From a bacterium (GTDB lineage: Bacteria; UBA8248), in assembly GCA_965261085.1 (NCBI GenBank), contig OZ253442.1:2496001-2560000 (forward strand): 64,000 nt of DNA, in the 5' to 3' direction. Position numbers and translations under genes: made by a program. The notes below the pieces were generated by a model. That model was given only the letters and a program-made list of their open reading frames with translations. It had not been told where the DNA came from and ran no database searches. This document shows, piece by piece, positions 1 to 64,000 of the stretch. Numbering within the stretch: the stretch's first letter is position 1; each line of letters opens with the position of its first letter.

Positions 1-44
1 TGGCGCCCGCCGCCTATCGACTCGCAACTTGGGAGGAAAGAGCA

Positions 45-395
45 ATGACGGACCATAATCCATCCGGCCGCGTGAGGACCCTCGTCCTGGCGGGCCCTGC
101 CCTCGCACTCCTCTTTACCGTCTTTTGTATCACCACCGGGATCGGGTTCCATCTGATCGTCGGCGTCTGGTTCTGCGCCGTTCTCTGGACCTTCTTCGGC
201 GCGCTCATGGGCGTCCTGTGGCGGGGAATCCGCCATGGGGACTGGTCCGCCTTCCGCCGCTACGAGTTCCCCGAAGATGACGGCGAGCGGTTCGACTGGT
301 CGACCCGGACCGGCCGCTACGCCTGGCACCGGGATTACGAAGAACAGGAGTTCCACGGCCATGACGACTTCCCCGGTCACGGCCCCATTACCTGA
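45..395 (+). CDS. Small two-TM membrane protein, candidate entry-exclusion protein
   Basis: 116 aa, RBS GGAGG upstream, two hydrophobic segments then a charged/aromatic tail; convergent with and overlapping the traG stop, as eex is in SXT/R391 ICEs. Function inferred from position only. Confidence 0.6.
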   Translation: MTDHNPSGRVRTLVLAGPALALLFTVFCITTGIGFHLIVGVWFCAVLWTFFGALMGVLWRGIRHGDWSAFRRYEFPEDDGERFDWSTRTGRYAWHRDYEEQEFHGHDDFPGHGPIT

Positions 396-3298
396 TCGCC
401 CGAAAAGCCACTCCCGCCTCCGCGCTCTTTCCTCTCGTCCTGCTCCTTCCCCTCGGGCCCGGGCGCCGCGTTCCGTGCGGTGCCGTAGAGTTTCCCCCCC
501 AGCCATTCGCCCACGAGCGGGACCTCTCTCGCCGCGTGCTCATTGAACGGCCTGTCGGCCTCCGCCGCGATTTTAGGGCGGCCCTGTCCGATGGATTCTT
601 CCGCCATCCCGGCACGGGCCACCCGCCCCGCTTCGCGGATATCGAGTTCGGTCTCGATCTCGGCGCGCCCGCGCGCAGCCCGCTCCCCGGCGTCGCCCGG
701 CCCGGGTGTCCCGGCGCCCCGCGCCCGCGCGCGCACCGAGTCCGACCAGCCCGCCCAGGCGGCCCCTGTCCCGCTCACGCCGGACTCCCGCAATTCCTCG
801 CGCGCGCGCTCGTAACTCGCAGGCCCCGGTGCCGTGCGCACCCCCTCGGGCGCCGGAAAACGCTCGGCGATGAAGGCGGCGGCGTGTGTGCGCAGGACTT
901 CCGCGTCTTCGGTCGTCTGCGGCGAGGCGAGACGCATGGCGCCGGCCACGCCTATCTCGCGCCCGTCCGCGCCGGTACGCGCGCTCAGCCAGGCGAAGAA
1001 GGGCTGGCCGAGTTCGCTGTCGATCGACTGGGAGCGGCCGCGCACCTGGGCCGCCTGGGAACTCCAGTTCTCCGCTTCGCGGCGGCTCACCGCCTCCTGA
1101 TCGGAGAAGCGGCGCATCCTCGTCATGTTGGCGCCCAAACTCTCATCCAGGCTCTTGAGTTCGCTCTCACCCGAAGCGGTCGAATAACGCCTCGAAGCAT
1201 CGGAGACCCGGGACCAGTGGTCGAGCAACTGGTTCTGGCCCGCGTAGTCGGTCATGCGGTTCCAGGCTTCGCGCCCGAAGGTCTGGCCCCTCCAGCTCGC
1301 GGAGCCGTCCGCCCCGAACTTGACGATGAAGTCGAACCCTCCGCCCACCCTGGCCTCACCCGTGAGGACGGCGGCCTGCTCCTTCGTGATGCCGCCGGCC
1401 TCGGAGAGTTTTTCGAGATGGGATTCGAGGCGCTGCGCGCTCAGGTTCTGGCTCTCCGTCACCCCCCTCGCATGGGTGAGGCCGGTCCGCGCGTCCCGGG
1501 AAAAACGCTCGACCATGGCCGCTGAATCGGTCGCGGCGGCCGTTCGCGCCGTCGCGGCCTCGGCCGACCAGTGACGGGCCTGCTCGAGAGCCGCGCCCGC
1601 CCGGACCTCGTGGCTGGATGCGAGTGATTCGGAGAGTCTCACGCCCGCCGCCGGGACCCGGCTGGTGGCGGAGGCGGCGTCCATCACGGCGGCCCCCTCT
1701 CCGGTCACGGTGTAGGCCGCGCCGCCTGGGGCGAACCCCGTGTAGCGGTCCGTGTCGACGTGGGCCGAGGTGCGGAGCTGGTGTCCCTCGAGCGATGCGA
1801 AGCGGTGCGTGTCTCCTTGCGTGTTGGCGAGCGAGATGTTGCCCGTCGTACCTTCCTGCGCGGCCGATGAGGCCGCGTCCTGGCCGACCGATAGGACCGA
1901 GGTCGCGAGGCTGGTCGTCCTGCCCACCCCGTAGGCCAGGGCCGCGGCCAAGAAGGGCACCGACATCGAGAGGTAGCCCGACATCACCGCCACGTCTGAG
2001 GCCACGGCCCGGATCCCCGCCTGGGCGACGAGCGAGACGCCGATCTCCCCACCCGGCATCAGCGCGCCCGCGCCCATGCGCTCGGCGGCCTCGCCCATGG
2101 CGATGCGGTGCAGGACGGCGTAGAGCGGCCCCCAGCTCTGCAACCAGACCAGCCCCGCGAAGTAGGAGCGGAATATCCCTTCGCCCGCGGGGGTGAGCAT
2201 CAACAGGACCGCCATGGGAAACGCCCCCACGTAGAGGCACTCGAACACGATGCGAAGCATGGGGACCCAGGTCTCCGCCTGGCGTCCGATGGCCCGGTAG
2301 GCCGAGACGGTCTGGGCCTCGGCCCGGGCTTCGGTATAGGCTCTCAGCGCAGCGGCGTTCCCGGCTTCGGCGCTCCATTGCTCGCCCGCGCCGTGGACGG
2401 CGTTTAAGACCATCTGCTGGCGCAGGATCTCGGCCGCGGACCTCGATGCCCCGATCAGGTAGTCGTGGGCGGCGGGCAGCGCCGCCAGCAGTTCGGCCCT
2501 CGCCAGCGCCTCGCTCGCCGCCCCGGGGAAGAGTCTCCGCCCGAATATCCCCGACGCCCTCGCGATCTCCGCCCCCCAGAGCGCGTCGAGCCGCGAGGCG
2601 GCCGTAGCGCAGGTCACGATCTCACGCTCTATCGGCGTGGCACCCGTGCCGGCCGGTGCGCCACGGGTGGCGTATTCGACCATGCGCGCGGGCGAGGCCC
2701 CGGCCGAGGGTGAGCCCGAAGCGGTGACGAGCGCCCAGAGGTCGGTACTCTCGCGCAGGTCGTCGGCCGAAATGTGGCCCAGCAGCAGGGCGTGGAACAC
2801 GCACTGCCGCGCATAGGCCCGGAGGTTCCGGGCGAAGACGGCGTCGGTCACCTCCATCCGGGTCGCGGCGGCCGCGAGCCTGGCGCCGAAGATGAAGCCG
2901 TGGCGGCGGTAGGCCAGGTCGTCCGGGAGGGAGAAGGCCTGCTCGGTCAGCCGGGTGAGCCCGTCACCCACCCGGCTCGTCACGGAGGCGAAGAGCGCGA
3001 GACCGAGCGGCACGTTCGCCACGACCGCGGGCGCGAGCGCAGGGTCCAGCCTGTCCACCACCCGCACGGTCGCCTTCGGGACCACCAGCGCACCCCATAC
3101 GCAGACGAAGAGAAGCAGCCACTTCGCGTTGTCCTTCCACGACCCGCCGAAGGCGGTGCGGAAGAGCACCCAGGCGAGTCCCGTGACGCCCGCAATCTGC
3201 GCCAGCGTCACGAAGGCCCCCCCGCCGGTGATCGCGGCCACGGCGTTCAAGAGATCGACCAGGTAGGTCCCGCCGCCCAGGGTGAAGAGTTCGTACAT
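377..3298 (-). CDS. traG: F-type conjugal transfer mating-pair stabilisation protein TraG
   Basis: Start MYELFTLGGG..LLNAVAA; VVANVPLGLA motif, multi-TM N-terminal region (W.QSWGPLYAVL) and long soluble C-terminus; follows traH. Confidence 0.92.
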   Translation of the reverse strand: MYELFTLGGGTYLVDLLNAVAAITGGGAFVTLAQIAGVTGLAWVLFRTAFGGSWKDNAKWLLLFVCVWGALVVPKATVRVVDRLDPALAPAVVANVPLGLALFASVTSRVGDGLTRLTEQAFSLPDDLAYRRHGFIFGARLAAAATRMEVTDAVFARNLRAYARQCVFHALLLGHISADDLRESTDLWALVTASGSPSAGASPARMVEYATRGAPAGTGATPIEREIVTCATAASRLDALWGAEIARASGIFGRRLFPGAASEALARAELLAALPAAHDYLIGASRSAAEILRQQMVLNAVHGAGEQWSAEAGNAAALRAYTEARAEAQTVSAYRAIGRQAETWVPMLRIVFECLYVGAFPMAVLLMLTPAGEGIFRSYFAGLVWLQSWGPLYAVLHRIAMGEAAERMGAGALMPGGEIGVSLVAQAGIRAVASDVAVMSGYLSMSVPFLAAALAYGVGRTTSLATSVLSVGQDAASSAAQEGTTGNISLANTQGDTHRFASLEGHQLRTSAHVDTDRYTGFAPGGAAYTVTGEGAAVMDAASATSRVPAAGVRLSESLASSHEVRAGAALEQARHWSAEAATARTAAATDSAAMVERFSRDARTGLTHARGVTESQNLSAQRLESHLEKLSEAGGITKEQAAVLTGEARVGGGFDFIVKFGADGSASWRGQTFGREAWNRMTDYAGQNQLLDHWSRVSDASRRYSTASGESELKSLDESLGANMTRMRRFSDQEAVSRREAENWSSQAAQVRGRSQSIDSELGQPFFAWLSARTGADGREIGVAGAMRLASPQTTEDAEVLRTHAAAFIAERFPAPEGVRTAPGPASYERAREELRESGVSGTGAAWAGWSDSVRARARGAGTPGPGDAGERAARGRAEIETELDIREAGRVARAGMAEESIGQGRPKIAAEADRPFNEHAAREVPLVGEWLGGKLYGTARNAAPGPEGKEQDERKERGGGSGFSGDQVMGP

Positions 3299-3320
3299 GG
3301 AGTGTTTTCCCTTACCGCTG

Positions 3321-4762
3321 TTAGCGGGCGCCTGCGGCGCCGCGGGAGAAGGCGAGCGCCGCGCGGAGTTCGGCCGAGAGCGCGCCCGCGAGTTCGGTCT
3401 CGATGAGCCGGAGCTTCTCGACCACGGCGAGGGCGGTGTTGAAGCGCGCAAGTCCCTCGTGGCGATGCCGCGCGAGAGCCGTGCGGTTCCTGCGGAGCCC
3501 CTCGCGCCAGCGCGCGAGCCGCTCGCCGTCTGCGACGTCCATGGCGCCCGCGCGTTCCTCGATTGTGCGGTGTACGTCCGATATCCAGACCTGGAGCACG
3601 TCGAGCGCCACGGCTTCGGCCAAGGCGTCCACCTCCTGGTCCACCACCGCGCCGCGATAGGCGGCTGCGGTGTTCACGATCCGGTAGACGGGCAGCGTCG
3701 TCAGGTTGACGAGTCCCAGGGCATCGGGCGGAGGCGCCGTGTCGGCGCGCACCGCTTCGACGAGGCGGCGGAGCAGCTCCGCCACCCGGTTCCTGAAGCC
3801 GCGCGCCGCGGGCACGGTGAGCCTCCCAAGACGGGGTTGAGACATTCATCGGAAGTGTCGCAGCGGTATACGGGCAAGTCGCCGCCGCCCTCCATCAGGA
3901 TCTCGGTCACGCGGCGGTCGAGCGCCAGGGGCTCCAGCACGCGCACCCGGGGGCCGGAAGGATCGGAGTCCGATACCGGGGCGGTCACGATCATGCTCCC
4001 CGATACCGACATGGCGAATTCACCCAGGTCGCGGTCGGACGCCAGGAAGCCCGAGGCGCGCACCGCGCGCCAGGCGTAGTTCACGTTGACCGGCGCCTGG
4101 TCCCTGAGCGCCCCCGCTGCCGCGGCCAGGGTCGAGTGGCGTTTCCCGTCCGCGCCGCAGCCGTGGCGCGCGGCGGCGTAATCGGAAAAAATGCCCTGCC
4201 GCGTCCCGACCGCGGCGCAGATCGCGGCGCTCGCCCGGTCGTTCTTCGACCAGACCGCGCCGACGAGAGCCTGGGCCGTCTCGCAGGAATCGAGGTTCCG
4301 GTTGTTCACCCACTGGGCGAGGGCCCTCAGCTTCGACATGGTCTCTGCGATCACGGGCGAGATGGTCTCGAGCGCTAATTCGAAGGCGAAGCCCGCTGCG
4401 TTCTGGGCGACGGCGCGGGCGAAGGCGATCATCTGGTCGGAATCGATGAACGAGAACGCGCCTGCAAACGCGTCGATGCCGCCGCAACCGGCGCGGTAGG
4501 AGGGCAGGCTCACCGTGGCGATGGATTCGGAGCGAACCGGCGCTCTCAGGTAGAGATTACCGAGAGTCCAGTGGCCCGAGGCCTGGCCGTCGAAGGCGGT
4601 GGGTCCCGTGGTGTTCACGGCGGCGCCCCGCCAGAAGTTCTCCATCTCCGACATCACGTCCGCCCGGGCGGGCGGAGCGAGGCACAGTCCGGCGGTGAGC
4701 AACACCGCCATGAACCAGCGGGCGACCGCGGCGACCTCCGGGGTACTTTGCCTAGTAGTCAC
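3321..4762 (-). pseudogene. traH: TraH pilus assembly protein, split by a 1-nt frameshift (real lesion or sequencing error)
   Basis: N-terminal part has LPSYRAGCGGIDAFAGAFSFI; after YRCDTSDECLNP the TraH-like sequence continues in another frame (ORF 3321..3845). One extra base in the G4 run at 3833-3836 joins the frames. Confidence 0.85.
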
Positions 4763-5567
4763 TTCCCACCTCCCGCGTGGTGAGGGCGAAGATGCGCTCG
4801 GCCAACTGGTCCTCGGCGACGACGCCGTATGAGACCGGGAGCGCCCGTTTGCTCCGCGTGTCGTAGAGGACGACGGCGGGCAATACCGGGGCATTGATGC
4901 CGAGCCGCGCGGCGCGGCCTTGATCGGGCGCCGCCTCCGGCCAGCCCGCAAGCGGTCCGCCCGTCATCGAGACCGCGAGCACCTCTATCCCGTGACGAAG
5001 CGCGAAGGCGCGAAGTAGCGGTCCGAATACACGGCACGCGGGACACCGCTCGGAGCCCAGGTAGATCAGGCCGTAGCGTCGCCCAAGTCTGGCGAGCGCA
5101 CCATCGCGCTCGGCCCGGCGCTCATCCGACCAGAGTTTTTTGGCGAGCGCGCCCACCGGGCGCTTCAGCGTGTAGTCGAGAGCCGGATTCGCCCAGACCG
5201 TACGGCGGAAGGCGTCCGAGAAGGTGGCGGCGCTTTGCAGGGCTTTCTGCTGGAGAGCCAGGTAGGCCGTGACGTTCTCTGTGCTCGGTTCCAGGATCGC
5301 ACGCGCGCGGGCTTCCTCCAGCGTCCGGCGGGTCGTAAGGATGCGTTCGGTGGCGCTCGGGGGTTTCATGGGTGGCGCCGCCTGCGTCGCCGGCGTCTCC
5401 TTATTCTCCTCTTCCGTCGTTTCATCGCGGTCGCAATAGAAGTGCCAGCCGAGCGGAGACCCGGCATCGGGCGTACCGCACCACGAGCGCCATTCCCGCG
5501 CCTCCGCGGGAGACGCCGGGAGGACCGCGAGGAGGCAGGCGAGGATAAGGGCGTAGGCGATGGTCAT
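4752..5567 (-). CDS. traF: TraF pilus assembly protein (thioredoxin-like)
   Basis: Signal peptide, GWHFY motif, ARAILEPS.ENV..Y, CPAC motif; lies between traN and traH. Confidence 0.9.
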   Translation of the reverse strand: MTIAYALILACLLAVLPASPAEAREWRSWCGTPDAGSPLGWHFYCDRDETTEEENKETPATQAAPPMKPPSATERILTTRRTLEEARARAILEPSTENVTAYLALQQKALQSAATFSDAFRRTVWANPALDYTLKRPVGALAKKLWSDERRAERDGALARLGRRYGLIYLGSERCPACRVFGPLLRAFALRHGIEVLAVSMTGGPLAGWPEAAPDQGRAARLGINAPVLPAVVLYDTRSKRALPVSYGVVAEDQLAERIFALTTREVGSDY

Positions 5568-5577
5568 GGTCGTCTCC

Positions 5578-6654
5578 TCACTCGTTTTCGGTATAGAAAT
5601 CGCGGATGCGCGCGCGCATCGCCGCGCCGGTTCCCTCCGCGCCCGGAAGCGCGATCGAGGGCGCACTCGAGCCGTCCACGAGGTTCTCGGTGAACTCCGA
5701 CAGGTCCACGGCCTCGAAGTCGATTCGCTCCATCTCCTCGACCGTGAAGCCCCGGCAATCGCCCCAGCCGAGTCCGAGCTGTCCCCGCGTCGCCTCCTGC
5801 AGGATGCGCCCGAGCTTGGAACCGAACACGCACCAGACCCGCTCCCGGCGGATGCAGACGCCCAATATCCGCTTCGCGCAACGCGTTCCCAGGTAATGCG
5901 TGTTCCCGGTATGGCGCTCCTGCGCCAGGAGCCGCTCCCCCTCGGTGCACTCGGCGAGATCGATGAGCGCGCCTGAGTCCTTGCAGCAATCGGCGAGGCC
6001 GCCCCAGCGGATCCGGCACGAGCGGCGCTCGCCCCGGAAAAACCTCAGATTCTCGCGGTCGAATTCCTCCCCGCCCATCTCGAGCACCATGTTGAGCTTA
6101 GCCGCCGAATCGATGAACCCGGTGTTGGCTTGCGTGGGGAGGGTTTCGCATCCCGCGCCGGCGCACCAGGAGACTGAACCGCAAGCACCACCGGCCCCGG
6201 CGTCCTCCACCCCGGCGCCACACTCCCTCACCGAGCCCGACGCGAGCCCCGCCGCGCCGAAGCGCGGAGCACCCGCATCGCCTTCGATCTCCTCCCCGCG
6301 GCGGGCGATCGGGTCCTCCGTCCCGAGGGACGCCTCCGGACGCCCGCTCGCCCCCTCGATCACGGCGCGCCCCGCCCGGCCACCGGGATCGGCGGGATCG
6401 GCCAGGGCCCGCTTCGCTGCGGCGTCCAATTCATCTGCGCCGAGATCCCGCTCGGGGAGGCTCGTTCCGGCATAGCCCGGCACACGGGCGGCGGAATCCG
6501 GGTTCTTCGCGACGGCGGCGGCCGCCGCCCGGCCCGCCTCTCCGATCGCGCGGGCAGCCGCCTTCGGGTCTTCGGCCCAGGCGCCGCCCGCTGATAGGTG
6601 CGCCAGGAGAAGAAGGACAAGGATGACGATTTGCATTCCTTCGTTCCGTTTCAC
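5578..6654 (-). CDS. traN: Mating-pair stabilisation protein TraN (short form)
   Basis: Cys-rich C-terminus DCCKD..CTEGE..HYLGTRC..WCVFGSKLGRILQE..CRGFTVEE..IDF..VDLSEF; only ~358 aa (start may be 6636). Confidence 0.88.
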   Translation of the reverse strand: MKRNEGMQIVILVLLLLAHLSAGGAWAEDPKAAARAIGEAGRAAAAAVAKNPDSAARVPGYAGTSLPERDLGADELDAAAKRALADPADPGGRAGRAVIEGASGRPEASLGTEDPIARRGEEIEGDAGAPRFGAAGLASGSVRECGAGVEDAGAGGACGSVSWCAGAGCETLPTQANTGFIDSAAKLNMVLEMGGEEFDRENLRFFRGERRSCRIRWGGLADCCKDSGALIDLAECTEGERLLAQERHTGNTHYLGTRCAKRILGVCIRRERVWCVFGSKLGRILQEATRGQLGLGWGDCRGFTVEEMERIDFEAVDLSEFTENLVDGSSAPSIALPGAEGTGAAMRARIRDFYTENE

Positions 6655-7370
6655 CGGGAATCTCCTCTGAGCTTTGCGAGATGACGCCGCGCCGTCGCGC
6701 GTCCCGGCCCGCCCTCTTCGGCGATGATCGAAAGCGCCGCTTCGAGACCGATGTTTCCACTAATCCGGTCATGGGGAGGTGCTGCGTCTTTGGCGCAGCC
6801 ACGGCTCGCGCAGGGCGGGACCCCGCCCGGGACCACGGCGACGGCGGGGATCGCGGTGATACCGAAGAGGCGGAACAGGCGCGGGTCGATCGCAGCGCCC
6901 GAGCCGCGCGCCAGATACGCCCCGACCCGTTTCACTGTGGACTGCAGTCCTTCTGGAACAAGTCCACGCAGGACGAGCGGGACGCCTGTCCGCGCCGCCT
7001 CCAGGCTCCATTCCCGCCAACTCGCCTCGGGGACGGAGAGACTCATGAAGACGATGACCTCGGGTCCGTGGGGACGCGCGAGAAAACTGCTTGCCAGGTG
7101 GCCGGCTTGGCCCTCTGCCGGGAGGGGGTCGGGGGTCTCGGCGGCGTTTTTCCCCGCGCGCTCAAGCGCGCGCTTAATCACCGACCGCGACCAGGCGCTA
7201 AGATCGCCTGCGCGGGATTTTTTCGTTTTCCGTAATACCCCTTCCACCATCTCGCGCGCCGCTTTTCCATTGCTTTCCTGCGCCGGGGCCGGAGCGGGCC
7301 ACGCCGTGAGGAGGAGGGCGCAGGCGAGCACGGCTACAGTGGTGGTTGTATGTATCTGATGACGGCCCAT
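6651..7370 (-). CDS. trbC: Type-F conjugative pilin assembly protein TrbC
   Basis: VFMSLSVP..LVLRGL..IDPRLFRLFGITAIPAV..DRISGNIGL motifs. Confidence 0.9.
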   Translation of the reverse strand: MGRHQIHTTTTVAVLACALLLTAWPAPAPAQESNGKAAREMVEGVLRKTKKSRAGDLSAWSRSVIKRALERAGKNAAETPDPLPAEGQAGHLASSFLARPHGPEVIVFMSLSVPEASWREWSLEAARTGVPLVLRGLVPEGLQSTVKRVGAYLARGSGAAIDPRLFRLFGITAIPAVAVVPGGVPPCASRGCAKDAAPPHDRISGNIGLEAALSIIAEEGGPGRATARRHLAKLRGDSR

Positions 7371-7380
7371 ATCAATTTCC

Positions 7381-8382
7381 TTAGAGGAGACAGCAGTTGC
7401 GCTTGCGCCAGAGCAGGTACCCGAAATTCTCCCCCGCCACGGGCAACTCGCGCAGCGCTTCCCACAGCACTGTGGAGCGGCCCGTCGGGTTGCAGCCCGT
7501 GAGGGGTGACGTGGCGGGAACCGGCTGGGTCATCTGCCAGCGGTATTGCGATTTCTTCATGATCGGCATGGGATAGCGCCCACACAGCGCCGCAGTCCCC
7601 GAGGTGCCCCAGGCGAGCAGCAGCCTGTGGAGGCGGAACACGAGCCTTTGGGCCGCGAGCAGCGAGGCCTGCACTCCTCCCACGTGGGCGCCCACGTTCC
7701 CGGTCAGGGGATACATCCCGCCCTGACAGCCCGCGCACCAGTACAGGGGATCGATCGGCAGGCCCGCAGACGCCGCCGCGCAATCGGCGGCGCAGGCCGC
7801 CTGGGCCGGCAGGTCGGCGAAGAGCGCGGCCTCGGGGTTCAGCAGGAAGGAGAGTTCATCGTCGCGCCAGGCGGGGTCGAGCTCGGAGACCCAGGCGATG
7901 TCGAGCCCCCCGCCTTCCAGGCAGCCCAAGTCGAGCAGCGCCCCGATCCACGAGAGCAGCGGGTAGACGTAGTAGTGGGCGTGCCAGGTGGAACCCTGCG
8001 CGCCGTCGCCGCCCGAGGAACCCGTTCGCCCGCGCCCTGCGGGGAGCCCTGCGTCGATGGTCAGTCCGCCCAAGTTCGGGAAACACCAGGGCGCTCGGCT
8101 CACGTCGATCAGCCGCGCCGGCTCCCAGACACCTAACGAGAGACCGATCCGGGGGATGGGCTTCCCGCAGTAACATATCGGAGAACCCGGGTTGGGCGTG
8201 TCCGGCGCGCCCGCGGCATTGCCCATCCGGATCGGCCCGATCGATATCGGGAACAGACACTCCCAGCACACGTCAGTCACCGGGTTCACGAAACGCCCGG
8301 TGCAGGACTGCGCCGATGCGCTCCCGGCCGAGAGGACGCAGGCGATGAGGAGGATGGGAATGAAAATTTTCCGGTGCTTCAT
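7381..8382 (-). CDS. traU: TraU
   Basis: CTGRFVNPVTDVCWECLFPISIG, WEPARL, WCAGCQG.MYPLTG, WRKRNCC. Confidence 0.95.
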   Translation of the reverse strand: MKHRKIFIPILLIACVLSAGSASAQSCTGRFVNPVTDVCWECLFPISIGPIRMGNAAGAPDTPNPGSPICYCGKPIPRIGLSLGVWEPARLIDVSRAPWCFPNLGGLTIDAGLPAGRGRTGSSGGDGAQGSTWHAHYYVYPLLSWIGALLDLGCLEGGGLDIAWVSELDPAWRDDELSFLLNPEAALFADLPAQAACAADCAAASAGLPIDPLYWCAGCQGGMYPLTGNVGAHVGGVQASLLAAQRLVFRLHRLLLAWGTSGTAALCGRYPMPIMKKSQYRWQMTQPVPATSPLTGCNPTGRSTVLWEALRELPVAGENFGYLLWRKRNCCLL

Positions 8383-9050
8383 GGCCTGCCCCCTTCGCTT
8401 GTGGGGTTCTCCTCGTCTTCGAGGGGTACTTCCGTGATCCGGAGGAACGATCCTTCGGCCACGACCACGGACGGCGTAGCGCTGAGCCCGAAACGCCTCG
8501 TGAGTCGACCACCCTGGTCAAAGAAGAACGCCCGGCCGTGCGTCCGGGTCAGGTCCAGCGGACGGCCCGCGAGCAAAACGATCACCGAGGGTTTTTCGTG
8601 GCGAAGCGCCCAGGCGACCTCGACAGGACGGGTCCCGTCGATGAACAGGAGATCGCGGGTCAGGGGATGCGTCGTAAGCGGATTGACCCGCGCGCCGCGC
8701 GCCGCGAGCAGGGTCCCGTCCGCCGCCCGGACGTCTTCTTCAAGCGTGACGGAAGGATCGAACAGACGGGTGCGGCGGACACGCGCGGGGAGGATGTCCG
8801 AGACGCGGGGAGGCGCCGCGACGCGCTCCCTGACCCGGGCGAGCGCCGCACGATTCATGCGGGCGAGTTCGCCCGTAGTTTCCATCGCCTTGAGTCTGGC
8901 CTCGATATCGAGCAGCAGGTCGGGTTCCGTGATGCGCCATACCGCGCCGCGCACGCCGAGATCCTTCGCCGTCACGGCTTCCGCCATGAGCGTCAACGCG
9001 AATGCAATCACGACGGACAGCAAACGGGATAGGGGAGGACGCCGCCTCAT
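8379..9050 (-). CDS. traW: TraW
   Basis: AKDLGVRGAVWRITEPDLL, FDPS, VNPL, FFDQGGRLTRRFGL; ATG at 9050. Confidence 0.92.
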   Translation of the reverse strand: MRRRPPLSRLLSVVIAFALTLMAEAVTAKDLGVRGAVWRITEPDLLLDIEARLKAMETTGELARMNRAALARVRERVAAPPRVSDILPARVRRTRLFDPSVTLEEDVRAADGTLLAARGARVNPLTTHPLTRDLLFIDGTRPVEVAWALRHEKPSVIVLLAGRPLDLTRTHGRAFFFDQGGRLTRRFGLSATPSVVVAEGSFLRITEVPLEDEENPTSEGGRP

Positions 9051-9601
9051 GGCAGCACCTTTTTTTGACTTGCGAGCGGTCCTTTCAGTCCCAGCCACGG
9101 GACGTCGGGCAGCGGGAGGGCACGGCCCCGGATGCGTTCCAGCGGGATGAGCCCGATCTCCTCATAACGGCTGTCGTGGCTGTCCGCGTGATCGGCGTGG
9201 ACGTAGTAATGATCCTGCGGGATCACTACAGGTTTGATCGCTTCAAGCTCGCGTCCGTTGAGCGCACGCCTCTTCGCGGTCCCGATGAGGGCGCCGTTCA
9301 GGCGGATGCGGCGCTCCGCGTCCACCTCCACCCACTCTCCCGGCAGGCCGCGCACGCGCTTCATGTAGGGGATAGGCGATCCCGCAGCCTCCGGCGGGTC
9401 GAAGAGCACGAAGTCGCCGCGTTTCGGCGCGCCCATGAGCGGCAGCGCGAAATACCCCCACGCTCCGTCTGAGGTACTCGCGTTGACGTGGACGCGCGAG
9501 GCCGCAGCGAGCCACAGTCCGGAGAGGACGGCCATACAGACCAGGAACCTGAAGCCACGGGGGTTCGCGCGTCCCGGCGCCTTGGCGTTTATCATCATCA
9601 T
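9047..9601 (-). CDS. S26-family conjugative signal peptidase (TrhF/TraF-type pilin maturase)
   Basis: VNASTS..GYF, MKRVRGLPGE, DHADSHDSRY..GLI motifs; ATGA overlap with trbI. Confidence 0.85.
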   Translation of the reverse strand: MMMINAKAPGRANPRGFRFLVCMAVLSGLWLAAASRVHVNASTSDGAWGYFALPLMGAPKRGDFVLFDPPEAAGSPIPYMKRVRGLPGEWVEVDAERRIRLNGALIGTAKRRALNGRELEAIKPVVIPQDHYYVHADHADSHDSRYEEIGLIPLERIRGRALPLPDVPWLGLKGPLASQKKVLP

Positions 9602-9981
9602 TTTTTCTCTTCCTCCTTTTTCTTCGGGGGATGCCTCAAGTGCGGGACCGCGGCCATCGCCGCCTCGACCTCTGAGGTTAAATCCTCGGCGCCCGCTGCG
9701 ACGGCGCCCGCCGTGAGCAGCACCGCGCCGTGGCGCTCCGCCGTACGGGCGAGCGCCTCTTCCAGCCGCCCCGCCCAGTCGCGGGCGGCTTCTGCCGCCG
9801 CTTTGCGGTCTCCGCCCTCGCGGATGGTTTTCGTGACGTAGTCCGCCGTGAGGCTCGAAAGCCGAACGCTCGCGATACGCGGTATCCGCTCCAAGTTGAC
9901 CCGCAAGGTGACGGCCGAGACGGCCGCGGCCACGCCGGCCGCGAGGAGCAGGGAGGCTGCGAACGCCGGGAACCCGCTCAT
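9598..9981 (-). CDS. trbI: TrbI F-type transfer protein
   Basis: N-terminal TM, AVLLTAGAVAAGAEDLT motif, position just upstream of peptidase/traW. Confidence 0.75.
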   Translation of the reverse strand: MSGFPAFAASLLLAAGVAAAVSAVTLRVNLERIPRIASVRLSSLTADYVTKTIREGGDRKAAAEAARDWAGRLEEALARTAERHGAVLLTAGAVAAGAEDLTSEVEAAMAAVPHLRHPPKKKEEEKK

Positions 9982-10244
9982 GACCGCTCTCCCGCCGCGC
10001 GACGCCGCGCACTCATCGATATCCATGCCCTGGCGTCGTACCGCCTGAACCAGGCCGTTCCCTCCTCGTCATGGAACATGTAGAGGTAGCGGCCCGCGTA
10101 GAGCGGATCGCAGGGATCGGCCGAGAGCACGCGCGCTGCGATAGCGGCGCGGAACACGCCCTCGGTGTCCTCGAAGACCTGGACGCTCCGCTTCCGTTCA
10201 GGCCGCCGCCCGCGTCCAGGCCGTCGCCTGCGATCAGGCCGCAT
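9978..10244 (-). CDS. Hypothetical protein
   Basis: Fills the gap between the HD gene and trbI with overlapping start/stop; C-terminal ~65 aa look protein-like (YAGRYLYMFHDEEG). Start uncertain. Confidence 0.55.
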   Translation of the reverse strand: MRPDRRRRPGRGRRPERKRSVQVFEDTEGVFRAAIAARVLSADPCDPLYAGRYLYMFHDEEGTAWFRRYDARAWISMSARRRAAGERS

Positions 10245-10992
10245 CGCGTGAGCCTCCGGCCAGGGGCGAGCGTTCCGACGACGCCTCCGGCGCCGTCCGT
10301 ACGTGCGCTCCATCTTGTTTCTCCTCGTTACTTTCGCCGGCCTCATCAGTGTGAGGCGCCGTGGCGCTCCCGCCCGCGTCCGGCGGTCTTTTGAGGTCGT
10401 GGAAGCGATCGAGCCAGAGCCGTGCCGCACGGGCGGGATCCAGGGGCCTGATGCGGCGATCGAGCGGCGGGAAGGCGACGGACGTGGCCGCGCTCTCGCT
10501 TGCGCCGGGGACGTCTCGCGCCTCGGCCGCCTCGGCCATCCGGGCGATGAATCGTAAAAGCTCCGCCTCCTCCGCCGTGGGCTCCGCACGGAGCCCGGCC
10601 GCCTCGAGCACGGCCGCCTGTACCCGCCCGCAGAGCCGTCTCATGCGGTCCGTCGGCCGCAGCGAGTGAGCGGCGTCGGCTCCCAGCCACGCGACACTCG
10701 CTTGAGAGAGCAGCGCGTAGAGCGCCGCCTCCCGGACACGCCCGCCCGCGGGTCCGCCCAGGTCTTCTATCGCCTCGCTCATCGTCACCGCGTGGGCCGC
10801 GAGGGAGTGGAAGCGCTTGAGCCGCCCGCCCCGGCGGCAGGTATTGGCCAGCACGTGGGCCAGGGCCTCGAAGTCGACCGCTTCGGCCGTCAGCGATTCG
10901 GGGTCCCCCGGCCACTCCAGAAGCCGCTCCCCGTTCAGGGTCTCCTCCGCTCTCCTCGCGGCGCGCGTGTGCGCCCGTCTTTTCTCGTTCAT
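10234..10992 (-). CDS. YfbR/YfdR-like HD-superfamily protein with degenerate HD motif
   Basis: ALAHVLANTCRRGG..FHSLAAHAV matches phage/ICE HD phosphohydrolases; LLSQAS where LLHDAS is expected; RBS AAGGAG. Confidence 0.7.
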   Translation of the reverse strand: MNEKRRAHTRAARRAEETLNGERLLEWPGDPESLTAEAVDFEALAHVLANTCRRGGRLKRFHSLAAHAVTMSEAIEDLGGPAGGRVREAALYALLSQASVAWLGADAAHSLRPTDRMRRLCGRVQAAVLEAAGLRAEPTAEEAELLRFIARMAEAAEARDVPGASESAATSVAFPPLDRRIRPLDPARAARLWLDRFHDLKRPPDAGGSATAPHTDEAGESNEEKQDGAHVRTAPEASSERSPLAGGSRDAA

Positions 10993-11057
10993 GTGCGTCT
11001 CTCCTTTCTTGCTCGTGGTTCGTCTTCAAATGTCGCCCGGTATCGAGAGATGAAAGG

Positions 11058-13559
11058 TCACGGCGCGCCTACTTCCGCGATGCGCGCAACCGCTTCTTCC
11101 GTGCTGAGGCCCTCTTCCTTCAATTTTTCGATAGCGGCGAAGGCGGGCCCGCGCGATGAGTAGAGCGCGGACGATGCGCGGTCGAGCACGAGCCGCGCCA
11201 CCCTCCAGCCGTCCGGGCCGTGCAGCACCAACTCGGCGTGGCGCCCGTCCACGGTGGCGAGGCTTTTAAGAGCCCGCTCCATCCCGGGGTCGCAGTGGAT
11301 GCGCTTTTCCTGCTTGAGGAGTTCCACGGACTCGTCCTTCTGGGCGAGGAAGATCGTCCAGTCGGCGTTGTCCCAGGCCGCCCGCGCCGCGGGGTTCGCG
11401 TAATAGTCGTTCACGCTCTGGGTGCCGGTGACGAGCGCGCCCCGGTACTTGCGCGCCCGGCGCGCCGCACCCTCTAAGAACGCCCGGCTGTCCTCGCCCG
11501 ATAGCAGGTCCCAGGCCTCATCGATAACGATCGCCTTGGGCCGCGTCCTCGGGCCGTGGTACATGCGTTGGGTGGCGAGAAATACCACGAGCATGAGCAC
11601 CACGCCCTGCAGGTCGCCCCGGCCCTTGAGTTCGGCCAATTCGAACACGGTGAGCGCGGCATCCAAAGCCGGGGTCTCGCCGCCTTCGAAGAGCCTCCCG
11701 AGCGCGCCGCCCGGGCGCCAGGGTCCGAGAGCGAGCGCCATGTCGGATGCACGCCTGTCGCCCGCCGCCTCGAGGCCTCGCTGCACGGCGCCCAGGTCCG
11801 CGTCGTTTCCCGCCTCCTCCCAGGCGCGCGCGATGGCCTCATCGATGAGCGCCGCCTCGATGTCGTCGATCCGCCCGCGCCTGCGGCACATGCGCCCGAT
11901 CACGGCCGCCAGCATGGCGAAGCATTCCTCCCGGTAGTCACCGTCGCGCGCGGCCGTCTCCGCATCGATCATGGCGAAGGGGTTCAACCGCGCAGGGTCC
12001 TTGCCGAAGGCGATGAAGGCGCCGCCCAGGGCCTCGGCCGTGTGCTGGAACGAACGCCCATCATCAATGACGACGGCCTCACCGCCCGCGCCCGCGATCC
12101 CGGCGACGAGTTCCTGCATGAGAACCGACTTGCCCGAGCCTGATTTTCCGGTCACGGCCACGTTGTAGTTCCCCGCCTCGTTCGCGAAGGGGGACCAGCA
12201 GGCGGGCTGGCCCCGCCTCCCCACGAGCAGGAGCGCCGGCGGCGTGTCGCTCGCCGCCCTTTGGCCGCGCCACTCGCCGTGCACGGGGGCGAGGTTCACG
12301 GCGGATGAGGTGAGCAGGGTCTTCATCCGGCCCATCCGGGCGAGGTCCGCGTCGAGTCCCCCTGCCGGGACCATGGGCAGGCAGGAGAGCCAGCCCGGCA
12401 GGTGGGCGTAGCGCTCCGTTCCCAGGCGCCAGCCCTGTCCGTGGTAGATGGCGCGCACGGCCTGTTCGGCCTCGTCGATCGCGTCGAGCGGCGCGTAGAC
12501 ACAGATGGTGTAACTCGCCCGCACCAGGCGCTCGCCTTCCTTGAGCCGTTCGGTCACGAAGCGCCAGTCCCGGGCCTTCTCCGGGAGGCCTGGCAGGTAG
12601 CGGGCTATCCCCGTGCCCGCCTGCTGCGTCGCCCGGGCGGATTTCAGGAAGGCGCGCTCACCGTCGGCCGCCTCGCCCATCATCACGGTGAGTGCGGTCA
12701 GTACCGGGGCGCCCGGCTGGAGGAAATCGCGGTGGAAATCCCCGATCAGCGCGTTGCCGCGCCAGCCTGGCCAGACCTCAGGATATGCGCGCGCGGAGAG
12801 TACGCGCACCGCCACGTCCGTCCCCGCGGGATGGTGGAAGACCAGCCCCGCCGGCGCCACGCTCATCGCACGGCCGGGCGCCGCGCACTGCAGGTGGATC
12901 GGGTCGCGCGGCGACCAGCGCCTCTCGGGCCGCTTAAGCCCGCCGTCGTGTTCTCCCTCCGGGTCGGGCGCAACGAGTTCCGCCGCGAGTGATAACAGCG
13001 CGTCCGGCTCGAGCCTTCGCGCCCAGGTCCCGATCGAGGCGAGCGCGCCCTCTATCGCACGGCGGAAGCTCCCGAGCGCGGTCTCTGACGCCGGTCCCGG
13101 CCGTCCCGGCAGGCAGGCCGTCATGAACACCCGGCAATCGTTCAGGGTGAACGGCGGCCCGCCCTCATGGAGCGGGCGCCAGCCGGCGCCCGAGAAGAGG
13201 GCTTCCCTCCGCGCCGCCATCACGGCTTGTAAGCCGCCCGCTCCCTCCCTAGGTTGCGCCCAGTCCCTGATCGCCGCCCCGTAGCGCGGGCTCGTCCAGT
13301 GGATGACCTGCACCACCGAGCGCTCGGGCGCCGAGTCGGCCAGAGTCCCGGCCAGCGCGTCCAGCGTCCCCTCGTCGATTCCCGCGAAGGGCGGGAGTTC
13401 CAGTACGAAGCCGCAACTCGCGGCGTTGACGTAGAACTCGCCCGCCTCGTCCCAGGCCCGCCAGGGGAGAAGATCCACGAGCGGGGCGGGCATGGCCGGG
13501 AGCGTCCAGGGCTGGAGCGCGTCAGGTCCTTTGAGCAAATCCTTCAAACGTTCGATCAC
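11058..13559 (-). CDS. traC: TraC (VirB4-like) ATPase
   Basis: Walker A GKSGSGKS, IDDGRSF, IDEAWDLL, RRARKY..TGTQS; GTGA overlap with traV stop. Confidence 0.95.
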   Translation of the reverse strand: MIERLKDLLKGPDALQPWTLPAMPAPLVDLLPWRAWDEAGEFYVNAASCGFVLELPPFAGIDEGTLDALAGTLADSAPERSVVQVIHWTSPRYGAAIRDWAQPREGAGGLQAVMAARREALFSGAGWRPLHEGGPPFTLNDCRVFMTACLPGRPGPASETALGSFRRAIEGALASIGTWARRLEPDALLSLAAELVAPDPEGEHDGGLKRPERRWSPRDPIHLQCAAPGRAMSVAPAGLVFHHPAGTDVAVRVLSARAYPEVWPGWRGNALIGDFHRDFLQPGAPVLTALTVMMGEAADGERAFLKSARATQQAGTGIARYLPGLPEKARDWRFVTERLKEGERLVRASYTICVYAPLDAIDEAEQAVRAIYHGQGWRLGTERYAHLPGWLSCLPMVPAGGLDADLARMGRMKTLLTSSAVNLAPVHGEWRGQRAASDTPPALLLVGRRGQPACWSPFANEAGNYNVAVTGKSGSGKSVLMQELVAGIAGAGGEAVVIDDGRSFQHTAEALGGAFIAFGKDPARLNPFAMIDAETAARDGDYREECFAMLAAVIGRMCRRRGRIDDIEAALIDEAIARAWEEAGNDADLGAVQRGLEAAGDRRASDMALALGPWRPGGALGRLFEGGETPALDAALTVFELAELKGRGDLQGVVLMLVVFLATQRMYHGPRTRPKAIVIDEAWDLLSGEDSRAFLEGAARRARKYRGALVTGTQSVNDYYANPAARAAWDNADWTIFLAQKDESVELLKQEKRIHCDPGMERALKSLATVDGRHAELVLHGPDGWRVARLVLDRASSALYSSRGPAFAAIEKLKEEGLSTEEAVARIAEVGAP

Positions 13560-14077
13560 GGGAGCCTCCAGCGCGTGGGCTCGACCACGACCCGCACCCA
13601 GCCCCCCTCGCGGTAGACCCCTTCCGCGTCCACGAAGGGCGCGATCCATATCCTGGCGATGCGTTCTTTTGTGCGGAAATTTTCATCGGCCGGAGCGGGG
13701 GTGTCTTGCACCGGTGGCAGGGATAATGGTTCGGCGGTAGCCGCGTCCTCGTCGTGTTCCTCGTCTGGACTAAAGAGTTCCGCGAACCAAACGAGGGGAT
13801 TGCAGCCCCACGCGCATGGGCCGCCCGCTCCCGTAGTCCCGGGAGGGTTCGTGCGGCGAAACGGGGCGGGGAGGCTGTTTTTCCGGGCCCCTCCGGAAGG
13901 CGTCACCGCAGGGTCCGCCTCGGATACGCTTTGGCAGGCCACGCCCTGCGCCAGGGGGCACTGCCAGGCCTCGCCCACGTGGCTCCCCCCCGCGCAGCCG
14001 GCGAGGAGCGCCGCTCCCAGGAGCATCGTGAGCGGCCGCCAGGGTTTTCCGGTTCGTTGATGGATCGTAGTACTCAT
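13556..14077 (-). CDS. traV: TraV lipoprotein
   Basis: Lipobox LLAGC, WQC....GVACQSV, RIWIAPFVDAEG. Confidence 0.9.
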   Translation of the reverse strand: MSTTIHQRTGKPWRPLTMLLGAALLAGCAGGSHVGEAWQCPLAQGVACQSVSEADPAVTPSGGARKNSLPAPFRRTNPPGTTGAGGPCAWGCNPLVWFAELFSPDEEHDEDAATAEPLSLPPVQDTPAPADENFRTKERIARIWIAPFVDAEGVYREGGWVRVVVEPTRWRLP

Positions 14078-15318
14078 CGGTTTCTCCTCTGCTTGTCGCC
14101 TGTTTTTTTCTTCTTCTCCTCACGCCCGTCGATCCGGGCGCCCTCGATGAACACGACCGTCACCCGCGTACCCGTCTGCAACTGGATTACGGGCTGGTAC
14201 TGCTCGGCCCGGCGGATCAGGTAATCGGCGACCCTGCGCCCGGCCGATGCAGCGCCGGCGCCCAGACCCGCACGGCCCAGATCGCGGAGGCCCGCCGCGT
14301 TCGCGGCGCCCTCCGTCCCGGTTGGGGTTTGAAGCAGGTTGGCCGCGGTCTCCCCCGCGCCGGATACCAGACCCGCCAAGAAGGCCTTTTCCACCAGCGC
14401 GCCCTCGCGGCTCACCACCGGACCCCGCACGCCGGCCTTCCCGCCGCCCGCGACGAAACCCGTGACTTTCGTCTCGATCACGCTCCCGGTTTCCGGCCCG
14501 GCGCAGGTCATGGTCTGCAGCCGCACGTAGATTTTTTCCGAAGAAAGGTCCCCGTAGGCGGCGCCCGTCAGCGTGCAGCCCGCGACGTCGGTCTCGAGCG
14601 CCTCTCCGTCCACCGCCGCGCTCCGCGCCTTGCCGGTCAGGCGCAGCAACACCGGCCTCGGGTCGCCCTGAGAGGAGACGCCCACAGAGGCGTCCACGCC
14701 CGCCAGCACCACCGCCTCCGCGTAGGCGCCCGCCGGCAACCAGGACCCGATCGGCCGGGGACCCGGAGCAGGGTCTTCGTCCGCAGGATTCGGGACTTTC
14801 TCGAATTCCTGGATCATGGGCGCCGTCGGTGCAGACGCCTTCCCGCCGGGAGTTGTGCGTTTCCCCTTCACACCCGAAACGCCGGGCGCGCCAGGGGTCC
14901 GGCTCCCCGGAACCGGCGCGGCCGGGCGGGTTTCGAGCCGACGGCGCATCTCCTCGATCACCGCCGCCTGCCGGTCGATCACCAACCGTCCGTCCTCGGC
15001 GTCGCGCGTCAGGCGCTGCTTGAGCCGAGCGTTCTCCTCCCCGGAGCGCCGGCTCCTGGTTTCCATCTCGCGGAGGCGCGTTTCCAACCCGCCTATCCGC
15101 GCCTCGGAGCGCCGCACCCAGACCGCCTCGGCCGATTTGGAACCGGCCAGTTCCGCCCTGATCCCGCTCCGCGGCGGCGGCGCGCCGCCGTCTCCCCCCG
15201 AGAACCAGACCGCGAACGCGATCAATAACGCCGCGGCGATACCTGAAAACAGCAGCAACTGTCGCCCCCGGATCCGCCTGCTCTCCGGGTCCATCGGGGT
15301 TTTATCCTGTCTACTCAT
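14074..15318 (-). CDS. traB: TraB (VirB10-like)
   Basis: TM plus coiled coil, LPAGAYAEAVVLAGVDA, GDLSSEK, GKAGVRGPVV, AEQYQPVI. Confidence 0.93.
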   Translation of the reverse strand: MSRQDKTPMDPESRRIRGRQLLLFSGIAAALLIAFAVWFSGGDGGAPPPRSGIRAELAGSKSAEAVWVRRSEARIGGLETRLREMETRSRRSGEENARLKQRLTRDAEDGRLVIDRQAAVIEEMRRRLETRPAAPVPGSRTPGAPGVSGVKGKRTTPGGKASAPTAPMIQEFEKVPNPADEDPAPGPRPIGSWLPAGAYAEAVVLAGVDASVGVSSQGDPRPVLLRLTGKARSAAVDGEALETDVAGCTLTGAAYGDLSSEKIYVRLQTMTCAGPETGSVIETKVTGFVAGGGKAGVRGPVVSREGALVEKAFLAGLVSGAGETAANLLQTPTGTEGAANAAGLRDLGRAGLGAGAASAGRRVADYLIRRAEQYQPVIQLQTGTRVTVVFIEGARIDGREEKKKKTGDKQRRNR

Positions 15319-16085
15319 CGCGCCGCCCCAATCCGGGAGGCTTCGCGCACCGTAACCGAGAGCCGTCCGCCCGAGGGACCGCTCGCAGGCGGAGCGAGCC
15401 AGAGCGCGGCGACGCCCGACGCGAGACTTTGCATGAGTGTTTCGAAGTCGTCCCCCGACCCCAAGTCCGCTTCGAACACGCGCGCGATAAAGCGCGGCCC
15501 GCGCCAGACCTCGAGCAGCGCCAGGCCGTCCGCCCCGGGCGTTCCCGCCTGTGTCTCGATCACGTAGCCCCGGGGAACCTCGCGCCGCGCCACCGCGCGG
15601 ACGAGCGCCACCAGCGCGCCCACTCGGGCGTAGCCCGGCCTTGGGCTATCTTCCCGAGGCGCAGCGGCCGCGTTCCTGATCAGGATCTGCGCCGAGTCGC
15701 GCGCGGCTACCCGCAACGTCAGCCGGTAGGTGAAGCCTTTCACCGTCCCGATGAACAGCGTCACGGGCTTGCGGGCGAGGTTCTCGTGGTCCAAAGGCCG
15801 CAGGTAGATGTCCCCGCGCGCCTTGTCGTGCTCCACCGCGAAACCATCCGGTCCCCTGATCACGAGCGCGACCCGATCGTCCGCCAGCGCGATACGGCTC
15901 ACCGCCCGGTCCGATATCACGGCTCCCAGTTCCGCGTGGTCTGCGGCGTCCAGTATCTGCATCGCCGCCGCCGGCGCAGCCGTCCATAGAAACAGCGCCG
16001 CCAGGAGAAGCGCCGGGAGCAACGGGCGGGATAAGGCGGTCGGCGCCCGGTCCTTCGTGGTCCCTGTTCTCGTCGATCTGTTCAT
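15315..16085 (-). CDS. traK: TraK secretin-like protein
   Basis: Signal peptide, ISDRAVSRI..GDIYLRP..TLFIGT..TYRLTL; lies between traE and traB. Confidence 0.88.
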   Translation of the reverse strand: MNRSTRTGTTKDRAPTALSRPLLPALLLAALFLWTAAPAAAMQILDAADHAELGAVISDRAVSRIALADDRVALVIRGPDGFAVEHDKARGDIYLRPLDHENLARKPVTLFIGTVKGFTYRLTLRVAARDSAQILIRNAAAAPREDSPRPGYARVGALVALVRAVARREVPRGYVIETQAGTPGADGLALLEVWRGPRFIARVFEADLGSGDDFETLMQSLASGVAALWLAPPASGPSGGRLSVTVREASRIGAAR

Positions 16086-16639
16086 TTTCTCTCCCCCAGT
16101 TCTTCGAAACGGAGCAGGCCTATCCGGCCCGCGTCCACGCGGAAGGACAGCCGGTAGCGTTTCCTCGCGCGAGATACCGGCTCGCGTCCCACCCAGGTCG
16201 CGAGTTCCCCGCTCACCACGACGGTGAGCGTTCCGGGGTCCGCCTCGATACGACCGGGGTAGAAGGCCGTCGAGAGGTCGCGGCGCGCCATGCGACCGGC
16301 CTCGGCCGCGACCCAGGCCCCGATAGCGCCACGGGCGGAGGCGTGGGCGAACCGCGCCGCCGCCTCGCGGGCGTGTTCCGCGTTCTCGGGAGTCAGCGTC
16401 AGCAGCGTCACGGCGATAGTCCGTCCCATGTCTTCCAGATACCTGCTCCCGGCCCGGCCGCCGCCGACCTCCCACGCCGGTCCCGCGACCGCCGGGACCA
16501 GCACCGTCATGCGCTCCACCGAGGCGAGACCGATGCTCAGCCCCAGGTTGGCCAGGAGTGAGAGGGCGAGCAGCGCGGCCAGCGCCGCGCGCCCGTCCCG
16601 CACCTGTCGCCCCTGCGCTTCCATCATGTCGCGTCTCAT
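16082..16639 (-). CDS. traE: TraE
   Basis: TM then TVLVP, YLEDM..LLTLTPEN, FYP; position after traL. Confidence 0.88.
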   Translation of the reverse strand: MRRDMMEAQGRQVRDGRAALAALLALSLLANLGLSIGLASVERMTVLVPAVAGPAWEVGGGRAGSRYLEDMGRTIAVTLLTLTPENAEHAREAAARFAHASARGAIGAWVAAEAGRMARRDLSTAFYPGRIEADPGTLTVVVSGELATWVGREPVSRARKRYRLSFRVDAGRIGLLRFEELGERK

Positions 16640-16649
16640 TAAAGCCTCC

Positions 16650-16943
16650 TTATCCGGTGAAGCGGCGCAGGTGGCTCGGCGGTGCGCCCCTGAGACCCAG
16701 CGCGAAGCCGGGCAGGAACCAGTAGAGCGCGCAGATCGCGACATCCGCACCGCCTCCCCGCTTGGCCCGGCGCAGCAGGGCCCAGCCCGCAAGACCGCTC
16801 AGGAGACCGGTCACGAAGGCGTTGGCCGCCAGCCCCAGGAGCGCCGGCCCCAGAAGGGCCGCCGCCTCGTCCAGGGTCCAGAACAGCCAGCGTTCGGGAT
16901 CGTCCAGGCGTGAGGGGATCGCGTGCCTCACCTGATCGTTCAT
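16650..16943 (-). CDS. traL: TraL
   Basis: IPSRLDDPERWLFWTLDE..LYWFLP..PPSHLRRFTG. Confidence 0.93.
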   Translation of the reverse strand: MNDQVRHAIPSRLDDPERWLFWTLDEAAALLGPALLGLAANAFVTGLLSGLAGWALLRRAKRGGGADVAICALYWFLPGFALGLRGAPPSHLRRFTG

Positions 16944-16955
16944 CCGCTCTCCCCC

Positions 16956-17252
16956 TCATACGATCGCCGTGCCGACCAGCCCGGTGACGATGCCCGTCCC
17001 GGCGCCTGCCGCGATGCCCACCCCGACCGCGCCCGCCAACTGCGCGGCGTTGAAGCGAAGTACCGAACCCACCAGGGCGGCCCCCACGGCGAGCGCGGCC
17101 GCAAGCTGTCCGCCCGTGCCCGCGACGATCCCGGTCACCGTGTCGAGCGGAGCCGAGAACGTCGTGTCCGTCGTGGCCCAGGCCGCCTCCAGTCGCCACA
17201 GCGCCCAGACGAGCGCGGCGAGGACGTGTCTGTTCCAGAAAAATTTTCTCAT
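16956..17252 (-). CDS. traA: Conjugative pilin (TraA-like)
   Basis: 98 aa; signal peptide ending AWA, two Gly/Ala-rich hydrophobic helices; directly upstream of traL. Confidence 0.75.
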   Translation of the reverse strand: MRKFFWNRHVLAALVWALWRLEAAWATTDTTFSAPLDTVTGIVAGTGGQLAAALAVGAALVGSVLRFNAAQLAGAVGVGIAAGAGTGIVTGLVGTAIV

Positions 17253-18010
17253 CGCGTATTCCTCCCCAGGGCCAGGGCCCCTCCGTCGTCCGACGTCGAG
17301 ACCCGCCGGCGCGCCGAGGCCCACGCCTCGATATCCGCGAGCAGGTAGCGCACCCGGGAGCCGAACCGGTGGAATACCGGCCCCTCGCCGCTCACGCGGT
17401 AGCGGTCCAGCGTCCTCGGCGAGAGGCCGAGCCACGCGGCCGCCTCCCGTGTGTTCAGGTAGTTCCTGCCGTTCTCGTTCATGCGCATCTCTCCTTCTCG
17501 TTCTGGTTCGGCCCCGGACCCGGCATGCGGGAGCGGGGCGGTGAATGGGCCGGGTGTCCTCCCGGCGAAAGGGTCCGTTATGTCCGTCAGCCTGTCCCGG
17601 ATGGCCCGGAGCTCATCTTCCCTCGCGTGCGCAGCCATCCAGGCGCGCATCCGGTCGACCGTCCTGAGCAGTGGCGGGTACCCCCTGCGCAGCCTTCCCA
17701 CGAAGGAGGGATTACAGACGGCTTCTTCGCCCAGCACCGAGGGCTTGGTCCCGGACACGGCCAGGAACGCCTCGACCTCGCGCCGGAAGACCGGACCCAG
17801 CGGCGGATACCCCATGAAGGCCAGCACCCGGTCCGCCGTCACCAGGCGCACCGAACGCCCCCGTAACTGCGAGGCCACGAAATCCGGATCGCCCAGCGCG
17901 TCTATCCCGAAGCGACTCACGCACACCCCGTGGCGCGCGCGCCAGGCCGCAACGATCCGCCTCAAACGATCGTCCAAAGTCATGTCGGTATGGGTATCGA
18001 ACGTCTTCAT
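17249..18010 (-). CDS. Fusion of two Cro-like HTH repeats and an HTH_17 (excisionase/AlpA-like) domain
   Basis: Repeats FGIDALGDPDFV..LRGRSVRLVTADRV and LGEEAVCNPSFV..LRRGYPPLLRTVDRM; C-terminal YLNTREAAAWLGLSPRTLDRYR..GP.F.RFG.RVRY. Stop overlaps the traA ATG. Confidence 0.75.
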   Translation of the reverse strand: MKTFDTHTDMTLDDRLRRIVAAWRARHGVCVSRFGIDALGDPDFVASQLRGRSVRLVTADRVLAFMGYPPLGPVFRREVEAFLAVSGTKPSVLGEEAVCNPSFVGRLRRGYPPLLRTVDRMRAWMAAHAREDELRAIRDRLTDITDPFAGRTPGPFTAPLPHAGSGAEPEREGEMRMNENGRNYLNTREAAAWLGLSPRTLDRYRVSGEGPVFHRFGSRVRYLLADIEAWASARRRVSTSDDGGALALGRNTR

Positions 18011-18017
18011 GCAGGCG

Positions 18018-18067
18018 AACATAAGGGAATCATTTTTGTTTGACAATAGTTTTACGTAGTGTATAAC
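18018..18067. promoter_or_regulatory. Back-to-back sigma70 promoters sharing one -35 region
   Basis: + strand TTGACA(18040-45)-16 nt-TATAAC(18062-67); - strand TTGTCA(18046-41)-17 nt-TATGTT(18023-18); AT-rich patch in GC-rich DNA. Confidence 0.7.
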
Positions 18068-18170
18068 CTTAGTTTACATTAAGTTTGCGCCCACATTTGC
18101 GCCCGGCTGCGCAGGGATGCGGCAAAAAAAACGGGGATTTTCCCGCGACGGTGGAATGAAAGGGGGCAGA

Positions 18171-18920
18171 ATGAACGAGTACGGAAAAAAGGACGAGAGG
18201 GAGGCGCTCCGGCGCGACCCGGTCCGTCTCAGGCTGAAGGAACTCCTGCGGAGCAACGACCTCACCCTCTCCGCGGTATCGCTGGCCATCGGCCGCAACC
18301 AGACCTATCTGCAGCAGTACGTTGACCGCGGCGTGCCCGTGGTGCTCGGATACCGCGATAGCGAAACCCTGGCCGAACTCCTCGGATGCGACCCTGAGGA
18401 ACTCCGCCACGAGACCGTGCCGAAACGAAAACCCATGACGCGCAAGCGGCCCGGGCCGCTGCCCGGGCTTCCCGGCGCGCCGGTGGTGGCCGTCCCGGAG
18501 ATCACGTCGGAGGCCGCCGTCGCCGAGGCGCTCACCGGCGAGCGCGCCCCGGAACTCGAGCGCTGGGGCTGGCCGTTGAACATCATCCGCTACGAGTCGG
18601 GCGCCGCGCTCGGGAACCTGCGCATCATCAGGGTGCGGGGCAACTCGATGGAGCCCGAGATGCGCGAGGGTGACCGCATCCTGGTCGACGCCTCGAACAA
18701 GCTGCCGGTCACGGGCGAGAAGTACTTGCTCTGGGACGGCAACGGGCTGGTCGTCAAGCGGGTCGAGGTGGTCCACCGTGATGCGGCGGACGGGGACGAA
18801 CCGCCCCGGCTCAGGCTGATCTCCGCCAACCCCGACTACGCCCCCTATTCATGCCTCGCCCGGGACGTCCACGTCTTCGGCAAGGTGTGGTGGGTGGTGG
18901 GGCGGGTGGCGCATGGATGA
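18171..18920 (+). CDS. CI/LexA-like repressor, HTH plus S24 peptidase
   Basis: N-terminal LSAVSLAIGRNQTYLQQY HTH; VRGNSMEP (Ser) and VVKRV (Lys) catalytic motifs, LISANPDY; divergent from the Cro-like gene. Confidence 0.9.
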   Translation: MNEYGKKDEREALRRDPVRLRLKELLRSNDLTLSAVSLAIGRNQTYLQQYVDRGVPVVLGYRDSETLAELLGCDPEELRHETVPKRKPMTRKRPGPLPGLPGAPVVAVPEITSEAAVAEALTGERAPELERWGWPLNIIRYESGAALGNLRIIRVRGNSMEPEMREGDRILVDASNKLPVTGEKYLLWDGNGLVVKRVEVVHRDAADGDEPPRLRLISANPDYAPYSCLARDVHVFGKVWWVVGRVAHG

Positions 18921-19042
18921 CGCAGGGAATGTCGGCAGGTCGGAGGACGGGTAAGGGAAAACGGTCAATGAGACGGGATTGGGAAAACCAGTGTACCGAA
19001 CCGTTCGAACAACATGCTTGCATTCAAGGGGTCGTCCACATA
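18902..19042 (+). mobile_element. Orphan IS1111-type non-coding region/right end with internal deletion
   Basis: Colinear with the reverse complement of 19390-19660: about 61/68 identical at 18925-18991 and 37/51 at 18992-19042 (hand alignment); ~129 nt missing between the blocks. Confidence 0.85.
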
Positions 19043-19159
19043 CATTCTGTCGTCGGGTGAGATCGTCGCCGGCGCCAGAGGCAGTTGTTGATATTGCGCG
19101 GCGTAGTCGGTTTGGACCCATGCTTTCCTGACCCCCATCACCCCACGGTTGAATGGTTC
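19043..19159. mobile_element. Small IS66-type MITE-like unit (degenerate)
   Basis: Inverted CATTC-N7-GGGTGA boxes at 19043-19060 (+) and 19137-19155 (-); both tips interrupted by later insertions. Confidence 0.55.
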
Positions 19160-19389
19160 GTAACCATTCGGTGGCAGGGTGATGATAGAGGCGAGGCCAG
19201 CAGCGAGCCGTTGTTCTGCCCGAATGTGGTCGCCCCGACTAAGTGCTTCTGTAATACGATGGCACTAGGAAAATCGGGCGGCTGCGGTACATGACCAATA
19301 TTTTCAACTTGGTCGACATGTCCTTGAACCCGCCGTCCAGTTCGAATCAGCCGATGCTGTGGTTTGCTCTATCACCCCGCGACCGAATG

Positions 19390-19660
19390 TGTATGGACGC
19401 GCCCCAAAATGCAAGCTTTTTCTTCGGACAGTTCGGCGCAATGTGGTCAGGCGCAGTCGTGTATTCGGCCTCTAGATTGCGGCGTTTCCCTCTTGCCACG
19501 GGCCCGTATGGAGATGCGCGGATCGGGTCCGAATCGCTTACGCGAGCTTGAAAGCTCTCCATTCAGGTCCTGGTTTTCCCGATCCCGTCTCATTGACCGT
19601 ATGCCCCTTACCTGTCCTCCGACCTGCTCACATTCCCGGCATTATCCGCTCGCCTGCCGC
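19390..19660 (-). ncRNA. Putative bridge/seek RNA region of the IS1111 element
   Basis: 271-nt NCR; stem GGATCGGG/CCCGATCC encloses GAATGG-[GAGC/GCTC hairpin]-GTAAGC matching the target; ATACACGA matches the circle junction. RNA ends unknown. Confidence 0.75.
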
Positions 19661-20686
19661 TCAGGCGGCCGGCACCGGCTCCTTGTAGACCTCTTTTTTC
19701 GTCATCAGCGCCCAGGCGATGCGCGCCATCCTGTTGGCCAGCGCCACCGCGACCAGCATACGCGGCTTTCGCGCCAGCATCCGGGCCAGCCATGAGCCCG
19801 GCGGAGCGCCGCGCCGGACCGCCCAGCGCACCACCGTCATCGCGCCTATGATCAACAACCGCCTGACGTCGCGCTGGCCCATCTTCGATATCCTGCCCAG
19901 CCGGGGCTTGCCACCGGTGGAGTGCTGCCGCGGGACGAGCCCGAGCCAGGCGGAGAAGTCGCGACCGCGCCGGAAGCTTTCCATCGGCGGCGCGAAGGCC
20001 TGGATCGCCATCGCCCCGATCGCCCCGATCCCCGGTATGCTCATCAGGCGCCTCGCCTCCTCGTCTTGGCGCGCACTCGCGAGAAGTTGCCTCTCCAACT
20101 CCCCGATCTTCGCATTGAGGCCGGCGATCTGATCGAGCAGAACCCCGCCCAGATCGCGGACCGCCTCGGGCAGGCCCAAGCCCGGATCTGCAACGGCCGA
20201 CGCCAGCCGCGCGACATGGGCGGGACCCTGGGGAGCAACGACGCCGAACTCCGCCAGATGGCCGCGCAGCGCGTTGATCGTCTGGGTGCGCTGTCGCACC
20301 AGCAAATCGCGCGTGCGGAACAGCATCCCTCGGGCCTGCTGCTCTTCAGTCTTCACGGCCACGAAGTGCATGGTCGGGCGAGAGGCCGACTCGCAGATCG
20401 CCTCCGCATCAGCCTCGTCGTTCTTGTGGCGCTTGACGAAGGGTTTCACGTAGATCGGCGGGATAAGCTTCACCTCATGGCCGAGCTTGCCGATCTCACG
20501 CCCCCAGTAGTGCGCGCTCGCACATGCCTCCATCGCCACCAGGCACCGCGGCTGCGAAGCCAGAAAGCCCAACACCTTCGCCCTGGTAAGCTTCTTCCGG
20601 AACGCGACCGATCCGTCCGGGCGCGTGCCGTGGAGTTGAAAGCTCTGTTTTGCCAGATCGATGCCGATGATGTGAACCTGTTCCAT
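19661..20686 (-). CDS. IS110/IS1111 DEDD transposase (bridge recombinase)
   Basis: IGIDLAK, AMEAC, KNDEADAEAI, WLGLVPRQHSTGGK; 341 aa from ATG 20686. Confidence 0.96.
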   Translation of the reverse strand: MEQVHIIGIDLAKQSFQLHGTRPDGSVAFRKKLTRAKVLGFLASQPRCLVAMEACASAHYWGREIGKLGHEVKLIPPIYVKPFVKRHKNDEADAEAICESASRPTMHFVAVKTEEQQARGMLFRTRDLLVRQRTQTINALRGHLAEFGVVAPQGPAHVARLASAVADPGLGLPEAVRDLGGVLLDQIAGLNAKIGELERQLLASARQDEEARRLMSIPGIGAIGAMAIQAFAPPMESFRRGRDFSAWLGLVPRQHSTGGKPRLGRISKMGQRDVRRLLIIGAMTVVRWAVRRGAPPGSWLARMLARKPRMLVAVALANRMARIAWALMTKKEVYKEPVPAA

Positions 20687-20973
20687 GGATTCCCCTCCTG
20701 CAGGGCGGTAACGACACCACCTCACCACAGTGTGATGCCTTCGGGAGGGCGCGTCCATCCCATCGCTTACAATGGTTCGACGACGTGGACGCGACGGGAT
20801 GCGCAGAAGTTTCAATGAATCCGCTTTTGTTTTGATTACGAATTGCAGAAGGCAGATTCTGAACAAGTTCGGAAAATTTATATATCCAAAATAATTTCAA
20901 TAAGATATAGGGGTTTCATAGCCGATCAAAACCTCTTAATTTCTCTAAGACGGGCAAAAACGTAAACCAGAAA

Positions 20974-21037
20974 CACTGCCCTTTGAGGGTCGGGCTTCTC
21001 CTTCTTCAGTCGGAATTGACCCTCAAGGGGGGGAGTG
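20974..21037. repeat. Palindromic REP/MITE-like element, internally deleted copy
   Basis: Ends CACTGCCCTTTGAGGGTC / GACCCTCAAGGGGGGGAGTG; longer copy at 43091-43286. Confidence 0.75.
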
Positions 21038-21151
21038 GTTTTTTCGTCGGAATAGTTTTTGCTACATCCCCGGGGCGATTCGCGTACTGTGAGGCGGACG
21101 TGCAGGTTCCCCCATGCTCATTGTAGGATCGTGCGAGGAGGCAGCCATAAC

Positions 21152-21673
21152 ATGTGCGAATTCATCATCGCGCAGACCGAAGAGGACTACCGGGAGGCTG
21201 CGGCGTTGCTGCGCGAGTACGAGGCCGGTCTCGGAATCGACCTGTGCTTTCAGGGTTTTCCCGAAGAACTCGAAAGCCTCGAGCGTATGTACGGTCCGCC
21301 GGGCGGAAGGTTTCTCATCGTGCGCCAAGGAGAGCTGACCGCGGACTGCGTCGCCTTGCGGGATTTGGGCGGAAAAATCTGCGAGATGAAGCGTCTCTAC
21401 GTGCGCCCTGACTTCAGGGGACGCGGCCTGGGGAGAAGGTGCGCGGAGGAGATTGTCCGCATCGCGGGGGAGATGGGCTACACCGCTATGCGCCTCGATA
21501 CGCTGCCCACGATGCGTGAGGCCATCGCCCTTTACCGCTCGATAGGTTTCATGGAGACCGCCCCTTACGCCGAAAACCCCGTAGAGGGGGTGGTTTTCAT
21601 GGAGTTGGGGTTAATCCCGACCGATGAGGGAGGGATTGACACGACTGATGAAGGCGCGATTACACAGGAATAG
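21152..21673 (+). CDS. GNAT N-acetyltransferase
   Basis: CEMKRLYVRPDFRGRGLG, MRLDTL..AIALYRSIGF. Confidence 0.9.
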   Translation: MCEFIIAQTEEDYREAAALLREYEAGLGIDLCFQGFPEELESLERMYGPPGGRFLIVRQGELTADCVALRDLGGKICEMKRLYVRPDFRGRGLGRRCAEEIVRIAGEMGYTAMRLDTLPTMREAIALYRSIGFMETAPYAENPVEGVVFMELGLIPTDEGGIDTTDEGAITQE

Positions 21674-21682
21674 AACAATAAA

Positions 21683-21752
21683 CGGGCGGACACTTAGGTC
21701 CGCCCCTACGTAAGTAGAATAGATTAGTAGGGGAGAACCTGTGTGTTCTCCC
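21683..21752. repeat. Pair of GTAG-family REP sequences
   Basis: GTAGGGGCGGACCTAAGTGTCCGCCCG on - and GTAGGGGAGAACCTGTGTGTTCTCCC on +; each is a GTAG tetranucleotide plus hairpin. Confidence 0.75.
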
Positions 21753-21816
21753 AGGGTTGCATCGTTTCTGGATTCCGCAAACCATTCCTCATCCGCCCGC
21801 AAACCCTCCCTCTTCG

Positions 21817-21980
21817 GGGTTGTTGAAAAAGCCCCCCTGACAAGGGGGGTTGGGGGGTTCGGAGGGAATAATGCTTCACCCGCTCCGCTCGCCATCCCTC
21901 GGCTTAAAAACCAACCCCCCTGTCCCCCCTTGTCAGGGGGGTAAAAGCGACACCCCCGGCGAGGGGTTTTTCAACAGGCC
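21817..21980. mobile_element. MITE-like palindromic element
   Basis: TIRs GGGTTGTTGAAAAA / TTTTTCAACAGGCC, inner palindrome CCCCCCTGACAAGGGG..CCCCTTGTCAGGGGGG, flanking 7-8-bp direct repeat CTCTTCG(G). Confidence 0.7.
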
Positions 21981-21994
21981 CTCTTCGGTCGGGT

Positions 21995-22405
21995 TTACAC
22001 ACCCAGGGCTTTCGCGGCCTTGCGCTGGTCCTTGGGACTCACCCAGAAGATGGCGCCGTAGCGCTTCCTGCCCGCGGCGATGGCCGTGATGGCGGTGATG
22101 TTGACGCCGGCATCGGCGAGCTTGGCGAGAACCGGCACAAGCGCCCCGGTGCGATCCGTGCCCTCGACGAGAAAGGCCTTTTTCCGGGGGCTGAGCTTGA
22201 GCTTCGCCTTGCGCGCGAAGGTGGTGAAGGCCCGCGCGTCCTCGGGCACGAAGTCGACCTGAACGCGCCTGCGCACGGGGAAGGCGTGCATCGCCAGCAG
22301 GCTGACGCCCGCGTCCTTGAAAAGGGAGGCGAGGGCGGCGCCCTCTCCCGGCTTATTGGAAGCGGTGATGTAATAGTAGTTTACTTCGCGAACTGTCTCG
22401 GCCAT
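21995..22405 (-). CDS. Tandem ACT-domain protein
   Basis: NKPGEGA..GVSLLA and DRTGAL..LADAGVNI repeats. Confidence 0.8.
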   Translation of the reverse strand: MAETVREVNYYYITASNKPGEGAALASLFKDAGVSLLAMHAFPVRRRVQVDFVPEDARAFTTFARKAKLKLSPRKKAFLVEGTDRTGALVPVLAKLADAGVNITAITAIAAGRKRYGAIFWVSPKDQRKAAKALGV

Positions 22406-22949
22406 GGCTTGTCTCCTGGATTGGAAGCGGCATTTCCGGGGGGCGGGATTATACTCGAATCATGGGCCGCGCCTGAACGCGCGCCTAAATGAAAATAATC
22501 ATACAACACGAGGCGCGGTGAGGGAAACAGGGGTCAATTTCGAGCGATGAGGGAGGGATTGTTCCGACTCGAAAAGCAGGAAAACACCGGCTCGTAATTT
22601 CTGCGAAACGAGACTTCTCGTTCATCAATCGAAACGAATCTCACGCCTTCCGTTCACGCCTCCGAATGTTCACAAATTCTCTCGTCCACCGGCCCGCCAC
22701 CGCACGCGCATTTGCCCGTAGTGGGCGATTTTCGGGTCGGGGTAGGGTGCGTTCATCGAATGCGAAAAACTCAGGAATGAATATCGATAAAATACCATAA
22801 ATATCGATAAATTAACGAGGTATTTCTAAGATATAGAATGGTTTAATAAGTCGTTGTAAATAATTGATATAGCTTAAATTGTTCGTTTTCATTCGGCGCG
22901 AATTCAGGGTGTTTCAGGCGGTTTCCGTCATATGATAGGGAGCGGCTCT

Positions 22950-24200
22950 TTAGGCCGGCATCACCTTGGGATGCTCGAGCATGTCCTTGAGCGTGGCGAG
23001 GAACTCGGCCGCCGGCGCGCCGTCGACCAGGCGGTGATCGGCGTTGATGCCGACGTAGGCCGTCGTCCGGGCCACGACCTCTCCGTTTCGCACAACGGCG
23101 CGCTCTCGCGCCGCGCCCACCGAGAGGATGGCGGATTCGGGGTGGTTGATGATGGCGCTGAAATGATCGACCCCGTAGGCGCCCAGATTCGAGATCGTGA
23201 AGGTGCCTCCCGCCAGCGCATCCAGCCCCAAGGCGCCCGCGCGGGCCGCCTCGGCCAGCGCTCTCGACTCGCGTGAGATGGCGTCGATGGATTTCTGGTC
23301 GGCGCCCCGGATGACGGGCACCATCAGTCCCTGATCGACGGCTACTGCCACCCCGATGTTCACGTCCCGCATCTGCTCCAGGGCGTTTTCGGCGAGGCGG
23401 ACGTTCACGGCCGGGCAGCGGCGCACGGCGCGGGCGGTGTAGAAGAGGATGAGATCGTTGATGGATACCCTGACGCCGAGGTCGTTCTCCCACGCCTGGC
23501 GGCTGGCCTCGCGTACGGCGAGGAGGTTCGTGAGGTCCACCTCGGCCTGCATGGTGATGCGCGGCACTTGGGACCAGCTTGCGAGCATACGATCGGCGAT
23601 GATTTTACGCATACCCGCCAGGGGCGTGGAACTCGCCACGGCCGCGGGGCCGCTCGCGGCGGCGGCCGGTGCGGCGGGAAGGCCCGATGCCGCCGCCGCT
23701 CGCACGTCGGCCTGCACGATTCTTCCGCCCGGTCCTGAGCCTGTGAGGACGCGGTAATCGATTCCGAGTTCACGGGCCACGCGCCTTGCCGCCGGGCTGG
23801 CGAATACGCGGCCCGCAGGCGCAGTCTGCGCGGGGACGGGTGCCGCTGGAGCAGGGGCAGGCGCCGGGGCGGGTGGTGGCGTCGCAGGAGCATCCGCCAC
23901 GGTGGGTTCGGCTTTCTCCGTAGCCTTGTCGGGCTCGCCTTCAAAGCTGCTGATGTCCTCTCCCGCCTCGCCGATGACGGCGATGTCCGTGCCGCAGGGA
24001 ACGACAGCGCCTTCTCCCGCCAGCGTCTTGAGAATGAGGCCGCCGCCTGGCGATTCGACCTCGTATTCGACCTTGTCGGTCTGGATGTCGAGGATGATCT
24101 CGCCTTTTTCGACCGCTTCACCCTCGCCCTTTCGCCATTTGAGGATGGTGCCTTCTTCCATGGTAAGGCCGAGTTTGGGCATCGGGAGGGGAGTGGCCAT
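22950..24200 (-). CDS. 2-oxoacid/acetoin dehydrogenase E2 (dihydrolipoamide acyltransferase)
   Basis: Lipoyl domain QTDKV, E3-binding ASPAARR, catalytic DHRLVDG. Confidence 0.95.
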   Translation of the reverse strand: MATPLPMPKLGLTMEEGTILKWRKGEGEAVEKGEIILDIQTDKVEYEVESPGGGLILKTLAGEGAVVPCGTDIAVIGEAGEDISSFEGEPDKATEKAEPTVADAPATPPPAPAPAPAPAAPVPAQTAPAGRVFASPAARRVARELGIDYRVLTGSGPGGRIVQADVRAAAASGLPAAPAAAASGPAAVASSTPLAGMRKIIADRMLASWSQVPRITMQAEVDLTNLLAVREASRQAWENDLGVRVSINDLILFYTARAVRRCPAVNVRLAENALEQMRDVNIGVAVAVDQGLMVPVIRGADQKSIDAISRESRALAEAARAGALGLDALAGGTFTISNLGAYGVDHFSAIINHPESAILSVGAARERAVVRNGEVVARTTAYVGINADHRLVDGAPAAEFLATLKDMLEHPKVMPA

Positions 24201-24236
24201 GAATCTTTGCTCCTAAAGATTGGATGTGTCCTGAAG

Positions 24237-25217
24237 TTATACCGTCTCTAACATACCACGAACCCCGGCGATTACGTCATCCTTGTCGGGAATGACGTAG
24301 GATTCCAGCTTGGGCGAAAAGGGCACCGGCGTTTCCTTGGCGCAGACGCGTTCGATGGGTGCGTCGAGATAATCGAAAGCGTCTTTGGCGGCCATGGCGG
24401 CGATTTCCGCTCCCCAACCGCAACGCTGCACCGCCTCATGGGTAATGAGGAGTCGGCCCGTCTTGCGGACGGAGGCGAGAATCGTCTCCACATCCAGGGG
24501 GAAAAGCGTTCTGGGGTCTATGATCTCGCAGTGAACCCCTTCTTTTGTAAGCTCATCCGCCGCAGCGAGTGATTTGCCGACCATTGATGAGGTGGCGACG
24601 ATGGTCAGGTCGCTCCCCTCTCTTTTCACCTCGGCGACGCCGAGGGGGATGACCTCCTCCTCTTCGGGAACGGCGCCTTTTTCCAGATAAAGTAGTTTGT
24701 GTTCGATAAAAAATACCGGGTCGTCGTCCCTGATGGCCGCCTTCAGAAGGCCTTTGGCATCGCGCGCGCCGGAGGGCATGACCACCTTGAGACCTGGCAC
24801 GTGAACGAACCATGCTTCTAGGCTTTGTGCATGCTGAGCGGCGGAACTGCGACCCGCACCGCCCTGGGTTCTGATGACGAGCGAAGTATTCGCCTTGCCG
24901 CCGAACATGTAGCGCACCTTGGCGACCTGATTGACGATTTGATCCATGGCGATGGCGGAAAAATCGATGTACATCAACTCCGCCACGGGGCGCATGCCTA
25001 CGAGCGCGGCCCCCAGAGTCGCGCCGATGATGCCTTGCTCTGATATGGGCGTATTTCTCACGCGCTCAGGGCCATATTTCTCCAAAAGCCCCACGGTCGT
25101 CTTGTATGAGCCGCCGAACTCAGCGATATCCTCCCCGAGCAGAAAAACCGAGTCATCTCTCGCCATTTCCTCATCCAGGGCCTCGGTAATGGCTTCCCGG
25201 TATAAAATCTCGCGCAT
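24237..25217 (-). CDS. Acetoin/pyruvate dehydrogenase E1 beta
   Basis: NTPISE, AQHAQSLE, KTGRL motifs. Confidence 0.95.
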   Translation of the reverse strand: MREILYREAITEALDEEMARDDSVFLLGEDIAEFGGSYKTTVGLLEKYGPERVRNTPISEQGIIGATLGAALVGMRPVAELMYIDFSAIAMDQIVNQVAKVRYMFGGKANTSLVIRTQGGAGRSSAAQHAQSLEAWFVHVPGLKVVMPSGARDAKGLLKAAIRDDDPVFFIEHKLLYLEKGAVPEEEEVIPLGVAEVKREGSDLTIVATSSMVGKSLAAADELTKEGVHCEIIDPRTLFPLDVETILASVRKTGRLLITHEAVQRCGWGAEIAAMAAKDAFDYLDAPIERVCAKETPVPFSPKLESYVIPDKDDVIAGVRGMLETV

Positions 25218-25229
25218 TTCCCTTTTCCC

Positions 25230-26201
25230 CTAAACGGACGCGTAGATGTCGGTCATGGCGTCATCAAGTTCGGGCTCCGGGCTTTTCCGGGCGAATTCGA
25301 TAGCCTCTTCCATCTCTTTGTTCACGTTCGCGTAGATGGCGTCAATGCTTTTTTTGCTCAACCATTTTTTCTTCTCGAGCGTTTCTGCAAACGTGATGAG
25401 TGGGTCGCGTTTGAGCCACTTGCCCACTTCTTTGTCGTGTCCGTAAGCGGTGCCGGGATCGCCCACGTAATGGCCCAAAAAACGCATTGTTTTCGCTTCG
25501 ATCAGCGTAGGTCCGCGTCCTTTGCGGGCGCGCAAAATCGCCTCGCCGGCCACTTCGTATACAACCTGGGGGTCCATGCCGTCGACAACGATTCCGGGCA
25601 TGCCGTAGGCTTTAGCCCGATCGGCGATGTCCTGAACCGCCTGGTGAGTGGCGCGAGGAGTGCTTTCGGCGAATCCGTTATTCTCGCAAACAAATACAGC
25701 AGGCAGCTTCCAGGTAGCGGCGATGTTGATACCCTCATGGAAAGCGCCTTCATTGCTGGCTCCGTCGCCGAAAAAACTGACGGCAACGTGTTTTTCTCCT
25801 TTTAGTTGAAGCCCCAAGGCGGCGCCGGCGGCTATGGGAATACCCCCGCCCACAATGCCATTCGCCCCCAGAACTCCCAGGTCCTGATCGGCAATGTGCA
25901 TCGAGCCCCCTTTTCCTTTGCAGTAGCCTGTAACGCGAGCGTACAACTCGGCGAACATGCCCTTGTATTGGAGCCCCTTGGCGATCATGTGTCCATGGCC
26001 GCGGTGTGTAGATGTGATTTGGTCTTTCGGGGTCAGATGAACGCAAACCCCGGCGGCGACGGCTTCTTCGCCGATATAGGCGTGGAGAAAACCTGGTAGT
26101 TCTCCCGCTTGGAATAGTTCAATAGAACGTTCCTCGAACCTTCGAATGCGAACCATCGTTTCGTAAATCCACAGGGCCTTGGTCTTCGTCAATCGAATCA
26201 T
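25230..26201 (-). CDS. Acetoin/pyruvate dehydrogenase E1 alpha
   Basis: STHRGHGH, GKGGSMH, TPP motif GDGA..CENN. Confidence 0.95.
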   Translation of the reverse strand: MIRLTKTKALWIYETMVRIRRFEERSIELFQAGELPGFLHAYIGEEAVAAGVCVHLTPKDQITSTHRGHGHMIAKGLQYKGMFAELYARVTGYCKGKGGSMHIADQDLGVLGANGIVGGGIPIAAGAALGLQLKGEKHVAVSFFGDGASNEGAFHEGINIAATWKLPAVFVCENNGFAESTPRATHQAVQDIADRAKAYGMPGIVVDGMDPQVVYEVAGEAILRARKGRGPTLIEAKTMRFLGHYVGDPGTAYGHDKEVGKWLKRDPLITFAETLEKKKWLSKKSIDAIYANVNKEMEEAIEFARKSPEPELDDAMTDIYASV

Positions 26202-26413
26202 GGTACTACCTCTTCACTGATGATTGCGCCCCAACCAGGAGGCGACTTGATCTTTGGGCAAGGAAGCCCGTAGCGCTTCTTCGGGGAAAACGCAAAACTG
26301 ATTCGCCGTTCGTTTTATTTCAAGATATTTTATCCGCTCAATTCAACAGAATCTAGCACGCCGCAAATCTTCGAGCAAGAATGACCTTATATACTACAAA
26401 GAAGCTATTCCAC

Positions 26414-26442
26414 TTGCGCTTTCCTCGAATGGCGATTAAAAT
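26414..26442 (+). promoter_or_regulatory. Sigma70-type promoter of the rimP operon
   Basis: TTGCGC-17 nt-TAAAAT. Confidence 0.55.
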
Positions 26443-26461
26443 ATTGATGATTTTGGCTGTT

Positions 26462-26494
26462 GAGTAAGTGGGTCAATTGATGGCCCATTCTTTT
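26462..26494 (+). promoter_or_regulatory. rimP leader hairpin
   Basis: AGTGGGTCA..TGGCCCATT followed by CTTTT just upstream of rimP, like the conserved rimP-leader terminator. Confidence 0.6.
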
Positions 26495-26515
26495 ATTCAC
26501 TCTCGGAATAGAGTC

Positions 26516-27013
26516 ATGGTGATAATTGATGTCGATAGCCAATTATGGACTATCGCCCAGGAAGTGGTTTCGGACCTTGGGTTTGAATTGGTTGACATTG
26601 AACTGACCGGGAACCGTAGCCAGCAGATCATTCAGGTATATATTGAAAAATCAGGAGGGGTTTTAATTTCTGATTGCGTAACCGTGAGCCGGGAACTCGG
26701 AGAACGTCTCGATGAGAAGGATGTCATTGAAAATTCTTATCGCCTGGAAATATCAAGTCCTGGCATTGAGAGGCCTCTACGAAAAATCCAGGATTTTGAA
26801 CGCTACGTCGGGCACCGGGTGCGCATACGTCTTAAAGGCAGGCGGAAGGGAAAGAGAAAAATTGCAGGGAAGCTAGTTGAGGTTGATGAAAATATTGTCT
26901 GTGTGCTTTTACGGAATGAGGAGAAAGCTTCATTTCCACTGGCCGATATCGTAAAAGCGAACTTGGATGTGGATTGGGATACGGAATTTCAAGGTCGGGG
27001 GAATACAGAGTAG
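26516..27013 (+). CDS. rimP: Ribosome maturation factor RimP
   Basis: YRLEISSPGIERPL; upstream of nusA. Confidence 0.95.
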   Translation: MVIIDVDSQLWTIAQEVVSDLGFELVDIELTGNRSQQIIQVYIEKSGGVLISDCVTVSRELGERLDEKDVIENSYRLEISSPGIERPLRKIQDFERYVGHRVRIRLKGRRKGKRKIAGKLVEVDENIVCVLLRNEEKASFPLADIVKANLDVDWDTEFQGRGNTE

Positions 27014-27045
27014 AGTCAGCTCAATCCATCATGGAGGAGTAGTTT

Positions 27046-28395
27046 GTGAGTCAAGAATTAATTGCGGTCCTGACACAATTGGAACGTGAGCGAGGTGTCT
27101 CCAAAAATGTGCTTTTGGATACCCTGAAAGTCGCGATGGCGTCAGCCGCGAAGAAACAATACGGTTTGGGCAAAAATGTGGATGTATCATTTGATGAACA
27201 AACCGGTGAAATTGACGTTAAAGCAGCGAAAGAAGTCGTCAGGATAGTTCAGAACCCTCAGAGTGAGATCCTTTTAGATGAGGCACGCAAGGAAAATCCT
27301 GATATTCAGGTTGGGGATTTTCTTTCACAGGGTGTCGAAACCGAGGGGCTGGGGAGGATAGCTGCGCAAATTGCTAAGCAAGTAATATTGCAGCGAGTAC
27401 GAGAGGCAGAGCGTGCGAATATTTACGAAGAATTCAAGGAGCGTGAAGGCGATTTGATTACAGGGTCTGTCTCCCAGGTAGAGCGCGGCAATATTTATGT
27501 AGATATTGGTCGTACAGAGGCGATCCTCCCTCGTCGGGAGCAAATATTCAGAGAGGTCTATAAGCGTGGTGATCGGATCCGTGCTTATATTATGGAGGTG
27601 CGCGAAATAACGAAAGGTCCTCAAATTGTTCTCAGCAGAACGCATCCTGGCTTGCTGATTCGTCTATTTGAGATGGAAGTACCGGAAATTTACGATGGCA
27701 TAGTGGCCATAAAAGATTGCGTCCGAGAGCCTAGTGGACGTTCAAAAGTTTCTGTTGTAAGTCATGAACGAGACATCGATCCCGTGGGCGCATGTGTAGG
27801 GACACGGGGCAGCCGTGTGCAATCGATTGTTCAAGAGCTTAGAGGAGAGAAAATCGATATCATCTCTTGGAGTGACGATATACGCACATATGCGGCTAAT
27901 GCGCTCAGTCCTGCCAAAATCCAGCACATCACTTTGTTTGATGATGAAGGTCGAATGGAGGTATTGGTGCCTGACGATCAGCTTTCTCTGGCGATTGGGA
28001 AAGGCGGCCAAAATGTTCGCTTGGCAGCTAAACTCTTGGGCTGGAAAATTGATCTGAAAGGTGAGGGTGAGTATCGACGCATTATTGCCGAGCAGGCATT
28101 TTCGAGCGACGACCGCCAGGAGAATGTTGCTGACGTGGAAGATCAGGACGAAAGCATTCAACCGACGGAAGCTGATGGAGACTCTGCCAGTGAATTAATA
28201 GAATTAGATCTTGTTGGTGAGAAAATGGCGCGGCTTTTGGCGGACAATGGATTTTCTACGATTGCGGCGATTAGCGCGGCATCGACGGATGAATTATGTG
28301 AGGTTCCCGGGATTGGGCCCAAGAGGGCCGAGTTGCTGATTGAAGCTGCTCGGTCTCATGAAAAATCCACTGGCATGGAGTCCCATGAGGGATGA
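27046..28395 (+). CDS. nusA: Transcription factor NusA
   Basis: GRIAAQ.AKQ, LFEMEVPEI, LSLAIGKGGQNVRLA. Confidence 0.97.
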   Translation: MSQELIAVLTQLERERGVSKNVLLDTLKVAMASAAKKQYGLGKNVDVSFDEQTGEIDVKAAKEVVRIVQNPQSEILLDEARKENPDIQVGDFLSQGVETEGLGRIAAQIAKQVILQRVREAERANIYEEFKEREGDLITGSVSQVERGNIYVDIGRTEAILPRREQIFREVYKRGDRIRAYIMEVREITKGPQIVLSRTHPGLLIRLFEMEVPEIYDGIVAIKDCVREPSGRSKVSVVSHERDIDPVGACVGTRGSRVQSIVQELRGEKIDIISWSDDIRTYAANALSPAKIQHITLFDDEGRMEVLVPDDQLSLAIGKGGQNVRLAAKLLGWKIDLKGEGEYRRIIAEQAFSSDDRQENVADVEDQDESIQPTEADGDSASELIELDLVGEKMARLLADNGFSTIAAISAASTDELCEVPGIGPKRAELLIEAARSHEKSTGMESHEG

Positions 28396-28410
28396 TGAAG
28401 GAATGTATGT

Positions 28411-28974
28411 TTGCCAGATAGAACATGTATAGTTTGTCGGAATAAGGGAAATGTGAATATTTTTTTCAGGATGGTAATCGCCCCGGAAGGGAATATCGCT
28501 TGCGAGCTAGGAAGAAAATTGCCAGGAAGAGGGGCTCATTGTTGTTTTAATATGAATTGTATTTCGAAGCTTATTTCTTCGAATCGATTGGAAATTGTGT
28601 TGAAAAGAAGGAATTTCAGAGTCGATTCGAATGAATTGATTCGAAATGTGAGAATGCTCCTTAAACGAAATCTCAAGGGCATGTTGATTGCTTCTAAAAG
28701 AAAGGGTGTACTCACCTTTGGAAAAGAAGCGGTTTTCAAGAAGATAAAGCTCTCGAAAACGGGGAAACCGTTTGTTTCCAAAGATATATCACCTAAAAGT
28801 TTGATGAACTTGAAATATATTTCGGAAGAATTTTATATTTTGCCTTTTGCTATGAATGAACTCGGAGGATTTTTGAGTCAAAAACCGATTGGCGTGTTAT
28901 TTATCGATGAACTTCTTCTTGTGAATAGTATCTGCTTGCGCTTGATGCAGGAAAGAGCAATTTGTAATGGTTGA
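28411..28974 (+). CDS. ylxR: YlxR (DUF448) protein with L7Ae-like C-terminal extension
   Basis: PDRTCIVCR, PGRGAH; lies between nusA and infB. Confidence 0.8.
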   Translation: MPDRTCIVCRNKGNVNIFFRMVIAPEGNIACELGRKLPGRGAHCCFNMNCISKLISSNRLEIVLKRRNFRVDSNELIRNVRMLLKRNLKGMLIASKRKGVLTFGKEAVFKKIKLSKTGKPFVSKDISPKSLMNLKYISEEFYILPFAMNELGGFLSQKPIGVLFIDELLLVNSICLRLMQERAICNG

Positions 28975-29053
28975 AGCAAGATATGTATCGGGGTTTATCT
29001 TAGATTTACTTTCGATTTGATAATGGATGTGAAAAATCTGCAGTGGAGGATTC

Positions 29054-31312
29054 ATGGCGAGCGTACGCGTATACCAACTGGCTAAAAATCTTGGATATGA
29101 CAGCAGGACTTTTGTTGAGGAATTAGCCAGGGAAGGAATCGTAGTTAAAAGCCATATGAGTACTGTGGATGATGAAACAGCGGAACTGGTCATGGCGCTT
29201 TTTTCTCAAGAAACACTTCAAGAGGAGAAAGTGGCTCCAGCAATCAAAACTGAAGAAAAGACTTCAACAAAGGCAAAAGTTAAAAAGCCGGAAAAAGCAA
29301 ATGAGTCTGGCTTGAAAGATGTAGAATCCCAAAAAGAATCAACAGTTTCTCCTGCCATTCAAGAAGCGGCAGTTCAGGTATCTGTAACACCAGAAGATAC
29401 CGTTGTTGACGAAAAGCCAAGCGCGGAAAAAGAGAAGGTTAGTACAGAAAAACAAACAGTTTCAGACAAAACAACTCCATTACCTGAAGATAAAGTCGTC
29501 ACATCATCACCAAGTTCCAAAGTTGCCCGGGATGCCGGCAAAGAAAAACTTTCTCGCCGGCATGGAGGGCGCGTACGTATTGCAGAGACGATAACGGTGA
29601 AAGAACTCGCTGAAAAAATTAATGTAAAGGCGACAGAAGTTATCAAGGAGTTGATGAAAAAAGGCCAGATGACGACTATCAATCAAATGATAGATCACAA
29701 CACGGCTACAAATATATCCGAAACCTTCGGCTATGAAGTTGAAATATCTAAAGACAACATTGAAGATCTACTGATTCAAGAGGAGGATAGGGAAGAAGAT
29801 CTTCAGCCCAGGGCTCCTGTTATAACAATTATGGGTCATGTTGATCATGGCAAAACGAGGCTTCTCGATGCCATCCGCAAAGCCAATGTGATGGAAGGCG
29901 AAGCAGGTGGGATTACCCAGCATATAGGTGCCTATCGGGTTACCACGGACAAGGGGACGGCTGTATTTTTGGATACGCCGGGACATGAAGCCTTTACAGC
30001 AATGAGGGCGCGTGGAGCGCAAGTGACAGATTTAGTAATCATCGTAGTAGCTGCGAATGAAGGCGTCATGCCCCAGACTCGAGAGGCAATCGATCATGCA
30101 AAAGCCGCTGGAGTTCCGATTATGGTGGCGATGAATAAAATGGACTTAGCGGATGCAAATCCCGACAGGGTAAAACAACAACTCTCGACATTGGATTTGA
30201 TCCCGGAAGGTTGGGGTGGGGATACGGTTTATTCTGAAATTTCCGCAAAAGAGAATATCGGAATTGATGAGCTTTTGGACCTTGCTATTTTGCAGGCGGA
30301 ACTTATGGAGTTGAAGGCCAACCCGAACCGGCTTGCCAGCGGTGTTGTCGTGGAAGCGAAGCTGGATAGAGGACGTGGTCCGGTTGCTACTGTTTTGGTT
30401 GAACGAGGCACTTTGAATGTGAGTGATAATTTCGTAGCTGGCAAATGGAATGGCAAAGTTCGCGCATTATTCGATGACCAGGGCCGCAAGTTGAAGGTCG
30501 TGGGACCTTCTACGCCAGTAGAAATTTTGGGATTCGCCGGTGTTCCTGAGGCTGGTGATACATTTACGGTTTTAGAAGATGAGAAGATGGCGAGAGAGAT
30601 AAGCGCAAGGCGTCAACAACGTGAACGCATGGCGGCGCTGATGGCTTCAGCGCGCGTTTCTCTGGAAAGTTTCATGGAAAGCGTAGAGGAAGGCCAAGTC
30701 AAAGAGTTGAGCTTAATTTTGAAAGCAGATGTGCAGGGAAGCATAGAGGCGTTGAAGGAATCTTTGGGCAAGCTAGGGAATGAGGAGGTAGGAGTTAAGG
30801 TTCTACTTAGTGCTGTAGGTGGGATCACAGAAACCGATGTGATGCTTGCGGCTGCCTCGGCGGCCGTTATCGTAGGTTTTAATGTTCGTCCGACGCCAGG
30901 AGCCAGAGAAGTTGCGAAACATGAAAAAGTAGATATTCGATTATATTCAGTCATCTATGATGCTATCGATGAAATCAAATCGGCTCTTGAGGGAATACTA
31001 GAACCCGTTCAACGGGAAGTTGTACGCGGGCACGCGGAAATCCGGGAGCTATTCCATGTTCCTAATGTGGGAACGATAGCGGGTTGTTATGTCACCGACG
31101 GAAATATTAATAGAAATTCAAGTGCTCGCCTCATCCGGGACAATGTAGTTATCTATACGGGCAAGATTTCATCTTTGAGGCGCTTCAAAGATGATGTGAA
31201 CGAGGTTCATTCTGGTTATGAGTGTGGAATCGGAATTGAGAATTACAATGACCTCAAGCAAGGCGACCTAATAGAACCGTATATTACGGAAGAAGTATCT
31301 CGGACGCTTTAG
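29054..31312 (+). CDS. infB: Translation initiation factor IF-2
   Basis: [26 protein letters not shown]. Confidence 0.98.
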
Positions 31313-31349
31313 GTTGTTTTGCGTCGTCTTTTTTTGAAACCTCTACTCT

Positions 31350-31634
31350 ATGCCTTTTGTTGGTCTTTTGAAAATCGATATTCAGATTCCTGAATGTCGT
31401 TCGCTCAAGGCAAAGCGTAAGATAGTTCAGTCGATAACAACGCGCCTGCGTCAACGGTTCAATGTATCTGTCGCTGAAGTCGATTTTCAGGATAAGTGGC
31501 AGCGATGTCGTATCGGCGTGAGTGTAGTAAGCAATGAGGGTCGATTTGTAGACAGCCAACTTAGAAAAGTACTGAATTTCCTTGAGGGAATGGGTTTAAT
31601 CATTATATTGGATTTTGATATCGAGATTTTTTGA
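31350..31634 (+). CDS. DUF503 (YlxP) protein
   Basis: SLKAKR..FNVSVAEVD.QDKWQR; usual position after infB. Confidence 0.9.
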   Translation: MPFVGLLKIDIQIPECRSLKAKRKIVQSITTRLRQRFNVSVAEVDFQDKWQRCRIGVSVVSNEGRFVDSQLRKVLNFLEGMGLIIILDFDIEIF

Positions 31635-31658
31635 AACTCATAGAGAGAAATTGAAAAC

Positions 31659-32012
31659 ATGAGCAATTCTCGTATGCTGCGCGTGGCGGAACTCATACAA
31701 TCCGAACTCGCGAATATGGTGATGAGGGATGTGAAAGATCCACGCGTGAGGAATGTTGTAATTACTCGAGTAGAAGTGTCCCCGGATTTGAGAGTTGCGA
31801 AGGTATATTTTAGCCGTTACGGTATAAATCAAGGAAATTTTGAGGAAATTGAAGAGGGTCTCAAGGGACTTGAACGTGCCAGTGGATTCTTGCAGATGAA
31901 ACTTGCCGAACGTTTGCAATTGAAAAGTACACCTAGGCTTAAATTCTTCACCGATCGCAGTTTGGCATACAGTGACGAAATTGAACGTTTATTATCTGAT
32001 TTGAAGAAATAA
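31659..32012 (+). CDS. rbfA: Ribosome-binding factor A
   Basis: VKDPRV..VEVSPDLRVAKVY..TPRLKF. Confidence 0.95.
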   Translation: MSNSRMLRVAELIQSELANMVMRDVKDPRVRNVVITRVEVSPDLRVAKVYFSRYGINQGNFEEIEEGLKGLERASGFLQMKLAERLQLKSTPRLKFFTDRSLAYSDEIERLLSDLKK

Positions 32013-32014
32013 GT

Positions 32015-32959
32015 TTGAGAAAGGATAGTAGGTTGGAACTCTCGGGTGTCTTGAATCTGAAGAAAAAACATGGCCCTACCTCGCACGATATGGTTGATGA
32101 AGTAAGAAAACTGCTTCCCGCAAAAACAAAAGTGGGGCATGCAGGCACACTTGATCCTATGGCCGAAGGAGTATTGCCGATTTGTATTGGTAATTCGACG
32201 AAATTGTTCTCATATTTTTTGGGGTGTAAGAAAACGTATCGTGCTGTCATGTTGTTTGGACGAGTGACAGATACCCAGGATATTACTGGAAAATTGTTGG
32301 CCGAATCTGAGCCAGGAGATATTGCACTTCCTCGAGCCCAAGAACTTTTGAATGCTATGTTGGGCAAAACAATGCAGGTACCACCGATGTATTCCGCTTT
32401 GAAGGCCAATGGAAAGCGCCTGCATGAATTAGCGCGTTCTGGCAAGGAAATTGAAAGAGAGAAGCGACCCATAGAGGTATTCAGGATCAAAGCAATTGGA
32501 ATAGAAGGTCCCCAACTCACCTTTGATGTCACATGTTCTCGGGGAACATATATTCGATCTATTTGTCATGATGTTGGCGCCAATCAAAGAGCCGGCGGAT
32601 GTTTACAAGCACTCACGCGAACTGCCTTGGGCCCGTTCGAACTCTTAGATTCCATTTTTCTCGAAGATGTTCAAAGTCATTTGAAAGAAAAACGTCTTAA
32701 AGATATTCTAATGAGTCCGGCACAGGCTCTCGCACATTTGCCTGCCATCTATGTGCACCCGAGAGCGGAGGTGCGGGTGTTGAATGGCGCTATGATCAGG
32801 ATCGAAGATGTTCGGGAAGTTGTTGATTATCCAGTAGATACCCTTGTCCGTATGCTGAATGAACCGGGAGAATTATTGGCGGTTGGAAAAATGGTCCATG
32901 AAAATATACGAAAACGTAACCAAGGGTTTGTGGCGCCTGAAAAAGTGTTTGCCACCTAG
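32015..32959 (+). CDS. truB: tRNA pseudouridine(55) synthase
   Basis: KVGHAGTLDPMAEGVL, PPMYSALK, GTYIRS. Confidence 0.97.
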   Translation: MRKDSRLELSGVLNLKKKHGPTSHDMVDEVRKLLPAKTKVGHAGTLDPMAEGVLPICIGNSTKLFSYFLGCKKTYRAVMLFGRVTDTQDITGKLLAESEPGDIALPRAQELLNAMLGKTMQVPPMYSALKANGKRLHELARSGKEIEREKRPIEVFRIKAIGIEGPQLTFDVTCSRGTYIRSICHDVGANQRAGGCLQALTRTALGPFELLDSIFLEDVQSHLKEKRLKDILMSPAQALAHLPAIYVHPRAEVRVLNGAMIRIEDVREVVDYPVDTLVRMLNEPGELLAVGKMVHENIRKRNQGFVAPEKVFAT

Positions 32960-32983
32960 ATTTAAGAGAAGATCTGTTCTGTA

Positions 32984-33012
32984 TTTACATTGATGGAAAA
33001 GTTGTATACAAT
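32984..33012 (+). promoter_or_regulatory. Sigma70-type promoter of rpsO-pnp
   Basis: TTTACA-17 nt-TACAAT. Confidence 0.6.
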
Positions 33013-33093
33013 CCGCCCGGTTTCACGAAGTTGCGCTAATGTGGCTCATCAGGGCCGAGAGAGACGATATAAGCAGTGGAGGAAGTGACAGAA

Positions 33094-33363
33094 ATGCCCC
33101 TAGCAAAGGAGCGAAAATCGGAAGTTATCGAAAAATTTCGCACACATGACACCGACACCGGTTCACCAGAAGTGCAGGTAGCTATCCTAACCGAGCGCAT
33201 TACCTACCTCACAGACCATTTCAAGACCCACAAGAAAGATCATCATTCCCGAAGAGGTCTACTCAAGCTCGTGGGTCAGCGGCGTCGCCTCCTTGATTAT
33301 TTGAAAGAGAAGGACATCAACCGCTACCGCACGATCATTCAGGATCTTGGCCTGCGTCGCTAG
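33094..33363 (+). CDS. rpsO: 30S ribosomal protein S15
   Basis: [20 protein letters not shown]. Confidence 0.98.
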
Positions 33364-33395
33364 CCGTGGATCTTGCCTCAGAGGGAAGTAATATA

Positions 33396-35531
33396 ATGCC
33401 ACCGTATCGAAAAAACATATCTATTAATGGTTACACTCTTGCTTTTGAAACAGGTGAGATAGCCAAGCAAGCCGGTGGCGCCGTAATGATGCATTATGGT
33501 GAAACCAGTGTGCTGTGTACGGCTTGCGCCTCGCACTCGCCTCGTGAGGGAATAGACTTTTTCCCACTTACTGTCGATTATCGAGAATTTTTCTACGCAG
33601 CAGGAATTATTCCCGGCAATTTTTTCCGGCGCGAGGCAAGACCTGGCGAGAGAGAGACATTAACCTGTCGTTTAATCGATAGGCCAATTCGTCCTCTTTT
33701 CCCGAAGGAATTTCGTTGTGAGACGATGATTCAGGTCATGGTCATGTCTTACGATAAGTTGAATGATTCCGATATTTTGGCAATCAATGGAACCTCCGCC
33801 GCTCTCCATATTTCAGATATCCCTTTCGCAGGTCCTATCGGTGCTGTTCGTGTCGGGCGAATTGATGGCGAAATTATTGTTAATCCCACGATCGAACAGC
33901 AAATTGACAGCGATGTGAATTGTGTGATGGCAGGAACATCGGATGCGATAGTGATGGTGGAGGCAGGAAGTTTCGAAGTTTCTGAAGACGTATATATGGA
34001 AGCGTTTGAAAAAGGCCATGCGGTGATTAAAGAGTTGTGCGCTCTACAGAATGAACTGAGAGAGGAATGCGGAAAAACTAAACGCGTCATCGAGCCTGAA
34101 GAAGAAGATGCGGAACTTCTAGGGAAGGTTCGTGAAATTGTTCTTCCTAAATTAAAGGCGGCTGCGGAGATTCACGATAAGGCAGGACAATATGGCGCAA
34201 TTGATGAGGCGAAAGCTGCTGCCGTCGGTTCTCTTTGCTCAGATGAGGAAGGGTCTCCTGGAAGAGGAGTTGTCTCTGATTATTTTGGGAAAATCGAAAA
34301 AGAAGTTTTCCGTGGTTTGATTTTAGACGAGGGGAAACGTTCCGATGGTCGGGGGCTTCGTGATGTCAGGCCGATTACCATCAGAATGTCACCTCTTGCC
34401 AGGCCCCACGGCAGCTCATTATTCACACGTGGTGAAACCCAGGCGTTGGTGACTGTAACGTTAGGTACGGCCTCCCAAGCGCAATTAATAGACACTCTGG
34501 ATGGCAAAGCCGACAGGACTTTTCTTCTGCACTATAATTTTCCCGGATTTAGCGTCGGTGAAGCGAAACCAAACCGCGGCCCTGGCCGCCGCGAAATTGG
34601 CCACGGTGCGCTTGCTTCTCGCGCCGTGCAGGCGATATTGCCCGAGCAGGAAGATTTTCCCTATACAATCCGCGTGGTCTCAGATATCACGGAGAGCAAT
34701 GGTAGTTCATCCATGGCGAGCATCTGCGGCGCTAGCTTGGCCTTGATGAGTGCGGGTGTACCGATAACATCTCCAGTGGCCGGCATTGCCATGGGCTTAA
34801 TTAGTGAAGAATCCACAGGGAGAACGGCAATACTTACGGATATCCTTGGATTGGAAGATCATTTAGGAGATATGGACTTCAAGGTTGGTGGTACGCGTCA
34901 TGGCATTACTGCCCTTCAGATGGATATCAAGATCAAAGGGTTGCAATTGAGCCTCGTGGGAGATGCTTTGGCCCAGGCCAACGATGCGCGGATGCATGTA
35001 CTTGAGCAGATGGATAAAGTGATTTCCCAGCCAAGCGAAGAGATTTCCCCTTACGCGCCGAGGATTATGACGATTCAGGTTTCCAAAGATCGTGTGAGAG
35101 ATGTCATTGGACCGGGCGGGAAAGTGATTCGGGGAATTGTCGAGGAGACGGGGGCAGATGTAGATATCGAAGATGATGGAACAATCTTCATCTCCTCCAC
35201 CGATGAGGCGGCAGCTCTTAGGGCGATAGAGATCATTCGTGAGCTGACTCAGGAAGCCGAAAAGGGCACGATTTACTATGGTACAGTCAGAAAAATCATG
35301 GATTTTGGAGCATTCGTCGAAATATTCCCAGGAACGGATGGCCTTTGTCATATCAGCATGATTGCAAAGAAGAGAATTGGTTCTGTAAGTGATGTCTTAA
35401 AAGAAGGCCAGAAGGTTTTGGTGAAATGCATCGAAGTGGAAGGAAACGGGAGAATTCGCCTCTCGATGAAAGATGTCACAGAAGAAGAGTTGCCCGAAGA
35501 ATGGAAGCAATTCTATGCGCCCGTGACCTGA
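33396..35531 (+). CDS. pnp: Polynucleotide phosphorylase
   Basis: FFPLTVDY, RREIGHG, ESNGSSSMAS, GDMDFK, KH and S1 domains. Confidence 0.98.
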   Translation: MPPYRKNISINGYTLAFETGEIAKQAGGAVMMHYGETSVLCTACASHSPREGIDFFPLTVDYREFFYAAGIIPGNFFRREARPGERETLTCRLIDRPIRPLFPKEFRCETMIQVMVMSYDKLNDSDILAINGTSAALHISDIPFAGPIGAVRVGRIDGEIIVNPTIEQQIDSDVNCVMAGTSDAIVMVEAGSFEVSEDVYMEAFEKGHAVIKELCALQNELREECGKTKRVIEPEEEDAELLGKVREIVLPKLKAAAEIHDKAGQYGAIDEAKAAAVGSLCSDEEGSPGRGVVSDYFGKIEKEVFRGLILDEGKRSDGRGLRDVRPITIRMSPLARPHGSSLFTRGETQALVTVTLGTASQAQLIDTLDGKADRTFLLHYNFPGFSVGEAKPNRGPGRREIGHGALASRAVQAILPEQEDFPYTIRVVSDITESNGSSSMASICGASLALMSAGVPITSPVAGIAMGLISEESTGRTAILTDILGLEDHLGDMDFKVGGTRHGITALQMDIKIKGLQLSLVGDALAQANDARMHVLEQMDKVISQPSEEISPYAPRIMTIQVSKDRVRDVIGPGGKVIRGIVEETGADVDIEDDGTIFISSTDEAAALRAIEIIRELTQEAEKGTIYYGTVRKIMDFGAFVEIFPGTDGLCHISMIAKKRIGSVSDVLKEGQKVLVKCIEVEGNGRIRLSMKDVTEEELPEEWKQFYAPVT

Positions 35532-35554
35532 TGAAACTAAATTTTGATGTGTGC

Positions 35555-35582
35555 ACCGGTCTCCTCGGAGGCCGGTTTTTTT
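35555..35582 (+). terminator. Intrinsic terminator after pnp
   Basis: ACCGGTCTCC/GGAGGCCGGT hairpin followed by a T run. Confidence 0.75.
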
Positions 35583-35668
35583 GGTTTGCTCCCATGAAAA
35601 ATAGATGTAGCGCATTTATTGGTACGGCGTGTCACTGATAACTCTTCAAGAAAATCCAGAGGGTAAAA

Positions 35669-36757
35669 ATGAACAAAAAATCATTAGGTGTGGGTGTTGT
35701 AGGTTCTGGCAGAATAGGAACCCTGCGAGCTAATCTGGTCTCACATCACCCGTCTCTTGAATTTTTGGCGGTATCGGACATTGATCTAGACCGGGCGAAA
35801 GAATTAGGGGGGCAAGTAGGCGCCCAACTAGCTACAGGTCGAAATGAAGAAGTAATAGAACACCCGGATGTCACGACTGTCATCGTGTCCACACCCGAGC
35901 ACGATCACGCCGATTCCATTATCCATGCCTTGGAATTAGGCAAGCCTGTGCTGGTGGAAAAACCGATTTCCCTGACCTTGGAAGATGCCGACCGCATACT
36001 CTCAGTTGCCGAGAGGACGGGTACTGAACTCAGGGTAGGTTATGCCCAACGGTTCAAACGTCGCTACCAGATGGCGAAAGAACAAATTATTCAAGGAAGA
36101 CTAGGGGAAATTCTCGCAGGAACAGGCCGGACCTGTAACACTCGCGCCCAGGGACTACAGATACTGAAACGCTCTCCTCACGCAACGCCTGTGCTTGATG
36201 TGCTCACGTATTGGGTGGATATGACCTGTTGGTTCATGGAAGGTCATCGCCCAGTGGAGGTGGTCGCTCGTGGAAACGGGAAAATATACAAAGAACTCGG
36301 CTATTCAGTGAACGATGTCACTTGGTCGATCGTTACATTTGACAATGGAGCCGTAATGAATTTGGGTGTTTTTTACGCCCTGCCTGCGAAATACCCGGCA
36401 CTGGGCCAAAGTGTGAGGATGGAAATTTATGGTACGGATGGCGTTTTAATGCTTGATGAAGACCATAAGGATGAGATGCTATACACCGACAAGGGAATTC
36501 CACACACATATATACCGGATCATCACATCCACACTGCATTTTTGAGCAGTACGACTCCTGGTGACTGGGCGGCGGGTGATTATTGGGGTCCACTGGGTGA
36601 TGAAACAAGAAGCTGGCTGGATCATGTTATCAATGGGAGACCAACAACTCACGCCACGGCTGAGGATGCGCGTCAAACTTTGGAAGTGACGATAGCGATG
36701 GAGTTGTCTTCCAAAACGGGAGAGGCCGTAAATTTACCATTGGGTGAAGGGCATTAA
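35669..36757 (+). CDS. Gfo/Idh/MocA oxidoreductase
   Basis: VGSGRIG Rossmann motif, LVEKP. Confidence 0.9.
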   Translation: MNKKSLGVGVVGSGRIGTLRANLVSHHPSLEFLAVSDIDLDRAKELGGQVGAQLATGRNEEVIEHPDVTTVIVSTPEHDHADSIIHALELGKPVLVEKPISLTLEDADRILSVAERTGTELRVGYAQRFKRRYQMAKEQIIQGRLGEILAGTGRTCNTRAQGLQILKRSPHATPVLDVLTYWVDMTCWFMEGHRPVEVVARGNGKIYKELGYSVNDVTWSIVTFDNGAVMNLGVFYALPAKYPALGQSVRMEIYGTDGVLMLDEDHKDEMLYTDKGIPHTYIPDHHIHTAFLSSTTPGDWAAGDYWGPLGDETRSWLDHVINGRPTTHATAEDARQTLEVTIAMELSSKTGEAVNLPLGEGH

Positions 36758-37030
36758 GAGATTCGATCGAAAAGAGAAGTCCATGCAAAAGATTCGGCGA
36801 AAATTCAAAGGTCTTCGGTAGTCTTCAACTCTTCAGAATTGGTTGAGCATAATCATCTAACGATATCGATCAAGCGGCATTCGTACAGGGCAGTTTTGGC
36901 TCAGTTACTATAGGATGCAGAAAGCAATTTACGTCCCTTGCTCTCTAGTGTCGCCCCGTATGGTTCAATTCGCACGATTCGGATTTGGACTTGCTACCAC
37001 CAAATGGATAAACGACATCTGCTGTTTGGG

Positions 37031-38080
37031 CTAAGTATTTTCTTTTAAAGCAGAATAATCCTCCGTATAGTTGGGGGCTGGAGTTGCTCCTTGTCCTTGA
37101 ATTATGTGAATTTTGCCTTCGGTTCGGTCGGCATTTCGAAATCCGCGCTGCACACCGGTGGGCACCCAGCAAGCATCCCATGGTTCGAGAACGGCTTGCC
37201 CGATGTTTCCCCGCTCGTCAGCCCAGTAGACCACCCATCTGCCTTCTAGCGCGATAAAAAGTTCCTCACATGGATGGTCATGCAGCGGTGCGCCGCGGCC
37301 ATTGCCGCATTCCACCATTGCGTATCCTATCTCTCCCTCGGATAGGGAAGGTGGTGGGCCTTCATCCGTATCACCGGATACGCCCCCGATATAGCGCCTG
37401 AGAGAACGCACCCCTTCAGGGAGTTTCGCTTCGTGATAAACGCTCCAGTTGCGAGGACATTCTTCAAAACGGACCAGTTGGGTGGCCGGGTCATAGGCAG
37501 GTTTATTGACGTAAGATTCGGTTCGAACGCCATCGGGCAAACCTTCTTGCAGTGATTCAGGATAGACGGGGTATTGGTAGTCGCCTTGGCCGTGGATAAA
37601 ATGAATGAACCCATCATCTTTTCCGACATTTCTGAACCCGCGCATCACACCTGAGGGAACGCGGATAAGATCGTATTTACCCAAGATGATGTTTTGGGGG
37701 GCATTGGTTTCAAAATCTTCCCAAAATATATCGAATTCTCCTTCCCAGACCATGAAAATTTCTTCATCTGGATGATCGTGAAGCGGTGCGCCGTTGTTGG
37801 GAGGAGTCATGGCGATACCACAAGTGAATTCCCAGCCAGGAAGGGGGGAGCGTAGGTTTTGACCAGAAATACCACCAATGTATCGGTAAATCGCCCGGTG
37901 ATTACCCTCGATATGGGAATCGTGATATTCCCCCCAGTCAGGCGCTAATTCACCAAAGCGAATGACTGTAACCGGGGCTACCGTTGTTTTAGGTTTGAGA
38001 GTTTGTTGATTTGAATTTGTGGAAATATTCACTTCTGATTCTCCTCGATAGTGAAAATTACCATCTCTCCAACTACGCAT
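37031..38080 (-). CDS. Bicupin protein
   Basis: Two GAPLHDHP.EE..P.GV.RGFRN repeats; true start possibly GTG near 38032. Confidence 0.85.
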   Translation of the reverse strand: MRSWRDGNFHYRGESEVNISTNSNQQTLKPKTTVAPVTVIRFGELAPDWGEYHDSHIEGNHRAIYRYIGGISGQNLRSPLPGWEFTCGIAMTPPNNGAPLHDHPDEEIFMVWEGEFDIFWEDFETNAPQNIILGKYDLIRVPSGVMRGFRNVGKDDGFIHFIHGQGDYQYPVYPESLQEGLPDGVRTESYVNKPAYDPATQLVRFEECPRNWSVYHEAKLPEGVRSLRRYIGGVSGDTDEGPPPSLSEGEIGYAMVECGNGRGAPLHDHPCEELFIALEGRWVVYWADERGNIGQAVLEPWDACWVPTGVQRGFRNADRTEGKIHIIQGQGATPAPNYTEDYSALKENT

Positions 38081-38191
38081 TTGCTGTAAGTGGTGATTAA
38101 GGCGAATATGTTATCACCATCATAGATGTATTTCTATCCTTGAATTTAGGGTGAATTGTAATGAATGGTTTTTAGATTCCGAGGGTATCGT

Positions 38192-39868
38192 ATGATTCTA
38201 AAAAATAGAATATTCGCAATAATTTTCGTAGTTTTGGGGGTTCTCCCATCTTCTGGGTTTGCCCAATCAGCAGATATCGCCCTGGTGAACGGGAAAGTAT
38301 TAACAGTCGATGCGAATTTTTCCATTCAGCAGGCAGTGGCCATCCGGGGCGAACGCATTTTATCTGTGGGGGATAACTCCCAGATAACTAAACTGATAGG
38401 TTCAAATACGAAAGTGATTGATCTGCAAGGCAAAATGCTGATTCCGGGTCTGATAGATAATCATGTTCATTTTATCCGACATGCGTTGCGTTGGGAGCAT
38501 GAAGCAAGAATCGATGGGGTGATTTCACGTAAAAAAGCGCTTTCCATCATTTCCGCCAAGGCGAAATCATTGAAACGCGGGGAGTGGGTGCTCATCATTG
38601 GTGGATGGAGTCCCGACCAATTTCGCGATAAGCCGGGATTGTTTACGAAAGCGGAATTGGACGGGGCCGCCCCGAACAATCCGGTTTTTATTCAGCAATC
38701 ATATCGGCTTATGATCTTGAATAGCCAGGCTCTGAAGAAGGCGGGGATCAATGAGAACTCGCAAGAGCCGAGAGGCTGGCGGATAGTCAGAAGTGATTCT
38801 GGGGCTCCTACGGGCGTTATTTACGGTCGTCGGGCCATTTTCCGGTTCTGGCGACGTGAACTGCCGAAAGTTACGGAAAACAAAGTCATATCCGGCCTGA
38901 AGAAGCTGATGACGGACTTTAACCGTGCTGGTGTAACGGGTTTGCTCGAGTTAGGTGGTGGCGGGGTTAGGGACGAAACTTACAAGTTGATTCAGAGAAA
39001 ATTGTCCCCCAAAAATGGCCTTTCGGTGAGGATATTTTACACACCTCGCTTTCGGGTGCGTTCTCCGGAGCGAAATAAAAGAGTGATTGAGAGAATTCGA
39101 AAATCCCGCCCTGATAAATCCGCCAAGATGATGGGTGAAATCGCGCTTGGCGAGCATATGTATGCGCCTATCCACGATTCGCCGTTCAGGCCTGCACGGG
39201 CTTCGGATGAGGATTATCATGAATTTGCAAAAGTTTCCGAGGCGGCTGTAGATGGGGGATGGACGATTCACGAGCATGCTTTTCGCGATACTACGATTAC
39301 GCGGTATTTGGACATTTTCGAGAAAATAAATCAAAAAAAGAAAATAACGAATCTGCGCTGGTCGATTCATCACGCGGATTTCATCTCAATGAGAAACATC
39401 GAGCGCGTCAAAGCGCTCGGAATGACTTTGGCCCTGCACAGCAAAATGACGATTCTAGGTTCCGCGCTGAGGCGAAGATTGGGGAAACGCGCGCTCTCGC
39501 TGCCGCCGTTGCGGACGGTTCAGAATAGCGGGGTCATTTGGGGGCTTGGTACGGATGCCGGTGTCGTAGCTCCTTATCCGCCAATGCTTTCCCTGTGGTG
39601 GGCCGTTACTGGCAAGGATTTACGCGGGAAGAGGGCGCTTTCGGAGACCGAAACCGTTTCCAGAAAAAACGCGCTCATCGCCCATACGAGGTCGAACGCA
39701 TACCTGCTATTCAAGGAAAGTGAGCTGGGCTCTATCGAAAAGGGTAAATTGGCCGACCTCGTCGTGCTCGACCGCGATTACATGACGATCCCTGAAGATC
39801 ATATCAAGGACATCAAGCCTTTGCTCACGATGGTCGGGGGAAGGGTGGTGTTCCGCTCAAGAATATGA
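38192..39868 (+). CDS. Secreted amidohydrolase_3 (YtcJ-like)
   Basis: Signal peptide, PGLIDNHVH, GSIEKGKLADLVVLDRD. Confidence 0.9.
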   Translation: MILKNRIFAIIFVVLGVLPSSGFAQSADIALVNGKVLTVDANFSIQQAVAIRGERILSVGDNSQITKLIGSNTKVIDLQGKMLIPGLIDNHVHFIRHALRWEHEARIDGVISRKKALSIISAKAKSLKRGEWVLIIGGWSPDQFRDKPGLFTKAELDGAAPNNPVFIQQSYRLMILNSQALKKAGINENSQEPRGWRIVRSDSGAPTGVIYGRRAIFRFWRRELPKVTENKVISGLKKLMTDFNRAGVTGLLELGGGGVRDETYKLIQRKLSPKNGLSVRIFYTPRFRVRSPERNKRVIERIRKSRPDKSAKMMGEIALGEHMYAPIHDSPFRPARASDEDYHEFAKVSEAAVDGGWTIHEHAFRDTTITRYLDIFEKINQKKKITNLRWSIHHADFISMRNIERVKALGMTLALHSKMTILGSALRRRLGKRALSLPPLRTVQNSGVIWGLGTDAGVVAPYPPMLSLWWAVTGKDLRGKRALSETETVSRKNALIAHTRSNAYLLFKESELGSIEKGKLADLVVLDRDYMTIPEDHIKDIKPLLTMVGGRVVFRSRI

Positions 39869-40033
39869 AATCGAGGTCATCCCTATATCTGTTTGAATTT
39901 TCATCAACTAGGCGTTGGCGCCTGAAAAATGAGAAATCTGATTTGACAGCAAGAATCGGATAGAAGACTCCCGGCGTTGCGATTACATTATGGATGAATA
40001 TGTAATCGCTCATGTCTTTTGGGGAGGCTGAAA

Positions 40034-41077
40034 ATGGATATGAATGCTCAGTGGGAAGCGATTCTCAAGCGAGACACAAGGGCGGATGGCCGTTTCGTAT
40101 ACGCTGTTCGTTCCACCGGAATTTATTGCCGTCCTTCATGCGCGAGCCGGAAGCCAAATAAAAACAACGTGCTAATATTCGAATTCCCCGAAATGGCCGA
40201 AGGGCGCGGGTTCAGGCCCTGCCTGAGGTGCGCTCCCCGGGATACCGACTACGATCCCCGCCTCGAGAAGGTGAGAAAAACCGTTCGCTACATCGAAGAA
40301 CACGCGGATGAAAGCCCCACCCTTGCGGAGTTGGGGCGGGCTGTGGGTGCAAGTCCCCACCATTTGCAGCGCACCTTCAAAGGCGCCCTGGGCGTGAGTC
40401 CCCGCCAGTATCTCGAATCCCTCAAAGCGCAAAAATACAAGGATTTACTCAAAAACGGACGCGATCTGGCGGGCGCCGGCTATGAGGCCGGGTACGGCTC
40501 GAGCAGCCGGGTGTATGAGGGCGCATCGCGCTATCTGGGCATGACTCCTGCGACGTATAAGAAGGGTGGGGAAGGCGTTTCGATACGCTACGGAATCACC
40601 GAGTGCCGCTTGGGCCGATTGCTTGTCGCGGCTACCGATAAGGGAGTTTGCCGCGTGAGCATCGGGGAGAGAATCGGCGAACTCGTCCTCGATCTGAAAA
40701 ATGAATATCCCAATGCAATACTGCGTCGTAGCGATGATGAATTAAAGAAATACTTGAATATTGTCGCCCTTCTCGCCGAAGGAGAGACGCCCCCCGAATC
40801 CCTGCCCCTCGACGTGCGCGCCAGCGCTTTTCAGTGCCGCGTATGGGAGCGGCTTAAATCCATTCCTCCTGGAAATACAATGACTTACAAGGAGGTCGCC
40901 CAAGACCTGGGGCTTGAGAGGGGCGCGAGGGCGGTAGGGCGCGCATGCGCCGAGAACCCGGTGGCGCTGCTGGTTCCCTGCCATCGCGTGATCCGGGGAG
41001 ACGGGAGCCTCGCAGGCTATCGCTGGGGCGTGGAGCGCAAGAGGGAATTGCTGGAGATGGAGAAGAAACGAAAATAA
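40034..41077 (+). CDS. ada: Bifunctional Ada regulator / O6-methylguanine methyltransferase
   Basis: YCRPSC..FRPCLRC zinc site, AraC HTH, PCHRV. Confidence 0.95.
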   Translation: MDMNAQWEAILKRDTRADGRFVYAVRSTGIYCRPSCASRKPNKNNVLIFEFPEMAEGRGFRPCLRCAPRDTDYDPRLEKVRKTVRYIEEHADESPTLAELGRAVGASPHHLQRTFKGALGVSPRQYLESLKAQKYKDLLKNGRDLAGAGYEAGYGSSSRVYEGASRYLGMTPATYKKGGEGVSIRYGITECRLGRLLVAATDKGVCRVSIGERIGELVLDLKNEYPNAILRRSDDELKKYLNIVALLAEGETPPESLPLDVRASAFQCRVWERLKSIPPGNTMTYKEVAQDLGLERGARAVGRACAENPVALLVPCHRVIRGDGSLAGYRWGVERKRELLEMEKKRK

Positions 41078-41533
41078 TTTCAACTGTTTACGGATAATAC
41101 CCCCAAAGCGGATGAACGGATTCCACAGCCTTCGACGGCGTCCCCTGCACTTTCAGAAACTTACCGAAACCAGACGAAAAAACATCGTTTTATTTCTCGA
41201 AAAACCCCGTGAATTTATCTAATTTTATCGATATTTTCATTAATTCCCTTGGCCCCGAGCGGGCCGATTCGCTTCGCCACCATACCCGGTCGCGCCCGGC
41301 ATCAACGCACCGCAAATGCGGGCAATTGCGCATTTCCTGCGGACGAGGTTCACTCAGGGAGCGTACCCAGCGGCGAGTCAATCCTGACCGGAAGAAATGG
41401 ACTGCCTGACGGGGGAGGGAGGTTTTTCGTAGTCGGGTGGCTCTCTGCGTTGTCCGACTCCCCCCGTGGTTCTCCTTTGCGGGACAGGGTCAGGACATGC
41501 GCAGGGGCCTGTCCTTCGAGCCCTTACACCGCC

Positions 41534-42886
41534 TCAACCACCCGGGCGCGTCACGGTGTTGCCGTACCCCGCTCGGCCTGTCACCTCGCCGTCTTCCATC
41601 ACGACTTCGCCGCGCACGAGCGTCATCACGGGCGCGCCCTTCACCCCCCAGCCGTCAAAGGGCGTCCACTTGCATTTGGAGACGATGTCCGCGTCGCGCA
41701 GCGTCTCTTCCTTGTCCATGTCCACGACGATGAAGTCCGCATCCGCGCCCACCTGGATGCACCCCTTGCGGGGATAGATGCGGAATACGCGCGCGGGCTG
41801 CTCGCAGCAGATGCGCACCATCTGGTTGAGGGTCAGGACGCCCTCGCTCACGGCGTTGAGCATGAGGCGCACCGTCGTCTCCACGCCCGGTATCCCGAAG
41901 GGGGCTTCATGGATGTTCTCGAGGCCGTCCACCTTCCGCTGGCGGGGGAAGGGGCAGTGGTCGGTGCCGATGGTGTCCACCATGCCGCGCCCCAGGGCTT
42001 GGCGCATTCCGTCCCGCGTCTCGGCCGAGCGAATCACAGGCGTGAACTTGACGAACGGCCCGAGTTTTTCCAAATGCGAATGATCGAGATAGAAATACTG
42101 GGGGCAGCTTTCGGCGAAAATCCTCGCGCCCCGCCCGCGCGCCGCCCGAATGGCTCTGAGCAGCACGGGCTGGCTCACGTGGGCCACCAGCACCGTGCAG
42201 CCCGTGAGTTCGGCCAGGGCCACGGCGTCCAGTGTCGCCACATATTCGCTCTCTGGGTTTCGCCAGTCGCTGATGCACATATAGTCCGTTCTGTTGTCGG
42301 CGTCGATTTTCTCTTTTGATTTCTTGAGTATGGAATCGCTCTCACAGTGCAACATCACCGTCGCGCCGAAGGATTTGGCCTCGCGCATGATGTTCAAGAG
42401 CGCGCCCTCGGACAAATCGGGCACGCCGTGCAACTCGCACATGAAGCCTTTGAAGCCGAGCGCGCCGCCCTCCCACATGGGGCGCAAGTGTTCCAGGTTG
42501 TCGACGTCGAGGCCGCCCAACTGCCCGAAATCCACCACCGCGCGCGAGTCGATGTAGGCCGTTTTCTCCTCTAATATCTCTCGCGTGTAGACGAGCGGCT
42601 CGCTCCGGTGATGGTCGATCACCGTGGTGATGCCGCCCCTGGCCGCCGCCTCGGTGCCCGTCGTCCAGTCTTCCCTGTCCGTGAAGCCGGGGTCCATCAT
42701 GTGCACGTGCTCATCCACCATGCCCGGCAGGAGAAAGCGGCCCCCTGCGTCGATTTCGCGCGCAGCACCCGTTTCGGCTTTTTGCGTGATGGCGGAAATC
42801 CGCCCCCCCTCCACGTAGACGCAGCCCTCATACGTGCCTGCGGGCGTCACGATTTTTGCGTTCTTGATCAAAAGGTCGGCGCTCAT
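41534..42886 (-). CDS. Cyclic amidohydrolase (allantoinase/dihydroorotase family)
   Basis: DEHVH, AAARGGITT, GTDHCP, KGCIQVGADAD. Confidence 0.9.
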   Translation of the reverse strand: MSADLLIKNAKIVTPAGTYEGCVYVEGGRISAITQKAETGAAREIDAGGRFLLPGMVDEHVHMMDPGFTDREDWTTGTEAAARGGITTVIDHHRSEPLVYTREILEEKTAYIDSRAVVDFGQLGGLDVDNLEHLRPMWEGGALGFKGFMCELHGVPDLSEGALLNIMREAKSFGATVMLHCESDSILKKSKEKIDADNRTDYMCISDWRNPESEYVATLDAVALAELTGCTVLVAHVSQPVLLRAIRAARGRGARIFAESCPQYFYLDHSHLEKLGPFVKFTPVIRSAETRDGMRQALGRGMVDTIGTDHCPFPRQRKVDGLENIHEAPFGIPGVETTVRLMLNAVSEGVLTLNQMVRICCEQPARVFRIYPRKGCIQVGADADFIVVDMDKEETLRDADIVSKCKWTPFDGWGVKGAPVMTLVRGEVVMEDGEVTGRAGYGNTVTRPGG

Positions 42887-43090
42887 CCGGATACCCTTTC
42901 ATGATTTTGGCGATTCGGCATCAAACTTCGCATGGTTCGAGAATGGAGGGCATTATGACGCATTAGAGCGCGGGGAGCCAAGAGGGGAGGGATGTTGAAG
43001 TGTGCAGTGAGGGAAGTGCGCAAGAATTATAAAAGGCGCTTTCTGCTTTTTAATGTAATGCTGAAAATCGCTCCTTATGCTCGGGTTTTA

Positions 43091-43286
43091 CACTCCCCCC
43101 TTGAGGGTCGGGCTTTCCGAGGGGAAAGTCCGTCGGCAAGACGAAGGCGTAAGCCTGAAGTCGTGCCGGTGGGGGGAGCATTAGCTTTAGAATCGTCCCC
43201 CCACCGCATCAGCCTTCGCCAAAGCCGCTCGGCTTCTGTGACATTCCCTCCCTCTTCGGTCGGAAATGACCCTCAAGGGGGGAGTG
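43091..43286. repeat. Palindromic REP/MITE-like element (full-length copy)
   Basis: Perfect outer IR CACTCCCCCCTTGAGGGTC / GACCCTCAAGGGGGGAGTG; inner IR GGTGGGGGGA..TCCCCCCACC. Confidence 0.8.
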
Positions 43287-43346
43287 ATTAGAATCCTTTG
43301 GGTAACGAAAAATATAGGGTTAATTACGACCTGTCCTTCCCGCCCC

Positions 43347-44243
43347 CTAATTCACCCCTTTCGCTTTCGGCGCCAGCCCCAGTTCCCGTCTTTTCTGGAT
43401 GACGCCCGAGAGGCGGTACCAGGCCTCGCGGCCGGGGTCGATCTGAGAGCCGCGTTCAATGAGGCGCGACGCCAAGTCCAGCTCCTTGTTCAGGTAGACG
43501 AGCAATGAGGAGAGGTTCACCAGGACGCCCGTGTCTTCGGGCGATAATTCCTCCGCCGCCTTGAGCACCTTTTCCGCCTCTTCGTAGAGGTATTGGGAGA
43601 CCAGGTATTTGGCGTACTTGTTGGAGACGATCGGGTTCTCGGGGTCGAGTTCACGGGCTTTTCGGTATGCGGCGAGCGTTTCCTCCAAATCACCCGCCTC
43701 GTCCATCATCTTCGCCAGGGCGAGCCAGGCGTCCACGTTTCCGGGGTTGATCTCGAGATCGCGGCGGATGAGCCTGAGAGCGGCCTCGTCGTTTTTTTTC
43801 TCCAAAAGCCTCAGCGCGCGTTCATAAAGCGCGCTCGTGGTTTTCTGGAGAATCGAAAAACCCTCGTCCGATTCGATGATTCTCGACGTCGCCCCGAGCT
43901 TCAAATCCTGCACCTCGGCCCGGGTGCCGACGCTCAGTTCAGGAGGCTGCGTCTTTTGGATGGAGCGCGCTTTTTCTCTGAACTCACGGGCCACCTTGCG
44001 GAAGGGAATCCCGAGAATGGCGGTCTTGTCATACGCCTCTTTCGCCATGTCGTAGGTGGGAAGCGTCAGGACGCGGAAAAAATGCGGCTCTTCCGGTTTT
44101 TTCTTAAGGGGCGGTTTTGATTCGAGCGCTGGTTCCTTCTTCTCCTGGGGAAGGAAGAGGGCGCGGATGTTCGCGCAACCTGTAAGCAACAGAAACGCCG
44201 CCGGCGCGGCGATAATTATTCCGAGCCGCCTGCCTCCTCGCAT
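43347..44243 (-). CDS. TPR-repeat lipoprotein with a parvulin-like remnant
   Basis: Lipobox LLTGC, LKLGATSRIIESDEGFSIL, several TPRs. Confidence 0.75.
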   Translation of the reverse strand: MRGGRRLGIIIAAPAAFLLLTGCANIRALFLPQEKKEPALESKPPLKKKPEEPHFFRVLTLPTYDMAKEAYDKTAILGIPFRKVAREFREKARSIQKTQPPELSVGTRAEVQDLKLGATSRIIESDEGFSILQKTTSALYERALRLLEKKNDEAALRLIRRDLEINPGNVDAWLALAKMMDEAGDLEETLAAYRKARELDPENPIVSNKYAKYLVSQYLYEEAEKVLKAAEELSPEDTGVLVNLSSLLVYLNKELDLASRLIERGSQIDPGREAWYRLSGVIQKRRELGLAPKAKGVN

Positions 44244-44250
44244 GGTGGGG

Positions 44251-44883
44251 CTAGGCGTCCGCGGGCTCGGCCACGACACGCTCGAAGGTTTTCATGAAAA
44301 CCTCCATCGGCTGCGCGCCGGTGATTCTGTATTTGCCGGAAAAATCGACCGTGGGTGTGGATTGCACTCCTGCGTTCAGCGCCTCGATGTGATCCGCCCA
44401 GACGCGCTTTTCCATATCCTGATCGGCCATGACCTCGCGCATGATCGAAGGCTCCGCCCCCAGTCGCTCGGCGGCGGCCACGAGCACGCCCGTGTCGTCG
44501 ATGTTCAGGCACTCGACCAGATGCGTTCGCTCCACGGCTTCCAGAAAATCGCCCTCCCGCTCCGGGAGTAGAGCGGCGAAGGCCTTGATGGCGATTGCGC
44601 CGGGGGTGGAATGGGGGTAGGGGAAATCGCGGCGCGCCATGAGTTCGGGATTGATCGCCTCGCCCCCGGGGTGGCCTTTCGCCATTGCCCAATGACCCAT
44701 GATGGCCTCCTTGCGGGACGGACGATTGTCCGGCTCGGGCGAGAGCAGAAAGGCGCGATACCGGATGGCGAGGAGCCCGCCCGCCATCTCCGTCAGTTTT
44801 CGCAACCGCCCGGTTGCGATCAGGCACCAGGCTCAGTGGACGCAATAGGTATACGTGGCTTCTATGACTGGTTCGTTCGGCAA
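44251..44883 (-). CDS. DsbA/FrnE-like selenoprotein (UxxC)
   Basis: From TTG 44883 (GAGG RBS): LPNEPVIEATYTYCVH-UGA-AWCLIA, in frame with ORF 44251..44805 (GVQSTPT..ITGAQP); SECIS-like hairpin follows the UGA. Confidence 0.85.
44800..44819 (-). promoter_or_regulatory. Bacterial SECIS-like hairpin
   Basis: UCGCAACC-GGGC-GGUUGCGA; G-led loop begins 21 nt after the UGA at 44833-44835. Confidence 0.7.
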
Positions 44884-44962
44884 TACATGGCCCTCATCGT
44901 TCGGCGGATTTGATGGCCGATCCTTTCATCTCCGAGGATTCAGCGCAAATACAGAATGCAAA

Positions 44963-45649
44963 TCAGCGCAGATATTCCCGCGTATGCGGAGCGAGCGAGA
45001 CGTTTCGGGAGAGACGGCCCTTCAGGGCCTCCAAATCGTCCGCCTTGTCGACGTCGCGCCATTCCGGGAGGAGGGAAGTCCCGATGCCGAGCGCGCCCGC
45101 TCTCTCTATCGTGCGGGAGAGCACCTCGTTCGTGCTCCAGGGGATGTCAACAAAAATATCAGGGACGAACCGGTTCATCCCGATGAGGTAATAGCCCCCG
45201 TCCGCCGCAGGGCCGAGCGTGATCTTGGGGTCATCCCCGCTATCCAGATTCCGAAACGCTTCGAGCAGAACGTCGTCTGGAAGATCCGGAAAATCCGTGC
45301 CGATGAGCACTGCGCTCCTCCCGGCCGTCAGGCATCGGCCCAGAGCCGCCGCCATGCGCGCCCCCAGGTCCGCTCCCGTTTGCGCACGATGGAGAAATGC
45401 GCCGGGCAGCCAGTCGGCGAGCGGAAATTCATCGAGCGACTCCCCGCGCTCCAGGGCCCACTCGCAGACGAGGCTGACGCTTGGCCTCACGAGGCTGAGC
45501 GCGCGCGCCGTCTCGGCGGCGTCTTGCAGAAAACAATTATATAGACGCGCGGCGCCCTCGCGCCCGAGACTTATGCCGAGGCGCGTCTTCACCCGGCCGG
45601 CGAGGGGCGGTTTGGCGAACAGGATGAGAGATTCGGCCGCCATCGTCAT
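44963..45649 (-). CDS. TIGR04282/DUF2064 glycosyltransferase-like protein
   Basis: FAKPP.AGRVKTRL, Q.GADLGARM, IGTDFP, LGPAADGGYYLIG, DVD..DDL. Confidence 0.9.
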   Translation of the reverse strand: MTMAAESLILFAKPPLAGRVKTRLGISLGREGAARLYNCFLQDAAETARALSLVRPSVSLVCEWALERGESLDEFPLADWLPGAFLHRAQTGADLGARMAAALGRCLTAGRSAVLIGTDFPDLPDDVLLEAFRNLDSGDDPKITLGPAADGGYYLIGMNRFVPDIFVDIPWSTNEVLSRTIERAGALGIGTSLLPEWRDVDKADDLEALKGRLSRNVSLAPHTREYLR

Positions 45650-45753
45650 TCCCGATGAGGAAGGGTCTGTGGAGTAAAACTCCTCGTCTTGGTAGAATCA
45701 TACCCTCGTTTGATTACCATTTCGCGTCACACCGAGCAAAAAGGACACACAAC

Positions 45754-46197
45754 ATGGAATTCAACCAGGAGATTACGGTCGCCGCCCCCCGGGATAAGGT
45801 GTGGGATTTCATCTGGCGCGTCGAGGAGTTCGCCGCCTGCGTGCCCGGCGTGAAGGATGTGGAGAAAATAGACGACATGACCTACGGCGTGAGGGTCGAG
45901 CAGAAGGTCAGTTTCCTGAAGGCGAGCTTTCAACTCCAGATCAAAATCGAAGAAGTCCGTGCGCCCGAGTACATCCGCACGGTGGGCGAGGGGAAGGATT
46001 CGAAAATCGCGGCGAGCCTCAGGCAGAAAAACGAGGTGACGCTCGAGGCCGTCTCCGAGAACGAAACCAAGGTGCGCATCGATTCCACCGTCGACGTTTT
46101 CGGGAAACTCGGCTCGCTGGGCTTCAGCGTCATCAAGAACCAGGCGAACAAGATTTTCGCCGAATTCGCAAAGAACGTGAAAGAAAAGGTGGAATAA
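45754..46197 (+). CDS. CoxG/SRPBCC-family protein
   Basis: VWDF..AACVPG..GKLGSLG..IFAEF pattern. Confidence 0.85.
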   Translation: MEFNQEITVAAPRDKVWDFIWRVEEFAACVPGVKDVEKIDDMTYGVRVEQKVSFLKASFQLQIKIEEVRAPEYIRTVGEGKDSKIAASLRQKNEVTLEAVSENETKVRIDSTVDVFGKLGSLGFSVIKNQANKIFAEFAKNVKEKVE

Positions 46198-46282
46198 AGA
46201 AGAAAACCTCTCGCCGCGCGGCGTACCTCTCCGACTGAGGATCAGAGAATCTTAGGGCCGCGACGGCTTTCTTGGGCCTTCT

Positions 46283-46758
46283 TCAGGGCCGCTTGATTAT
46301 CCACTCCTCCACCAGTTCACAGCCGCTCTCGCGGTAGAGCGCGGAAATGGGGCAGCGCCCGTGATGCTGGCGCTTGAGTTCCTCGACCCGCTCGTCGGGC
46401 TCATCGGTGGTGAGGTGAATTTTGCCTCCACGTAATCGAAGTTGGGGCTGATGCCGTTGTCCGGGTCCTTTGCGCCCCTGGGGTCGGCCGTGCCGCGAAC
46501 CTCCACCTCCTGGGCGATGACGTTGAAGTCGAGTCCCTCGGCCACCTTGTTCGTGATGACCGTGATGCAGGCGGAAAGCGCGCCGAGCGCGAGTTCGCGC
46601 GGCGTGGGGCCGGTGTCGGTTCCGCCGCCCTGGGCGGGTTCATCGGCGATGAAGGCGTGCTTCCGCGCTTTTATCTCCACCCGGCAGCCTTCTGTGCGCC
46701 TGGCCCTCACCCGGCGTTCCTGCTTGGCTATCACTTCCTTGTCCACGGCTTCCACCAT
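46283..46758 (-). pseudogene. OsmC-family protein with 1-nt frameshift (real or sequencing error)
   Basis: DEP..GG.D.GPTP.E..LSAC; the second Cys motif (GRCPIS) is in another frame. One extra base in the T4 run 46420-46423 restores the ORF. Confidence 0.8.
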
Positions 46759-46808
46759 CTGTATTTCTCCTTAAAATCATAAAAGCGAATAGAACCTGCG
46801 AATGAAAC

Positions 46809-47870
46809 TTAATCAAACACCACCGCGGCTCTTCCGGTCACCCGGTTTTCGATGAGCGCCTGGAAGGCTTCTTCCGTCTCCTCGAGCGGGAAGGTCTCGG
46901 TGACGATGGGCTTGATTCTCCCCTGCTGAACCAGCGCGAGCGATTGGTTGAGTTCTTCCATCGAGCAGTAGCGCGAGCCGTGAATCTCCTGCGCATAGGT
47001 GAGCAGATGCAGCGGGTCGACCGTGAAGTTCGGTGAGACGTTGTTATACGCCGCCGCCGGGCGGTAGCCCACGATCACCAGCTTGCCCGCGCGCGCCAGG
47101 CTGGCGATGCCCGCCTCGAGCGTCTCGCGCGAGGCCACGTAGTCGATGTAGGCGTCCACCCCGCGCCCGTCGGTCAGGGAGAGGATTTCCTCCACGGTGT
47201 CGGTCTGCGCCGGGTTCAGGGTGGCGAAGGCCCCGAGTTCGGAGACGGTCTCGAGTTTTTTCTCCGACACGTCTATTCCGATGACGTGGCCGCCGCACAC
47301 CTGGGCCATCTGCACCGCGTGAATCGCCACGCCGCCGCCCGCGCCCACGATCGCCACCACGTCGCCGGGTTTGATCTGAGCCTCGGCCACGCAGTTGTGA
47401 TAGGGCGTGCAGATGGCGTCCGCCGCCACGCAGGCGTCGAGTGAGGTGACGCCGTCTGGGATCTTGCACAGGTTCACGGCGGGGACGGTCGTGTATTCGG
47501 CATAGCCCCCGTCCATGACGAGGCCGAAATATCCCCTGAAATTCTCGCAAAGCGTTTCGCGCCCGCTGCGGCAGAACCGGCAGTTGTGGCAGGTGAGGTA
47601 GAAATGGCACGTCACGTGAGCGCCCACGCCCACGTTCGTGACGTGGGAGCCCGTCTCGACGACCTCGCCCGCGATTTCGTGTCCCAGAATTCTCGGGTAT
47701 TCATCCACCAGACCCGGTGTGCTCCGCATGATGACCAGCGTGAGGCCCACGCCCGTGGCCTTGAGGCGTACGAGGGCGTCGTTCGGCCCGGGTTGAGGCA
47801 CCGGAACCTCCTCAAGCTGAAACGAGCCGCCCAACTCATGAAGCCGCATTGCTTTCATCGTGGATGCCAT
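46809..47870 (-). CDS. Zn-dependent alcohol dehydrogenase family
   Basis: GHEIAGEV, C..C..C.......C, GAGGGV. Confidence 0.92.
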   Translation of the reverse strand: MASTMKAMRLHELGGSFQLEEVPVPQPGPNDALVRLKATGVGLTLVIMRSTPGLVDEYPRILGHEIAGEVVETGSHVTNVGVGAHVTCHFYLTCHNCRFCRSGRETLCENFRGYFGLVMDGGYAEYTTVPAVNLCKIPDGVTSLDACVAADAICTPYHNCVAEAQIKPGDVVAIVGAGGGVAIHAVQMAQVCGGHVIGIDVSEKKLETVSELGAFATLNPAQTDTVEEILSLTDGRGVDAYIDYVASRETLEAGIASLARAGKLVIVGYRPAAAYNNVSPNFTVDPLHLLTYAQEIHGSRYCSMEELNQSLALVQQGRIKPIVTETFPLEETEEAFQALIENRVTGRAAVVFD

Positions 47871-48109
47871 GTCTTCGCCTCCTTCGCTCTCATCGGGTGC
47901 GCCAGTCGCAACGAATGGATATGTCGAAATGTTGTTATACGACTTTAAGGCTTTTCACCCGGCCTGAAAAGTGGCGAGGCGCGTTTCGCACGCCTGAATT
48001 TTCCGCGCCGACCTCATCTATTCTATCCATATTGCAAGAGTCCTCCTTATATCCATTTCGCGTGGACTCGTGCTAAAATTCGCCGAACGCGCCGCGAAGG
48101 AGAGGTATT

Positions 48110-48502
48110 TTGGTCTTCAAACTATTTTTGCTCTTCACGCTCATCCCAATCATCGAATTGATGATTCTCATCGATCTGGGAAGTTCCATCGGCTTGGCCC
48201 CCACGCTGGGGGTCGTCATCCTCACCGGCGCGCTGGGCGCATGGGCGGCGAGAACCCAGGGATTTTACGTGGTTTCCCGCATACAGGCGGAAATGGCGGA
48301 GGGGAGGCTCCCCGGGGCCGAGATGGTCGAGGGCGCGATGGTGCTCGTGGGCGGCGTGTTGCTCTTGACACCCGGTCTTCTGACGGACGCCGCCGGTTTC
48401 GCCCTGATGGTCCCCGCCGTACGGGCCGTGATGCGGGGCTGGCTGATGAGAAAATTCGAAAAAATGATCGACGAGGGAAAGGTGCATGTCCACCGTGGCT
48501 AG
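48110..48502 (+). CDS. fxsA: FxsA family membrane protein
   Basis: PIIEL, GVLLLTPGLLTD. Confidence 0.9.
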   Translation: MVFKLFLLFTLIPIIELMILIDLGSSIGLAPTLGVVILTGALGAWAARTQGFYVVSRIQAEMAEGRLPGAEMVEGAMVLVGGVLLLTPGLLTDAAGFALMVPAVRAVMRGWLMRKFEKMIDEGKVHVHRG

Positions 48503-49433
48503 AGTGGAGCGCTTAGAGCCCGGTCACCGCGATGCGCTGGCCGCATTGGCAGCGGATGCCTTCGGGCTTTCGCGCGAAGAGGTGGTCGGCGGTTTCGGCG
48601 CGCCGGGTACGAAGGTCTGGCTGGTTTGGCCGGGCGAGGGGGACGACGAGGTTCCGGCGGGCTATTGCCGCATGGTGGTGAACAGGGAGACGAGAGCGCG
48701 GGACAGAGCCTGTATCGACGCCCTTTTCGTTCGGCCCGATGGCAGAAAGGCGGGCTATGCGCGGCATCTCCTGGAGGCGGCCCTCGCCGAGGCGAAAGAA
48801 AACGGCCTGGGGGGTATATGGGCGTATCTGCCCGTCTCGCTTCCGGGGCGTTTCGTGTATCTGAGCGGTGGACGGAAGGTTCACGATCTTCGCTTCCTGA
48901 AGCATGACTCGCTCAAGGAACTGGGGGAGCCACGCCTGCCGGCGGGCTACGGCGTTCGCGCGGCGGCTCTGCCCGGCGATGCGGAATACCTCGCCGATCT
49001 GTTCAACGAAATTTTCGGAGACATGTGGAATTTCATGCGCCATACGCCCGAGACGATCAGCGCCTGGTACCATGCGCCGGATACGCGCCCGGAAAATTCA
49101 CTCATCCTGGAATTCTTGGATGGAGAATCGGGAGACCCCGAGGGAGCGGGGATGGCGATACTGGCCGTCGACCCGAGCCGATTGGCCTCGGGCGATAAAT
49201 CCGCCTATATTCCCGACCTAGGCGTCATGCGCGCCCACCGCAGAAGAGGGCTGGGCCGCTTGCTGATTCAGGCGTCCGCCCAAAGGGCGTTGACCTGCGG
49301 CGCGGAAGCGCTCGAACTCATCGTCTCGGCCGATGACGGGGATGTGCGCGCGTTTTATCAAGATCTGGGATTTGGCGAGGTGGGAGTCATCAGTGTGTAT
49401 GAATGGCTCTGCGATAACCTAGAATCAAATTGA
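48486..49433 (+). CDS. Tandem GNAT acetyltransferase
   Basis: Two acetyl-CoA motifs (VRPDGRKAGYA; VMRAHRRRGLG..FYQDLGF). Confidence 0.85.
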   Translation: MSTVARVERLEPGHRDALAALAADAFGLSREEVVGGFGAPGTKVWLVWPGEGDDEVPAGYCRMVVNRETRARDRACIDALFVRPDGRKAGYARHLLEAALAEAKENGLGGIWAYLPVSLPGRFVYLSGGRKVHDLRFLKHDSLKELGEPRLPAGYGVRAAALPGDAEYLADLFNEIFGDMWNFMRHTPETISAWYHAPDTRPENSLILEFLDGESGDPEGAGMAILAVDPSRLASGDKSAYIPDLGVMRAHRRRGLGRLLIQASAQRALTCGAEALELIVSADDGDVRAFYQDLGFGEVGVISVYEWLCDNLESN

Positions 49434-49462
49434 ATAATATCTTGTAACTATCTGTTATTAGA

Positions 49463-50725
49463 TTATAAAATATCTTTTATGTAACTCGATATCTCATCTC
49501 GTTTCACTTCTGCCTGGCGGCTTTCAGCCATGTGGCGGACGCTCACCACCCCTTTGGCCGCCTCGTCATCGCCCAGTAGCAGCACGAACGCGGCGCCCGA
49601 GCGATCGGCTCGCTTCATCTGGCTTTTCATACTGCCCCCGCCGAAGGTGCGTTCCGTCCGAATGCCCTGGGCGCGCAATTCGGCGGCGAGATCGAAGACC
49701 TGGCGCTGCGCGGCGTCGCCGAGCGCAACGATATAGACTTGCGTTTCCTCATTCGGGGCCGGGGCCTTTTCGCCCGCCAGTTGCAAAAGACGCTCCACGC
49801 CGATGGCGAAACCAATCCCCGGTGTGGGAGGCCCGCCCAACTCCTCCACGAGGCCGTCGTAGCGTCCCCCGCCGCACACCGCGTTTTGCGCCCCAAGGCT
49901 CTCGCTCGTCACTTCGAACACGGTGAGGCAATAGTAATCGAGACCGCGAACGAGCCTCGGGTTGATCTCATAGGCGACACCCACACTCTCCAGAAATCGG
50001 CACACGCTCGCCAGGTGCTCCCGGCACGTCTCGTTCCAGAATTCATCTATCCTCGGCGCGCGCGCGATGATCTCCTGGTGAGCCGGGTCCTTGCTGTCCA
50101 GAAAGCGCAGCGGGTTGCGCTCGATGCGCTCGGCGATCTCAGGGCCAAGATGCTTCGTTTCTTTCCTGAGATAATCCTGGAGGGCGGCGGCGTAGGCCGG
50201 GCGGCATTCCTTGTCGCCCAGATTGTTGATTTGAAGCGCCAGGCCCTCGATCCCCATGGCGTCCAGAAATTCCATGAGCATCACGATGAGTTCGGCGTCG
50301 ATCGCCGGGTCCTCGGCGCCGAAGACTTCGGCGTCGATTTGGTGGAACTGCCTCAGGCGGCCCGCCTGGGGACGCTCGTAGCGGAACATGGGGCCGATGC
50401 AGAAGAGCTTCGAGACGCCGGGGCGGTTGTAGAGGCCGTTTTGGACGTAGGCGCGGCAAATGGAGGCCGTCGCTTCGGGGCGTAGAGTGATGGAGTCGCC
50501 CCCCTTGTCTTTGAAGGTATACATCTCCTTGGAGACGATGTCGGTTTCCTCGCCGATGCCGCGCGCGAAAAGTTCGGTGCGCTCGAACACGGGCACTCTT
50601 ATCTCTCCGTAGCCGTATCGCGCGAAAATCTCGCGCGCAAGACGCTCGGCTCCCTGCCAGTTCGGTGATTCTTCCGGCAGAATGTCTTTCACGCCGCGCA
50701 CCGCCGTGAACTTGGGCCGCGCCAT
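49463..50725 (-). CDS. hisS: Histidine--tRNA ligase
   Basis: LRPEATA, FRYERPQAGR, LVRGLDYY, GGGRYDGL. Confidence 0.98.
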   Translation of the reverse strand: MARPKFTAVRGVKDILPEESPNWQGAERLAREIFARYGYGEIRVPVFERTELFARGIGEETDIVSKEMYTFKDKGGDSITLRPEATASICRAYVQNGLYNRPGVSKLFCIGPMFRYERPQAGRLRQFHQIDAEVFGAEDPAIDAELIVMLMEFLDAMGIEGLALQINNLGDKECRPAYAAALQDYLRKETKHLGPEIAERIERNPLRFLDSKDPAHQEIIARAPRIDEFWNETCREHLASVCRFLESVGVAYEINPRLVRGLDYYCLTVFEVTSESLGAQNAVCGGGRYDGLVEELGGPPTPGIGFAIGVERLLQLAGEKAPAPNEETQVYIVALGDAAQRQVFDLAAELRAQGIRTERTFGGGSMKSQMKRADRSGAAFVLLLGDDEAAKGVVSVRHMAESRQAEVKRDEISSYIKDIL

Positions 50726-50727
50726 CG

Positions 50728-51489
50728 CTATCCTCCAAAAGTCGCTTCGAGCAGGCGGGGAAGGGCGACGCCCGAGGGCTCTTGAACCACCTCGCTCATG
50801 TATGGGCTGATTTCCGTCGGCTCGGGATTCACTTCGAGCACGAACGCGCCGCCTCTCGAGGCCGTCATGGGCATGGAGGCGGCCGGCTGCACCACGGCGG
50901 ACGTGCCCGCCACGATCAGGTAATCGCAATCATCCACCGCAACCAGCGCCCGGCGCAACTGCTCGGAGTCGAGCATCTCGCCGAACCACACCACGTGGGG
51001 ACGCAGGAGGTTCTCGCACGCCTCACACTTTGGGGGCAGGGGGTCGAGCGGCACCTCGCGGTTCTCCCACGCTAACGTAGCGCGCTCACAGCCGGGGTTC
51101 GTGCATCGAACGCGCCAGATGTTGCCGTGCAACTCCACGATTTCCCTCGTCCCGGCGACGCGGTGGAGGTTGTCGATATTTTGCGTGATGAGGGTGAAGC
51201 GCGCGAAACGCTCCTCCATCGAGGCGATGGCGTAGTGGCCCGGGTTGGGCGCCAGGGGCGTGAGCACCTCGCGGCGATAATTGTAAAACTCCCAGACGAG
51301 CCTGGGGTCGTCGCGAAAAGCCTCGGGCGTGGCGAGCGAGGTGGCGCTGTACTCGCGCCAGAGACCGCCTGCGCCTCGAAAGGTGGGCACGCCGCTCTCC
51401 GCGCTCACGCCCGCCCCGGTCAGGACGACCAGGGATTCCGCTTTTTTGAGAGCATCTATCGCCCGTTGGCTGAACATCGTTTTCCCCAT
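50728..51489 (-). CDS. cobB: NAD-dependent deacylase (sirtuin)
   Basis: GAGVSAESGVPTFRG, TQNID, HG, RPHVVWFGE, GTS. Confidence 0.95.
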   Translation of the reverse strand: MGKTMFSQRAIDALKKAESLVVLTGAGVSAESGVPTFRGAGGLWREYSATSLATPEAFRDDPRLVWEFYNYRREVLTPLAPNPGHYAIASMEERFARFTLITQNIDNLHRVAGTREIVELHGNIWRVRCTNPGCERATLAWENREVPLDPLPPKCEACENLLRPHVVWFGEMLDSEQLRRALVAVDDCDYLIVAGTSAVVQPAASMPMTASRGGAFVLEVNPEPTEISPYMSEVVQEPSGVALPRLLEATFGG

Positions 51490-51651
51490 CGTGCGTTCGC
51501 GCCCCTCTCGCGGATAAGTATGCGATGCGCGAGAAAATGCAAGCGCAGCGTTTGGCGCCTGTTATGAACTCCCCGGCTGCTGATGTGTATAAACTCCCCG
51601 CAATGCGAGCGAGTATGCGTTTAGCGGCTACACATACTGTTGTGGCTCATG

Positions 51652-51748
51652 ATGTTCGCCGGTATCAAACAGTCGAGTTTGCCTGCTATGAGTGCCGGCT
51701 ATCCGTACCGCCGTTGCCCACCATGTATGCCGGTATCAAACAGTCGAG
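51652..51748. repeat. Two direct repeats, 71-bp period
   Basis: GCCGGTATCAAACAGTCGAG identical at 51658-51677 and 51729-51748. Confidence 0.8.
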
Positions 51749-51861
51749 AAGGTAGTGCATACCCCCCTTCTGGCGCAAACGGGGATGGAAGTTGACACGC
51801 GCGCGGATGCCGCCTAGCTTTGGCGAGTTTTGTATTTTCGAGGGAACCGGAGGAGTTACAG

Positions 51862-53565
51862 GTGGCGCGAAACGGATCGCAGGTGCTGCTGGACGCGCTT
51901 CACTTAAACGGCGCGGAATATATTTTCGGCATTCCGGGCACGCTTACGCTGCCGGTCTACGACGCGATGATCGACGGAGCGGGCGCGACGCCCATCGTCA
52001 CGCGCCACGAGCAGGGGGCGGGCTTCGCCGCGGACGGCTACGCCAAGGTTTCCGGCAAGACGGGCGTAGTCTTCACCGTGCCGGGTCCCGGCGGCACGAA
52101 CGTCGCCACCGCGCTTCGCTCAGCTTTCGAGGATGCAGTGCCCATCGTCGCGGTGACGGCCACGCTCGCCGACAACATGCGGGGCAGAAGCGCCATCCAC
52201 GACGTGGACATGGAAAAAGCGCTCGCAGGCTGCGTCAAAAAGGCGTTCACGCCCGATTCGGTCGCGGGCGTTGCGCCCGCCGTGGAGGCCGCGTTTCACT
52301 GGGCGGCGGCGGGAAGGCCCGGTCCGACGCAAGTGGTGATGAAGGCGAACCTGTTTCAGGCCGAAGAGGAGCGGGTGATCATAAAACCAGAGTTCGAAGG
52401 ACCGCCGCTTGCGCCTCCCGTGGATGAGCGCGCGCTCGATGAAATCGCCGAGTCGCTCCTGGCCGCCAGGCGCCCGGTGATATATGCGGGCAACGGCGTG
52501 GTGAGCGCGCACTGTGAGAGAGAGGTGCAGCTTCTGGCGTCCAAGTTCGGCGCGCCCGTCGTCACCTCCGTGAAGGGACGGGGAATTTTATCGGAAGCCG
52601 ATCCGCTCTCCTTCGGCCTGGTGCATTTCCTGGGCTGTGAGGAGATGCTCGAAGAGGCGGATTTGTGTCTGGCTCTGGGTACGGGTTTCGGGCAGTTCGC
52701 CACTTTCTACTTCAAGGCGCCGATGCCGAAAAATCTCGTGCAGATAGACATCGACCCGGAGCGCATCGGGCGGAATTACCCCGCCGCCAGAGGCCTGGTG
52801 AGCGACTTGAAGCCCGCGCTCGATGGCCTGCTCAAGAGAATCGCAGACGCGGAGGACGTCGCTCTCTCCGAAGGCCACGTTCGCGTGCGCGAGGGAAAAA
52901 GGCGGTATGAGGAGAGGCTTCGCTCGTTTTCGACGCAACTGGCCGAGCCGCCCTTCCACGGTCTTTTCGTGATGAAGACGCTGCGCGAGAACACCTCGCC
53001 CGACACGATTTTCGTCTCCGATTCCTCCGCCACCCAGAGCTGGCTCATGGAGCAGGCGTTCGTGGTTCACCGTCCCCGGAGCATCCTGCTCTCGGAAGCC
53101 TACCAGTCGATGGGCTACGCCATAGGCGCCGCCATCGGGGCGAAACTCGGCGCGCCCGAAAGACCGGTGTGCGCGGTCGTGGGAGACGGCAGCTTCACCA
53201 TGGTCTGCGGCGAGCTGGCCACGGCGACGGCGCTCGATCTATCGGTCACCTACCTCATTTTCAACGATGGGGAATACAACGCGCTCAGGCACTCGCAAAA
53301 ACACGTGTTCGGCGAGCGCTACATCGCCACCTCGCTCAACAACCCCGATTTCCCGGCCCTGGCGCGCGCATTCGGCGCGCATGGCCACCGCGTGGAATCG
53401 GCGGAGGGATTGGGGAGTGTTATTCGTGATTCTCAGGCGCAAGGCGGTGTTCACGTCATCGACTGTCCGATCGACCGCGAGGTGCTCTCCTCCAGATGGA
53501 CGCGGACGGTGAAATCCTTCCGGGGAGGAGCCGCCACCGCGCCGCCGCCCGACGTGGGCGACTGA
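51862..53565 (+). CDS. TPP-binding enzyme (acetolactate synthase-like)
   Basis: FGIPG, RHEQGAGFAADGYA, GDGSF..NDGEY. Confidence 0.92.
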   Translation: MARNGSQVLLDALHLNGAEYIFGIPGTLTLPVYDAMIDGAGATPIVTRHEQGAGFAADGYAKVSGKTGVVFTVPGPGGTNVATALRSAFEDAVPIVAVTATLADNMRGRSAIHDVDMEKALAGCVKKAFTPDSVAGVAPAVEAAFHWAAAGRPGPTQVVMKANLFQAEEERVIIKPEFEGPPLAPPVDERALDEIAESLLAARRPVIYAGNGVVSAHCEREVQLLASKFGAPVVTSVKGRGILSEADPLSFGLVHFLGCEEMLEEADLCLALGTGFGQFATFYFKAPMPKNLVQIDIDPERIGRNYPAARGLVSDLKPALDGLLKRIADAEDVALSEGHVRVREGKRRYEERLRSFSTQLAEPPFHGLFVMKTLRENTSPDTIFVSDSSATQSWLMEQAFVVHRPRSILLSEAYQSMGYAIGAAIGAKLGAPERPVCAVVGDGSFTMVCGELATATALDLSVTYLIFNDGEYNALRHSQKHVFGERYIATSLNNPDFPALARAFGAHGHRVESAEGLGSVIRDSQAQGGVHVIDCPIDREVLSSRWTRTVKSFRGGAATAPPPDVGD

Positions 53566-53592
53566 GCCTACGCCTTATCGCGCGTGAGCGGC

Positions 53593-56118
53593 TCATTGAT
53601 CGCGGGACGCCCGTCGTTTCCTCTCTTCATGGGTTGAAAACTCAGGCGCGAGGCTCCTGCGAAACGCTCTCCATTGCGCAGCGCCGGTGCCGGGCCAGGC
53701 TTCGGCTGCGCGGAACCGCTCGGCCGAAAGATGCGCCGCATCCGCCTCGCCGCCCGCTTGAACGCGCAGCATCCCGCCGCGCCAGGGGCGATAGACCCCC
53801 AGTCTTCTCTGCCGTCTTCTCGTTTCCCGCCAAAGGTCGGTCTGCATCCATTTCACCCTTTGGGGAGTAGTCACGACGACCCGGGGCGGACGCGCTTCGA
53901 GCCAGTCGAGCACTTCTCGTTTTCTGAGCAGGCTCTCGGGCAGGCGCACGAGGTCGTATCTTTTCCCCCGAAACCATCTGGCGTCGAACGCCGGGTATTT
54001 CGAGGGCAGAATGAGCAGCCAGCGGGAGCGAGGGTTTTGAACCTCAAAGCCCATCGCGCCTTTTCTCCACGAAAGAAGCGAAACCCTCGCTCCGCCTCCG
54101 GCCATCCGCCAGATGGTGCGGGGAGAATTCAAGCGCTCCCCGAAACGGGAGCGATATGGCGCGGAAGCGCGAAGGTCTCTAATGCGGTGCACGTTTTCGA
54201 TGCGTATGCCGGTGGCGAACGCCTGCGCGGCGAGTCGCTCTTTCGGGTATCGGGAGAGGGTGAGCATCGTTTGCCAGGTCAACTCATTCTCCCGGCGCAT
54301 CAGAGGGGCGAGCACGTTTCCCCATGCGTTGAAGCCGCCCGCTCGGCCGCCTGAGGCGTCGACCACCAGGCCTTTTCCATCGGGGAGGCGCAAGAAAAAG
54401 GCGTCCACGCCCCCGGCGTCGGGCAGGAGAAGCGTTGTGCGCTTAGGCCCTGAGGCCTGTGTAGTAGCACTGGGGAGCAGGAGGAAAAAAGTCAGGCAGC
54501 ACACGCCCGCCCAGGCGATTCGCCGCCGCCGTGCGCGCCTCGCCTGCAGGGCCAGAGCCATGAGTGCGTAGACCGAGGCGATGAGCCAGACCTGGGGACT
54601 CGGCGCGACGATGCTGGCCCAGGGAATTTCGGAACTATACGTCGACACGAAAATCATGAATTGCGCGAGAGCGCCGGTGAGCCATGTTGCGGGGAGCAGG
54701 AGTCCGGCCCCGCCCGCCGGGATGACGGCGGCGAGGGCGCTCGCTACGAAGGATAGGGGCACGAGCAGCGAGGTGATCGGAATGAGCAGAAAATTCACGA
54801 TCAGGCCGATGGGATGCGCCTCGTGAAAATGCAGCGCGGTGAGCGGCGTGATCGCCGCGGTGACGACCAATTGGATGATGGCGAGTTGATGCGCCCGCGC
54901 GAGCCACCACTCCTTCTCCCAGATTCTCAGGCGCGCTTCTGGCCTCGGGAGCCTGTCCGCCGCTAGGATGATGGCGCTCACCGCCACGAAGGAGAGTTGA
55001 AACCCCACGTCCCAGATGAAGCCGGGTTCGACCACCAGGATGAGCAGGGCGGCGAGCAAGACGGAGTGAATCGCCGTTCCCGGCCGCTCGAGGAGCCGGG
55101 TGAGGAGATAGGTGACGATCATGATCGTGGCGCGCACCGTGGATATTCGAGCGCCGCTCAGCAGCGCGAAGAGAATCACGAGGGGGATGACGCCGAGTGC
55201 TGCCAGTTTCGACGGCGTGAGCACGAACGGGTGCAGGGGAAAGAATTTGGGCGGAAGCCTGCGCAGGATACCTTGTAAGGCGAAGAAGAAAAAAGCGGCG
55301 ATGAAGCCCACGTGCAGGCCGCTGATGGCGAGCAGATGCGCCGCCCCCGATCTCCTGAAAGCGTCTTTGAGTTCGAGGTCGATCCCCTCGCGCAGGCCGA
55401 TTGTCATCGCCTCTATGAGGCCTGCGGCGCGCTCGGGGTAGACGGCGTGCATGTGGGCGCTCATGCGCTCGCGGAAGCGGAACAAAAGCCGCCACCCGCC
55501 CCATTTTTCCTTTGCTTCCAGGAGGTGAACATTGTTCACCCCGCTGTAGCCGACGGCGTGGACGCCCCTCAGTCGCAGGAATTCCCGATAGTCGAACGCG
55601 CCGGGGTTCTTGAAGCGCTCTGGAGGCCTTAAGCGCACGCGCTGGATGAGCAGCTTATCGCCCACTTCTGGAATTTTCTTGAGCCGCGAGGCCAGCGTGA
55701 TGCGCACGACGCCGGTCATGGGAACCTCGACGCCGCGTATGAGGGCGCGCTCAACGTCCAGGTATATGCGCGGTCTGGGCGACGCGCCGCCGTTTCGCTC
55801 AACGGGCCGTGAGAGATGGCCCGTAACGTTCATGCGCTCATAGGGAATGTGGCGCAGCAGGTGGTGCGCAGGCGTCGTATGGCGATGGAACGCGGGCACG
55901 GCGAAGGAGACGATGAGTCCCACGAAGACGAGGAGTCCCGCGAGGAGGCCTTCCGTTTTTCCCCGAATGCGGCGGCTCATGGCGAGCAGGACCGAAAATG
56001 CCAGCACGAGCGCGGCGGTGAGGGTGGAGACCGCGTCTCCTCGCTCGAAGTCGAGGGAAACACCGACCGCCAACAAACCCGCTATGTAGCCAACCGCCAG
56101 TAAATGCAGGGGGTGCAC
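53593..56118 (-). CDS. comEC: ComEC/Rec2 DNA uptake protein
   Basis: NPGAFDY, HLLAISGLHV, RATIM, GFQLSF; degenerate C-terminal MBL domain. Confidence 0.9.
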   Translation of the reverse strand: MHPLHLLAVGYIAGLLAVGVSLDFERGDAVSTLTAALVLAFSVLLAMSRRIRGKTEGLLAGLLVFVGLIVSFAVPAFHRHTTPAHHLLRHIPYERMNVTGHLSRPVERNGGASPRPRIYLDVERALIRGVEVPMTGVVRITLASRLKKIPEVGDKLLIQRVRLRPPERFKNPGAFDYREFLRLRGVHAVGYSGVNNVHLLEAKEKWGGWRLLFRFRERMSAHMHAVYPERAAGLIEAMTIGLREGIDLELKDAFRRSGAAHLLAISGLHVGFIAAFFFFALQGILRRLPPKFFPLHPFVLTPSKLAALGVIPLVILFALLSGARISTVRATIMIVTYLLTRLLERPGTAIHSVLLAALLILVVEPGFIWDVGFQLSFVAVSAIILAADRLPRPEARLRIWEKEWWLARAHQLAIIQLVVTAAITPLTALHFHEAHPIGLIVNFLLIPITSLLVPLSFVASALAAVIPAGGAGLLLPATWLTGALAQFMIFVSTYSSEIPWASIVAPSPQVWLIASVYALMALALQARRARRRRIAWAGVCCLTFFLLLPSATTQASGPKRTTLLLPDAGGVDAFFLRLPDGKGLVVDASGGRAGGFNAWGNVLAPLMRRENELTWQTMLTLSRYPKERLAAQAFATGIRIENVHRIRDLRASAPYRSRFGERLNSPRTIWRMAGGGARVSLLSWRKGAMGFEVQNPRSRWLLILPSKYPAFDARWFRGKRYDLVRLPESLLRKREVLDWLEARPPRVVVTTPQRVKWMQTDLWRETRRRQRRLGVYRPWRGGMLRVQAGGEADAAHLSAERFRAAEAWPGTGAAQWRAFRRSLAPEFSTHEERKRRASRDQ

Positions 56119-56250
56119 GTTCTCTCCATGTAAGGAATGCGCCTATCGTACATCAAAATGCGCCGGATGCGCATTCTCCTTCGCCTACTCGCCCGGTCGT
56201 GGTAGGCTTCGCGCGGACGTGTGGGTGAATTCTTTTTGGAGAGGATGACG

Positions 56251-57249
56251 ATGCGCGCGCGCACCCTCGGGGATACGGGTATTTCGGTGTCCGAGATAGG
56301 TTTCGGCACGGGCGGCATCAGCCGCCTGATGGTGGGTGATGACCACGAGGCGCAGCTTCGCGCGGTTCGCGGCGCTTTGGACGGGGGCGTGAATTTTTTC
56401 GATACGGCAATGGGCTACGGAAGCGGCAAGTCCGAGGCCAACCTGGGCGCTGCGCTCAACCGATTGGGGGCGAAGGTCACCCTCACGACGAAGATCCGCC
56501 TCACCGCCGAGGAGCGATACGCGCCCAAGGAAGCGGTGGTCGCCTCGGTGGAGAAGAGTCTGGAGCGATTGGGCCGACCCCAAGTCGATCTGATTCAGAT
56601 CCACAACTACGTGGCCCCCGATAGGGATTGGCCGGTGGGGGAGGTGGTGTTTCAGCCTTCTGATATTTTCCGCGCAGGCGGCGTGCTCGATGGTTTCGGG
56701 GAATTGCGCGAGCGCGGGCTCGTGCGCTTTTTCGGGTTCACCGGTATCGGGCATCCCGCCTCGCTGGCCGAGCTCATCGACAGTGGCGAGTTCCACGCGG
56801 TGCAGGCGTATTTCAATTTGCTCAACCCGAGCGCGGCGTATGCGGCGCCGGAGGGTTTCGGCGCAATCGATTACGGGCTGCTCATGGAGCGCGCCGCGAA
56901 AAAGGGCATGGGAGTGCTGGCGATTCGCGCCCTCGCGCTGGGCGCGCTCAGCGCCGATCCGAATCTGCTGGGTTTTCTGGATGAAATTCCGCCGGTTCTC
57001 TCGCTGGGTTCCGAATACGACAAGGACTCGGCGCGCGCCGGGAAACTCGCGTTCCTCGTTCGCGAGGGATGCACCCTGGCGCAGGCTGCGCTTCGTTTCG
57101 TCTTGATGCACGAAGAGGTCTCTTGCGCTCTGGTGGGTTTCTCGGGTGAGGAGCAACTCTCAGAGGCGCTCTCCTGCGCGGGCGCCGGGCCTTTGGCGGG
57201 AGATGACATGCAAAGGCTCAAGAGCATATGGAAAAACGATTTCGCCTAG
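56251..57249 (+). CDS. Aldo/keto reductase
   Basis: LGDTGISVSEIGFG, FFDTAMGYG, SLERL...VDLIQIH. Confidence 0.92.
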   Translation: MRARTLGDTGISVSEIGFGTGGISRLMVGDDHEAQLRAVRGALDGGVNFFDTAMGYGSGKSEANLGAALNRLGAKVTLTTKIRLTAEERYAPKEAVVASVEKSLERLGRPQVDLIQIHNYVAPDRDWPVGEVVFQPSDIFRAGGVLDGFGELRERGLVRFFGFTGIGHPASLAELIDSGEFHAVQAYFNLLNPSAAYAAPEGFGAIDYGLLMERAAKKGMGVLAIRALALGALSADPNLLGFLDEIPPVLSLGSEYDKDSARAGKLAFLVREGCTLAQAALRFVLMHEEVSCALVGFSGEEQLSEALSCAGAGPLAGDDMQRLKSIWKNDFA

Positions 57250-57276
57250 GCAGAGAGCAAACCGATCGCTGAATCC

Positions 57277-58524
57277 ATGAACACTCCCCGAAAAGCGCGT
57301 ATCAGCCAGGCCGCCCTGTCGGTGCTGGGCTTCTCTCAGCTTCCCATCATGCTCGTCTACGCCAACTACCCGACCGCCATCCCGATACTGAAAGCGGAAT
57401 GGTCGCTCACCAATACGGATGCTGGTTTTATCTATTTTGCGTTTTACGTGGGCTACGTCGTCGCCTCCGCCGTGCTCACCGGGGCGACGGATTATTTCAG
57501 CGCGAGAACCATCTATCTCTTCTCGGCCGCCTGGCTCGGCCTCACGAACCTGATGTTCCCCTTCTTCGCCGAGGGGTTGTGGACGGCTGCTCTTCTCCGG
57601 TGCGCATGTGGGGTGGGGCTTGCGGGCGTTTTCGGGCCGGGCCTGCGCATCGTGGCCGAACACTCCTCGCCGACGATGCGGGCGAAGATGGTGTCGGGCT
57701 ACGCCTTTTTCTTCACCTTCAGCGTATCGGTCTCGATGTTTCTGACGGGCTACCTGCTCCCCGATTTCGGCTGGCGCTTCACCTTCGCCACAGGTTCGCT
57801 CGGCCCCGTCATCGGCATTTTTATGGTTCTGCTCTGGGTGCCCGATCCCGGAAGGGAGGAATCGGGAGGCGGGGAGAAATTCGCCTTCCCGCGCCTGCCG
57901 CTCAGGTGCTGGGTGCTCATCGGCTCCTACGTGATGCACCGCTGGGAGATGTTCGCCTTCAGGGGCTGGGGCGTCACCTTCCTGGCCTCGGCGTTCTTGG
58001 CGCACGGCCTGCCGAGGGGGAGCGCGGTGGATAACGCCGCGACGGCCCTGGCGTTCATGATCGCGATATCCGCTTTTTCGAATTTCATCGGCGCATGGTC
58101 GGCCGACAGGTTCGGACGGTTCCCGAGCATCGGGGGCAGTTTGTTCCTGAGCGGCGCGATGACGTACGGCATCGGCTTTTTGTTTCACGCGCCGATTCCG
58201 GTTCTGCTGATCGTGTTGTTGGTCTGGGCGGTGACGATGGCCGTCGATGCGTCCGTTTTCCTGGTCGTAATGAGCGAAATCGCGCCCAAGCGCCATTTGG
58301 GTACGGCGCTGGGCGGCCTCGCCGGGTTCGGCTTCCTGTTCGGCGCGCTCTCCTCCATCGAGGTGGGCTACATTCTGGACGTTACGAACCCCGGTTCCCG
58401 GGGAGAGGTTCTGCCCACGGAGTGGACGGCGGCCTGGGCTTCGGTGGGCGTGGCCGTCTGGATCGGTCTGGGCGGAATCCTCTGGCTTTCCCGTATAATG
58501 AAGAGGCGGACGCAGGATGCTTGA
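57277..58524 (+). CDS. MFS transporter
   Basis: About 12 hydrophobic segments, ADRFGR motif. Confidence 0.9.
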   Translation: MNTPRKARISQAALSVLGFSQLPIMLVYANYPTAIPILKAEWSLTNTDAGFIYFAFYVGYVVASAVLTGATDYFSARTIYLFSAAWLGLTNLMFPFFAEGLWTAALLRCACGVGLAGVFGPGLRIVAEHSSPTMRAKMVSGYAFFFTFSVSVSMFLTGYLLPDFGWRFTFATGSLGPVIGIFMVLLWVPDPGREESGGGEKFAFPRLPLRCWVLIGSYVMHRWEMFAFRGWGVTFLASAFLAHGLPRGSAVDNAATALAFMIAISAFSNFIGAWSADRFGRFPSIGGSLFLSGAMTYGIGFLFHAPIPVLLIVLLVWAVTMAVDASVFLVVMSEIAPKRHLGTALGGLAGFGFLFGALSSIEVGYILDVTNPGSRGEVLPTEWTAAWASVGVAVWIGLGGILWLSRIMKRRTQDA

Positions 58525-58604
58525 ATTCCCGGTGCGAAGCCGATACGCTCCCGCGCCAGTGACATGGATTTGAAGATTCGAGCGCAGATGAAGGAAAAAA
58601 GATA

Positions 58605-60389
58605 TTGAGCGAGCTTTTGGAACGAGGAAGAACCCACCATTGCGGAGCGCTTACCGCCTCGGATGTCGGCAGCGAAGTCGTCCTCATGGGCTGGGCGGGG
58701 TCGAACCGCGACCACGGCGGGCTGATTTTCATCGACTTGCGCGATCGCTACGGCGTCACCCAGGTGGTGGCCGACCCCTCGTATGACGAGGCCTCCCATG
58801 CCCTCGCCGAACGGGTGCGCGGCGAATGGGTTCTCGCCGTTCAGGGGGTGGTCATCGAACGCCCCGAGGGGATGGCGAACCCGAATCTCGCCACCGGCGA
58901 AATCGAAGTGCGGGTGACGAGGCTCGAAGTTCTGAGCGAGGCGAAGACGCCCCCCTTTGAAATAGATGATGAATCAGACGTCGGCGAAGCGCTGCGCCTT
59001 CAGTACCGCTACCTCGACTTGAGGCGGCCCGCCCTGCGGGAGAATTTCATCCGGCGTCACCAGGCGACCCAGGTGATTCGCAATTTCCTGACGGAAAACC
59101 AGTTCGTCGACGTCGAAACCCCGGTCCTCACGAGGAGCACCCCCGAGGGGGCGAGGGATTATCTGGTGCCGAGCCGGCTCGCGCGCGGGAATTTCTTTGC
59201 GCTTCCCCAGAGTCCCCAGATGTTCAAACAGATTCTCATGGTCGCTGGCTTCGATCGCTACTACCAGATCGTCAAGTGCTTTCGGGACGAGGACTTGCGC
59301 GCCGACAGACAGCCGGAGTTCACGCAAATTGACATCGAATGCTCCTTCCTGAACCGCGAAACCTTTTTCGGCCTCATGGAGGGTCTGGTGGCGAGGATAT
59401 GGAAAGAGGTGGGCGGGGTGGAAGTCGAGACGCCCTTTGAGCGGGTTCCCTACGCGGAGGCGATCGCGCAATACGGAACCGATAGGCCGGACAGGCGCTT
59501 CGGCATGAAGCTGGCCACCTTCACCGACGTGGCGCGGGCGAGCGAGTTCAAGGTGTTCAAGGGTGCGGTGGAAAAAGGAGGCGTGGCGCGGGCCATGGCG
59601 GGGCCGGGTATGGCGTCGGCCTCGAGAAAAGAGATAGACGAAATCATCGCGCGCGCGCAGGAGTTGGGCGCGGGTGGTCTCGCCTGGGCGAAGCGGACGG
59701 AAAAGGGATACGAGTCGAACATCACCAAGTTTTTTCCGGAAGGCCAGTTGGAGGAGATCGGCGCGAGAGCGGGCGTGGAGGTCGGTGATTTGTTGATGAT
59801 GGTGGCTGACGCACCTGCTGTAAGCGCGTCGGTTCTGGGACACTTGCGCGATGAACTCGGGGCGCGTCTGGGCCTGGTTTCCCGTAATGATGAGAAATTC
59901 GATTTTTGCTGGGTCGTGGATTTCCCGCTCCTGGAATATGACGAGGCGGAGAAGAGATTTTATGCGCTTCACCATCCCTTCACGGCGCCCGTGCCCGAGG
60001 ACGTAGCGCTGTTTGATTCCGACCCCGGCGCCATTCGCGCCCAGGCCTACGACATGGTGGTGAACGGGAGCGAAATCGGAGGCGGCAGCCAGAGAATCCA
60101 CCAGCGCGAGGTGCAGCAGAAAATGTTCGCCGCCCTGGACATGGAAGAAGAAGAGGCGCAGCGGCGCTTCGGCTTCTTCATGGAGGCGCTCGAGTTCGGC
60201 ACGCCGCCCCACGGGGGAATCGCGTTCGGCCTGGACCGGATTATGATGCTCCTGACGGGGGCTCCCTCCATCCGCGACGTCATTGCTTTTCCCAAGACCC
60301 AGAAAGCCACCTGCCTGATGACCGGCGCGCCGGCTTCGGTCGAGCGTCTTCAGCTCCGGGAATTGGGCATCGACGGGTCGGTCGGGTAG
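58605..60389 (+). CDS. aspS: Aspartate--tRNA ligase
   Basis: [41 protein letters not shown]. Confidence 0.98.
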
Positions 60390-60397
60390 GGCGTCCG

Positions 60398-61387
60398 GTG
60401 TCGCGGAAGAAAAAAGAGCCTCGAACCCGGGGCGATGGACGCACGCTTGACCTCGATAAAATCTTGAGAAGCGGCGACGTTCGCCTTGAGACGCCCGAAG
60501 GGTTTCGCTCGGGCTTCATCGCCATCATTGGACGCCCGAACGTGGGTAAATCCACTCTTCTCAACCGCATCCTCGGAGAAAAACTCGCCATCGTCACCCG
60601 AAAGCCCGGAACCACGAGGCGCAGGCTTCTCGGCGTGTTGAACACAGAGGACGCGCAGGCGGCTTTTTTCGATACGCCGGGCATCGAGCGCCCCGCCTCG
60701 AAACTCGGGCGTTTTCTGCTCGAAGAGGTGAAGGCCGCCTGCTCGGGGGCGGACCTCGCCCTGTTCATGACGGACAACGCCAAGGGGGAGGTGGACGAAA
60801 ATGCGCTCGCCTTGATTGAGGATGCGGGCGTGCCCGCGTTTCTCGTCATCAACAAGGTGGATCTGATGAAGGACAAGACGAAACTCCTGCCCGTTCTGGC
60901 GAAACACGCCGGAGACGACGGATTCAAGAAAGTCTACCCGGTCTCGGCGCTCAAAGGGGATAACGTGGAGCCGCTGGTGGGAGATATCATCGAGGCTCTC
61001 CCTGAAGGCCCGAGATACTTTTCTCCCGATATGACGACCGACATCAGCGAAGCCCTCCTGATAGAAGAGTTCGTTCGCGAGCAGGTGTATCGTCTGCTAC
61101 ACAAGGAAGTCCCCTACGCCGTGGCGGTGAAGGTGCAGGAGATGGAGCGCGCCGAGGGTTCCGGTCTTTTGCACGTCGAGGCGGAAATCTATGTGGAGCG
61201 AAAGAGCCAGCGGGGTATTCTGGTGGGGAAGGGAGGCTCTCAGATCAAGAAAATCGGAGAATTTTCAAGAAAGGAGATCGAACGGCGACTTGGCGAGCAG
61301 ATATATCTCGGCCTCAAAGTGCGCATCAAACCCAACTGGCGGCAAAGGGACGCCGCGCTTCAGGAACTAGGGTATGAGAATGTCTAG
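60398..61387 (+). CDS. era: GTPase Era
   Basis: GRPNVGKSTL, DTPG, NKVD, EVPY, KH domain. Confidence 0.97.
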   Translation: MSRKKKEPRTRGDGRTLDLDKILRSGDVRLETPEGFRSGFIAIIGRPNVGKSTLLNRILGEKLAIVTRKPGTTRRRLLGVLNTEDAQAAFFDTPGIERPASKLGRFLLEEVKAACSGADLALFMTDNAKGEVDENALALIEDAGVPAFLVINKVDLMKDKTKLLPVLAKHAGDDGFKKVYPVSALKGDNVEPLVGDIIEALPEGPRYFSPDMTTDISEALLIEEFVREQVYRLLHKEVPYAVAVKVQEMERAEGSGLLHVEAEIYVERKSQRGILVGKGGSQIKKIGEFSRKEIERRLGEQIYLGLKVRIKPNWRQRDAALQELGYENV

Positions 61388-61389
61388 GT

Positions 61390-61578
61390 TTAGCGATTCT
61401 GGGCGCGCATGCGCTTTTTGTGCGCGGCGAGTATCTTTCTTTTGCGCTTTACGCTGGGTTTCTCGTAATACTCTCGCTTTTTGATTTCCGTGAGAATGCC
61501 TGATTTTTCGCATTGTTTCTTGAACTGTTTCAAAGCCTTGTCGATGGATTCACCCTCGTGTACTTTCACGCCTGGCAT
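61390..61578 (-). CDS. rpsU: 30S ribosomal protein S21
   Basis: [23 protein letters not shown]. Confidence 0.95.
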
Positions 61579-61691
61579 ATTGGTTATGATTCCTCCCGTT
61601 TGCGGTATGAGACGACAGAAAATAGAATCTTTCAGGCCGCAAACTATCTCTCATCCACGGGATTTCGTCAAGACCTAAAGATCAAGACCTG

Positions 61692-62459
61692 TTGGGAGGC
61701 GTTTTCTTGGCGGTTCTCACCGATGAAGCCATCGTCCTGGGCGCGCGCCCATACTCGAATACGAGCCTGATAGTCACGTTTCTGACCAAAGAACAGGGAA
61801 AGGTGCGCCTGGTGGCCAGAGGCGTGCGATCGGCGAAGTCGAGGTTGGGCGTCGCACTAGAACCCGCGAGCGAGAGTCATCTCGAATGGAGCCGGCGCGG
61901 CGGCTCGGATTTGGGCACGATGCGAAAATGCGAGACGACCCGGGTCTACCAAAGGCTCTGGAAGGACTATGAGGCCATGCGGGTGGCGTCGCGCCTTTTG
62001 AAGATACTCGATGTGGTGCTGGGCGTGGGCGAGGGCGAGGGCGCGCACTTTCGGTTGCTCAAATCCTCGCTCGAAACCCTGGAGACGGGCGCGAGCACAG
62101 CGGGCATGGAGGGAATCTTCCTCCTGATGTTGCTCAAGACGATGGGTCTCGGCCCGGGCCTCGACTATTGCGCGGCGTGTGAGAAAAAACCGGGGAGCGA
62201 GACGGCGCGTTTCGACCTACCGACGGGCGAGATTCGCTGCGCGAGATGCCCGGAGCCGCCTGCGCGTGAAATGCGCCTGCGCGCCGGCGCTGTCGCCGCG
62301 ATGAGAGAGATTCTTCGCCTGACGCCCGATAAGTGTTTTTCTATCCAATTCGCCGCATCCCTGGGGTCAGAGATCATCGGGTGCGCAGAGGCATTTTTGC
62401 AATTTCATGGCGGAAAGAACCTGCCCGGGCGATCGGGCCGCACCCGCGTTTCGCGTTGA
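61692..62459 (+). CDS. recO: DNA repair protein RecO
   Basis: AIVL...YSNTSLIVTFLT..GKV...ARG; C..C/C..C zinc finger. Start approximate. Confidence 0.92.
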   Translation: MGGVFLAVLTDEAIVLGARPYSNTSLIVTFLTKEQGKVRLVARGVRSAKSRLGVALEPASESHLEWSRRGGSDLGTMRKCETTRVYQRLWKDYEAMRVASRLLKILDVVLGVGEGEGAHFRLLKSSLETLETGASTAGMEGIFLLMLLKTMGLGPGLDYCAACEKKPGSETARFDLPTGEIRCARCPEPPAREMRLRAGAVAAMREILRLTPDKCFSIQFAASLGSEIIGCAEAFLQFHGGKNLPGRSGRTRVSR

Positions 62460-62525
62460 CGGAATCCAGCGGGAGCGGTATTTGTTCCTCTCTTTGCGCC
62501 GGTTGTTTTTTTTCATGAGGCTTTT

Positions 62526-64000
62526 GTGCTGAAAAAACTGATGGTCCCCATATTCGAGAACGCATTTGAAAGCGCGCGCGCGGCGGGTGATTTGACTTCC
62601 GAGGAGAGACCGGCGGTCGTCATCGAGACGCCGCAGAACGAGGCTTTCGGCGATTTTTCCTGCAACATCGCGATGACGCTGGCCAGAGCCGAGCGCAAGG
62701 CTCCCCTGGTGATTGCGGAGCAAATTGTAAAACACTTCGAGGCGCCGGAAGGATTTTTGAAAGACGTTCGAATCGAAAAGCCGGGCTTCATCAACCTCTA
62801 TCTCGATGGAGATTACCTGTGCGCGAAGCTCAAGGAGATATTGTCCTCGCCGGATGATTTTGGAAAAAACGAATTGGGGGCGGGCAAATCCGTTTATCTC
62901 GAGTTCGTGAGCGCAAACCCCACGGGTCCGCTTCACGTCGGTCATGGCCGGGGCGCGGCGCTGGGCGACGTTCTGGGGCGCGTGCTGGAGGCATCGGGCT
63001 TTCGCGTGCACCGGGAATATTACATCAACGATGCGGGCAATCAGATCGAGACGCTGGCGAAATCGGCCTACGCGCGCTACTTGCAAGACGTGAGGGGCGA
63101 GGCGGTGGACTTTCCGGAGGATGCCTACCAGGGCGAATACATTCGCGAGATCGTCAAGTCGCCCAGGTTCCTGGAGGGCGTCGAGCCGTTCGTCGGGAAG
63201 GGAGAAAAAGCCCTTCTCTCGCAGGCGGGCGTGATAGCCAAGGATTTGATACTGGAGGACATCAAAAAATCCCTCGCCGAATTCCGGGTTCATTTCGATG
63301 AATGGTTCAGCGAGGCTTCCTTGTTCTCGGAAAACGGGAACAGGGTCGAGAAAGCGATCGCCGCGCTCGAGGCGAACAAAAAACTCTATGAGAAAGACGG
63401 AGCCAGGTGGCTTGCTTCGAGCGCGCACGGAGACGAGAAGGACCGCGTTGTGGTTCGGGACGATGGCCGCCCGACCTATCTGGCTTCGGACATCGCCTAT
63501 CATCACCTCAAGTACGAGCGCGGCTTCGACCGCTACATCAACGTGTGGGGGGCGGATCATCACGGGTATCTGCCTCGGGTGCGCGCGGCGGTGGAGATGC
63601 TCGGCCATGAACCCGAAAAGCTCGACGTTCTCTTCGTTCAGTTCGTGAGCTTGCGCCGTGGCGGCGAGGCGGTGCAGATGAGCACGCGCTCGGGCGAGTT
63701 CGAGGAATTATCCTCCGTGGTGAATGAAGTGGGCGTGGACGCGGCCCGTTTTTTCTTCCTGATGAGGAGCGCGGACACGGCGCTGGAGTTCGACCTGGAT
63801 TTGGCGAAAGAACAAAGCAGCGAGAATCCGGTCTACTATGTTCAATACGCCCATGCGCGCGCGTGCAGTCTTTTCAGGCAGGCGGCGGAAGAAGGCGAAT
63901 CGCCCGGTGACCTCGATGAGGCGCCTCCCCGAGTGCTCGTGCTGGACGAGGAGCACGGGCTTATGAAGAGCCTCCTCGAATGGCCCGACGTGGTGCGAAC
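62526..64000 (+). CDS. argS: Arginine--tRNA ligase (runs off window)
   Basis: Hand-translated from GTG 62526: GDFSCN, EFVSANPTGPLHVGHGR, WGADHHGY, MSTRSG, YYVQYAHAR; absent from the ORF track because there is no stop in the window. Confidence 0.95.
   Translation, partial: MLKKLMVPIFENAFESARAAGDLTSEERPAVVIETPQNEAFGDFSCNIAMTLARAERKAPLVIAEQIVKHFEAPEGFLKDVRIEKPGFINLYLDGDYLCAKLKEILSSPDDFGKNELGAGKSVYLEFVSANPTGPLHVGHGRGAALGDVLGRVLEASGFRVHREYYINDAGNQIETLAKSAYARYLQDVRGEAVDFPEDAYQGEYIREIVKSPRFLEGVEPFVGKGEKALLSQAGVIAKDLILEDIKKSLAEFRVHFDEWFSEASLFSENGNRVEKAIAALEANKKLYEKDGARWLASSAHGDEKDRVVVRDDGRPTYLASDIAYHHLKYERGFDRYINVWGADHHGYLPRVRAAVEMLGHEPEKLDVLFVQFVSLRRGGEAVQMSTRSGEFEELSSVVNEVGVDAARFFFLMRSADTALEFDLDLAKEQSSENPVYYVQYAHARACSLFRQAAEEGESPGDLDEAPPRVLVLDEEHGLMKSLLEWPDVVR

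Follow-up and report, generated by a model that had tools for sequence, protein, structure and literature searches.

An IS1111-group insertion sequence whose non-coding region carries probable RNA guides for the ends of IS66-type elements

The insertion of an IS1111-group element, here called IS_A, into the ends of IS66-type elements is very probably guided by RNA, and the guides can be read in the non-coding region of the element itself. IS_A occupies positions 19390-20765, on the minus strand, of the window, that is, of the whole 64,000-nt stretch of DNA that was analysed. This reading builds on the anatomy of the element, its constant site and orientation, three guide segments that co-vary across homologues and conserved RNA helices, all of which are observed.

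Judged from its sequence, IS_A is intact and belongs to the IS1111 group of the IS110 family. Its bounds, which give a length of 1376 bp, were set from an empty paralogue and four identical copies. On the minus strand, it begins with a 7-bp left terminal extension, CGATGGG (20759-20765), which starts with C, the shared core base, and with the left subterminal inverted repeat ATGGACGCGCC (20748-20758). The transposase gene (19661-20686) encodes 341 aa with DEDD/RuvC-like and Transposase_20 domains and the motif GLVPRQHSTG. In profile searches, the protein matches PF01548 (2.5e-15) and PF02371 (7.3e-22); NF033542, "IS110 family RNA-guided transposase", also matches it (5.5e-96). The 3' non-coding region (19390-19660) measures 271 nt, vs. 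79 nt upstream of the gene, and is predicted to encode a seekRNA/bridge RNA. At its far end stand the right subterminal inverted repeat GGCGCGTCCAT (19393-19403), complementary to ATGGACGCGCC at 11/11 positions, and the 3-bp right terminal extension ACA (19390-19392). In PMC11187229, the rules for the IS1111 group comprise 7-bp left and 3-bp right terminal extensions, subterminal inverted repeats of about 11-13 bp, a downstream non-coding region and the transposase motif GL-P----S/TG. The transposase of IS_A has this motif and falls within the 330-350 aa of the group, and the element uses a single site in a single orientation without target duplication (4/4 copies and the empty paralogue).

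The genome contains four full copies of IS_A, mutually 100% identical. All stand in the same orientation at GTAAG-CATTCGG (insertion at the hyphen), 5 bp inside an IS66-type terminal repeat, in agreement with the GTAAS-CATTC flanks expected in the first-pass annotation. The flanks read GTAAG followed by CATTCGGTCG(A/C)GGGGTGAT in 4/4 copies, and the outer flanks differ. That annotation, all of whose quoted strings were found at their positions, had also proposed that deletion of 19390-20765 rebuilds the partner of a nearby repeat. Indeed, GTAAG (20770-20766, minus strand), the outer 5 bp of the interrupted repeat, then meets its inner 19 bp, CATTCGGTCGCGGGGTGAT (19389-19371, minus strand), and the rebuilt 24-nt repeat is the inverted partner of the intact GTAACCATTCGGTGGCAGGGTGAT at 19160-19183 (plus strand; identity 20/24). 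The two repeats bound a 235-bp miniature IS66-type element without ORFs (19160-19389 and 20766-20770), framed by the 8-bp target duplication AATGGTTC (19152-19159 and 20771-20778, plus strand). An empty copy of this element, about 98% identical, lies at genome positions 3722726-3722960, and comparison with it makes the IS_A junction precise and free of duplication.

The same repeats bound a full-size element of 3.3 kb, in which a 772-aa ORF corresponds to an IS66-family transposase (NF033517 5e-83, PF03050 2.2e-56). In the IS66 family, terminal repeats start with GTAA and target duplications are 8 bp long. The target elements have GTAAG/GTAAC ends and four 8-bp duplications, CCTTTGCC and CAAATTTT for two full 3.3-kb copies, AATGGTTC and CTTCTGTC for two miniature copies, which directly adjoin the outer GTAAG of the target repeats. 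In canonical IS66 elements, the transposase gene is typically preceded by two accessory genes, tnpA and tnpB. On its gene content, the 3.3-kb element is an atypical member of the family: the 3.3-kb copy has neither of these two and contains one 772-aa ORF and a 304-aa DruA-like ORF (PF14236 1.3e-36).

The 12-mer GTAAGCATTCGG, counted uninterrupted or interrupted, occurs 6 times in the 4.27-Mb genome vs. 0.42 times expected from base composition; all six occurrences sit in IS66-type terminal repeats and four of them hold IS_A. The copies span three contexts, namely the left end of the 3.3-kb element, its right end and the miniature element. It is very unlikely that this distribution arose by a single entry into one IS66-type repeat, followed by spread through the movement of IS66 or miniature elements or through gene conversion, without site-specific insertion. 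The complete identity of the four copies fits such a history, as do the copies at genome positions 279536 and 3789427, in two copies of one 3.3-kb element, whose inner flanks are identical over at least 60 bp. However, the three contexts have in common only the 24-bp repeat, and the outer side offers only 5 bp of identity, too short for conversion. The 8-bp duplications adjoin the outer GTAAG, as expected if the IS66 element moved with its repeat still whole. Passive spread would moreover leave unexplained why the guides spell the site and change with it in homologues.

The first-pass annotation took the repeat at 19160 for a vacant target. It is intact and without insert, but it reads GTAAC, with a mismatch at -1, and IS_A is present in 0/3 GTAAC-CATTCGG sites of the same genome vs. 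4/6 GTAAG sites. From these counts, it is better described as a near-cognate site than as a proven vacant target.

The candidate target guides lie in the non-coding region. On the minus strand, GGGATCGGG (19586-19578) and CCCGATCC (19527-19520) surround GAATGG (19564-19559), a hairpin made of GAGC (19557-19554) and GCTC (19547-19544), and GTAAGCGAT (19541-19533). In the predicted RNA, guide T, CUGAAUG (19560-19566), can pair with the top strand of CATTCGG, the right flank, if one U:G wobble is allowed. Guide B, GUAAG (19537-19541), is identical to the left flank from -5 to -1 and is followed by the core C and GAU (19533-19536); the element's own left end begins with the same four bases, in a handshake-like manner. 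Two points count against the guide reading: guide T needs this wobble, and the second base of the target is A where donor and guide have G. CUGAAUG stands 5' of GUAAG-C. The same order, top-strand complement 5' of bottom-strand match, is given for IS1111 seekRNAs in PMC11187229.

In the homologues, too, one segment of 5 nt repeats the sequence of the left flank, and another, of 7-9 nt, is complementary to the right flank. Among 100 homologous loci, 86 could be parsed, giving 40 guide classes. The B segment agrees with the left flank of its own class at a mean of 4.45/5 positions (1.37 for the flanks of other classes), and the T segment pairs with its own right flank over a mean run of 7.03 nt (3.67 for other classes). 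When the pairing of guides with flanks was shuffled 10,000 times over the 40 classes, no shuffle reached the observed match sum, although the homologues are mutually related and such counts overstate the number of independent events. The core base agrees with the first base of the left end in 67/67 unique sites and with that of the right flank in 66/67, and it is followed by GAU in 84 of the 86 parsed homologues and by GAA in the other 2.

Could the transposase itself recognize the IS66-type repeat, the matches in the non-coding region being relics of past recombination? The region does contain GTAAGCGATTCGG, close to the target GTAAGCATTCGG, and this might be taken for a captured target. Nevertheless, homologues whose targets are unrelated keep the part that follows the core, GAUUCGGA, and only the 5 nt before the core vary, together with the antisense segment across a conserved hairpin. 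Transposases that are 75-85% identical occupy quite different sites, each matching its own guides, and RNA dependence has been shown experimentally for other IS1111 members in PMC11187229. Recognition by protein is therefore highly improbable, slightly more so than passive spread. The proposal that IS_A and IS66-type ends form a natural guide-target pair is supported at the level of sequence, because 4/4 copies share the site, an IS66 transposase goes with the repeats, and both target segments, as well as the donor string ATACACGA, co-vary across homologues.

The guides would be presented by a conserved secondary structure. The consensus across homologues predicts 35 pairs, with 98.5% of cells paired and 10 pairs showing compensatory change; 0/500 shuffles were equally good and slid controls reached 23-39% paired. 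Helix 1 encloses the whole, with AAUGUGAGC (19626-19634) as 5' strand and GCUUGCAUU (19408-19416) as 3' strand (9 pairs, 3 of them changed on both sides). The target-loop stem, helix 3, joins GGGAUCGGG (19578-19586) and CCCGAUCC (19520-19527) through 8 pairs, with 99% of cells paired. The inner hairpin GAGC-UUUCAA-GCUC (helix 5; 19544-19557) separates the two target guides, and AU to GC compensatory changes are found in 6 sequences. Folding of the non-coding region had been suggested as a check, and its outcome depends on the method: the single sequence folds no better than shuffles (z = -1.41; 20/200 fold equally well), and the homologue consensus brings out the helices. An outer donor stem in the single-sequence fold, GCGCAUC with GACUGCGC, was discarded, being lost in homologues (C-A in 25/39 at one pair, for example). 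No Rfam family matched positions 18500-21500 at E up to 1.

The third co-varying segment would read the donor. The donor guide AUACACGA (DNA ATACACGA, 19457-19464) is made up of the right end's last 5 nt, the core and GA, a composition retained in 80/83 homologues with 8 different right-end pentamers. A match of ATACACGA to the predicted circle junction had been pointed out in the first-pass annotation, as had one of TCCATAC. In the predicted RNA, UCCAUAC (19506-19512) lies single-stranded on the 5' side of the donor stem and is nearly invariant. As it remains unchanged in homologues with different right ends, it is not a reading of the right end at the circle junction. More likely, though tentatively, it pairs with the left end, itself nearly invariant (ATGGG/ATGGA); among homologues, UCCAUAC co-varies with nothing testable.

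The circle junction was also thought to create a promoter, TTGCAT-17-CACGAT. The string and the spacing are there, TTGCAT (19414-19409) being separated by 17 nt from the two bases that end the element and the spacing being 17 in 76/86 homologues, but only 7/12 consensus positions match. This -35-like hexamer lies in GCUUGCAUU and doubles as a strand of the conserved helix 1, so that its conservation alone does not show a promoter. A scan of the integrated copy of IS_A returned 0 promoters and 0 terminators, and no circle junction was seen in four sequencing runs, all of short contigs. The joint 19151 to 20771, which skips both nested elements, was considered as evidence of excision and set aside, as it equals a paralogous region near genome position 1192718.

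Two findings on relatives weigh against the guide reading. One relative, with guides GUAAC and CCGAACG, occupies 15 different sites, 13 of them within assembly OZ253470.1. Many of these share only GTAAC-CG and lie inside ordinary genes (GST, ThiF, HbpS-like), so that pairing with the right flank is not always needed in this IS1111 clade. L011, with guides GUAAG and CCGAACG, is sited at GTATC-CGTTCATC, beside an ankyrin-repeat gene. That the 15 sites have mainly GTAAC-CG in common might suggest that IS_A, too, is guided by the left half alone (GTAAG-C), the link with IS66 ends being a by-product of where this word occurs. The genome, however, contains 734 GTAAGC, 144 GTAAGCA and 5 uninterrupted GTAAGCATTC; 4/4 copies are at full 12-mer sites and the 3 GTAAGCATTC sites outside repeats are all empty. 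We therefore give guidance by the left half alone as little credit as recognition by protein.

Guides starting like IS66-type ends, GUAAG or GUAAC, are found in 9/40 classes. For such GTAA-guided relatives, the scan covered 35 right-flank ORFs at 20 of the 25 parsed loci. L081 and L097 lie next to HTH_Tnp_1 genes, like those in IS66/IS3 tnpA, and L059 has a sub-threshold IS66 match (20 bits vs. a cut-off of 23.1); the remaining scanned flanks hold ordinary genes or gave no match. Neither of two plasmid relatives, H19 (Agrobacterium vitis) and H2 (Methylocystis rosea), has adjoining IS66 genes. Five guide classes are aimed at sibling IS1111 elements: L003/L067 and L008 are inserted within the donor-reading strand of a sibling, L034 and L041 just upstream of its target loop, and L058/L068 in its right subterminal repeat.

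RNA-guided insertion of IS_A could then proceed as follows. The partner of the DEDD transposase would be an RNA transcribed from the 271 nt that follow its gene, and the enzyme would bind this RNA. The stem GGGAUCGGG/CCCGAUCC would carry an internal loop, whose 5' strand CUGAAUG would pair with the top strand of CATTCGG and whose 3' strand GUAAG-C would pair with GTAAG-C, the target's left half, on its bottom strand. GAU after the core, matching the left end of the element, would pair only after strand exchange. AUACA-C-GA, flanking a second stem, would read the joint that a circular intermediate forms between the element's right and left ends. By recombining with the target at the shared C, this circle would place IS_A 5 bp inside the repeat of IS66-family or miniature elements, in a fixed orientation and without making a duplication. 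The insertion would split a terminal repeat needed by the IS66 transposase, and the interrupted element may thereby lose its mobility.

IS4321 and IS5075 have Tn21-family terminal inverted repeats as their target. They are described as IS1111-type elements with subterminal repeats that enter the terminal repeat of another transposon at one position and in one orientation, as IS_A does; IS_A differs in hitting an IS66-family or miniature repeat, 5 bp from its tip, with different guides. In PMC11187229, the target logo of IS4321 agreed with an earlier report. The seekRNAs of ISEc11, ISPa11 and ISKpn4/ISPst6 (PMC11187229) share with IS_A the downstream non-coding region, the 7-bp and 3-bp extensions, a top-strand complement 5' of the bottom-strand match with overlap in the target, the motif GL-P----S/TG and natural reprogramming among relatives. 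They differ in being directed at a short linear site, at REP sequences and at attC sites; the RNA of IS_A is a prediction. The IS1111-attC group (ISPst6, ISKpn4, ISPa25) has likewise specialised on a site where another mobile system recombines, but its targets are integron cassette sites rather than transposon ends.

The bridge RNA of IS621 (PMC11208160, PMC11208158) resembles that predicted for IS_A in having a target-reading and a donor-reading part, each reading both strands around a shared core, and in handshake guides, core-adjacent bases whose match to the other partner comes into play only once strands have been exchanged. In contrast, IS621 belongs to the IS110 group, with its RNA in the left end, a reversed order of guides and the core CT. 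The shared core of IS_A is a single C (T in some relatives), and its donor part looks like single strands flanking a stem in a multi-branch junction rather than a closed internal loop.

The seekRNA/bridge RNA mechanism, of a type described in 2024, and transposon ends as a class of target (IS4321/IS5075) are thus already known. Among the full-text literature matches listed, no report concerns an IS1111/IS110 element aimed at IS66 ends. IS66 is mentioned neither in the main text of PMC11187229 and those of its supplements that were examined, nor in the supplements of PMC11208160.

IS_A offers the IS1111 branch a clean natural guide-target pair, with occupied, vacant and near-cognate sites in one genome. 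Its dozens of close relatives, whose guides changed with their sites, can seed reprogramming rules; they show that nature tolerates mismatches at -1 and at the second base past the crossover, as well as a U:G wobble. For annotation, insertion of IS_A explains split IS66 ends. The habit of using a transposon end as target, so far that of the Tn21 family, is extended to ends of the IS66 family and probably also to IS1111 siblings, and bears on the competition of mobile elements within a genome. One may speculate, at rather low probability, that this IS1111 clade has specialised, via quickly rewritten guides, on other mobile DNA, in a form of transposon-against-transposon interference. Alternatively, IS66-type and sibling repeats may simply be a safe landing site. 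If the interference reading is true and insertions disable the host transposon, IS_A would be an RNA-guided hyperparasite that also curbs the spread of IS66 and of rival IS1111 elements.

In the window, an IS1111-type element of 1376 bp (IS_A; 19390-20765, minus strand) lies within an IS66-type terminal repeat. All strings named in the first-pass annotation were found at their coordinates when 18900-21100 was inspected on both strands. As it had claimed, excision of 19390-20765 fuses GTAAG (20770-20766, minus strand) with CATTCGGTCGCGGGGTGAT (19389-19371), restoring a 24-mer that pairs as an inverted repeat with 19160-19183 (20/24 identical). The 235 bp between the two repeats are gene-free and have AATGGTTC on either side (19152-19159 and 20771-20778). 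Hence, IS_A has interrupted a non-autonomous miniature whose target duplication is 8 bp long. IS_A itself carries a 341-aa ORF on the minus strand (20686-19661), which matches PF01548 and PF02371 in profile searches as well as NCBIfam NF033542, "IS110 family RNA-guided transposase" (5.5e-96), and contains the motif GLVPRQHSTG. Its left end is made up of a 7-bp extension, CGATGGG, followed by the subterminal repeat ATGGACGCGCC, and its right end of the subterminal repeat GGCGCGTCCAT followed by a 3-bp extension, ACA; the subterminal inverted repeat is perfect over 11 bp. The non-coding DNA 3' of the transposase gene is 271 nt long. These features of the end, the ORF and the downstream non-coding region are those listed for the IS1111 family in PMC11187229.

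The surroundings of IS_A are nested. The 235-bp miniature carrying it (19152-20778) is itself inserted, with the duplication AATGGTTC, into the end repeat of another, ~116-bp miniature (19043-19159). In a paralogous region near genome position 1192718, the second miniature is present and the 235-bp one is absent; contigs from public runs contain the joint of 19151 to 20771, which corresponds to this unsplit form. A second 3' non-coding region of IS1111 type, surviving as a solo remnant (18902-19042, with 18117-18920, both plus strand), adjoins the 3' end of a Peptidase_S24-like gene (PF00717, 2.9e-11). Compared with its paralogue at genome positions 1192341-1192601, the remnant has lost the entire target loop and donor stem, and it retains a ...CCACATA end against CATTCTGTCGTCGGGTGAG, a further repeat of the IS66-type family.

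IS66 ends start with GTAA and IS66 target duplications are 8 bp long. Two 3.3-kb elements of the genome have an IS66-type repeat at each end, with the 8-bp duplications CCTTTGCC and CAAATTTT; IS_A interrupts both ends of one of them, the two copies mirroring each other in orientation, and a single end of the other. In the 3.3-kb element at genome positions 3786050-3789480 (locus L031), a 772-aa ORF encodes an IS66-family transposase (NF033517, 5e-83; PF03050, 2.2e-56), whose first ~330 residues have no Pfam family match, and a 304-aa DruA-like ORF (PF14236) overlaps this gene. Because the usual tnpA and tnpB genes are absent, it is an atypical IS66-family member. Another repeat, GCGGATTCATT.AAAC..CTGCGCATCC preceded by GTAATCAAAACGAAA, occurs at 20779-20830 and at 15 other places in the genome (16 in all, at most 6 mismatches), and in about half of these cases an IS66-type repeat or an IS1111 end follows ~20-30 bp downstream. 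IS66-type elements seem to prefer a site beside it.

A BLASTN search of the genome finds four full copies of IS_A, 100% identical throughout, and partial relatives at six places (seven alignments). All four full copies occupy a single site type, having GTAAG as left flank and CATTCGGTCG(A/C)GGGGTGAT as right flank, and the outer sequence varies by copy. Spread of the copies by hitch-hiking or gene conversion fails as an explanation, since the four copies stand in three contexts that have just 24 bp in common, 5 bp of them on the outer side. The 12-mer GTAAGCATTCGG is present at six sites, two uninterrupted and four interrupted, vs. 0.42 expected from base composition, and all six fall in IS66-type terminal repeats. 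Three more GTAAGCATTC sites lie outside repeats and none is occupied. The genome holds 734 GTAAGC words; such counts argue against a reading of the left half of the target alone, which fails for this element. Of the vacant sites, one is in another copy of the 235-bp miniature (genome 3722726-3722960, ~98% identical to that of the window), which has its own 8-bp duplication, CTTCTGTC. Its intact junction indicates that IS_A inserted precisely and without any added duplication, a single base, C, being common to the target site and the element.

The repeat at 19160 had been described as a vacant target. Its right half, CATTCGG, is fully matched, but its left half reads GTAAC, with a mismatch at position -1, and it is therefore called a near-cognate site. 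GTAAC|CATTCGG sites are occupied in 0/3 cases (one lies outside a repeat) vs. 4/6 for GTAAG sites, numbers too small to decide. Position -1 disagrees at 5/67 sites of the family, so that such mismatches are at times tolerated.

In the RNA sense (minus strand), the non-coding region reads successively GGGAUCGGG-AAAACCAGGAC, CUGAAUG, GA with the hairpin GAGC-UUUCAA-GCUC and GC, GUAAG-C-GAU, and UCGGA-CCCGAUCC. The right flank CATTCGG pairs with CUGAAUG (the T segment) with a single U:G wobble, and GUAAG-C is made up of the B segment, equal to the left flank, and the common C. The bases that follow in the left end of IS_A are also GAU. In IS1111 seekRNAs, as in IS_A, the complement of the top strand is placed first, according to PMC11187229, and GAU beside the core would act similarly to the handshake bases described for IS621 in PMC11208158.

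The match between guides and flanks was followed in 20 full homologues, drawn from a set of 41 related genomes (20/41 with a match, that of the window included), and in the best 80 of 350 relatives from a one-genome-per-species scan. A script using anchored best matches resolved the guides at 86 of the 100 loci, the exceptions being L007, L035, L039, L051, L053, L054, L056, L057, L078, L098, L104, L105, L109, and L113. The 86 loci give 68 unique site-guide combinations in 40 guide classes, for each of which the first-listed site was used. The B segment agrees with its own left flank at a mean of 4.45 of 5 positions (5/5 in 24 classes, 4/5 in 10, 3/5 in 6) vs. 1.37 with the flanks of other classes, and the mean paired run of the T segment is 7.03 nt with its own right flank vs. 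3.67 nt with others. None of 10,000 pairing shuffles reached the observed sum. Both segments thus track their own flanks, as had been proposed for IS_A, and this co-variation speaks against target recognition by the protein only, which fails. A second de-duplication left 67 unique sites. The five B positions agree with the left flank at 57, 57, 63, 61, and 62 of them, and the core base is the same as base 1 of the left end in 67/67 and base 1 of the right flank in 66/67; since the homologues are related, these counts are not independent events. In one group, T replaces C in the guide core, the left end, and the right flank alike.

The consensus structure of 39 aligned non-coding regions (one from each guide class, L075 omitted) has 35 pairs. 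On this consensus 98.5% of cells pair, both-sided changes occur at 10 pairs, slid controls pair at 23-39%, and 0/500 shuffles equal it. A 9-bp helix of AAUGUGAGC with GCUUGCAUU (19626-19634 and 19408-19416) encloses the whole guide RNA; one of its strands contains TTGCAT, the -35-like hexamer of the predicted junction promoter, and one of its pairs changes from AU to GC in 13/39 sequences. The other helices are the target-loop stem, a small hairpin that separates the two target guides, and a donor stem in two parts. The fold of the single sequence is no better than shuffles (z = -1.41), and no Rfam family matches the region at E up to 1.

Two donor guides had been proposed. AUACACGA (19464-19457) indeed equals the last five right-end bases followed by C and GA, and 80 of 83 homologues, among which eight different right-end pentamers occur, follow this rule; these 83 are the parsed loci with a -35 to -10 spacing of 16-18, the other three, probable mis-parses, being left out. 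UCCAUAC is almost unchanged among homologues irrespective of their right end, and its reading as a right-end copy is thus unsupported; it could pair with ATGGG or ATGGA of the left end, which hardly varies. As for the junction promoter, abutted ends would give TTGCAT, 17 nt, and CACGAT, which with 4/6 and 3/6 consensus bases stay under the scan threshold. Among 86 homologues the spacing is 17 in 76, 18 in 5, 16 in 2, 14 in 2, and 11 in 1, and A2 and T6 of the second hexamer are always kept. Conservation of TTGCAT has two possible causes, because it is also part of one strand of the enclosing RNA helix, in which compensatory changes occur. A simple scan detected no promoter-like or terminator-like site in integrated IS_A. 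According to PMC11187229, IS1111 junction promoters of this kind exist and were active in a few cases.

Some relatives depart from two-sided reading. The one with GUAAC/CCGAACG guides (L036-L052) is found at 15 different sites, of which OZ253470.1 contains 13. Many have just GTAAC|CG in common, a T-segment run of at least 6 occurs in only 6 of the 14 sites listed, and the sites include ordinary genes (GST, ThiF, HbpS-like) and an IS256-type transposase gene. Such a pattern points to off-target spread or to a relaxed reading of the right flank. L011 has GUAAG and CCGAACG guides, yet its site is GTATC|CGTTCATC. At L003 (the site of L067), L008, L034, L041, L058, and L068, the guides are directed at sibling IS1111 elements: L003 and L008 (GAGGU/GUAUGUC and GAGGC/GUGUAUCCG) lie in the sibling's non-coding region directly 5' of the donor guide, L034 and L041 slightly upstream of its target loop, and L058 and L068 within the right subterminal repeat of a sibling. 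Genome positions 1443327-1444017 and 1872200-1873025 hold two relatives (85% and 90% identical) that are damaged. The former is truncated at its 5' end, with ACGGU/CAGAUUU guides and a ...|CAAATCTG site of the type of L010, L022, and L073 in other genomes; the latter has an internal deletion, keeps GUAAG/CCGAAUG guides, and is flanked by GTAAT|GATCGTTTCGG.

Both the mechanism and landing in the end of another transposon are already known; IS4321 and IS5075 reportedly land in Tn21-family ends. For IS66 ends as a target, no literature report was found, and Partridge and Hall (2003) or ISfinder may list such a case. HTH_Tnp_1 (tnpA-like) genes adjoin L081 and L097, and L007 is located in a member of the repeat family seen in the window; an association between GTAA-type guides and IS66 ends beyond this genome is only hinted at. 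On the best reading, by analogy with seekRNA and bridge RNA systems, the predicted circular form of IS_A would recombine with the tip of the IS66-type repeat in an RNA-guided, site- and orientation-specific manner.
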